Virus record (IMG/VR): IMGVR_UViG_3300023081_000042 | Span: 1-37,445 of that record | Direction: 5' to 3' (one strand) | Source of the DNA: a virus | Taxonomy: Duplodnaviria > Caudoviricetes | DNA length: 37,445 nt | Shown here: positions 1 to 37,445 of the stretch, in pieces | How positions within the stretch are numbered: the first letter of the stretch is position 1 | How the letters are laid out: every line of letters begins with the position of its first letter | Program-made: the position numbers and the translations under genes | Notes under the pieces: model-generated | The model's database searches: none | What the model saw: only the letters and a program-made list of their open reading frames with translations | What the model was told of the DNA's origin: nothing

Positions 1-176
1 CACACCCGCGCGTACACACACGCGCACACGCGCCCGAAAAAACCCGCCGAAAAAACCCCACCCGGAAAAAAACCCGCCACAAAAAAAGAGGGACGCGGAA
101 AAAACCGCGCCCCCCATGGGAAAAAATAGGGCGGAAAAAAGTCAGGAATTGGCGCGAAAAAATGCCCGCGAAAAAC
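1..176 (+). repeat. Low-complexity CA/CG tract followed by GC-clamped A-tracts
   Basis: cacacccgcgcgtacacacacgcgcacacgcg, then about 9 A5-A7 runs separated by GC blocks. Confidence 0.85.
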
Positions 177-822
177 CAGTTGGCGTATTGGATCTGAGTT
201 CCTTTGTACGCTCAGATTTGCCGCCTAACTTTGCCCACATCCATGATCCGCGCTTGCCGCCCCGTTCATACATGACGGGTTCAACGGGAGACGTTGGAAG
301 GTCTGCATTGAACCTGCCCCATATGCAGGTTTTTTTTGTGTACGCCTCAGAATCAGGATCGTCTGCAAACCCTGCATAATCGCACGGATTGAAGATCAGT
401 CCCCACTTTCCAAGTTCAGGCACAACGGATGCAATCCTGCCAACAGGATTCTCCAATGCCCACACCTTGGGATTGCACAGTTTGACGATCTCAAGGCAAT
501 CCCTGACGATCTGAGCAGACTGCTCCGTGCGCCCGTCTTGGTCTTTGACCTTGAAATGCCTTGCCCCGCTTGAAGCAAAGTCTGTACACGGTACAGCGAT
601 CAGAATTATGTCAAAATCAGGTTTGACGAATCCCTGACGGAGCAGGTTCAGGAATCCACGGGCAGTATCGCCACACCGCATCATGCCATCCTCAAAGGTC
701 CACACGTTTTCCCCGTCAGCAGGTCTGTGCTTTGGGTCTACAAGGAACACGGTGTGTCCTGCGTCAGCGTAGGGCTTTGCCCACTTACCGGAATAATCAC
801 AGAGTGAAAGAACGTTCATCAT
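142..822 (-). CDS. DNA cytosine-C5 methyltransferase-like protein
   Basis: N-terminal VLSLCDYSG (motif I variant), PCT (motif IV catalytic PC), WALENPVG (motif VI). Confidence 0.75.
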   Translation of the reverse strand: MMNVLSLCDYSGKWAKPYADAGHTVFLVDPKHRPADGENVWTFEDGMMRCGDTARGFLNLLRQGFVKPDFDIILIAVPCTDFASSGARHFKVKDQDGRTEQSAQIVRDCLEIVKLCNPKVWALENPVGRIASVVPELGKWGLIFNPCDYAGFADDPDSEAYTKKTCIWGRFNADLPTSPVEPVMYERGGKRGSWMWAKLGGKSERTKELRSNTPTGFSRAFFRANS

Positions 823-1208
823 GCCACCTCTTTTCCTAATGCAAATTTGATATGGTCCGCTGTAAACTTGTACCTGTTGCCATTGCTCAAGTTAATGGCT
901 GAAATAGGATACTTACTGCGCCGTGTGTTGAGTCCCACGATAGAATACTGAGATCCGTTTGAGGTGAACACCTTGTTCAGATCCCCTGCCTCCAATCCGT
1001 AGAACTTCGCCATCTTCAGGAATGTCTCCGCATCTTTGTCCAATACGGTTCCATCCTGATTAATGTCGCTGATCTCAAGTTTTAGCGTGGCATTGGTTTC
1101 GTAATAGGTGCCATTGCCACGCTTGATTTGCACGTTGTGCTTTTTAGCGATTTCCTGAAGTGCAACTTCAATTTCGCTTGCAAGTGTTTCAAGGATTGCT
1201 CTGTTCAT
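819..1208 (-). CDS. Hypothetical phage protein (129 aa; start revised to MNRAILE)
   Basis: GGAGG RBS upstream of ATG at 1208; stop overlaps next start. Confidence 0.8.
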   Translation of the reverse strand: MNRAILETLASEIEVALQEIAKKHNVQIKRGNGTYYETNATLKLEISDINQDGTVLDKDAETFLKMAKFYGLEAGDLNKVFTSNGSQYSIVGLNTRRSKYPISAINLSNGNRYKFTADHIKFALGKEVA

Positions 1209-1230
1209 TGGTCTACGCCTCCGCGTAATG

Positions 1231-1467
1231 TTAGATAATGTTCTGATATACAAGTGAATCGGGGTACTTAGACTTTGCCATGTTGACTGCCGACTCAGCA
1301 ACGGTACGTCTCTTGAATGTGCCAATTTCCAAGAAATCATATGGCACACCGTCCATACGAAAGACAACACACACATTGTAGGCAGAATCGCCTATATGTT
1401 CTGATGGATTGTCTACCACATTGTGGTGCAGGTCCACCATCTGAATTAGGATTTCTGTGGTTTCCAT
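1231..1467 (-). CDS. Hypothetical protein (start revised to METTEIL)
   Basis: GGAGG RBS motif upstream of ATG at 1467; downstream of a consensus promoter. Confidence 0.7.
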   Translation of the reverse strand: METTEILIQMVDLHHNVVDNPSEHIGDSAYNVCVVFRMDGVPYDFLEIGTFKRRTVAESAVNMAKSKYPDSLVYQNII

Positions 1468-1502
1468 TGATCTACGCCTCCGCGTGATTTGATGATGGGT
1501 GA

Positions 1503-1530
1503 AATATAGGCATGGGGTGTCTATTGTCAA
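1503..1530 (-). promoter_or_regulatory. Leftward sigma70-type early promoter
   Basis: Minus strand TTGACA-16 nt-TATATT. Confidence 0.7.
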
Positions 1531-1743
1531 ATTCATCACTCACGACCCCTATGGGACTGTGAATTGTGAAAACGTGCGACAAACTGCAAGCTTGGTCTGA
1601 CCCCGAAGCTCCATGCCCATCTCCAGCTGGACACCAGCACCCAGAAAAAAACCCTGCCCGGAAAAATATCCAGGCAAGATGACCCGGAAAAAACCCCGCC
1701 GGCGCACGAAAAAAAGCCCAACCTTGAGTACAAACGAAATAAT

Positions 1744-1772
1744 TTGTGTGTAGACCTGCCAGGTCTTATACT
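1744..1772 (+). promoter_or_regulatory. Rightward sigma70-type promoter overlapped by an operator-like palindrome
   Basis: TTGTGT-17 nt-TATACT; AGACCTG-C-CAGGTCT at 1752-1766. Confidence 0.6.
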
Positions 1773-1808
1773 TGTCGTGTCACACAACAGCGCGGAGGCG
1801 CAGAAAAA

Positions 1809-2012
1809 ATGAACCTATACGAACGCATGAAACCATCCATCCGGGAAAAACTGGATGATTGTCGGCAGGAATACCCCAACATACACGAGTGGCTCGTAGG
1901 GGAACTGAAAGAGGCCGAGTTCTTCACGGAACTCAGGTACGGCGATGTTATCACGTTGCAGGACACCGTTGGCACCCACATTCATTTCATGTTTGAGGAG
2001 GCGAAAAAATGA
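1809..2012 (+). CDS. Hypothetical protein (67 aa; start MNLYERM)
   Basis: GGAGG RBS; first gene of a tightly coupled rightward operon. Confidence 0.75.
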   Translation: MNLYERMKPSIREKLDDCRQEYPNIHEWLVGELKEAEFFTELRYGDVITLQDTVGTHIHFMFEEAKK

Positions 2013-2236
2013 TTGCACAGATCCTGTACAGTCACAACCTGTTCTTGCCACCCGACCCAACGATACCATGCCGTATCTGCGAGTGCAACGTGTACAGCTA
2101 CGACCAGTTAGAAAACGGTCTATGCGACATATGCGTAGAGGAATACGTCTGCATAGAGTGCGGCGAAGAAATGGGCGAGGATCAAGAAACAGATAAATAC
2201 GGGTACTGCCCGGAGTGTAAAAATGAAAACTCTTAA
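2009..2236 (+). CDS. Small Cys-rich zinc-binding protein
   Basis: Four CxxC pairs; ATGA overlap with upstream gene. Confidence 0.7.
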   Translation: MIAQILYSHNLFLPPDPTIPCRICECNVYSYDQLENGLCDICVEEYVCIECGEEMGEDQETDKYGYCPECKNENS

Positions 2237-2411
2237 ACAAGAGATCAATGAGGCTACCGCCCGATGGGGCGTGAAGCATGACGCAGAAAAATGCCCAGAA
2301 TGCAAGGGTAACGGTTGGTTGGAGGCGTGGGACTATTCCCGCGAGACAGAGTTATCACAGACCTGCTATGCTTGCCGTGGCAAAGGCTACATCATCGTGG
2401 AGGTGTCATGA
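2223..2411 (+). CDS. DnaJ-type zinc-finger mini-protein
   Basis: CPECKGNG and CYACRGKG (CxxCxGxG twice). Confidence 0.75.
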   Translation: MKTLKQEINEATARWGVKHDAEKCPECKGNGWLEAWDYSRETELSQTCYACRGKGYIIVEVS

Positions 2412-2539
2412 TGAGCATCAAGCACCCAGTACCCGAAGATCCAATCACCGAATGGTACTTTTGGGTAGACCAAAAAAAGTCAACCATCAAAAACAAGGTT
2501 AAGTATCTGTTTAGCCGTATATGGAGGCGAAAAAAATGA
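2408..2539 (+). CDS. Hypothetical small protein (43 aa)
   Basis: GGAGG RBS; ATGA overlaps at both ends. Confidence 0.55.
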   Translation: MMSIKHPVPEDPITEWYFWVDQKKSTIKNKVKYLFSRIWRRKK

Positions 2540-2721
2540 CGTTCACAGACTTATTTTCAGCCATAGCAAAGATCCTCGTCATCGTTGCTGTAACAGCCGC
2601 TGTGCTACTTGGAGCAGGATACGTGGGTTACACCATAGGACAGTCAAACGGAGCCGTACAGGGCTACCTGGAGACGATGGATTATCTTAACGGACTACCA
2701 ACATCGGAGGTATGCAAATGA
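2536..2721 (+). CDS. Small single-pass membrane protein
   Basis: Hydrophobic ILVIVAVTAAVLLGAGYVGY; RBS and ATGA coupling. Confidence 0.7.
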   Translation: MTFTDLFSAIAKILVIVAVTAAVLLGAGYVGYTIGQSNGAVQGYLETMDYLNGLPTSEVCK

Positions 2722-3230
2722 GCGGAATAGTAAAGATTCATGGCAAGTCATATAAGACCGTAGCCCTGCGGGTTGCAGAGTTTAGACAGGAGTACACGGT
2801 AAGCGATGGATGGGGCATCATCACAACGCTGATGCATCACGATGAGGACACGGTGGTAATGAAGGCAGAGATCGTGAACCCTGCGGGCATGGTCGTAGGT
2901 ACTGGGCATGGCGAGGAAAAAAGGTCTGCCAGTCAGATCAATCGCACCAGTGCTATGGAAAATGCGGAAACGAGTGCGATTGGTCGCTGTCTCGCAACGA
3001 TCTCAGCAGGTCTGCAAGGGACGGAATTTGCGAGTGCCGATGAATTGGCGAATGCCATAGGTCAGCAGAGGGGCGGCGGAAAAAGAGCCGCATCTGACAA
3101 GCAGAAGAAGTTCCTGCACAGCCTCATCCTGAAGTTACCGAAGGGACAGCAAGCCGCCTACATTGATAAGGCGAAGGAAGGCGATGCACAGACCATTTCA
3201 AACCTTATTGAGGAGCTAAAAAATGGCTGA
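2718..3230 (+). CDS. Putative ssDNA-annealing protein (Rad52/Sak-like)
   Basis: ENAETSAIGRCLA motif; C-terminal ASDKQKKFL motif; same operon as RecE-like exonuclease. Confidence 0.55.
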   Translation: MSGIVKIHGKSYKTVALRVAEFRQEYTVSDGWGIITTLMHHDEDTVVMKAEIVNPAGMVVGTGHGEEKRSASQINRTSAMENAETSAIGRCLATISAGLQGTEFASADELANAIGQQRGGGKRAASDKQKKFLHSLILKLPKGQQAAYIDKAKEGDAQTISNLIEELKNG

Positions 3231-4014
3231 GAACTTGGCATGGATCAAGTTCTTCGTGGGGGATTGGCGTAGGGACCCGAAGGTCGCTATGCTGTCAGCG
3301 GCAGGTCGCGGTGCGTGGTTGGAAATGATTCTGACCATGCACGACCTGGCTGACTTCAAGATAGAAGGCACGGTGCGAGAGATCGCACGTATGTGTCACC
3401 TTGATATGGCAGAAGTCCAGTCAGCCCTACAAGAACTGGAAAGGCACGAAGTTGCCGAAGTAGAGTGGCGTAACGATTCCGTTACGGGTGAGGCAATTGT
3501 AACAGTCGTGTCACGCCGTCTTGAGAGGGAGGAAAAAACCCGTTCAGATGCACGGGAACGCCAAAAAAAGTACAGAGAGAAAAAGAAGTCACAAGAGAAT
3601 AACAAAGAACTTCCTTCTGACTCTGACTCTGACTCTGATTCTAATAAGAATAAAAAGGTATACAAAGCACAGACGGCAACATACCGCCCAGCAAAAAAAG
3701 AGATAGAGGGCATCTATCGGGCTTATCCGCGAAAGGTGGGGAAAAAGTACGCATTGGCAAAGATTGAAGAAGCCTTAATCAGCCTTTACAAGGAAACTGG
3801 CGAGGACAGTTTTAGCTTTCTGATTGAAAGAACACGAATGTTTGCTAACAGCCCAGCAGGAAAAGCCGGGACGTACACGCCACACCCGGCAACATGGTAC
3901 AATCAGGGTAGGTACTTGGATGACCCCAAGGAATGGTACATTCAGGAGATACCTGACAAGAAAAAGCCCAAACAAGAACAAGTAAAAGTAAGCCGGGGGT
4001 CTTTCATGGTATGA
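3223..4014 (+). CDS. Phage replication initiator / replisome organizer
   Basis: N-terminal WIKFFVGDW..LSAAGRGAW (YdaU/DUF1376-like), RERQKKYRE linker, C-terminal AYPRKVGK and HPATWYNQGRYLD. Confidence 0.75.
   Translation: MAENLAWIKFFVGDWRRDPKVAMLSAAGRGAWLEMILTMHDLADFKIEGTVREIARMCHLDMAEVQSALQELERHEVAEVEWRNDSVTGEAIVTVVSRRLEREEKTRSDARERQKKYREKKKSQENNKELPSDSDSDSDSNKNKKVYKAQTATYRPAKKEIEGIYRAYPRKVGKKYALAKIEEALISLYKETGEDSFSFLIERTRMFANSPAGKAGTYTPHPATWYNQGRYLDDPKEWYIQEIPDKKKPKQEQVKVSRGSFMV
3616..3638 (+). repeat. (TCTGAC)n hexamer repeat encoding SDSDSDSDS
   Basis: tctgactctgactctgactctga within the initiator linker. Confidence 0.85.
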
Positions 4015-4223
4015 GCGATTACAAAGAAAGACTTTGGACACAGCGATTGAGAAAGGGGTACAGCCGCAAGCAGTTGGGCAAGATGATCGGCAAGTACGGA
4101 GACTCTATCAAGGACTGGGAGACTGGCCGATTTGCTCCGAGCAACTTTCTTGACTATATTCGGTGGTGCCGTGCGCTTGACATGGACCCGATGAAAACCA
4201 TAGATGACGATGAATCACTTTGA
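4011..4223 (+). CDS. XRE/Cro-family HTH regulator
   Basis: RLRKGYSRKQLGKMIG..SIKDWETGRFAP pattern. Confidence 0.85.
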   Translation: MSDYKERLWTQRLRKGYSRKQLGKMIGKYGDSIKDWETGRFAPSNFLDYIRWCRALDMDPMKTIDDDESL

Positions 4224-4641
4224 AGAGTTTAGAAAAGAGGCAGAGGCCGCCTGTTGGCGCGTAACAGGAAAAACCGTTGAGGAGTGGGATACCATCTTTG
4301 CCAATCGCCGTGCAAGCGGACTGCGCAGCGGAAAACTGTCGCATGATCGGATTATGACAGAGTGGGAGGCAGAAAAGACCAGGGGCTATTACGGATTGCA
4401 GGATGGCGATATAGAGCGCATTCTTATTAAGCCATACAATCACAGCGTGACTGCATCTATTTGCTATCGCGGTGATGATGGCAACCCAGCCCTGCCTGTT
4501 GTTTTCTGCGATGACATTGATCTATGGCAGAGAATACGAAGCAAGGGTAATCAGGGACTTGAAAATGCAATGGGGACTGAGGTGGTAATTGCCATCGCAT
4601 ATCGTCCCGTATCGGACTTAAACAACAGGAGGTTTGAATGA
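4204..4641 (+). CDS. Hypothetical protein
   Basis: Fills operon, overlapping both neighbours. Confidence 0.7.
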   Translation: MTMNHFEEFRKEAEAACWRVTGKTVEEWDTIFANRRASGLRSGKLSHDRIMTEWEAEKTRGYYGLQDGDIERILIKPYNHSVTASICYRGDDGNPALPVVFCDDIDLWQRIRSKGNQGLENAMGTEVVIAIAYRPVSDLNNRRFE

Positions 4642-5570
4642 CACTTACTGAAATTGTGGGCGGAAACCCGTTCAAGAACATACAGCGACTTGACATCAGT
4701 CAAGAGGAATACTTTGCAATTGATGCGTACAGCAGTACAGACCTGCGTACCCTATATGCAGACCGTGGTCAGCCCTACGGCATGGCGCAGAAAAAAGCAG
4801 GTGACTACGTAGAGACGGATGCCATGCTGCTTGGATCGGCGATTGACTGCATGATCACAGAGCCAAAGGAGTTTGACAACCGATTTGTAGAGGCTCCACG
4901 TTCTGCCGTCACTCCAAACACGGCGTTGCAACAAAAGGTGTGCGATGAGATCCTTAGTGGCACCGACCCGGCAGAGGCACACGCCATGTACTACAAGAAC
5001 AGCGGCGAGAAGGCCGTTGCCCAGTTCATGGAGTCTTTTGAGAACTATATCGCCCTGAACAAGCTCGTAAACCTTGGCGAAGGCACACCGCGTCGCATAC
5101 TATCAGCCGATCTTGCAGAACGTGCGCGAGAAGCCGTCTCAGCGGCCCGTCAGCACACGCAGTTCGTAGAGATAGTCAAGGGTAGCGACAAGCAGGTTGC
5201 GTTCGTTGCAGAGGCATTTGGAGTGCAATGGAAGGGCCTACTGGATTTCTACCGCCCTGGTTACGTGACAGACCTCAAGACAACATCTGATTTCCTTGGC
5301 ATAAGGAGCAACTTTAACCGCCGCGCCTATGCCATTCAGATGCGCCTTTACTCATGGCTTGCGGAGGCTCACACGGCAGAGCATTTCTACATTGAGACGC
5401 AGGAGCCATACAGGACGAAGCTGACCGATGAGCCAACGGAGTTGATGAATGAGGAGTTCTGGACAGAAAAAACGCTTGAGATGATGCAACGCATCGCTCA
5501 TCACCACAAAAGCGGCGACTGGCTGCATAGCATGGAGTACCATACCAATGGTGGATATGAACGCCTTTAA
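4638..5570 (+). CDS. PD-(D/E)XK exonuclease, RecE/ExoVIII (DUF3799)-like
   Basis: YSSTDL, AMLLGSAID, KGLLDF, TDLKTT, YAIQMRLY motifs. Confidence 0.85.
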   Translation: MTLTEIVGGNPFKNIQRLDISQEEYFAIDAYSSTDLRTLYADRGQPYGMAQKKAGDYVETDAMLLGSAIDCMITEPKEFDNRFVEAPRSAVTPNTALQQKVCDEILSGTDPAEAHAMYYKNSGEKAVAQFMESFENYIALNKLVNLGEGTPRRILSADLAERAREAVSAARQHTQFVEIVKGSDKQVAFVAEAFGVQWKGLLDFYRPGYVTDLKTTSDFLGIRSNFNRRAYAIQMRLYSWLAEAHTAEHFYIETQEPYRTKLTDEPTELMNEEFWTEKTLEMMQRIAHHHKSGDWLHSMEYHTNGGYERL

Positions 5571-5772
5571 TATGTACCTCAAAGCGGTGCTGATGCTCTT
5601 ATCCATAGGCATCTTGGCTATCGTCTTTGTTACCTTCGTTCGCGTAGTGTGGATGCTGTCATGGCTCCTTTTTGGGACTGTGGGCGCATACGTCCTAACC
5701 GTGCTGGCAATTTTATCAATGGCATATACAATCTATGGCTACCAAGCAGAAGCAACGCGGGAATCAGGCTGA
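5557..5772 (+). CDS. Small two-TM membrane protein
   Basis: Two hydrophobic segments; lies in operon. Confidence 0.6.
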   Translation: MNAFNMYLKAVLMLLSIGILAIVFVTFVRVVWMLSWLLFGTVGAYVLTVLAILSMAYTIYGYQAEATRESG

Positions 5773-6124
5773 GAAGTACGTCATTGACACAGCCCTTGAA
5801 AAGGGCATAGAGTCGCAACGTGCCTGGGGAAGCGATGGCAGGAGCATGGGTCTTACCGCCGCTGATGACGGCCTGATAGGCTGGTATCGCTGGCAGTGTA
5901 AGCGGTTCATGCACAAGTATGTGCCGAAGTGGTTTATCACCAATGTGATAGAGTATCTATCTGGCGACATTGACATCGTGACCATCTACGTGGATAAGGC
6001 CAAGGGGCACCCAAGGAAGGTCTACGTAGTGCAAGAGTACGAGTCTTGGCTCAACCTAAAGAGAATGGCAACGCTATATGGCAAGCCTGACGATAGAGAT
6101 GGTGGACGGACCCCGGAAGGGTGA
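5735..6124 (+). CDS. Putative Holliday junction resolvase (Hjc-like PD-(D/E)XK)
   Basis: KQRGNQAE, RAWGSDG, DGLI, QCKR motifs. Confidence 0.65.
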   Translation: MATKQKQRGNQAEKYVIDTALEKGIESQRAWGSDGRSMGLTAADDGLIGWYRWQCKRFMHKYVPKWFITNVIEYLSGDIDIVTIYVDKAKGHPRKVYVVQEYESWLNLKRMATLYGKPDDRDGGRTPEG

Positions 6125-6293
6125 CTCCATTACGCTCAAGAACTCATGGGAATATCCGGAGGTGCATCTTGCACCATACAAGGATGAGAATGGCGATATG
6201 AAGATCGCTGAATACCGGGCGGAAAGACTGCCCGGAAACGTCTTAAAAAAGGAGGGATCAAAAATTGTCTACCGACACACTAAAGGCACATGA
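6078..6293 (+). CDS. Hypothetical protein
   Basis: ORF in operon; VDGPRKG motif. Confidence 0.6.
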   Translation: MASLTIEMVDGPRKGDSITLKNSWEYPEVHLAPYKDENGDMKIAEYRAERLPGNVLKKEGSKIVYRHTKGT

Positions 6294-6669
6294 GACTGTA
6301 TTTATCAGCCGTGCCTGTAAAAAGGCTATTAAGCTGGCATATGCAGACCTTGTCGTAATGAAGAAAGCATACCTTGAGGCAAAGACTTACTGGAAGGGTC
6401 CAGTCATCAAGGAAGATGAGAAGGAAAAAATAAAAACGGCAGCAGAGCACTATTGGTACTGGAAGGGGTCAGCCGACACCATTGAAAGCATAATCAGCAC
6501 AAACCAAAGACATATGTTTGATGAATTGAAACAGATGGGGCTGGACAAAAAGATGCTGTACATCATGTATGGCGCAAAGGTGTATGCCGACTACTACGAT
6601 GCAGTAGTGGCTGGAACTGAGGCTCCACTGGATTTTAAGGTTAGCAAGGAGGCATCTGAAGATGAGTAG
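6265..6669 (+). CDS. Hypothetical protein
   Basis: 134-aa ORF in operon; start uncertain. Confidence 0.65.
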   Translation: MSTDTLKAHETVFISRACKKAIKLAYADLVVMKKAYLEAKTYWKGPVIKEDEKEKIKTAAEHYWYWKGSADTIESIISTNQRHMFDELKQMGLDKKMLYIMYGAKVYADYYDAVVAGTEAPLDFKVSKEASEDE

Positions 6670-7018
6670 CGAATCATATATCAATGACTATGTGCGTTTC
6701 AGGACGGCTATACAAGCAGCATCAAATGTCACTGGCATAAAAAGGGAGCATATCCTTGGCAGAAGGAGGCTGCGCCGTTATGCAGATGCAAGGCAAATGG
6801 CAATGCAGATTGTAAGGCAGTCAACAAAACTAAACCTTACTGACATAGGGAGACTGTTTGACAGGGATCACTCAACAGTCATTCATGCAACAAACTCTGT
6901 AAAAAACCTTATAAGCATATCAGGCGATTACAGGGATGAGTTCAATCACATTCTGGGTGAGTATGATAGGCTTATGAAGGAGCTGCAACCAGATCCGATA
7001 GATGTAATCGCAGAATGA
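6662..7018 (+). CDS. Stand-alone DnaA C-terminal (domain IV) HTH protein
   Basis: ARQMAM..LTDIGRLFDRDHSTVIHA matches the Bac_DnaA_C signature. Confidence 0.85.
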   Translation: MSSESYINDYVRFRTAIQAASNVTGIKREHILGRRRLRRYADARQMAMQIVRQSTKLNLTDIGRLFDRDHSTVIHATNSVKNLISISGDYRDEFNHILGEYDRLMKELQPDPIDVIAE

Positions 7019-7470
7019 AAGGTGACAAGGCGTTTGTACGCGATATAAAAAGAAGTGAGCTGTCTGTACAAAAAGTGCTTCGGGAGATACACAGCATGGG
7101 CTATAAGGCCCATGCCCCGAAGACGGTAATCTCACCAACCTATGAAAGCAGATGGGACTACGTTGACGACGGCGACATCCATATGGAGGATGGCAGGATT
7201 GTCCAGGTCAAGCACAGCCGAACGGACTTTACGTGGAGCTGGCCTTATAAGGACATGATAGTGGACGAATGGTACAAGGCTTTTAAATATGCTCCAAACG
7301 TTGAGTATATCATTGTAAACCCTCCTATGACACACTACATTGTAGTACATGGGTCAACGCATGAGATGTGGAAGCACAAGAAATTGTTTGACCGCACCTA
7401 CCAGGCAAAAAGGGAGTTTGCAATGGCTCCGAAGTCAATACTAAACCACTACCAATTCCGCCACGAATGA
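7015..7470 (+). CDS. Hypothetical protein, possible PD-(D/E)XK fold
   Basis: DDGDI..VQVKH spacing resembles the nuclease core. Confidence 0.55.
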   Translation: MKGDKAFVRDIKRSELSVQKVLREIHSMGYKAHAPKTVISPTYESRWDYVDDGDIHMEDGRIVQVKHSRTDFTWSWPYKDMIVDEWYKAFKYAPNVEYIIVNPPMTHYIVVHGSTHEMWKHKKLFDRTYQAKREFAMAPKSILNHYQFRHE

Positions 7471-7624
7471 TGATGGCATATAAGCAAGATGTCATTAAGC
7501 CGTCAAAACTGAAGAGAAAGCACAGAAAATGACGCTTATATCTTCAAATAGGATGAAATAGCACTACACAAAAGCAAGCACCTACACTACAAACATGATT
7601 GTATACCAAATTCCAGAATAGGAA

Positions 7625-7969
7625 ATGACAAAAAAGGAATATCAGCAGATGATGGAGGAGACTCTTGCTGAGATACAGCAGATTCTCCATGCAAAGAACC
7701 ACGACTACACGGCAGGATCACCAGACCCGTTTGCCAACTTCCGCCTTGCGGAACTGGAGGGCGTAGATCCTGTCAAAGGGGTGATGGTACGGGTTTCCGA
7801 CAAGATGCAGCGTCTGAGAGCCTTTATAAGAAGCGGAAAACTGCTTGTAAAGGGCGAATCCTTTGAGGATGCCATACATGACATCATCGGCTACATGATC
7901 CTTATCAAGGGGATGCTAATACAGAAAAGCAATGACAAAGATCGGGATAGCAGTACCAGTCTGGGGTAG
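7625..7969 (+). CDS. DUF1599 / nucleotide-modification-associated all-alpha protein
   Basis: KNHDY, DPFANF, VRVSDKMQRL, ESFEDAIHDIIGY. Confidence 0.75.
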   Translation: MTKKEYQQMMEETLAEIQQILHAKNHDYTAGSPDPFANFRLAELEGVDPVKGVMVRVSDKMQRLRAFIRSGKLLVKGESFEDAIHDIIGYMILIKGMLIQKSNDKDRDSSTSLG

Positions 7970-8600
7970 GCCCCGGATGCGCTACGCATTTCTAAAGCAC
8001 ATGAAGGAACACGAGGCTCATGCCGCACAACGCGGTCTGGGCCTTCGTACATATGTGGCTGGCTCAGAAGGGCATGAGACATGCAGTGAGGCACAGAACC
8101 TTGGTCATCACTACGTGGAGATAGCCAATGATCCGCTTGGTGCCAAGTTCAACGCAGCCGTCAACATGGCTTTGGAGGATGGCGTGGACTACGTGCTGAT
8201 TATGGGGTCAGACACCTTTTTTATGCCGAGCCTATGGGACCAGTACCGTGACCTTATTCGCTTAGGCATGAAGTATGTTGGCATCCGCGACCTGTATATG
8301 TGGGACTGGAACAACAACGATGCAAGGTACTGGGAGGGATACAGGGGAGATCGCTTTTTAGAGCCGATAGGATGTGGTAGGCTGATACACAAGTCGCTGA
8401 TCAAGGGCGATCTGTTTGACAACCACCGTAATAAGTCATTAGATGCGTCTGCGTCACGCCGTTTGCCCAAGGCAACAGTTATATCGTGCCGCCAAGACCT
8501 GCTTGTGTCATGCAAGGAGGAACTATCCATTACACCTATTACGCGCTTCCCAGACGCGGAGCGAGTAGACCACACCATGTTTACACCCCTGATACCATGA
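7932..8600 (+). CDS. GT-A fold (GT2-like) glycosyltransferase
   Basis: IGIAVPVWGR, LGAKFNAA, YVLIMGSD, IGCGR. Confidence 0.75.
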   Translation: MTKIGIAVPVWGRPRMRYAFLKHMKEHEAHAAQRGLGLRTYVAGSEGHETCSEAQNLGHHYVEIANDPLGAKFNAAVNMALEDGVDYVLIMGSDTFFMPSLWDQYRDLIRLGMKYVGIRDLYMWDWNNNDARYWEGYRGDRFLEPIGCGRLIHKSLIKGDLFDNHRNKSLDASASRRLPKATVISCRQDLLVSCKEELSITPITRFPDAERVDHTMFTPLIP

Positions 8601-9277
8601 AAATCGTCATACCTGCCTACGGCCGCCACGAACTAACACGCCGCGTAGCCCTGTACTACGACGACCTTGGCTACGATGCCATTATAGTAGAAACGCCCGA
8701 CGAGGATGGGAACCTGTCAGGCGTAGAGGACAAGGTGGTTGCACAGCAGCACGATGAGGATGGCAATGTATTGGTGGGCAGGAAGTTTAACGACGCACTA
8801 AAGTATGCCGCTAACTTTGACGACGATGTGGTCCTAACGGGCAGCGACTCCCTGCTCTCTCCCGCATACCTGAAGCATCTTGATGCCTACAAGGAGGACT
8901 ACCTTGAGATCAGCGGGTGCCACTTCTTTGACCCAAAGGAGAAACAGGTAACCTTTATAGACAAATTCCTGTGTGGCAGCGGCAAGTACATGAGTAAGCG
9001 CATGATGGACAACTGCGATTGGTCACCCTACGATGACACAAGGGGCCGCAATGTTGACGCTGGACCGAAGAGTTGCATCCCCGACGGCAGCCGCAGGAAC
9101 TCATACAACAGCACCCGCACCTTCCCCGCCTGTCTTGAGATCCGCAACAGCGAGAATATGTGGGGTCTTGGGTGGGTTCAGTCTCAGCCCTCTGCGACCA
9201 CACTGAGCGTTCACGAGACGCGCACCATCTTTCAGCATGACTATTGCCAGAAGGTTGATTGGTGGACATCAGCTTGA
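8597..9277 (+). CDS. Second GT-A fold glycosyltransferase (start revised to MKIVIPAYGR)
   Basis: IVIPAYGR, VGRKFNDA, VVLTGSD, CGSGK; ATGA overlap with first GT. Confidence 0.7.
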   Translation: MKIVIPAYGRHELTRRVALYYDDLGYDAIIVETPDEDGNLSGVEDKVVAQQHDEDGNVLVGRKFNDALKYAANFDDDVVLTGSDSLLSPAYLKHLDAYKEDYLEISGCHFFDPKEKQVTFIDKFLCGSGKYMSKRMMDNCDWSPYDDTRGRNVDAGPKSCIPDGSRRNSYNSTRTFPACLEIRNSENMWGLGWVQSQPSATTLSVHETRTIFQHDYCQKVDWWTSA

Positions 9278-10207
9278 TGCAAGTATGTTGCCCCTTTGGG
9301 CAGTTGTCTTATCGGATACCCTGCCACGGCTAAAGCCATTGCAGTCTTTACACTTGTAGAGATGATAGCGTGTAGTATTGCTATATGCGTGGCGATCCAC
9401 TGGCTCTATATTATTGCTTCCGCACTTGACACACTTTACCTGCTCGTTCTCGCTGTATAGCGACACATTGGGGTGGGTCTTGTGGTATGGGCGCACCTTC
9501 AGATATAGCTCCTCCAGTAGAAGGACATCCTGCTCATTGTAGCGGATCATCGTGTCAAAGGCATCCCTGTCTCCATCAAGGCACCTGATCCACAGGCTCA
9601 TGCCCTCATGCTCCATCTTCCTGCCGATGCCAAGGTCTTGGCCCAGCTCATCAAGCCTGTTGCTATCAAAGCCAAAGTACTTCCTTGCAATCTTTAGTGT
9701 GTCTACGCTGGTGTAGGGACTGGTGGGTGGCAATCCATGCATTAGGAACCGGGCATTCATCATCTTGATGTCAAACCTGTCGCCATTGTGAGCGACGACA
9801 ATATCTGCATCATCAAGAAGGTGCCACAGGGACTCGCACACCTTGAAGTCATCCTGCATATTACCATAAGCAAGGATGCTGTCTGATATAACATCCTCAT
9901 GTCCCAGCCATTTGGCAGACCACGTAAGAACCTTTCCAGGCTTATCAATGACCATATCTTTGTTGATATAGGTCGTCTTTCTTCGCCAGTAAAAGCAGGT
10001 GCCGGGTGCCGTCTCAATGTCAAAGACAAGGATCTTTGGCTGGCCCCTTTTTATCTTATTCCTGGATATAAAGTCGTGTACTGTGGACTTTGGCTTACCA
10101 ATGGCTTCGGCAATCTCGCGTATAGAAAGGTGGCCGCCACTGTATAACTCCATTGCTCTTTCCTGCCATGGTTCCATTATCCGTTCCACCGACGCATACT
10201 GCGCCAT
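9269..10207 (-). CDS. HTH + DEDD/RNase H-like 3'-5' exonuclease + C-terminal zinc ribbon
   Basis: SIREIAEAIGKPKSTV; FDIET; AHNGDRFD; YNEQDV; CVKCGS..CKDC. Confidence 0.85.
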   Translation of the reverse strand: MAQYASVERIMEPWQERAMELYSGGHLSIREIAEAIGKPKSTVHDFISRNKIKRGQPKILVFDIETAPGTCFYWRRKTTYINKDMVIDKPGKVLTWSAKWLGHEDVISDSILAYGNMQDDFKVCESLWHLLDDADIVVAHNGDRFDIKMMNARFLMHGLPPTSPYTSVDTLKIARKYFGFDSNRLDELGQDLGIGRKMEHEGMSLWIRCLDGDRDAFDTMIRYNEQDVLLLEELYLKVRPYHKTHPNVSLYSENEQVKCVKCGSNNIEPVDRHAYSNTTRYHLYKCKDCNGFSRGRVSDKTTAQRGNILASS

Positions 10208-10593
10208 ACGTCAAGATGAATGAACTTATTCTGTTCGTAGATGCCTATGCCGCCAACGTCAAGGTCCTCGGCAAACTCTGCTATCCGTTTTAGGCTTATG
10301 CCCCTAACAACGATGTCGGCAGCCATGCCCTTCTTATGCGTACTGTTCTTGCTACCACCCACCAGCTCGTTGTAGTCAGCAGTCCTATATGCAGATAGGA
10401 TATGCACGGGCTTGCCGAAGTGCGCCCTGATTGTCTGCAATAGTGCTACCAGGGAGGGGTGAATCAGTACGACATCTGAACCATCGTTACAGGCAAACTC
10501 GCCCAAAACAAAATTATCGGCAAGCGCAAGGTCCCCGCCGTGACGAGACAGCGAGAACTCCTGCACTTCCGATAACAATGCTTCACAGAACAT
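10177..10593 (-). CDS. Peptidase M15A endolysin
   Basis: EFACNDG, SAYRT..YN, STHKKGMAAD, FIHLD zinc ligands. Confidence 0.9.
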   Translation of the reverse strand: MFCEALLSEVQEFSLSRHGGDLALADNFVLGEFACNDGSDVVLIHPSLVALLQTIRAHFGKPVHILSAYRTADYNELVGGSKNSTHKKGMAADIVVRGISLKRIAEFAEDLDVGGIGIYEQNKFIHLDVWRSMRRWNG

Positions 10594-10631
10594 AGTTCAG
10601 TGTTTAGGTTCCGTGAATATACACAAAGATG

Positions 10632-10898
10632 CTAACCGTTGTCAACATCCTCGGCTGGCTTCCCTTCTGGGATCAGCATGGCGGCAACAGCGGCAAGAGC
10701 CGTGATAGCTTCCCAGATAACCTGCAACTCTTCCATGCCGATGGGCAGGAACTGGGCAATAATGGCAAGGCCAGCCCAGGTAGAGGCTTCTTTCAGTCGG
10801 TCAAGTAGTTTCTTAATCATCGTTGGTAGTACGGTTGGTGGTACAAGTGCAGCCACAGGAATCTGCTCCGGTGGGTGCGGCTTTATCTTCTGGGGCAT
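10632..10898 (-). CDS. Putative holin
   Basis: RLKEASTWAGL plus hydrophobic helices; directly upstream of endolysin; alternative start at 10820. Confidence 0.7.
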   Translation of the reverse strand: MPQKIKPHPPEQIPVAALVPPTVLPTMIKKLLDRLKEASTWAGLAIIAQFLPIGMEELQVIWEAITALAAVAAMLIPEGKPAEDVDNG

Positions 10899-10960
10899 TA
10901 CTTCTTCTTACGCTTGTAAGACTTCATCTTGGTTTTCTTAGCGTATTTACCGTAGGGCAT
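10898..10960 (-). CDS. 20-aa basic peptide MPYGKYAKKTKMKSYKRKKK
   Basis: GAGG RBS; TAATG coupling to holin. Confidence 0.5.
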   Translation of the reverse strand: MPYGKYAKKTKMKSYKRKKK

Positions 10961-10979
10961 AGTGTCCTCGTTGTTTTGG

Positions 10980-11264
10980 TTACCACATCTTGCACGACCA
11001 GTAGCGTGGCGTAAAAACGTCCTTCGCTGTGTCGCACTTGTGTCTTGCACGAAAAGAGGCACGGCGCTCGGGGTTGCTCTTCTTGATCCGCATATTGGGA
11101 TCGCCAAAGCGTACCAGCTTCACCTGGTCGCCCTTCTTCGCCAGCACCGCAAACTTCTTACGCTCTCCCGGTGTCCTTTTCGGCTTGTTGTATCCGCTGA
11201 AGGTTTCGCCCCGGTAGAGTAGTCGTCCGCCTTTGGTTTTTGAGACATCCTTTGTTGTGGCCAT
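10980..11264 (-). CDS. Conserved basic viral protein of unknown function
   Basis: VRFGDPNM..RRASFRARH..RYWSC motif recognised from aquatic phages. Confidence 0.8.
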   Translation of the reverse strand: MATTKDVSKTKGGRLLYRGETFSGYNKPKRTPGERKKFAVLAKKGDQVKLVRFGDPNMRIKKSNPERRASFRARHKCDTAKDVFTPRYWSCKMW

Positions 11265-11268
11265 GGTT

Positions 11269-11631
11269 CTAATCGTCTATGTTCCAACCACGGTTCTGCG
11301 CTATCTCATAGGCATTATCTGCCCGAACACGCGCCCGTTGGTAGGTGTCTATGGTCCTCTCCCTGATGTAGTCAGCCGTCATTTTGGCTGGCTCACCGTT
11401 GAGAGTGCGATATTCAACCTCACCTGCCACCACGCTACGGATAATCAGACCGTCACCCGTATAGTGGATTGATGCCACCGATCCTCCATTGGAAAGCGGC
11501 AAAAACACCTCTGCATCCTCATCATAGGCGCGAACGAAAGACGGCTCATCCATGTCAAGGAAGTCGCCAATGCGACCTACCAGCTCATTGAGCAGTTCAA
11601 GATCCTCGTCGCTGAAATCAGACATATCCAT
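11269..11631 (-). CDS. Acidic hypothetical protein
   Basis: 120-aa ORF in late orientation. Confidence 0.65.
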   Translation of the reverse strand: MDMSDFSDEDLELLNELVGRIGDFLDMDEPSFVRAYDEDAEVFLPLSNGGSVASIHYTGDGLIIRSVVAGEVEYRTLNGEPAKMTADYIRERTIDTYQRARVRADNAYEIAQNRGWNIDD

Positions 11632-11728
11632 GCTTTTCTATGCCTATGAAAAGAGTGAAAAGTGTGAAAAAGTAGGCGGGACTCACCCCCCGGCAGGTGA
11701 GGGATCAGGGGTTTGGGGGTGGCCCGCC

Positions 11729-12106
11729 TTAGTCTTGTACTTGGTTCTCAGTAAACAGCCAAGAGATGAGAAGCTCCTGTGACCCACTGATGCCATCAGC
11801 AAACTCCATCAGATCCTCTGAGAACGTATATGGTGTGTAGTCAACCATCTCATCTGTGTCAAGCAGGAAGTTCTCAAATCGCGTGTAGAACTCATCGCCG
11901 TCAGACGGCCCTTCTGCCCCCAGAGTAGGCTCCCACTTATGCTCTTCCTTATCAGCCCTGATCCACTCAATGATGTCATCCCAGAATGGCTGCATCTGCT
12001 TGACGTTGTGTTTGCAACGGCGACGCAGTTTGCCGCTCTCACTGGTCATAAAGAGCTTCTCAAGGATTGGCTTGCTTTGCCAGATTCTGATGTACTGTAC
12101 TTTCAT
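11729..12106 (-). CDS. Acidic hypothetical protein
   Basis: GAGG RBS; 125-aa ORF. Confidence 0.7.
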   Translation of the reverse strand: MKVQYIRIWQSKPILEKLFMTSESGKLRRRCKHNVKQMQPFWDDIIEWIRADKEEHKWEPTLGAEGPSDGDEFYTRFENFLLDTDEMVDYTPYTFSEDLMEFADGISGSQELLISWLFTENQVQD

Positions 12107-12122
12107 TGATCCCTCGGTTTAG

Positions 12123-12239
12123 TTACTTCTTATACCCGCTGGCATAGGCGGCACGAGCCACCGCTTGGGCCTTCTTCTTGGTTGGAAATGGACCCTTGCC
12201 GCCCCAGTACCAACCATCTTGTTTCTTGCGAATAGGCAT
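12123..12239 (-). CDS. 38-aa basic protein MPIRKKQDGWYWGGKGPFPTKKKAQAVARAAYASGYKK (absent from ORF track)
   Basis: Translated by hand; TAATG coupling to upstream gene; fills gap. Confidence 0.75.
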   Translation of the reverse strand: MPIRKKQDGWYWGGKGPFPTKKKAQAVARAAYASGYKK

Positions 12240-12799
12240 TATGCTGGCCAATTAGGATATGCTGCTATGTCGTATTCCATAGCAGCAGCAATATTCATTT
12301 GCAGCAGATCCTGTTCAAGGCTATCTGATGCGGTTCGCACTGCCTCAATCCAATCCCACGCCACCGAGATGCTTGCCAGTTCCGCTTGCTCATCATCAGT
12401 TAGGGGGCTGACGCTCTGCAAGGTCAGAACGCGCATCGTCATATTGCGCTGCTTCCAATCAGGATACCTTGCAAGAATCAACTCCCCAGCATAATTCTTG
12501 ACCATGCTGATCTTGCGATTGTAGTACGCATTGATCTCTTCTTGTGGTCTCGGTACTGCTGCGCCCCATTGTTGCACGTAGTGATCGCCCTGCCTTACGG
12601 GGTCTACCTGTACGTTAACGTGCGAATACTGACTCTCTGGCGGCTCCGTTTGGACGAGCGGATAAATACCCATTTCAGGGTTGACGTATCCCGTCATTAC
12701 CTTTGGAAACGATACATGAGGGAAACGGCGCAAAATGCTAATCCGTGCCACTGGGTGGGACAGCGTTCCATCTTGGTTTTCTATGACGAACGTACTCAT
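12239..12799 (-). CDS. Tail fibre-associated / assembly protein
   Basis: Follows fibre genes; YPDWKQRN..WDWIEAVR..NWP C-terminus resembles Tfa-like proteins. Confidence 0.6.
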   Translation of the reverse strand: MSTFVIENQDGTLSHPVARISILRRFPHVSFPKVMTGYVNPEMGIYPLVQTEPPESQYSHVNVQVDPVRQGDHYVQQWGAAVPRPQEEINAYYNRKISMVKNYAGELILARYPDWKQRNMTMRVLTLQSVSPLTDDEQAELASISVAWDWIEAVRTASDSLEQDLLQMNIAAAMEYDIAAYPNWPA

Positions 12800-13851
12800 G
12801 GCGTATACGTGATAAATGTTTTAATGTTATTTAGGTAGGTTGCGTCTGTAACTGTTGATAGCAATGAAACGGATGTTTCTGAGTCCCATTCCCAGATATG
12901 AAACCTGTTCACGCCAGCATCTCCCGAAATAATATAATTACCAGTTACTGCCATGCCGTACCCCATCAGGGAGGCTCCACTTGGAACATCACTTGCAAGA
13001 ATAGTAAAGGTGGAGCCGTCGTATCCAATTATCATAAGCCTGTCATCGTCTCTTGCAGTAACGGCAACAACGCTTTTATAAGTAGTTGAGTATAGATCGG
13101 CTGGCAAGGCGCGTATGTTTGATACTCTGTCGTAGTTAACACTGTCTTCCACATAGTATTCGCTATCTGGAGTAAGGTCCGAGCCAAACTCTATCACGGC
13201 TAAATAATTAATACCACCATGCCACAGGTAATTATTTCCATCAACAGGGCTAACATCCCACTCAATAGACTCTCGTGAGTCAGAAGTAATAGAGAGAGAC
13301 TCTACTGTTTCTGATCCCATCGCAGAGTTGGCAAGAGCAAAGGAAGTTAATTGGGTGCCAGCGTTTTGTACAGTAAATGCTCTATTGAATCCTGAATCAG
13401 GCACAAAACGATTCCCAATAGCAGAAGCTCTGGTATTTGCTGACGGGGATGCTGGATTACTAATATCAATTGTAAGAATACCGCGAGTGTTTGTACCCTG
13501 CGTTACAATAAAATCTTTGTCGGGATGCGCGTATACAAACTGAGGATCGGTATCTGGAGAAATACTTACATTGGCAGTAAATGACATACTTGACGGATCA
13601 GAGACATCAATAATGTTAATAGAGTCGCCAACTCTATGTGCCGAATATAAATACCCATCCTTAATCGCTACCCTGTTGGCTTGGTCTTGACTATGTGGCC
13701 TTGTAATGCGACTAACAAAACTTGGGCTTGACGGGTCGGTAATGTCATAGCAATTAAGATAGTCGTCATCATCATAAGCAAGCAGATGTGTATCTGGGCC
13801 GCTTGCCGCCGCAGTCGGCCTCCTAAGAGCTAACATTTCTGGTGTAAACAT
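12796..13851 (-). CDS. Beta-propeller (LVIVD-like repeat) putative receptor-binding protein
   Basis: YDITDPSSP, IIDVSDPSS, TIDISNPASP repeats. Confidence 0.7.
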   Translation of the reverse strand: MFTPEMLALRRPTAAASGPDTHLLAYDDDDYLNCYDITDPSSPSFVSRITRPHSQDQANRVAIKDGYLYSAHRVGDSINIIDVSDPSSMSFTANVSISPDTDPQFVYAHPDKDFIVTQGTNTRGILTIDISNPASPSANTRASAIGNRFVPDSGFNRAFTVQNAGTQLTSFALANSAMGSETVESLSITSDSRESIEWDVSPVDGNNYLWHGGINYLAVIEFGSDLTPDSEYYVEDSVNYDRVSNIRALPADLYSTTYKSVVAVTARDDDRLMIIGYDGSTFTILASDVPSGASLMGYGMAVTGNYIISGDAGVNRFHIWEWDSETSVSLLSTVTDATYLNNIKTFITYTP

Positions 13852-13852
13852 C

Positions 13853-14791
13853 TTACTTGCTGTCTAAGGATGAGACGATACCATGCCACGTAGTGCCACC
13901 GTCCCGTGTATAAAACACGAGTATATCAACACCTGCGGCTGTTAGCGTCGGCGCAGTACCGCCTTCCCAATCTACTGCTGCGGGAAACGTGAGGGTAAAC
14001 GCGCCGCCGTTGGTCAACTCAAGAACAAAACTGGTAGCATCGCCAGATGCAATAGGGTTTGAGAATGTCAATGTGAGGTTGCCGCCAATGGTTGCTGTGT
14101 GAACGTTGCCGTTCTCAAGATCAATGGTCGTGGCTGTGGTGATGCTGCCGTGAGCGTAGACCTCCATCGCATAATCCTTAACAAGCGGCCGTGTTAGCAG
14201 GTTATCTTGCAGATTAGCCTCTGCCGCAAAAGTCAGCGTGTTTGCCGAGGTATCAATCGTCTTATTAGTTAGCGTTTGTGTATCGCTCGTGCCAACAACA
14301 TCTCCAGATGGAGCAGTTACGGCTGACGTTGCGCCGCCACTTATCTTAACAAGTCCATTATAGGCAGACACATCGGCCTCAAGGCCACCAACCTCGTGAA
14401 TGAGTACGCCAGAGGTTATGTCATTTGCAGAAATGCTGGCAGCCGTAAGAACTGCGCCCTGTGCATCCAGCACCTGCATCAGGTTGCCCTCAAGACGCAG
14501 GGAGTATCCAGCCCCAAGAGAAGTGTCCTTTGGGATGATGCGACGAGCCGTGCCGCCACTTGGCGTGTGATATAGGTTCACAGTGCGGGCAGACGAGTCC
14601 GTGTTAACAAGTACAATCGTCTTGGCAACGTCTGTACCAGCGGAGGTATACAGATCGCCAATAGTCGCCGCAAGCTGGCCGTCAGCAAGGTTCTTCAGGG
14701 TTGTGCCCTGCAAGCCGCTGATGTGATAATCAACTACTGTTGCGGCACTTGCGTCGCCTTGGATCTTGTCGCCGTTCTCAATAACAAACAT
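13853..14791 (-). CDS. Tail fibre-related structural protein
   Basis: TQTLTNKTI motif; C-terminal IDLENGNV..WEGGTAPTLT..DGGTTW domain. Confidence 0.7.
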   Translation of the reverse strand: MFVIENGDKIQGDASAATVVDYHISGLQGTTLKNLADGQLAATIGDLYTSAGTDVAKTIVLVNTDSSARTVNLYHTPSGGTARRIIPKDTSLGAGYSLRLEGNLMQVLDAQGAVLTAASISANDITSGVLIHEVGGLEADVSAYNGLVKISGGATSAVTAPSGDVVGTSDTQTLTNKTIDTSANTLTFAAEANLQDNLLTRPLVKDYAMEVYAHGSITTATTIDLENGNVHTATIGGNLTLTFSNPIASGDATSFVLELTNGGAFTLTFPAAVDWEGGTAPTLTAAGVDILVFYTRDGGTTWHGIVSSLDSK

Positions 14792-14793
14792 AG

Positions 14794-17700
14794 TTAGAAT
14801 ACGATTGCATAAACGAGAGCCGTGGCTTCGTCTACGTAGGTTCCGAAATCGCTTATTTGGGACTCAGTAATGGAAAGTGCTGCTTGGTGCTGTGTCACAT
14901 TAGACTCTGCAATACGAGCATCTGCGAAGGTGCCACTCGTAATATCAGAGGCCGCATGGGTGTGCGTTCCAATGTTGCCCGACGGCAGTACGCCTGTAAC
15001 GTCGGTAGTCAGGTCAATCTGACCTAACGTAATCTGCTGACCGCTCAGGGTCAGGTAATCATACGTTCCTGCTAACGTTACGTCAGTAGAGTTGTCGGTG
15101 CCAGCTTGGTCAACATCAAGGGCAGTGCGGGCTGCGGAAGCAGTGGTTGCTCCTGTACCACCGAGCGAAATTGGCACTATGCCCGCCGTAATCTCCTGCC
15201 CAGTTATACTGAGGTAGTTGCCAGTCACCGTTGCAAGCGTGACATCGGTGCTGTTGTCGGTACCAGCAGCATCTACGCCAAGTGCAGTTCTTGCATCAGC
15301 AGCCGTCGTAGATCCGGTTCCGCCATTCGCAATGGGCAATGCACCAGTAACATCGGTCGTCAGATCAACAGATCCAAGCGTAAGCTGCTGGCCGCTGATT
15401 GTGATGTAGTCAAGCCCCGCAGCAATCGTTACATCAGTGGAGTTGTCAGTACCTGCTTGGTCAACGTCAAGCGCAGTCCTTGCGCCAGCCGCTGTGGTAG
15501 CACCCGTGCCACCAAGGGAGATAGGTACCGTGCCAGCAGTAATCTCTTGGCCCGTAATGCTCAGGTAGTTGCCGCTTACCGTGGCGAGTGTGACATCAGT
15601 ACTATTGTCGGTGCCAGCAGGGTCAACACCCAATGCAGTACGTGCGTCAGAGGCTGTGGTGGACCCCGTGCCGCCGTTGGCAACAGGCAGTGCGCCCGTT
15701 ACGTCAGTCGTTAGGTCTATCTGCCCCAAGGTAATCTGCTGACCACTAAGTGTTAAGTAGTCATACGCACCAGCAAGCGTAACGTCGGTGCTATTATCCG
15801 TCCCTGCGGCATCTACGCCAATCGTCGTGCGAACAGAGGCAGCGTCAGCATCATCAAGGATGCTACGGGCAAAAGACGTTAGGTCTGTGACTGCGTAGGT
15901 GTCTGATGCGGTTGTGTACAGCATCTTATCTGCCGCCGTCGTGAGGCCAGCGATAGACGTAAGACCCGCATCCTGCGTCTGGTACGTGCCAAGGTCGCTT
16001 ATCTGGGATTCAGTGATAGAGAGGGCGGCCTGATGCTGTGTGACGCTTGACTCAGAGATACGAGCGTCAGCGAACGTGCCACTAAGAATATCGCCCGCTG
16101 CCAATGCCCGCTGCTCATTGCCAGAAGCCCCGCCAATAAATACGTGTGTATTCGTTAGGTTGGGGATGTCGTTAGCACGACCAGATCCAGATACAATGAT
16201 AATACCATTGCTGTCAGATCGGGCTACACGACCGATGTTCTGTACGGCATCTGCACTTGACGTTGGTCGCGTGTTTGTAAGCACCCCTGGCGTTGACGAC
16301 AGGTAAAGCACATCGCCAATGCTGTATGAGCTGGTGTTTACGCCAGCAAGCTCTCCATAAACCGTTACCTCTCCATCGCTGTTGTTTTCAATGGCACCCG
16401 CAGTAAGACCAATGGCAGGATACTTACCGCTTGCATCAGCATCAGCAAGGTCAATCAGGATCTTGTTGCCATTGTGACCGCTGATATAAACTGCTGCGCC
16501 CTTGGGAATCGTGGAGCCAGTAGTGTTGCGTACCTCAAGCGTAACAGAGTTAGCATCTGCTACCGTTGTGGGTGACACATAGGAGAAAACACCAGTGTCG
16601 CTATCGTAGGAAAGCTCAGACGAGTCAGTAGTCGTCAGGCTAATCGCCGTTCTTGCGTCGGAATCCGTATAGTGCGTGAGATCAGAGATCTGGCTCTCTG
16701 TAATCGTAAGTGCAGCCTCGTGCTGCGTAACATTGGACTCAGCGACATTTGCGTCGCCAAGCGTACCCGTTACATCCGTGCCGAGGTCAATCTGGCCAAG
16801 CGTAATCTGCTGACCCGATAGCGTCAGATAGTCGTATACCCCAGTAAGGGTAACATCAGTAGAGTTGTCGGTGCCAGCTGCATCTACACCAATCGTGGTC
16901 CTCACGGTAGCCGCGTCTGCATCATCAAGGATGGAGCGGGCAAAAGAGGTCAGAGTGGTCGTTGCATACGTATCAGACGCTGTGGTGTACAGCATCTTAT
17001 CTGCAATGGTGGGCAACCCGGCAATAGAAGTCAGGCCGCTATCAAGAGGCTGATACGATCCAAAGTCACTGATCTGACTCTCTGTGATTGAGAGGGCCGC
17101 TTGGTGTTGCGTTACGTTTGTCTCTGCAATCCTCGCATCCGCAAACGTCCCAGATGTCACATCTGAAGCTGCATGGGTGTGACTTCCTATGTAGGCAGAG
17201 GCAATGGTATCCCCGTTCCAAGTACCAGTCGTTATAGTCCCTAACGTCGTTAGGTTCGTGCTTCCTGCCCATGTGCTAAGAGCTGTGTTCTCTACGTTGC
17301 CAAGACCCACCTGCGTAGCGGTTACGCTGTGCGGGTTGTCAGTATCTCCTGTGTGTGCCGTAAGTGCGGCTGCCGTTGCATAGGTGCCAAGGTCACTGAT
17401 CTGAGACTCTGTAATGCTAAGTGCAGCCTGGTGCTGAGTAACATTGGACTGCGCGACTCGTGCGTCAGCCAGTGTGCCAGTTACAATATCGGCGGCATCA
17501 TGGGTGTGCGACGCATCTGCATAGGTGCCGAAGTCGCTAATCTGCGACTCAGTAATAGATAGTGCCGCCTCGTGCTGAGTAACATTGCTTTCGGCAATAC
17601 GTGCATCGGCAAAGGTGCCGCTCGTCACATTAGATGCAGCGACATCGCCTGTAAGGGTGCCAGTAAACGTCAGGTCAGTAAAGGTCGCCGCAGCCGCAGT

Positions 17701-17979
17701 AGCAGATCCAATGACCGCACCGTCAAGGCTCGTGACAGCCACTGTAATGGTGTCAGAAGGGTCGTCGTGGGTGACCGTGACGTTAGCACCGCCCTGAATT
17801 ACAACGTCTCCTAAGTGATCTCTGATAGCCTCACGGACGCTCTCTGAGTCCATGAGGTTCTGGACCGTAATCTTCTTGGATACGGGCGTACCAGTCGGGT
17901 CAGATACAGTCAGGATAAGATCGCCAGCCGCTACTGACGTTCCTGTTGCAACAGCCGCATCTGTCCACTTACGAGCCAT
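14794..17979 (-). CDS. Long repetitive tail fibre (1061 aa)
   Basis: Six ITESQISD and six GTDNSTDVT repeats; GGTGATTA..ARTAL fibre motifs. Confidence 0.85.
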   Translation of the reverse strand: MARKWTDAAVATGTSVAAGDLILTVSDPTGTPVSKKITVQNLMDSESVREAIRDHLGDVVIQGGANVTVTHDDPSDTITVAVTSLDGAVIGSATAAAATFTDLTFTGTLTGDVAASNVTSGTFADARIAESNVTQHEAALSITESQISDFGTYADASHTHDAADIVTGTLADARVAQSNVTQHQAALSITESQISDLGTYATAAALTAHTGDTDNPHSVTATQVGLGNVENTALSTWAGSTNLTTLGTITTGTWNGDTIASAYIGSHTHAASDVTSGTFADARIAETNVTQHQAALSITESQISDFGSYQPLDSGLTSIAGLPTIADKMLYTTASDTYATTTLTSFARSILDDADAATVRTTIGVDAAGTDNSTDVTLTGVYDYLTLSGQQITLGQIDLGTDVTGTLGDANVAESNVTQHEAALTITESQISDLTHYTDSDARTAISLTTTDSSELSYDSDTGVFSYVSPTTVADANSVTLEVRNTTGSTIPKGAAVYISGHNGNKILIDLADADASGKYPAIGLTAGAIENNSDGEVTVYGELAGVNTSSYSIGDVLYLSSTPGVLTNTRPTSSADAVQNIGRVARSDSNGIIIVSGSGRANDIPNLTNTHVFIGGASGNEQRALAAGDILSGTFADARISESSVTQHQAALSITESQISDLGTYQTQDAGLTSIAGLTTAADKMLYTTASDTYAVTDLTSFARSILDDADAASVRTTIGVDAAGTDNSTDVTLAGAYDYLTLSGQQITLGQIDLTTDVTGALPVANGGTGSTTASDARTALGVDPAGTDNSTDVTLATVSGNYLSITGQEITAGTVPISLGGTGATTAAGARTALDVDQAGTDNSTDVTIAAGLDYITISGQQLTLGSVDLTTDVTGALPIANGGTGSTTAADARTALGVDAAGTDNSTDVTLATVTGNYLSITGQEITAGIVPISLGGTGATTASAARTALDVDQAGTDNSTDVTLAGTYDYLTLSGQQITLGQIDLTTDVTGVLPSGNIGTHTHAASDITSGTFADARIAESNVTQHQAALSITESQISDFGTYVDEATALVYAIVF

Positions 17980-18248
17980 TAGTTGACCTCAAACTTCATG
18001 ATTTCGCCATCCTCGTACAGCATCGTCTCGCCGTCCTCAAATAGCATCCAGTACAGCGACTCAGCACTTAGGATCTTAATGTCAGCGGCATACATGGTAA
18101 TGTCCACGTTGGCCGCATACTGAGTCAGGGAAAGGTTCGCTGCATACTCGGAGATGCCCAGATCAGCAGCGTACTGACCTGCATCTACGTCACTGGCGTA
18201 CTGCATTAGCAGCACATCAGCGGCATATGTCTCCTCGCTATAAGCCAT
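17979..18248 (-). CDS. Small acidic repeat protein, putative fibre adaptor
   Basis: Six 9-aa YAA(D/N)-type repeats; MLFEDG/MLYEDG tail. Confidence 0.7.
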   Translation of the reverse strand: MAYSEETYAADVLLMQYASDVDAGQYAADLGISEYAANLSLTQYAANVDITMYAADIKILSAESLYWMLFEDGETMLYEDGEIMKFEVN

Positions 18249-18613
18249 TAGGCTGGTGCTTTTTGCAGTAGCAGAAATACAGCATCACCAGTCGCCTTAT
18301 TTGGCACAAGCTGGTTGCCATCGCTATCCACTACGTGCAATGCCCATCGCTCTGTTCGCTTATTCAGCGTAATCCCTGTTGCCGTGTCAATCTCAAAAGA
18401 AATGTCTGTATCAGCGGCTGCACCAGTCGGTGAGCCAACAGTAACATCCACGCCACCTGTCATAGACTCAAACGAGTCCTCATCATAGAGGTAGGCCGTG
18501 ATGGCATTGCCATCCGTGGATGCCTGTGTATAGGCATCATTCTTCGTCAGCGTAATACCTTGGTTGGTACGCTGGACAAGGGGGCCGATAACTGTTACTC
18601 GCTTCTGTGCCAT
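18248..18613 (-). CDS. Putative virion structural protein
   Basis: First gene after promoter-like motif; coupled to next gene. Confidence 0.65.
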   Translation of the reverse strand: MAQKRVTVIGPLVQRTNQGITLTKNDAYTQASTDGNAITAYLYDEDSFESMTGGVDVTVGSPTGAAADTDISFEIDTATGITLNKRTERWALHVVDSDGNQLVPNKATGDAVFLLLQKAPA

Positions 18614-18642
18614 GATCTTTTAAGGTACTGCACCGACTAAAC

Positions 18643-18671
18643 ACGGCGCAATAAAATGTGAAAATTTAGTT
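18643..18671 (-). promoter_or_regulatory. Conserved late-promoter-like motif, copy upstream of fibre genes
   Basis: Minus strand aactaaattttcacATTTTATTGCgccgt. Confidence 0.7.
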
Positions 18672-19126
18672 TAGGCTGTGACCCTTGTTAGCCTGTGATT
18701 ATAGCCTGTGTCTGGCCTATGAACCATAAGCACATCTCCATCCAGCCACATCTCATATACTGCGCTTCCTTGGTTTACGTAGAGGCGCATAGAGTACATT
18801 CCGCTGCCAGCGTCAATCATGCTTGACGAGAATGGGTAAGATGCCGTTGAGAATCCCTGCTCAATGTAACTGTATACGGAAATAGTCCATACGCCATGAA
18901 CCGCATAGTTGTCATCTGTGTTGCCAATGCTCAGGCGAATGCTGTCCCTGCGCCGTATGTCCTCTGGGGCTGTTGTCTGATCCCCATTGGAGTCGTATGT
19001 GCCAAATCCGCCCTCCCAGATGCCCGAGATTGCTGGCATATCAGGGCCATCCTCCGGGACATTGACAACGATGTCGCGGCAACCCAAGAGGCACAGGCAA
19101 AGTAAAGGAAGCGTGTATTTCATCAT
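18671..19126 (-). CDS. Lipoprotein (Cor-like position)
   Basis: MMKYTLPLLCLCLLGC signal peptide with lipobox; overlaps end of tail tip gene. Confidence 0.75.
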   Translation of the reverse strand: MMKYTLPLLCLCLLGCRDIVVNVPEDGPDMPAISGIWEGGFGTYDSNGDQTTAPEDIRRRDSIRLSIGNTDDNYAVHGVWTISVYSYIEQGFSTASYPFSSSMIDAGSGMYSMRLYVNQGSAVYEMWLDGDVLMVHRPDTGYNHRLTRVTA

Positions 19127-22100
19127 GGCGTTACAAATATGTCTGCCCAATCACTCCATGTCCCATATCCTGTTATTAGTCCATCAGTAACATTGACTGT
19201 CCTGTATCTCCACTGATCGGAGTCACCACCACCAAGCGACTGTATTTCTACCTGAGTAAAGTTGGTATCTGTGCCAGTCTCGTCGGTCAGGATTTTGTAT
19301 GCCGTTCCGGTTCCATCCCTATGAAATAAATCACCACCAGATGCATATAAGGTATTCCACCCTACCTCGCCAGTATCTGTTGTATTTACCAAGCGAATAA
19401 TACCTGGGTTGACCTTTAGTGAATCTGCCGTAACCGATAGGTCTGTATTTGGATTTATAACCATGACGCCGGGTCCGCCGCCACTGTATATTTCGGACCC
19501 ATCAGACCAGCTGACTTTATTCACATCTCCGCTGCCAGATGTAATTGAAATTCCATCTGCATCAAGAGTAACAGCCCCAGCGCCAGCAAGTAGTTTTCCT
19601 GTCGTATTAAGAACAACTTGATCTACGCCAACAAGCTGGCCGACTATTTCAGTATTGTCAATCAGCCAACCGCTAAAATTAATATCCTTGCTTCCAGCAT
19701 TTCCAACCTTTATATACCCGGCTCCAAGGATTGTCTGCCTTACTCTCCCATATGTAGTGCCATCATCAATGTTGTCAATATCCCCTATTGTCTCAGTGAG
19801 CTTGATCTGGCCAGCCTGAATAGATGTTGTTAGTACCCTTGAATACAGTGTGCCGTCGGCTATATTATCAAGGTCCCCTGAAATATCACCAAGGTCCCCT
19901 GAAATATCACCAAGGTCACCACTTATATTTGTGAGAGAAAAATCATCATAGTTTGTAACACCCGTTGATCCTGAGCCAACCTCAATGACTCCGCGAACAA
20001 CAACGTCATTAAATACTGCACCTCCAGACTTTGATATGACCCATCCGGTACTGCCAGCATCGGTTATCTCTCCAGTAAGCTCATTGATAGTGCCATTGAA
20101 GGCATAGTCACCCTCACTCTTAATGTGAGTATTGATGATAGATACGCCATCCAAGTCAATCCGCATTCCCGTAATGCTACCAGGAAGTATGGGGTCGCCT
20201 GTGTTTAGCGGCTCGGTTGTGGAGAAGGCAACAGTTACGGTAAAGGATGTGGCCGCAGCAGCGGCATCAGCCGCCACGATGCGCTTCATAATGTAGCCCG
20301 TTTTCTTGCTCTGGAAGAACACGGGGTCGCCCGCCTTGAGTGCATACGCCAATGACGTACACGTTACGGTGGTTCCGCTTGTGGCATCTGCATTGACGGT
20401 GGCAAGTCTGTCACTCTCACGAGCAATAAGGGTGTCAAACGAGGAGCCAATGCGGTTATAATTGAATCCGGCATCACCGGAGGAACCCCTGCCAAGTCCT
20501 CCGAGAACGTGTGCGCCTTTTGATATGCCTGTCTCAAGATCGTTGCTAAATATAGACTTGTCAGCCTGGTACCATGTGCCTGACGTTGACTCGGCAACCC
20601 AATCAATGTCTATTGACCAAAATGGGTGTAGACCGGAAGTTCTGTTTAGTACATCAAGCGGACCCAACACATCACCATACCCATCGTATGAGGAGGTGTG
20701 TGTGGCCCGCATCTTTCTCATGCTCTTGAGATATAGGGCAGACAGTGCTGATGAATGGTCAAGTCCTTCAGATCCACTATGTCCAGTCGTGCTTTCCTCC
20801 CAATCTGACGTAACCGTTCGGTCTGTGTCAGAAAACATTGATCCCTTGTTATACGCAGTAGGGCCATCGCCTATAACGACAGTGTTCGTAAATGTCCTTG
20901 GATTGCCCCTGTCTATATAGTTGATTGATGTGGTCGTCTCGTAGTTGACGGTGCCATCATCAAGCTGCGTGAACAGTTGGAAGTTGTCCCATATAACAGA
21001 ATCCCAAATCCCTGCGAGGGCATCACTATAAAAGATTGGCCCAATACTTACCGTTATGGTGCCGTCGGCAGTTGTATTGGCGACATCCTCTGCCCTCCAA
21101 ATAGCATTAAACCAATCATCAGCGGCAACAGCATTCCTATGTGCGAACCATGTCTCCGTATTCGTCCACTCAAGCTGACCAGATGTGTTGACTTTCAGAT
21201 ATTGGTTTTGACCGTTATGCTTGATTTTTAGCACAACCCAACTGTCACTTAGTTCATGTGGGTTAAATGATCCTTTCCCCGTAGTCCTTGCGTATGCTTG
21301 AAATGTTATTCCGAAGTTAAAGCCAGACTGAAGTATCCCGGTTGTCTGCTCTGACACCCTATTGGCAAGTGCAGTATCCAAGGCAGCAGACTGTGTGACA
21401 TTGGCAAACTTTGCACCCTTCTGGAACTCAGATATTGCAGATACATCAATAGCCTCATAGCCAGAGAAGAAAGAGAGGGGATCGTCAACCGCCTCGCACT
21501 TCATCCCCTGATCCTCTCCGCTATCTCCAATCGTAACAAAGAAGGGGCCATTTACCGCATCAAATGACCAAGGATATGCACCACCAAAGAACTCCTGTGC
21601 AGTTAGCCCGATACCAGCAATAGTAAAGTCAGGATACTGAAGTATCTGTATCGGGCCATGCTGATAAGAAACGGCGGCAGAATTGTATGCCTTTAGGAAT
21701 GATTTGGTGGATACGGTTCTCTTTACATTCTCATCACTGACACTGACCCTTGGATCTACAACAGCATTGCCCTGTAATACACCAGAGCTATTGTACTGCC
21801 ATCTACGGTAAGAATTGGCATGAAAGTGATCCGCCTGAATGAGGTGGTACGCGCCATCAAACTGAAAGCATACAAGGCCCCAGCCATTGCATATCGCCTC
21901 AAGCACAGCTCTCTTAGACACCAATTTCTGCTGGCCATCATTGTCATTCTGCGAGAAAGCCAGTTTGTCTACATAGGTATTCTCAAGCGGATTGTCAGTT
22001 GCGGCAAGCGTTGGGCTGGTCTTGTGGTACAGTGACGACGACACATAGAAATCAAGGCCAAATCCAGTGCCATCAAGTATGTCGGCAATTACATCCGTGA

Positions 22101-22608
22101 ATGTATCAAGACCACTTGGTGCCGCCGCGGTGCTGTCTGTTGCCGTTGAGTAGGGCAGGTTCGCAAGCCTACCAATGCCACACGTAGCCGTTACCGAAAG
22201 GGGAATTGGACCTTCTTCTTGATATTCAATTCCTTCTGGGTCAATCTTTCCAACCCAACGAAGCGTATTTCCGTCGCGTATAACTATTGCATACTTGTCA
22301 GATACTGTCTGTATATCGTTAAGCAGATCCGTGGCTATGCTATCTGATGCAAAATCATCGTACACAGAAAGCGTTGCCTCTGAGGGGGCAAGTGCAGCAA
22401 ACTCATTCTCGCCCTCCCTGGCATAAGAGGTGGATACATTGGCTCTTCCGACACCCGTCATGGGATTTGGCAAACTGCTTGGGCCATCTGTCCTGAAGTC
22501 ATAACCATCCTCGTGGATCTCAACAATCCTTGAGGTACCTTGATCTCCAGTAAACTCAGCACGGTATTTAGCCGTGTACCACTGCCCAGATGTCAGGTTA
22601 AATGCCAT
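19123..22608 (-). CDS. Large tail tip / central fibre protein (1161 aa)
   Basis: Directly after tape measure; beta-rich; GWVISKSGGAVFNDVVVRG resembles gpJ C-terminal motif. Confidence 0.75.
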   Translation of the reverse strand: MAFNLTSGQWYTAKYRAEFTGDQGTSRIVEIHEDGYDFRTDGPSSLPNPMTGVGRANVSTSYAREGENEFAALAPSEATLSVYDDFASDSIATDLLNDIQTVSDKYAIVIRDGNTLRWVGKIDPEGIEYQEEGPIPLSVTATCGIGRLANLPYSTATDSTAAAPSGLDTFTDVIADILDGTGFGLDFYVSSSLYHKTSPTLAATDNPLENTYVDKLAFSQNDNDGQQKLVSKRAVLEAICNGWGLVCFQFDGAYHLIQADHFHANSYRRWQYNSSGVLQGNAVVDPRVSVSDENVKRTVSTKSFLKAYNSAAVSYQHGPIQILQYPDFTIAGIGLTAQEFFGGAYPWSFDAVNGPFFVTIGDSGEDQGMKCEAVDDPLSFFSGYEAIDVSAISEFQKGAKFANVTQSAALDTALANRVSEQTTGILQSGFNFGITFQAYARTTGKGSFNPHELSDSWVVLKIKHNGQNQYLKVNTSGQLEWTNTETWFAHRNAVAADDWFNAIWRAEDVANTTADGTITVSIGPIFYSDALAGIWDSVIWDNFQLFTQLDDGTVNYETTTSINYIDRGNPRTFTNTVVIGDGPTAYNKGSMFSDTDRTVTSDWEESTTGHSGSEGLDHSSALSALYLKSMRKMRATHTSSYDGYGDVLGPLDVLNRTSGLHPFWSIDIDWVAESTSGTWYQADKSIFSNDLETGISKGAHVLGGLGRGSSGDAGFNYNRIGSSFDTLIARESDRLATVNADATSGTTVTCTSLAYALKAGDPVFFQSKKTGYIMKRIVAADAAAAATSFTVTVAFSTTEPLNTGDPILPGSITGMRIDLDGVSIINTHIKSEGDYAFNGTINELTGEITDAGSTGWVISKSGGAVFNDVVVRGVIEVGSGSTGVTNYDDFSLTNISGDLGDISGDLGDISGDLDNIADGTLYSRVLTTSIQAGQIKLTETIGDIDNIDDGTTYGRVRQTILGAGYIKVGNAGSKDINFSGWLIDNTEIVGQLVGVDQVVLNTTGKLLAGAGAVTLDADGISITSGSGDVNKVSWSDGSEIYSGGGPGVMVINPNTDLSVTADSLKVNPGIIRLVNTTDTGEVGWNTLYASGGDLFHRDGTGTAYKILTDETGTDTNFTQVEIQSLGGGDSDQWRYRTVNVTDGLITGYGTWSDWADIFVTP
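19869..19917. repeat. Exact 21-bp tandem duplication (ISGDLGD repeat)
   Basis: caaggtcccctgaaatatcac twice, plus a partial third unit. Confidence 0.9.
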
Positions 22609-24773
22609 TACTTGATCCCACCAAATACGTTTCTTGTAGAACTGCTTGAGGCCAATGCGCCAGAGAATACACCCGTTGAGTACCCTATTCTCCTTGAAGA
22701 TGCTTGCATCTCATTCTCAATAACACCAACAAGATTGCGGCCCTGCACAACAAGAGATATGTTGGTACTGGGTGCGCCCCCGGCTGATAGCGAGGCTACA
22801 TTTGATGCGGGGAAATCAGATATATTGCCGAAGCTCGTGAAGAATGATGGTGCAGATGATATGCCCCTGGAGGCAGAGCTTGACGTTGATGTACTTGCCG
22901 CTGATGTATTTTTTTTCACAATATCAGATGCCTTGTTCTTGAGTGCTGTTCCAACAGCAACAAGTGCTGTACCCGCAGCAATAGCAAGAATAGGATTTTT
23001 GATAAAGCTCTGTATTGCCTCTCCAGCTACACCAAAGGCAATAAGCGCACGGCCCATCTCTATTGCCATAGTCCCAAGGCTACCAAGCAATGCCCCAGCT
23101 GCTGAGTCTATTAGTCTGACACCATTGCCAAGGTTTGTAGCAAACTCAACAAAAACATCACTCTTGAATGTCTCAAATGCATCCGTTAGTGCAAGACCCA
23201 GGTCATATAGCTTTTTGCCGCTAAGATCCTCTATTTCAAGACCAACGTTGTGCAGCTGAATACGAAGTGCCGCAAGAGTTTCCGGGCTTCCGATTATACC
23301 GTATAAAAGACCACCCTCTTCTCCAAGTCCACCCCTTTGCATAGCAGCAACGGCACCCTGCATCATTTGCAGTTCTTTCCGAAGTGCAACAATTCCAGCT
23401 ACCTGCTCTATCGCTCCCTCTTCTGTAAAAACAAATGGCTTTTCTCCGGTCAATCCATCTGTGGCGGAAAACAGGGTTTCATATGTGAATACAAGCTCAC
23501 TAAGTGCCGCATTCTGCCTCTGAAGCGATTGTGCCAAGAACCTGTTTTCTGCTGTCTCGCCAACAGTAAGACTAAGTAAGTCTGACCTTACATCAATTAA
23601 CCTCTCAACAGTATCAGAGCTGACGTCATATTCGGCAGAAACTCCTTGGGAAACTCTTCTTGCTTGATCAAGGAGCTTTATTTGCTCATTGACAAGATCA
23701 AGGCGACCAAGCTGTCGCCATGTATTTAATAGTTTGTAGAGTTGGTATTCCTGCTCGTCAATTTGCTTGTTCAACTCTTTTGAATCAAATGCAAGCCTTT
23801 GCGCTCTTAGTACTGCTTTCCCATAAATAGCATTGAGAAGCGTCCACACATCCTCTACTGCTTTAGCCTTCTCTGCTTGGTCCTCAAGGTCATCAACAAG
23901 TTCCTCAAGTGCTGGGTTTGAATCTTTAATAGTTGCAAGCCAAGAACCAAAGATTAGCTTATTTTCTCTTAGCCCAAGCCCCGCCTCTGCAAGTTGCGAA
24001 TGAAGTCCCCTTACATCTCTTCCTATGAGCGCAAAGATTGTGTGGTAGTCTTGCCTCCTAAATGCACTAAGAACCTCGCTAAATTGAATTAATGCCTCAG
24101 ATGATTCAAACCCAAGTTTTACAAATGGATTGAAAACGGCAGAGGCATTTTTTACCTCTTCTGCCGCAGCATTGGCTGACTTTGCAGCCATACCAAACAT
24201 ATTTCCAAAGAACTCTATTGCAGCAGTTGCAGCAGAAATTAATAACAGCACTCCCCCAGGGCCCTTTAGCGCACCTATAAGTGCTGTCCGCAGGGATTTA
24301 CCACTTTTCCTTGCCGCGTCTGCTGCAAACAGAAGCGACTGAGACATCACTTGGATGTTGTTGTTAATTGCACGGAAACCCTGAGCTGCACCAAGACTAA
24401 ATTGTGCGGAGTCTTGAATTGTCTGAGACAGCGATAGAACTGCAAAGTTTGCCCCGGTAGCAACTTTTTTGCTATCCTGAAGAGAATTGTTGCTGTCTTT
24501 TGTGGCTTTGTTTACCCTGCCTGTCTGCGATGCAGTTTCTTGGGCCGCACTCTCTACCTCCCTAAGTGCCGACGCATATTCTTTAGCGGCATCTGATGCA
24601 ACGGGAAGCAGGATTCCAGACTGTGTTACAACATGATTTACGCCCCCCACATCTTTTGTAGAGAGCTTTGCCTCATTTGACAGCTTATCTAAGGCAGTTT
24701 GTAACCCCTTAATGCTTCTTACTGCTTGAGAGGCATCAGTTGTGATCTTAATGGTTACATCCTGCTGGGCCAT
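22608..24773 (-). CDS. Tail tape measure protein
   Basis: 721 aa, helical and Ala/Leu-rich; follows chaperone; IQDSAQF..AINNNI motif. Confidence 0.85.
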   Translation of the reverse strand: MAQQDVTIKITTDASQAVRSIKGLQTALDKLSNEAKLSTKDVGGVNHVVTQSGILLPVASDAAKEYASALREVESAAQETASQTGRVNKATKDSNNSLQDSKKVATGANFAVLSLSQTIQDSAQFSLGAAQGFRAINNNIQVMSQSLLFAADAARKSGKSLRTALIGALKGPGGVLLLISAATAAIEFFGNMFGMAAKSANAAAEEVKNASAVFNPFVKLGFESSEALIQFSEVLSAFRRQDYHTIFALIGRDVRGLHSQLAEAGLGLRENKLIFGSWLATIKDSNPALEELVDDLEDQAEKAKAVEDVWTLLNAIYGKAVLRAQRLAFDSKELNKQIDEQEYQLYKLLNTWRQLGRLDLVNEQIKLLDQARRVSQGVSAEYDVSSDTVERLIDVRSDLLSLTVGETAENRFLAQSLQRQNAALSELVFTYETLFSATDGLTGEKPFVFTEEGAIEQVAGIVALRKELQMMQGAVAAMQRGGLGEEGGLLYGIIGSPETLAALRIQLHNVGLEIEDLSGKKLYDLGLALTDAFETFKSDVFVEFATNLGNGVRLIDSAAGALLGSLGTMAIEMGRALIAFGVAGEAIQSFIKNPILAIAAGTALVAVGTALKNKASDIVKKNTSAASTSTSSSASRGISSAPSFFTSFGNISDFPASNVASLSAGGAPSTNISLVVQGRNLVGVIENEMQASSRRIGYSTGVFSGALASSSSTRNVFGGIK

Positions 24774-25305
24774 TACTTTTCCTTGATTTTATAGCCGACG
24801 CCCTCAGTCTTTCGGCGATTGTTCTGCCAAGCCACGGCGATTTCCGTGTACGTGCAATGCTCCTTGATGGCCTTTGACCTTACAGGGTCATCCGTGGCCA
24901 GTTCAAGGCATATAATGGTCCATGCGTCAGTCTCGCGCATGAACTTGCGGGCCCAGCCCGCCTCTACGACTCGGCTTTTAGGGTCACTGAAGCCTCGGAT
25001 AAGGCTGAGTCTCCCGTCAGCCTCTTGACGATCCTCAGTACTAACGTAAAAAAATCCTGTACCACCTTTGTCGGCATACCCGTAATTACGTTATCCTCAG
25101 AAAAGTCAGGTAGTCCAGCCAATACTTCGCGGCAGACCTTGAGGTCGGTCATGCCCTCTTCTTCGGCCATCTTTATGACTCGTTCCTGAAGCTCAGCAGT
25201 AGGGGGTTTGAGGCGGCCCCATTTCCCAGGGGCCACCTCATATTCATTCCCTACTGCTACTTCATATTCCCCATTAATGACTGTATTGATGTCAATCTTA
25301 GCCAT
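24773..25305 (-). CDS. Tail assembly chaperone, -1 frameshift product (gpGT-like)
   Basis: Slippery T TTT TTT at 25054-25048; -1 frame open to TAA overlapping tape measure ATG. Confidence 0.8.
24964..25305 (-). CDS. Tail assembly chaperone (gpG-like)
   Basis: Between tail tube and tape measure; QDFF slippery site. Confidence 0.8.
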   Translation of the reverse strand: MAKIDINTVINGEYEVAVGNEYEVAPGKWGRLKPPTAELQERVIKMAEEEGMTDLKVCREVLAGLPDFSEDNVITGMPTKVVQDFFTLVLRIVKRLTGDSALSEASVTLKAES

Positions 25306-25328
25306 GATCCCTCTTTAGTTGTTTGTTA

Positions 25329-26204
25329 TTAGCTTGTCAAGCTGGTTACGTCTGCCTCGTTGTATCCAGCTGCTACAAATTCAACAGCAAATCCATGCAG
25401 GTAATCTTCCGGGATGCTTAGTGCATCTGCGGTACCGTCAATCTGCTCGTCACTTGAGCTACTTGATGCTCCATTGGTAAATGTAATCAAGTCGCCCCAG
25501 TTGCTTGCAACGCCACGCAGAACAATTCGGATTGCTCGTGGCATGGAAGCATCTTCGTCTGCAAAGTTTTTGTAGACGCGGCCTGTAAATACCTGGAAAC
25601 CGGAGCTTGGAAGTGCAAAAGCGACGCGCTTTGTTTCACCTTCTGTAAACGTGCTGTAATAGTCCGCAGGAAGCATGAACTCAAGCTCAAACGCACAACT
25701 TGAAAAGTACGGGCGACCGTTGCCGTCAACGCCATCAAATGGAAATGAGAACGATAGGGTCGGAACGTCAAGCGTTACGCCAACATCAGTCCATGTTCCA
25801 CTTGCACCATCATTAAGAACATCGTCGTTGGATGCACTGCCAGCCGCAACGTATACCCTCTCAACGTCGCTTACGCTGTGAAGGACTGGCGTTACCCGGA
25901 TGCGACCTTCATTAAGGATCTGGGTGTCTGCACTAATGTATGTTACGGTTGCGGTAGTGTCTGCCTTGGCGACCATAATGGCATTAAGCTCATCAAATTG
26001 GTCAACCTTAAAGGCATTAAATGTCAGCGTCTTGGTCAGCGATCCACGATCTACTGAATGACCGATAGCTGCATCAAAGCTATCCTTTTCTGTTGCAAGG
26101 CTGTATCCATCAATCATTTCTGCCGGAATAGTAGCCGTGCTGGTACCATCCGTAAGTGCGATCTGAGTGATTTCGCCCGCTCCTACTTGAAACGTACTCG
26201 CCAT
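25329..26204 (-). CDS. Putative major tail tube protein
   Basis: Position upstream of chaperone and tape measure; acidic, beta-rich. Confidence 0.7.
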   Translation of the reverse strand: MASTFQVGAGEITQIALTDGTSTATIPAEMIDGYSLATEKDSFDAAIGHSVDRGSLTKTLTFNAFKVDQFDELNAIMVAKADTTATVTYISADTQILNEGRIRVTPVLHSVSDVERVYVAAGSASNDDVLNDGASGTWTDVGVTLDVPTLSFSFPFDGVDGNGRPYFSSCAFELEFMLPADYYSTFTEGETKRVAFALPSSGFQVFTGRVYKNFADEDASMPRAIRIVLRGVASNWGDLITFTNGASSSSSDEQIDGTADALSIPEDYLHGFAVEFVAAGYNEADVTSLTS

Positions 26205-26207
26205 CGT

Positions 26208-26426
26208 TTAGTCCTCTTTTTCAGGTTTAGGTTCTTCTATCGGCTCCGCCTTGGCTTTTGCTTTTGGCGTAGGGGCGGGCTTGAAGTGTTTATCGTAAGT
26301 TGTTTTGCTGATCCGTCTGCCGAATTTGTCTACCGGGATGTCAAGGGATTTGTCAACCGTGTACTCGGTGCCAGCCTTAAGGCGGACTCCCTCAACGATC
26401 ATAAAGTGCGGAATTTTGACCTTCAT
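26208..26426 (-). CDS. Hypothetical protein (start MKVKIPH)
   Basis: TAATG coupling; Pro/Lys/Glu-rich tail. Confidence 0.65.
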   Translation of the reverse strand: MKVKIPHFMIVEGVRLKAGTEYTVDKSLDIPVDKFGRRISKTTYDKHFKPAPTPKAKAKAEPIEEPKPEKED

Positions 26427-26902
26427 TAGCCTGCCCTCCGGGGCTTGATATTCCATGTAACTAAGAACGCCATAGCGTTCGGGTCGTTGGTCGGCCTTGC
26501 ACGGCGTGACACAAAGTTGTGTGCCGCTACGCGATCCAACACATCCTGATGCTTGTTGTCCTGATCAAACAGATCAAATGTTAAAGCGTCAGCAATTTCA
26601 ATAAGTCGGCTGGACATTCCCTTGTAGTCGCCTCTACGTCCCCGTGTAACAACGTGGATATTGACGATCTCTTCCATGTACAGCGGAATGCCAGAGCCTG
26701 TTACAACGCCAGGGGTACCTTCTGAGAGGCTAATTACCACAATGCTGTGAACACCTGTGCCAGCACTCTGACCGAAATGCGAGTCAATGGCCTGATCAAG
26801 GGTACCATGAAACTGCACAACAGAGTCCACCGCGTCACCAAGCGTCTTTTCTACTTGGCCGTGGATGGCATCTAATACTTCCTGTGTGCTGTGGTAGGCC
26901 AT
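26426..26902 (-). CDS. Putative tail terminator / completion protein
   Basis: Synteny and size. Confidence 0.55.
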   Translation of the reverse strand: MAYHSTQEVLDAIHGQVEKTLGDAVDSVVQFHGTLDQAIDSHFGQSAGTGVHSIVVISLSEGTPGVVTGSGIPLYMEEIVNIHVVTRGRRGDYKGMSSRLIEIADALTFDLFDQDNKHQDVLDRVAAHNFVSRRARPTNDPNAMAFLVTWNIKPRRAG

Positions 26903-27372
26903 TATATTTTGTATACAATCTCGTCGTTGGTACTCAGGGGGCGATACATAGCGTCGTCAAACACGCGCAGCAGTTGCTTCTGCTCTTCTGGCGTAACCCC
27001 CATAAAAGGACGGGCTGGCACACCAATGCCATATTGGTGATTCTGTGCAATCTGAATGTTTTCTACACCAACAGGTCCAACCTTTATTTCTACCCTGCCC
27101 CTTTCATCAAGTACGGCCTCCTGATTTGTAACCCTAATGCTGTCAAGCATCCTTTTGGTATCAGTCAGCGTAACGGGCGCAACAGCACCACCCTTCTTTC
27201 TCGCCGCATAAGCAGAGCTGTACGGCTTAAATCTATTGCCATACATAGTAACGCCTTGGTTCCTCGTCCTATTGCGAACGTGGTTGGCAATCTCGTTGCC
27301 ATACCTTATTGCTGCGGGAACGGTGTGCTTGATGATCTTTTGCAGCTCACCAAACAGGTTCGGTGCGACCAT
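26902..27372 (-). CDS. Virion morphogenesis (neck/tail completion) protein
   Basis: LTDTKRMLDSI..HQYG..VPARPFMGV motif. Confidence 0.75.
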   Translation of the reverse strand: MVAPNLFGELQKIIKHTVPAAIRYGNEIANHVRNRTRNQGVTMYGNRFKPYSSAYAARKKGGAVAPVTLTDTKRMLDSIRVTNQEAVLDERGRVEIKVGPVGVENIQIAQNHQYGIGVPARPFMGVTPEEQKQLLRVFDDAMYRPLSTNDEIVYKI

Positions 27373-27851
27373 TAGCCCACCCAGTTGCGCGGACCCTCAA
27401 AGGCAGCCAAGTCCTCGTCGGTAGTGCCGTCCAGTTGGTCAAAGAAGTCGGGGTCACGCATCAAGACGCGCATCAGGGCCGTGAACGTCTCATTAAAGCG
27501 AAACTCCATCATCTCAGCACGAGTGAGGAACAGGCTGTTGCCGCCCATCGCCTCTGTCTCGTAGAATGCCTGTACATACTTGTACCCGATCATGCGCTGG
27601 ATCAGGTTGTCAATGTACGTCTTGTTGATGTCTATCGCCGCATCCATGATCTCCTGCGGGCCGTCAGCGCGTTCCGCGAAAAGAGCGTCGTTCGCAACGA
27701 TACGCATCTCAATGTACTGCTTGGCCTCATTCAGCCTGTTTGTCTCATTGATGTCGGTGTCAAAAATGCCAAAGTTCCCGTCAATCATGTCAACGGGAGC
27801 AATGCCTTTTAGCGTAGCATCAGCAAGAGTAAGGTCGGCCCAAGAACCCAT
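27372..27851 (-). CDS. Putative head-tail adaptor
   Basis: First gene after capsid; helical, 159 aa. Confidence 0.55.
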   Translation of the reverse strand: MGSWADLTLADATLKGIAPVDMIDGNFGIFDTDINETNRLNEAKQYIEMRIVANDALFAERADGPQEIMDAAIDINKTYIDNLIQRMIGYKYVQAFYETEAMGGNSLFLTRAEMMEFRFNETFTALMRVLMRDPDFFDQLDGTTDEDLAAFEGPRNWVG

Positions 27852-27873
27852 GTCAGTACGGTTTTAAGGATCA

Positions 27874-27903
27874 GGTGCGGGAGGCCCGAAGGCCCCCCGC
27901 TCC
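27874..27903 (-). terminator. GC-rich hairpin with C(UUCG)G loop after capsid gene
   Basis: GGAGCGGGGGGCC-TTCG-GGCCTCCCGCACC; no poly-U, so a partial terminator or mRNA stabiliser. Confidence 0.65.
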
Positions 27904-27915
27904 GTCACCATTGGA

Positions 27916-28905
27916 TTAGGACTGGTCTACGTCAATGACGATGCCAGCAGTGTCCTTGTCGTTAGCAACAACTTTGTCCCAGTTGGAACCAGTTGCGATT
28001 GCTGCTGCGGTCGGGTTGGTACCACCGTTGGCGGTATCCCACTGGTAGCCCTTGATCTCCATGTTGAAAGCATACTCACCTTGGAAGGCGTAGAGGATGT
28101 TTTCTTTGAGGATCGTTTCGTCGGTAGCCATGTACGGTGCTTCCGATACCGTCAGGACGGCAGCGTTAGGCACGAGGCCAAGAACGTGGTACTCACCGGG
28201 CGTTCCAGACGTAGCGAATGCAGGAGCATCCGAGACGAAAGCCGGGAGGCCAAGCGTACCAGCCTGTCCTTCGTACACTGCGAAGTCACCAACATTGCCG
28301 GAGGCAACGGAGAGCTGTGCTTCAACCAGTTTGTGGAAGGCGGCACCGTTCATACCCCAGCCACGAATGCGACCAAAGGCATCTCCGAAGAGTGCGCGAC
28401 CACGGATCAGAGCCGTGTGGTCAATCGTAGCGTTCGCACCCGTAGCAGCGTAGTCGTAGACAACACCGCTATTGTTGCGAAGAGCAGCGACGAGGGCAGC
28501 AACAGCGTCGTTGACCATGCCTTTCATGGCTTCTTCTGCCATGTTAGGAGCCAAGATCAGCGTCAGATCCTCGGGCGTACCACCGATTTTCTTGAACGCG
28601 TCACGCGTCTGCTGGTAAGGACCGTACTTGCGGTTCAGTTTTACACCGATTACTTCGTCCTGCGTCAGAGCCGAAGGCGTGAGCGAGGTGGAAGTATCAG
28701 TGGTGTCACGACGCGATACACCGCCAGAAGGACGGTCAAAGAAGCGAGTCTTGTCGTAGTCGCCTTCGCGTTCGTTGGTTACGAGCTGGATAACGCCGTT
28801 GCCATCCTGATTGAGGATGTCTACGTTCTGCGCCAGCGTCTCTACAAAGAGTGTTTCAAAGAGTTCGTTGCGTACAACGAAATCCGATGCTTTTCCGATA
28901 GCCAT
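27916..28905 (-). CDS. Major capsid protein
   Basis: 329 aa after scaffold; KGYQWD..NPT..ATGSNWDKV..KDTAGI C-terminus typical of a siphovirus MCP family. Confidence 0.88.
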   Translation of the reverse strand: MAIGKASDFVVRNELFETLFVETLAQNVDILNQDGNGVIQLVTNEREGDYDKTRFFDRPSGGVSRRDTTDTSTSLTPSALTQDEVIGVKLNRKYGPYQQTRDAFKKIGGTPEDLTLILAPNMAEEAMKGMVNDAVAALVAALRNNSGVVYDYAATGANATIDHTALIRGRALFGDAFGRIRGWGMNGAAFHKLVEAQLSVASGNVGDFAVYEGQAGTLGLPAFVSDAPAFATSGTPGEYHVLGLVPNAAVLTVSEAPYMATDETILKENILYAFQGEYAFNMEIKGYQWDTANGGTNPTAAAIATGSNWDKVVANDKDTAGIVIDVDQS

Positions 28906-28914
28906 TGTTTCTTA

Positions 28915-29673
28915 TCAGTTAGGTAGGTTCATAAACGGTATCCCATCACCCTTGGCATTCATGTAGCCATGCTTGGCGATATAGTCCGCCTGCTCAGGTC
29001 CAGTCATATCGCGCTTGCGAAGTCCCGAAGATGGGGTTGTAGACTTATCCTGACCGGGGCGGCCTGCCGTACTGGTGTTGCGGGCCTCCTGCTTCAGATA
29101 GATTTTGTAGGCATCATTGGATGCCAGTTCTGAGGCAAAGGCTTGCGGGGAAGTTGAAGTTCCATTGACAGTTAGAGAGCCATTGTCGTCAAGGCCGAAC
29201 TTGTCACCAAAGTAGACTTCCGCAGGGGACGGCTTACCAGCTTCAGGGCGGGTGACAAACGATTTGTCAAACCCTGCTTCCTCAAGCACGGGGCCAAGCT
29301 CACGGAACTTTACTCTTTCCTCAAGGCGCTGTGCGCGTTCCTCTACCTGTGTCAGCTTCTCGCCGAGCGGCTTAAGGTGCGCCGATTCCCATTGGGATCG
29401 CAGCTTGTCTTGATCTACGCTCTGGCCGCCGTGTGACTCAAGCACCCTGGCGATAACGGTTTCGTCCTCATGTGCCTTGTCCTTATGCACATGGTTGGAG
29501 AAACGACGTTGGATCTCGTCTTGGATGGACTGCCCAAAACGCTCCTTTGGAACGTAGGTGGTTTCAAGTTCAGATTTAGAAAGAACGACTTTATCGTCGG
29601 ATAGCGGTGCGTAATCATCGCCATCTTTGACGTAATAACCCTCAGACATCACGATTACTTGTTTGTGCGCCAT
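28915..29673 (-). CDS. Capsid scaffolding protein
   Basis: Coiled-coil; C-terminal KRDMTGPEQADYIAKHG; precedes MCP; ATG-less true start may be MSEGYY. Confidence 0.75.
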   Translation of the reverse strand: MAHKQVIVMSEGYYVKDGDDYAPLSDDKVVLSKSELETTYVPKERFGQSIQDEIQRRFSNHVHKDKAHEDETVIARVLESHGGQSVDQDKLRSQWESAHLKPLGEKLTQVEERAQRLEERVKFRELGPVLEEAGFDKSFVTRPEAGKPSPAEVYFGDKFGLDDNGSLTVNGTSTSPQAFASELASNDAYKIYLKQEARNTSTAGRPGQDKSTTPSSGLRKRDMTGPEQADYIAKHGYMNAKGDGIPFMNLPN

Positions 29674-29777
29674 CGGTAGCGCGTTACTCGGAAAGCATCA
29701 CCGCGTTTTCTGCCCTTCCGGGGAGGCTGGTCCACGCGGGTAGACCAATTTGTGTGAAGATACTTAGAAGGCTAAGT

Positions 29778-29806
29778 ACAACGCAATAAAATTTGAAAAA
29801 ATAGTT
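29778..29806 (-). promoter_or_regulatory. Conserved late-promoter-like motif, copy upstream of scaffold/capsid
   Basis: Minus strand aactattttttcaaATTTTATTGCgttgt. Confidence 0.7.
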
Positions 29807-30035
29807 AAGACTTAATCACGAGGTTGCCATTCTTGTCCTCACCGAGCGTGGTGTACTTGTCGCTGTACTCGTAGCCAGGCCATCCTGCGCCCAAAAACTC
29901 TACTGTGGGCGGCTCATAGACACGGTGGCAGGGCTGACCCGTTTCAGGGCATTCCTTTAGGGCAACGTATTCTTTCATGGACTGCTCCACCTCAAAGTAG
30001 GTGCCGTCCTCGCGCTTGTATCCGTAGGTAGCCAT
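29805..30035 (-). CDS. FmdB-like zinc-ribbon protein
   Basis: MATYGYK..FEVEQSM..CPETG..RVY..FLGAGW. Confidence 0.75.
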   Translation of the reverse strand: MATYGYKREDGTYFEVEQSMKEYVALKECPETGQPCHRVYEPPTVEFLGAGWPGYEYSDKYTTLGEDKNGNLVIKS

Positions 30036-30664
30036 TATCCCTCTCTAAATTCCAAGTGACAGCGACAGTTGCTTTTGCAGATTCTCTCGCCGATGTTTAC
30101 CAAGGTGCCAATCGGCACCCACCCCTTGTTTGCCTCTGCGACACACTCTGAGCAGTGGTCCGCTTTGGCAAGAACGCTTTTCTCTTCTGTGTAACCACGC
30201 AGTGCCATCTCCTGCCTAAGGGCAGCCGTGTAAGAAACTCTACCACTCTGTGCATATAGTTGCACTCTCCTGCGAAAGCGACCGTCAAGCGGCAAGCCAC
30301 GCTCTATCTGCGTAGCAAACCGGGCAAGACGCTCATACTGAAATCTCAGCTCATTTCCAACACGCCCATAGTCTGACTGTGACATCTGCGCCCAGCCACC
30401 ACGGGCCAAGGCTCCGCTGACAAGGTGCAGGTCTTTGAGGGAGTCCCTCATGCCCGCTTGCCATTGCTGAACGTTGATTCCGCCCTCGCGAAGTTTGCCA
30501 GAAAGCGATACGACCTTTCTTTCATGGCGGTCAAGCACCTCATCAAGGTATTGGCGGACCTCAGCAAATGATACGAAGTCGCCGCTCTGGTTGATGTATC
30601 TGCCAGCAACCTCATTCCATCTGTATGTGCTATCGTCGCCCAATATCCTCTGCCTTTGCGTCAA
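30035..30664 (-). CDS. Putative minor head / head morphogenesis protein
   Basis: After portal; HCSEC..CKSNCRC C-terminus as in SPP1 gp7/Mu gpF-like proteins. Confidence 0.65.
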   Translation of the reverse strand: MTQRQRILGDDSTYRWNEVAGRYINQSGDFVSFAEVRQYLDEVLDRHERKVVSLSGKLREGGINVQQWQAGMRDSLKDLHLVSGALARGGWAQMSQSDYGRVGNELRFQYERLARFATQIERGLPLDGRFRRRVQLYAQSGRVSYTAALRQEMALRGYTEEKSVLAKADHCSECVAEANKGWVPIGTLVNIGERICKSNCRCHLEFREG

Positions 30665-30794
30665 GTAGGTCCATTGCTACCTCTGGCGCATTGGTACGCC
30701 ACATCACAGCAGCACGTTGGATGTCTTTCTCGCTGATCTGCACAAGCCTGTCAAGGTCAGCTTCGGTCCACTTCTCTGCTTTCCCGCGTTTCAT
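30630..30794 (-). CDS. 54-aa hypothetical protein MKRGKAEKWTEADLDRL... (absent from ORF track)
   Basis: Translated by hand; ATGA overlap with upstream gene. Confidence 0.55.
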   Translation of the reverse strand: MKRGKAEKWTEADLDRLVQISEKDIQRAAVMWRTNAPEVAMDLLDAKAEDIGRR

Positions 30795-31021
30795 AGGCAC
30801 TGACGGATTGGTTCTTCCATTGCCTCAGCCACCATGATGCAGTCCATGCGGTCAATCTTACCAGACATCGTGTCAACACGCTCCTCTACAACCTCTACCC
30901 GCTCAGGAAGCGAGTAGACGCTGGCAATCGTGTAGATCAAGACACCAATGCCCGTGATCGCAAGTACAAACACGCCCACGGCAGCCTTTATCGCGCTGCT
31001 GATAGCAGTGATTTGGTCCAT
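30791..31021 (-). CDS. Small membrane protein with coiled-coil
   Basis: One TM segment then VEVVEERVDTMSGKIDRM; coupled to portal stop. Confidence 0.65.
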   Translation of the reverse strand: MDQITAISSAIKAAVGVFVLAITGIGVLIYTIASVYSLPERVEVVEERVDTMSGKIDRMDCIMVAEAMEEPIRQCL

Positions 31022-32571
31022 TAGAGTTCTTCAGTTACAATTTGATCGGTTCCCGCCTCGCGGACGCGGCGGATTACATCGTCAGTGACCCCATGCCGTG
31101 CAATCTCCAAAGCCGTCTCAGCGTCAAACAGATTGCCAAGAGCAGCAAGGCTGTTAGACTGCGACTGGGCAAGGCTCTGAATGTCAATCGGGCGGAAAGA
31201 GCGGCTGCGCTCTACGCGGGCATTGAGCCACTCGTCAGGACGCTCAGGAGCCATGAGCTGCGATGAGAGGAACATCCAGTCGTTCTCACACTCGTCAACG
31301 AGGTCCGTCAGGATAGAGAGGAACGAAGTGCGCCCCGTAGCCTCGTTGTAGGCAATCTCCGTGGCACTACGCTCAATGTTGCTGCCGTTCATCCGCTGGT
31401 GGTTCGTAACGTAGTACTGGCGTACCTCGTCGCTGAACACCTTGTATGCCGTAGCACCGTTGTTGGCATCTGGGCTGATGAACTCCCAGTCACCCAAGAG
31501 GCCGTTGGCACCCTCAGCAATCTTCGCCAAGGCTTTGTCAAACTTCTGCTCATCACCCTCACGCAGTTTCAGGCGCGGGTGGTTGATCACACGGAAGTTC
31601 CAACGTGCATCAGAGAGCAGGTTGTACAGCATATTGTGGTCAAGAGCCATCTGGTAGCCCACGTAGCGGCCCATAACGTCAGAAAGACGCATACGGGTAA
31701 ACGGAATGCGCTTGCGAAGGCGATCTGGCGTAGACCAAAATGGGAATGCCCACTCCTCCTGTGCATCAAGCACCAAGGTGCGGCCCTCCTTCTGCTTGTC
31801 ACCCTCCACTACGCGCCAGCGGCGAAAGCCGTTGACATCGTACTCTGTGTACATCCGAACCATCTCCGCCTTCTTATGCAGGTCAGGGCGGATCATGCGT
31901 GTCTCTTCCAGTAGCAGCCAGACGGGAATGCCGTCCTCATCGTGCCAGTCTACTACGCGCTGCGGATCAATAATGTGTGTCCTTGGATGCTCTGCGCTAC
32001 CCAACTCCGTAAATGACCAAAAAACGTCATCTACAATGAGGTTGGTCATCATCCTCGTCGTAGCGGCACCCCAGTTCCTTCCTGTGCCGTCAATGTCGTG
32101 CCACATACGGAAGAAAATGCTGTCTGTGTCAGCAGGGTCGCCCAAAGGCTCTCCGTAGGACCGCTTGGCTTCGCTCTCAACGGCCTTAATCCCGCCGACA
32201 TACGCTTCTATCAGCGTAGACATATGTGCCGGGAAACGGGTAATGAAGGCCCTCTCGCGGAAGGCATCGGCAGACTCTCCCAGGGCGCGACGACGCAGGT
32301 ACGTCCCGTTCTGCGGACCACGGATGCGGTCCTGCCTGTCAAAGTCTACCGTGACCTCAGAGAGACGCTTGCGCCCCCTGATGCCGCTAATATCCATGAA
32401 TGGTGAGAGCGTACGCTCCTTCCCTGCCCCCGACGCAGGGTCTGCCATTCTGCTTGACTCTATCTGCGATACCAGTAGAGCATCGCCTGTAAATTGATCC
32501 CTTGCAAACTGCCGCTGATAAGCCTCCACATCGTAATCTGGATGCTTGTTGTCTACCCAAAGATTGGACAT
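31021..32571 (-). CDS. Portal protein
   Basis: 516 aa directly after terL; KHPDY N-terminus, ERSATE motif. Confidence 0.85.
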   Translation of the reverse strand: MSNLWVDNKHPDYDVEAYQRQFARDQFTGDALLVSQIESSRMADPASGAGKERTLSPFMDISGIRGRKRLSEVTVDFDRQDRIRGPQNGTYLRRRALGESADAFRERAFITRFPAHMSTLIEAYVGGIKAVESEAKRSYGEPLGDPADTDSIFFRMWHDIDGTGRNWGAATTRMMTNLIVDDVFWSFTELGSAEHPRTHIIDPQRVVDWHDEDGIPVWLLLEETRMIRPDLHKKAEMVRMYTEYDVNGFRRWRVVEGDKQKEGRTLVLDAQEEWAFPFWSTPDRLRKRIPFTRMRLSDVMGRYVGYQMALDHNMLYNLLSDARWNFRVINHPRLKLREGDEQKFDKALAKIAEGANGLLGDWEFISPDANNGATAYKVFSDEVRQYYVTNHQRMNGSNIERSATEIAYNEATGRTSFLSILTDLVDECENDWMFLSSQLMAPERPDEWLNARVERSRSFRPIDIQSLAQSQSNSLAALGNLFDAETALEIARHGVTDDVIRRVREAGTDQIVTEEL

Positions 32572-32572
32572 A

Positions 32573-33991
32573 TCAAATAATGTTTATGAAAGATGCCCCT
32601 GCGCTTGCCTTCGGCTTGGGATCGTAGATCGCCAGTTCCAAAGCGTTTCTGCGGTCAGGGCTTCTCCTAATCAGCGTTTTCAGTTTCTTCTTGTCGGCCA
32701 CCTTGCGGCGACCCTTCGTATCCATTGTGTATGTCGTTGATGCCAACTCCTCTACCAGCATACTGTCATCAGGCACGGCACCGCCAGCCTTTAGCCAGTC
32801 GGCTAAACCAAATGCCATCTCACTTCCAGCATCTGCATAGTTGTCGGAATCAGTTGCGGGAGATTGGAGGTGAATAGGGCGCACTCTAATTCCAAGTTGC
32901 TGTGCCAAGTCCATGTGTGACAGGGCATCCACTGGAGAAGCTCCGAGTCCGATCTCATCTATCTTTACCTCTATCTCTCTGTCTGTGTCGCGGCGAAGCC
33001 GACGAACGGTGTCTACAATCTTACTGGCTACCTGCACCCCATCCGATCCTTGCAGGACCACGGGTTCCATTGCCCAGTGGCCGCGAACAGGAAAAATGAC
33101 GGTTTCATCATCTCCGAAGCGGGCTACGTCAACACCAAGGCGCAACGCACCCTCGCGGGATACTGTGGGCCATCGGTCCTTTGCAAACTCAATAGTTTCA
33201 AGCCCGTATACCGTATTGTCGCCGTGGCCGGGGAAGTCCCCCATTACACGAACGCGGTACAGCGGGCTGTCCTCGCCCCATTGGTCCTTCTTCTGCTGGC
33301 ACCACTTCTTGGTGGCAAGACCGGGGATCTGTACTTCGCCCGTCACATTCGGGCTGTCCCAGCTGCTGATTTTTATGCAGTGCCACGACGCTCTGTACTT
33401 ATTGAAAGCGTCAAAGAAGTGTCCACTCATCTTCGTACCCTGCGAAGCCATTACCATCTTGGCACCACCAGCCATGTTTCCTTCCATGGCGGAAAACACA
33501 GCGTCTTGTATGCCCGAGGCCTCATCAAGCAGGTACATCACATGGGGAGAGGAGATACCAGCAGCATTCTCAGCCTCCTTTGCAGAGAAGCCAAAGATTT
33601 GGTTGCCGCTGGTGAAAGTTAGGCCCGTGGCGGGATCAAGCGAAGGCGGTTTTATACATACCTGCTGGAGGATCGGGGTTCGCTTGTATGCTGCGCGGAT
33701 TTCACGCCACGCAATGTCCTTCACCTGATTGAAGGATGCCGCAGATAGGGCAACACGCGCATCCTCCCCCAAGAGGTGCCATTTGAAGGCCCACCACAGG
33801 GCCAATACCATAAAGGACCGTGACTTTGAAGTCTTATGCCCGGATCGGATGGCAACCTGGTCATTATCTCTGACGGCACGTAGCAGCTCACGCTGCTTTG
33901 ACCACGTTGTCTCACCCAATACGTTTTCAGCAAACCATACCGGGTCCTCACACTTCTCGGCAAGGGCCTTAATGTCATCGGGAGTTGGCAT
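32573..33991 (-). CDS. terL: Terminase large subunit
   Basis: RSGHKTSKS Walker A variant, LLDEASG Walker B, GVDVARFGDD nuclease motif, RSPDR. Confidence 0.93.
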   Translation of the reverse strand: MPTPDDIKALAEKCEDPVWFAENVLGETTWSKQRELLRAVRDNDQVAIRSGHKTSKSRSFMVLALWWAFKWHLLGEDARVALSAASFNQVKDIAWREIRAAYKRTPILQQVCIKPPSLDPATGLTFTSGNQIFGFSAKEAENAAGISSPHVMYLLDEASGIQDAVFSAMEGNMAGGAKMVMASQGTKMSGHFFDAFNKYRASWHCIKISSWDSPNVTGEVQIPGLATKKWCQQKKDQWGEDSPLYRVRVMGDFPGHGDNTVYGLETIEFAKDRWPTVSREGALRLGVDVARFGDDETVIFPVRGHWAMEPVVLQGSDGVQVASKIVDTVRRLRRDTDREIEVKIDEIGLGASPVDALSHMDLAQQLGIRVRPIHLQSPATDSDNYADAGSEMAFGLADWLKAGGAVPDDSMLVEELASTTYTMDTKGRRKVADKKKLKTLIRRSPDRRNALELAIYDPKPKASAGASFINII

Positions 33992-34003
33992 TAAATCAAA
34001 GAA

Positions 34004-34633
34004 CTATATTTTTCGGGCCGCGATGATAAGTTCATCAAACGCAGACAACTCCTCGCCTACGCTGGACTGCCTGTAACCACCGTAATGCTTCATCAGGCGG
34101 TCTAAGGCATCATCTGCCGGGTAGAAGTCAAACTCCGTCCCGTATTTTGTCGGCCTCATCTTCTTTAGGAGTGAACCGTAGCCCTCTTTCTGCATCTGCT
34201 TGACATCAAATACATATTCAATGCCCAAATGCAGTTCGCCCTCGCAATGAGGACAGGCGACAGGCACCTCCCGCAGGTATTTCATCAGGTCCACATCAGC
34301 AATCGCCGAAAACTTGGCAATCACCTCTTCCATCGGCATCTTCAGAGCATCCGACTGATCTATCAGCCGCCGCTCCACCTCTGCCCAGATGTGTTCCTTC
34401 TTAAACAGCTTGTGAGCCTTAACCTTCATCGCCCGGTACGCCCTTCCGTCGTCCTCCTGACCCTCTGGCACCTTAGCGCAGTAGTAGCCAGCGGCTTCGT
34501 AGGAGCGGACCTTGTTCCGATAGGTCTGGCTCTCTGGATCAGTGTACAAGTCCACCAGCTTGGCTTCCTTATCTGTAAACTGATCGTATGTCTTTAATTC
34601 GTGTCTTTCTGGCATCCCGATCCATAGATACAC
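34004..34633 (-). CDS. terS: Terminase small subunit
   Basis: Upstream of terL; SYEAAGY HTH-like region; ALDRLMKHYG; start may be MPERH. Confidence 0.75.
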   Translation of the reverse strand: MYLWIGMPERHELKTYDQFTDKEAKLVDLYTDPESQTYRNKVRSYEAAGYYCAKVPEGQEDDGRAYRAMKVKAHKLFKKEHIWAEVERRLIDQSDALKMPMEEVIAKFSAIADVDLMKYLREVPVACPHCEGELHLGIEYVFDVKQMQKEGYGSLLKKMRPTKYGTEFDFYPADDALDRLMKHYGGYRQSSVGEELSAFDELIIAARKI

Positions 34634-34665
34634 CTTACTGGCCTTAATCTAATCTTCACAGAAAT

Positions 34666-34694
34666 ACGGCGCAATAAAATTGAGAAATAAAGTT
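34666..34694 (-). promoter_or_regulatory. Conserved late-promoter-like motif, copy upstream of terS
   Basis: Minus strand aactttatttctcaATTTTATTGCgccgt. Confidence 0.7.
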
Positions 34695-34721
34695 GCGTGG
34701 TATTATAGGTGGTGTTATATT
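34693..34721 (+). promoter_or_regulatory. sigma70-type promoter for ssb and the RNA cluster
   Basis: TTGCGT-17 nt-TATATT. Confidence 0.6.
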
Positions 34722-34774
34722 GCCCCTGTCGTGCAATTCCGCACGGCATTTTTACGTGTAAAGAGGTAAATACC

Positions 34775-35191
34775 ATGGCAAGAGGAGTAAATAAGGTCAT
34801 TCTCGTCGGCAATCTGGGACAAGACCCGGAGCTTCGCCACACAGACTCAGGAACCGCTGTCTGCAACATCCGACTCGCAACGAATGAGTCCTATAAGGAT
34901 GGAAATGGAGAGTGGGTTGAGAGAACTGAGTGGCACAGCATTGTTGCCTGGGCGAGACTGGCTGAGATTTGCAACGAATATCTCAAAAAGGGATCACAGG
35001 TCTACTTTGAGGGCAGCTTGCAGACTCGCAAATGGCAGGATAAAGAAGGAAATGAACGCTATACAACCGAGATCAAGGCCAAGGAGATGATGATGCTCTC
35101 CAGCTCTGACTCCGGTGATGGTTCTACTGGTTCCCCACCCGCTGTAAAGCCGTCTACCAAGGAAGTAATAGACGACGTTCTACCTTTCTAA
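34775..35191 (+). CDS. ssb: Single-stranded DNA-binding protein
   Basis: [23 protein letters not shown]..; acidic DDVLPF tail; GAGG RBS. Confidence 0.97.
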
Positions 35192-35210
35192 GGGGAAGCC
35201 TCCGCCCCAC

Positions 35211-35266
35211 GGCGGGGCATATAGTGCAAGGTTTTTGTGAGTTTCCCCTTCGCTGTATGTCCCGCC
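35211..35266 (+). other. Long RNA hairpin with G.U pairs
   Basis: GGCGGGGCATATAGTG-C-AAGG pairs with CCTT-CGCTGTATGTCCCGCC. Confidence 0.7.
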
Positions 35267-35275
35267 ACCCTTTTA

Positions 35276-35352
35276 GGGTGCGAAGTGGTTTAGACCAGTA
35301 GTAAAGCCTTTGGGAAGCTACTGGAACCCCGGTTCAACTCCGGGCGCATCCA
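35276..35352 (+). ncRNA. tmRNA tRNA-like-domain-only RNA (mini-tmRNA, Ala identity)
   Basis: Acceptor GGGTGCG/CGCATCC-A with G3.U70; unpaired AAGTGGTTTAGA; CCAGTAG/CTACTGG helix; AAC linker; CCCGG-TTCAACT-CCGGG T-arm. Confidence 0.8.
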
Positions 35353-35461
35353 CAACTGAGTAAGGCAGTCTAAACCTTGCCTGTTCTTACCTAAACAAAA
35401 CCACCACACAGGCGAGATGGGCAGTTAGTAAGACCCGTCCGTCTGATGGGGGTGTCATTGT

Positions 35462-35519
35462 GTAGAGGCAACGGGCTTTCGGGTGGGTGGGACCGCTGGA
35501 GGCCCGTTGTCGTTTCTAC
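35462..35519 (+). terminator. Strong hairpin, probable terminator or processing site
   Basis: GGCAACGGGCTTTCG..TGGAGGCCCGTTGTC followed by GTTT. Confidence 0.6.
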
Positions 35520-35556
35520 GCTATAGGGGAAATTTATTTTCTAATGGAGAGAAAAC

Positions 35557-35670
35557 ATGACATTCATTGAAGAGGTTAAGCAGGACTGGAAGGTGAACAA
35601 GGCCAGTCGCATACGCCAAATGCTCTTCTGGGGCGCAATGGGATTCTTAACCGCCAATTTTATTTTCTGA
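35557..35670 (+). CDS. 37-aa membrane peptide MTFIEEVKQDWKVNKASRIRQMLFWGAMGFLTANFIF (absent from ORF track)
   Basis: GGAGAG RBS; hydrophobic C-terminus. Confidence 0.55.
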   Translation: MTFIEEVKQDWKVNKASRIRQMLFWGAMGFLTANFIF

Positions 35671-35684
35671 TTTTATTGCACCCA
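35656..35684 (+). promoter_or_regulatory. Fourth copy of late-promoter-like motif, on plus strand
   Basis: aattttattttctgATTTTATTGCaccca aligns with the other three copies. Confidence 0.55.
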
Positions 35685-36507
35685 ACTTAGGGCAATACTA
35701 TCTTCTTACTACCGACGGGCGACTGGCTCCGAGGGTGTGAACAGGGCAGTGCGAGATACCCGCCAAACTTCAGTCTGAGACAAGCTGTTGGACCGACTAA
35801 AGTAAGTCCCCTGGCAAGAGCGTTGCTTACAGCATTAGGCTGTGCATCCCTTTGTGATTCCGGTGTCCCCCCGGCAACATACTCAGTCAGCGGCATTTAT
35901 CTCTCTATAGAATCACAAGGAAGGGGGGGCTATCTCTTCCTCTTACTCTTCTCTATATCTGGCTATCTCTCAAGGCTCCTCCACCAAGGGTGTGATATGT
36001 TTAAGACAGGCAACTCACTACACCTGAGCCAGTCCAGAAACAGGTCTTGAAAATACCACACGCATTTGAAAGAGGGGTAAGGTAGGGGGCCGGCAAAAAA
36101 ATACCCCCCCGACCCGGTAACTTACGGCAAAAAAAGGTGGATTCCAAATAGTTATGTGAAGATACGGCCAGGATAGTGTGAAGATACAGTGAACTTGAGC
36201 ACCGTTTCACAGAATCTGCGTAGAAACTACACATAAACTTCACGGGGATGGGTAACTCTTTTCCCCTTCAACCAATCTTCACTTGACAGAATGCACGTTT
36301 TTCCCTACGGACTGCAGGCATTGCCGATACTGCCAAAGGTAACTTGCCCGCATTGCCCTCTAAAATGAGCCAGGATGAGCGCAGATGCTTGGCCAGTAGG
36401 TAGGTATAGATTCCGGATTGGACGCGGTACAGAGGCTCTCAGGGGCCTCTCAAGAGATGTTCACCAGCTCGCACAGAAACGGTGGAACGTGCCGAATCGT
36501 TGGCACA

Positions 36508-36542
36508 TAAAAAAGGGGACCGATCAAAAGACCGATCCCCTT
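36508..36542 (-). terminator. Rho-independent terminator of leftward early operon
   Basis: Minus strand GGGGATCGGTC-TTTT-GATCGGTCCCC-TTTTTT. Confidence 0.8.
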
Positions 36543-36563
36543 GGGTTTGGGTTTGGGTTTGTG

Positions 36564-36659
36564 TCAGATCCCGTAAAGGATACCAATGGCAAACCGTGTC
36601 AGAAAGTAGGCAAAGCCGACGATCATTCCGACCGTCATAATCTTTTCGGAGCGTGTCAT
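36564..36659 (-). CDS. 31-aa membrane peptide MTRSEKIMTVGMIVGFAYFLTRFAIGILYGI
   Basis: Starts 2 nt after upstream stop; followed by terminator. Confidence 0.55.
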   Translation of the reverse strand: MTRSEKIMTVGMIVGFAYFLTRFAIGILYGI

Positions 36660-36661
36660 CG

Positions 36662-37330
36662 TTACACCGTTTTGATTTTGCTTTTCTGTGAACCGTGAAC
36701 AGGAAACCCAATAGCGTAGGAGCGATCCGCGCGCGCACAGAGTCCGCACGTTGCGCAGGATACGTCCTCCCGTACTGTAGCAGGGCAGCGTACTACGCGC
36801 GCACCGTTGGGCGTGTGAGATACTTTCGGAGCGTCTTCCGGAAGCAATGTGACAACGGGCAATTGAAGCGCAAGGTATTGGTCCGCTTGCTCCAATGAAT
36901 CCGCTGACAGGTTAACCGTGAAACCGTTGCGGTTTGCTTCCGCAATGTGCTTTCCGTTGTCCGCCTTGAACGGATCGCAATGCGTATATGTGAAACCGTT
37001 CTTCCGCTTGTTAGCCGTTACGATATCCGCAAGAGCTTTTCCCGCAATGATACCGCCAACGTTGGGCAGATCGCCCGCGATATTGTGCCGCCACATTGTG
37101 CCGATTGGAAGCTTGCGCACGTTGTCAAGAAAGCCTTTCCAGTCTGTGCCACGCTCCTTTGCCGTTACCTTGTCCCAATGCGTCCGCGTATAATATCCCG
37201 CGTCCGCGTAACAGCCATTTCGGTTTAACGGGCATTCGGGCGGGCACGTAGACCGCTCCGACGTTGTGACGGGGATGGGTCCCGTTTTCTTGTTGCTTGA
37301 AACCCGTGTAAATGCGACTTGCCAAGCCAT
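36662..37330 (-). CDS. Cys-cluster phage protein (Gp88-like, possibly Fe-S/radical-SAM-related)
   Basis: CPPECP..GCYA, WRHNIAGDL, FTYTH, VNLSAD, CPA..SCATCGLC. Confidence 0.75.
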   Translation of the reverse strand: MAWQVAFTRVSSNKKTGPIPVTTSERSTCPPECPLNRNGCYADAGYYTRTHWDKVTAKERGTDWKGFLDNVRKLPIGTMWRHNIAGDLPNVGGIIAGKALADIVTANKRKNGFTYTHCDPFKADNGKHIAEANRNGFTVNLSADSLEQADQYLALQLPVVTLLPEDAPKVSHTPNGARVVRCPATVREDVSCATCGLCARADRSYAIGFPVHGSQKSKIKTV

Positions 37331-37396
37331 GATATTTTCCGATTGATTGAAGTGAACGGGCCAAAGGTAGGCACGGGCTGCCCATCAACCAAATGA

Positions 37397-37440
<44 letters not shown>

Positions 37441-37445
37441 GCCTA

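What the first reader, a model, noticed from the sequence alone, without database searches (positions are those of the whole stretch)
35276..35352. Phage-encoded tmRNA tRNA-like domain with no message domain
Seen: 7-bp acceptor stem with G3.U70 and discriminator A, a 12-nt stemless D-loop ending GGTTTAGA, a 7-8 bp helix, a 3-nt linker and a canonical T-arm. Known: this is the layout of the tmRNA tRNA-like domain (E. coli GGGGCUG-AUUCUGGAUUCGA-C...G-GAC-GCGGG-UUCAACU-CCCGC-CAGCUCC-A), which AlaRS charges and SmpB binds. Here the ~270-nt pseudoknot/tag-ORF region is replaced by about 14 nt (AAAGCCTTTGGGAA). CCA is not encoded. Inference: an alanylatable SmpB ligand that could sequester SmpB and block trans-translation, or accept stalled peptides without adding a degradation tag, for example to counter host tRNA/mRNA-cleaving defences. 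Message-less tmRNAs are known from some mitochondria; I do not know of a characterised phage example.
Basis: partly seen in the sequence, partly recalled or inferred. Interest (0 to 1): 0.92.

Follow-up and report, generated by a model that had tools for sequence, protein, structure and literature searches.

The report
Phage tmRNA head without its message
This phage carries a 77-base stretch shaped like only the alanine-accepting head of the bacterial ribosome-rescue RNA (tmRNA), a kind already published from one mycobacterial phage and conserved in many uncultured phages, and it likely competes with the host's rescue-and-tag system.

Summary
In detail: 35276-35352 is a tmRNA tRNA-like domain (TLD) with no message. 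It is not new in kind. A 'TLD only' ssrA is published for mycobacteriophage DS6A, and such an RNA is reported to inhibit tagging in E. coli. A model built without this window scores it 64 bits, DS6A 57 and the best tRNA 26; DS6A has the same capped helix. The family is large: about 900 IMG/VR stretches estimated, with three unannotated copies in cultured Streptomyces phages. With the acceptor stem left free, 93 of 95 unique hits keep G3·U70; helix P2 pairs in 93% of cells against 48% shuffled. None of 50 carriers encodes SmpB. Best reading: an alanine-charged competitor for host SmpB and non-stop ribosomes that lowers tagging. Bolder reading: template-free alanine tailing. Against: expression is not shown, this copy has atypical D-loop and linker bases, and its leader can misfold the acceptor stem in silico. 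The likely host is Rhodothermales. This scan noted the same kind on at least 17 other genomes.

The parts
35276..35352 (+). TLD-only (message-less) tmRNA element, predicted mature body G1 to A73
   Evidence: 64.1 bits, E 6.9e-15, model built without it; RF00023 42.4 bits end to end
35276..35282 (+). acceptor stem 5' strand; G3 at 35278
35283..35294 (+). stemless 12-nt D-loop with the GG pair; ends AGA where most members have CGA
   Evidence: 13 of 122 representatives have AGA
35295..35324 (+). P2 arm: 8-bp helix, AAAG/AA internal loop (35303-35306, 35315-35316), 2-bp capping hairpin (35307-35314) in place of the message domain
35325..35327 (+). 3-nt linker AAC; most members have GAC
   Evidence: AAC in 1 of 122, GAC in 104 of 122
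35328..35344 (+). T-arm, 5 bp and 7-nt loop
35345..35355 (+). acceptor 3' strand (U70 at 35349), A73 at 35352, then CAA: C74 encoded, CCA not
   Evidence: C74 in 101 of 110 unique viral copies, CCA in 24 of 110
34775..35191 (+). ssb gene directly upstream on the same strand; likely shares a transcript (inferred)
35211..35266 (+). long upstream hairpin, stems conserved and loop variable in near relatives; possible processing site (inferred)
35460..35521 (+). terminator-like long hairpin closing the non-coding stretch; relatives have a shorter hairpin with a T-run here
   Evidence: z -4.9 for 35445-35530; not called by the terminator scan

Best explanation
The element is a conserved, message-less copy of the tmRNA head that is likely cut from the ssb transcript, charged with alanine and bound by host SmpB, and so would compete with host tmRNA and lower tagging and degradation of proteins from stalled ribosomes. 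Shown here: the fold, family membership with DS6A, covariation, near-invariant alanine identity, and no phage SmpB. Inferred steps: (1) host RNase P and 3' trimming plus CCA addition mature it; (2) AlaRS charges it through G3·U70 and A73; (3) it binds host SmpB and EF-Tu, taking SmpB from tmRNA; (4) the charged complex enters non-stop ribosomes and accepts the chain but offers no resume codon, so no tag is made and release is left to other host factors; (5) the phage gains by sparing its own proteins from tagging or by damping a host response that needs trans-translation.
For: Model R1 (12 sequences, none from this clade): window 64.1 bits, DS6A 56.8, best tRNA 25.6. DS6A has the same internal loop and capped hairpin. 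PMC4131195 (passages) lists DS6A as 'TLD only' and says a similar molecule strongly inhibits tmRNA, perhaps by titrating SmpB; PMC11915505 (passages) says the DS6A form inhibits endogenous tmRNA in E. coli. With the acceptor unconstrained, 93 of 95 unique hits have G3·U70 and 93 of 95 have A73, while pairs 4-6 vary widely. P2 pairs 1-7: 93.2% of cells paired, shuffles 48.4% (max 52.9), slid registers 35-49%, 122 representatives under 85% identity. SmpB in 0 of 50 carriers, 24 of them at least 90% complete, and not in this genome, so the partner would be the host's. TLD plus SmpB is enough for A-site entry and peptidyl transfer in vitro (passages of PMC2481249; PMC3929946).
Against: No expression, charging or binding is shown for any member here. 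This copy departs from the norm in the D-loop and linker region where SmpB binds (PMC3989591): AAC linker in 1 of 122 representatives, AGA D-loop end in 13 of 122; 33 of 33 full tmRNAs parsed have GAC and CGA. Relatives L415 and L416 have lost more of the D-loop motif. With its 5' leader the acceptor stem's predicted pairing falls from about 1.0 to 0-0.03, though the 35190-35400 minimum-energy fold keeps it. The reported inhibition did not need charging, so plain competition does not explain why G3·U70 is kept. Two of 49 carriers also hold a full-length tmRNA, and Poribacteria and Nostoc genomes keep both forms, which fits an inhibitor poorly. On the model-fitted alignment two of five measures do not beat shuffles (pairs with double change 19 vs 17.3, 25 of 500; pair types 72 vs 70.9, 199 of 500).
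Confidence: 0.5

Rival explanations
1. Productive template-free alanine tailing. Successive Ala-TLD·SmpB complexes enter the emptied A site, pass the chain from one TLD to the next, eject the broken mRNA and add a short poly-Ala tail, giving tag-free rescue or an RqcH-like degron on intact 70S ribosomes.
For: TLD plus SmpB makes polyalanine without a template in a reconstituted system (Shimizu and Ueda 2006, seen only as cited in PMC3929946 and PMC2481249). After translocation the SmpB tail moves to the E-site side, frees the decoding centre and ejects the mRNA (PMC8363625 passages). G3·U70 is kept in 93 of 95. Length is tight: 99 of 122 representatives have a P2 arm of 30-34 nt, 97 of 122 of 30-33 nt. 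Coexistence with full tmRNA and SmpB in 5 of 5 Poribacteria genomes.
Against: No release step is provided: RF-1/ArfB domain in 1 of 49 carriers, Pth in 0 of 49. The only in vivo report is inhibition. Ala tails are ClpXP degrons in B. subtilis (PMC8012679), so the gain to a phage is unclear.
Confidence: 0.2
2. Pure SmpB sponge that never enters the ribosome; alanine identity is kept only for processing, charging-linked stability or EF-Tu protection.
For: Inhibition was reported whether or not the molecule was chargeable. SmpB protects tmRNA from decay and the two are made in similar amounts (PMC4174442 passages), so titration alone would lower tmRNA activity.
Against: It does not readily explain near-invariant G1-C72, G2-C71, G3·U70 and A73 across sequences with a median 59% identity to this copy.
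Confidence: 0.12
3. Decoy for host defence proteins that recognise tRNA or tmRNA ends, such as acceptor-end or T-arm nucleases or the SmpB-like domains of CoCoNuT systems.
For: 17 of 77 viral copies lie within 500 nt of a tRNA gene; one sits between an RNA ligase and a MazG gene (L016). One relative has a different tRNA-like element in the same slot (L419). CoCoNuT SPB domains are predicted to bind tmRNA (PMC11090510 passages; prediction only).
Against: 60 of 77 copies, this one included, have no tRNA within 500 nt; neighbours are mixed head, replication and lysis genes. The family keeps tmRNA-specific D-loop and linker motifs rather than tRNA ones.
Confidence: 0.12
4. Non-functional remnant: an attP scar or internally deleted ssrA, or a decaying copy in this lineage.
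For: Atypical linker and D-loop; competing leader hairpin; no expression shown.
Against: Both halves are present and covary. Within the clade, L021 and L416 change both sides of P2 pairs and L415 rewrites acceptor pairs 4-6 while keeping G3·U70. No tyrosine integrase in the genome and no integrase hit among the 55 ORFs scanned.
Confidence: 0.06

Closest known systems
'TLD only' ssrA of mycobacteriophage DS6A (tmID 11587; PMC4131195, PMC11915505; JN698994, L272:3478-3557)
   Same: Standard order, no message, G3·U70, A73, no encoded CCA, P2 helix capped by an A-rich internal loop and short hairpin, 77 vs 80 nt; both match model R1.
   Different: Different phage and likely host group (Rhodothermales by SSB). 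Linker AAC vs CAC, D-loop end AGA vs CGA, 2-bp vs 3-bp cap. It lies behind ssb in a cassette of hairpins; DS6A's lies between gp33 and a DNA polymerase III gene.
Standard one-piece tmRNA (RF00023)
   Same: Acceptor identity, stemless D-loop, P2a and the asymmetric loop above it, 3-nt linker, T-arm.
   Different: No pseudoknots, resume codon, tag frame or stop: 14 nt lie between the P2 strands. 42.4 bits, under the 47-bit cut-off.
CDS-less organellar tmRNAs (jakobid and oomycete mitochondria, Mallomonadaceae plastids; PMC11915505)
   Same: Loss of the tag frame with the TLD kept.
   Different: Those replace the organelle's only tmRNA; this one is viral and would meet a host with full tmRNA. No match to any other Rfam model at its gathering score.
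Permuted two-piece tmRNA (RF04321)
   Same: Only the T-arm and acceptor 3' strand align (17.4 bits, E 0.45).
   Different: The acceptor's partner lies upstream, in standard order; the downstream G-run that the model used is not kept in most near relatives.
RqcH/RqcP alanine tailing
   Same: Possible product, an untemplated Ala tail (rival 1).
   Different: Protein-driven on split 50S subunits with tRNA-Ala; here it would be RNA plus SmpB on 70S. A functional analogy only.

Membership tests
DS6A-type TLD-only tmRNA | 5' and 3' TLD halves in standard order, joined without a message | tested here: met
DS6A-type TLD-only tmRNA | alanine identity G1-C72, G2-C71, G3·U70, A73 | tested here: met
DS6A-type TLD-only tmRNA | stemless D-loop, P2 helix, 3-nt linker, T-arm | tested here: met
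   linker and D-loop end are minority variants
DS6A-type TLD-only tmRNA | shares one profile with DS6A, well above tRNAs | tested here: met
   64.1 and 56.8 bits vs at most 25.6; neither was in the training set
DS6A-type TLD-only tmRNA | carried by a phage | tested here: met
   terminase, capsid, neck and tail-fibre genes; virus record rated 100% complete
DS6A-type TLD-only tmRNA | expressed and processed as a small RNA | tested here: inconclusive
   contigs only; they cannot show ends, strand or level
DS6A-type TLD-only tmRNA | binds SmpB and inhibits tagging | not testable with these tools
   reported for DS6A or a similar molecule in citing papers; primary paper not held
Standard tmRNA (RF00023) | tag reading frame and pseudoknots | tested here: not met
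   14 nt between the P2 strands; ARAGORN 0
Standard tmRNA (RF00023) | score at or above 47 bits | tested here: not met
   42.4 bits; 39 of 49 carrier records do pass
Permuted two-piece tmRNA | acceptor 3' piece upstream of the 5' coding piece, with a tag frame | tested here: not met
tRNA, with or without intron (RF00005) | D-stem and anticodon arm with 7-nt loop | tested here: not met
   ARAGORN of 77 viral members tRNA

The most novel reading that the evidence does not exclude
TLD-only RNAs are a widespread class of phage, and sometimes chromosomal, ribosome effectors that work catalytically. Charged with alanine and loaded on host SmpB, they enter non-stop ribosomes round after round and add template-free alanine tails on intact 70S ribosomes, replacing the host's tag by an RNA-encoded route to Ala-tailing. 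This would explain why alanine identity and arm length are so strictly kept when the published inhibition does not need charging, and would give a tractable model for message-less mitochondrial tmRNA.
Probability: 0.2. Interest if true: 0.85.

Novelty: new member of a known kind. Interest (0 to 1): 0.5.

Why it matters
The kind is known from one phage and was treated as an oddity. Here it is a family of 122 distinct viral sequences under 85% identity from two partial scans, with about 900 IMG/VR stretches estimated. A comparable pattern for ordinary tmRNA 3' ends gives about 880. ARAGORN's tRNA scan calls only 3 of 77, as tRNAs, and the main tmRNA curation relies on ARAGORN/BLAST hits and rejects large internal deletions, so members are easily missed. 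If functional, many phages tune host ribosome rescue with a 77-base RNA and no protein of their own. Strict alanine identity makes an old question testable, namely what a message-less tmRNA does on a stalled ribosome, and cultured Streptomyces phages provide a bench system.

Tried and rejected
Expression: 19 RNA runs hold part of 35100-35700. I laid 7 of them and 1 run of unknown kind. All are contigs, and they also cover terminase and other genes, so DNA cannot be excluded. Two contigs stop at 35356 and 35360, but two others run on (to 35417 and 36022). No conclusion is drawn. Permuted tmRNA: rejected (E 0.45; the downstream G-run is not kept in most relatives and lies beside a terminator-like hairpin). 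Trans-acting docking partner (lead from e1-10029968): in 9 of 9 clade members tested, the best duplex of the cap with 500 nt either side was no stronger than about the best of 20 shuffles (8 of 9 at or weaker than the shuffled mean; L416 -17.4 vs shuffled best -16.9), and the sites did not agree (a first try matched nothing through a pattern error). Kink-turn at the internal loop: strict consensus in 3 of 122. Partner protein: SmpB 0 of 50, RF-1/ArfB domain 1 of 49, Pth 0 of 49; no recurring neighbour among 124 ORFs. BLASTN of this element against cultured phages: no match. Host from cultured phages and plasmids: uninformative. Six of 9 cultured-phage candidates were not family members (22-30 bits or no match). 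No sigma-70 consensus promoter in 34600-36400. Mao et al. 2009 is not held. The supplement of PMC11915505 gave 0 hits for four terms, and the tmRNA database itself was not seen, so it may list further CDS-less phage entries.

Full report
Observation. The window is a whole 37,445-bp virus record rated complete, with terminase, capsid, neck, tail-fibre and replication genes. At 35276-35352 the sequence folds as described (z -3.0): 7-bp acceptor with G3·U70, A73, a 12-nt stemless D-loop, an 8-bp helix, linker AAC and a canonical T-arm, followed by CAA. The 14 nt in place of the message form an AAAG/AA internal loop and a 2-bp hairpin. The full layout occurred 0 times in 1500 dinucleotide-resampled windows. 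ARAGORN and Rfam gathering scans are blank; RF00023 matches end to end at 42.4 bits, under its cut-off.

What is in print. PMC4131195 (passages) lists DS6A as 'TLD only' and says a similar molecule, chargeable or not, strongly inhibits tmRNA, perhaps by titrating SmpB. PMC11915505 (passages, section 7 and a supplement search) says the DS6A form inhibits endogenous tmRNA in E. coli. Both cite Mao et al. 2009, which I could not read, and they differ on which molecule was tested. Seven searches (listings and abstract starts) showed no paper on a wider phage family. Subscription journals and the tmRNA database itself were not searchable.

Family. A pattern from this element found 30 stretches, 11 of them TLD-only: 9 near-identical and 2 diverged; most of the rest were tRNAs. 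A general pattern gave 120 loci, about 900 estimated from 10 of 64 parts; 118 of 120 pair fully in acceptor and T stems. That pattern fixes G3·U70, so I ran a second one that leaves the acceptor free (about 390 estimated). Of 120 loci 119 parsed, giving 95 unique sequences: 93 have G3·U70 and 93 have A73, while pairs 4-6 take four to seven pair types. The two G·U misses (L182, L190) have a 1-nt indel in the acceptor and keep G·U in the model alignment; one of the 93 (L235) is a chance match. CCA is encoded in 23 of 95. After keeping fully paired hits, 160 unique sequences fall into 122 clusters at 85%, median 59% identical to this copy. P2, placed by anchors without using pairing, is 93.2% paired against 48.4% shuffled and 35-49% slid; the 100% figures for the other two stems there are by construction. 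On a model-fitted alignment of 99 matches, cells paired (95.8% vs 62.3%) and double changes (745 vs 223) exceed all 500 shuffles, but two measures do not, and relatedness is not controlled.

Membership. Model R1, from 12 sequences outside this clade, scores the window 64.1 bits, DS6A (L272:3478-3557) 56.8 and the best tRNA 25.6. DS6A has the same internal loop and capped hairpin. So this is a member of the DS6A kind, and neither a standard or permuted tmRNA nor a tRNA. Three of 9 cultured-phage candidates are unannotated members: LuckySocke, BRock and pSt2308; the LuckySocke copy equals a training sequence, so its score is by construction. The cap often carries GCAYG (32 of 122 vs 9.8 shuffled), the motif that ends the 5' strand of helix 2 in full tmRNA. 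This suggests origin by internal deletion (inference).

Context. The element follows ssb on the same strand, among hairpins conserved in near relatives, and before a terminator-like hairpin, so processing from a longer transcript is the likely route (inference). Named relatives of the SSB among the top 120 hits are mostly Rhodothermia or Rhodothermales, 65-88% identical, which points to that host group; no host tmRNA could be compared. Across the family neighbours are mixed (124 ORFs), and 17 of 77 copies are within 500 nt of a tRNA. SmpB is absent from 50 of 50 carriers and from this genome. A release-factor domain occurs in 1 of 49 and Pth in 0 of 49. Two of 49 also carry a full tmRNA and one has two TLD-only copies. 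In bacterial genomes about 140 stretches match; 83 of 120 pair fully, 19 of them labelled Poribacteria. The Poribacteria copy mostly sits by housekeeping genes, far from an intact ssrA-smpB locus (5 of 5), and has a different cap.

Mechanism. SmpB binds the D-loop and T-stem base of the TLD and boosts alanylation (PMC3989591 passages). [quoted passage not shown] After translocation the SmpB tail ejects the broken mRNA and frees the decoding centre (PMC8363625 passages). I therefore commit to a charged competitor that takes SmpB, enters non-stop ribosomes and yields no tag (0.5). Productive Ala-tailing (0.2), a pure sponge (0.12), a defence decoy (0.12) and a relic (0.06) are the rivals. The telling point is that reported inhibition needs no charging, yet G3·U70 is nearly invariant, which favours ribosome entry over simple sequestration.

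Against this reading. Expression is not shown. This copy has minority bases in the D-loop and linker: AAC in 1 of 122, AGA in 13 of 122, neither seen in 33 parsed full tmRNAs, and two close relatives deviate further. Its leader can pair with the acceptor's 5' strand, and predicted acceptor pairing drops to 0-0.03 with flanks; the energy model ignores tertiary contacts and SmpB. Coexistence with full tmRNA in some phages and chromosomes fits a pure inhibitor poorly.

Verdict. Real, conserved, and a new member of a known kind. What is added is breadth, strict alanine identity, a conserved cap and cultured test systems. The scan has noted the same kind on at least 17 other genomes and the Poribacteria copy three times; those notes are unchecked and were not used as support. 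Interest 0.5.

Noticed in passing
window 35411-35443 (+): Conserved hairpin with a 12-nt loop and covarying stems in near relatives; its pattern gives 9 IMG/VR hits, 8 of 9 with a TLD-only element just upstream. No Rfam match.
   Followed up: partly
window 35357-35389 (+): Hairpin directly after the element, with a GTAAG-GCAG start resembling the motif in the next hairpin; conserved in relatives.
   Followed up: no
L419, about 565-632 (-): A relative has a different tRNA-like element in the same slot: three short arms, T-loop, C discriminator, no G3·U70, 5-nt middle loop; weak mascRNA-model match, E 0.027. The slot looks like a swappable small-RNA cassette.
   Followed up: partly
window 35265-35282; L414, L416: The leader can pair with the acceptor 5' strand. 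Two relatives have about 59 extra bases here that separate the leader hairpin from the element, so this lineage may have lost them.
   Followed up: partly
L276, L277, L279, L296, L307, L309 and 13 more; G001-G005: Poribacteria carry a chromosomal 82-83 nt TLD-only gene, mostly between a PLP-dependent decarboxylase and a Na/Ca exchanger gene, besides an intact ssrA-smpB locus.
   Followed up: partly
L287, L303, L339: Three Nostoc genomes carry an 81-nt TLD-only element near a tRNA-like gene, plus a full tmRNA elsewhere.
   Followed up: partly
L075:2001-2092, L085:2001-2092: Longer 92-nt TLD-only variants lie inside the 3' end of the portal open reading frame on the same strand.
   Followed up: no
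L406:801-878, L407:601-678, L408:576-653: Unannotated members in tRNA clusters of cultured Streptomyces phages pSt2308, LuckySocke and BRock.
   Followed up: yes
G013, G019, G044: Two virus records hold both a full tmRNA and a TLD-only copy; one holds two TLD-only copies.
   Followed up: no
window 34727-34748 (+): Terminator-like hairpin just before the ssb start codon, in the divergent gap between terS and ssb; could attenuate the ssb-TLD transcript.
   Followed up: no
window 36662-37330 (-); L036, L050: DUF7227 / phrog_2554 gene lies near the element here and next to it in two other carriers.
   Followed up: no
L404:1439-1531, L405:939-1031: Salinibacter phages M31CR41-3 and SRUTV-1 carry a 93-nt TLD-like element (30 bits) that lacks G3·U70 in the model's register.
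   Followed up: no
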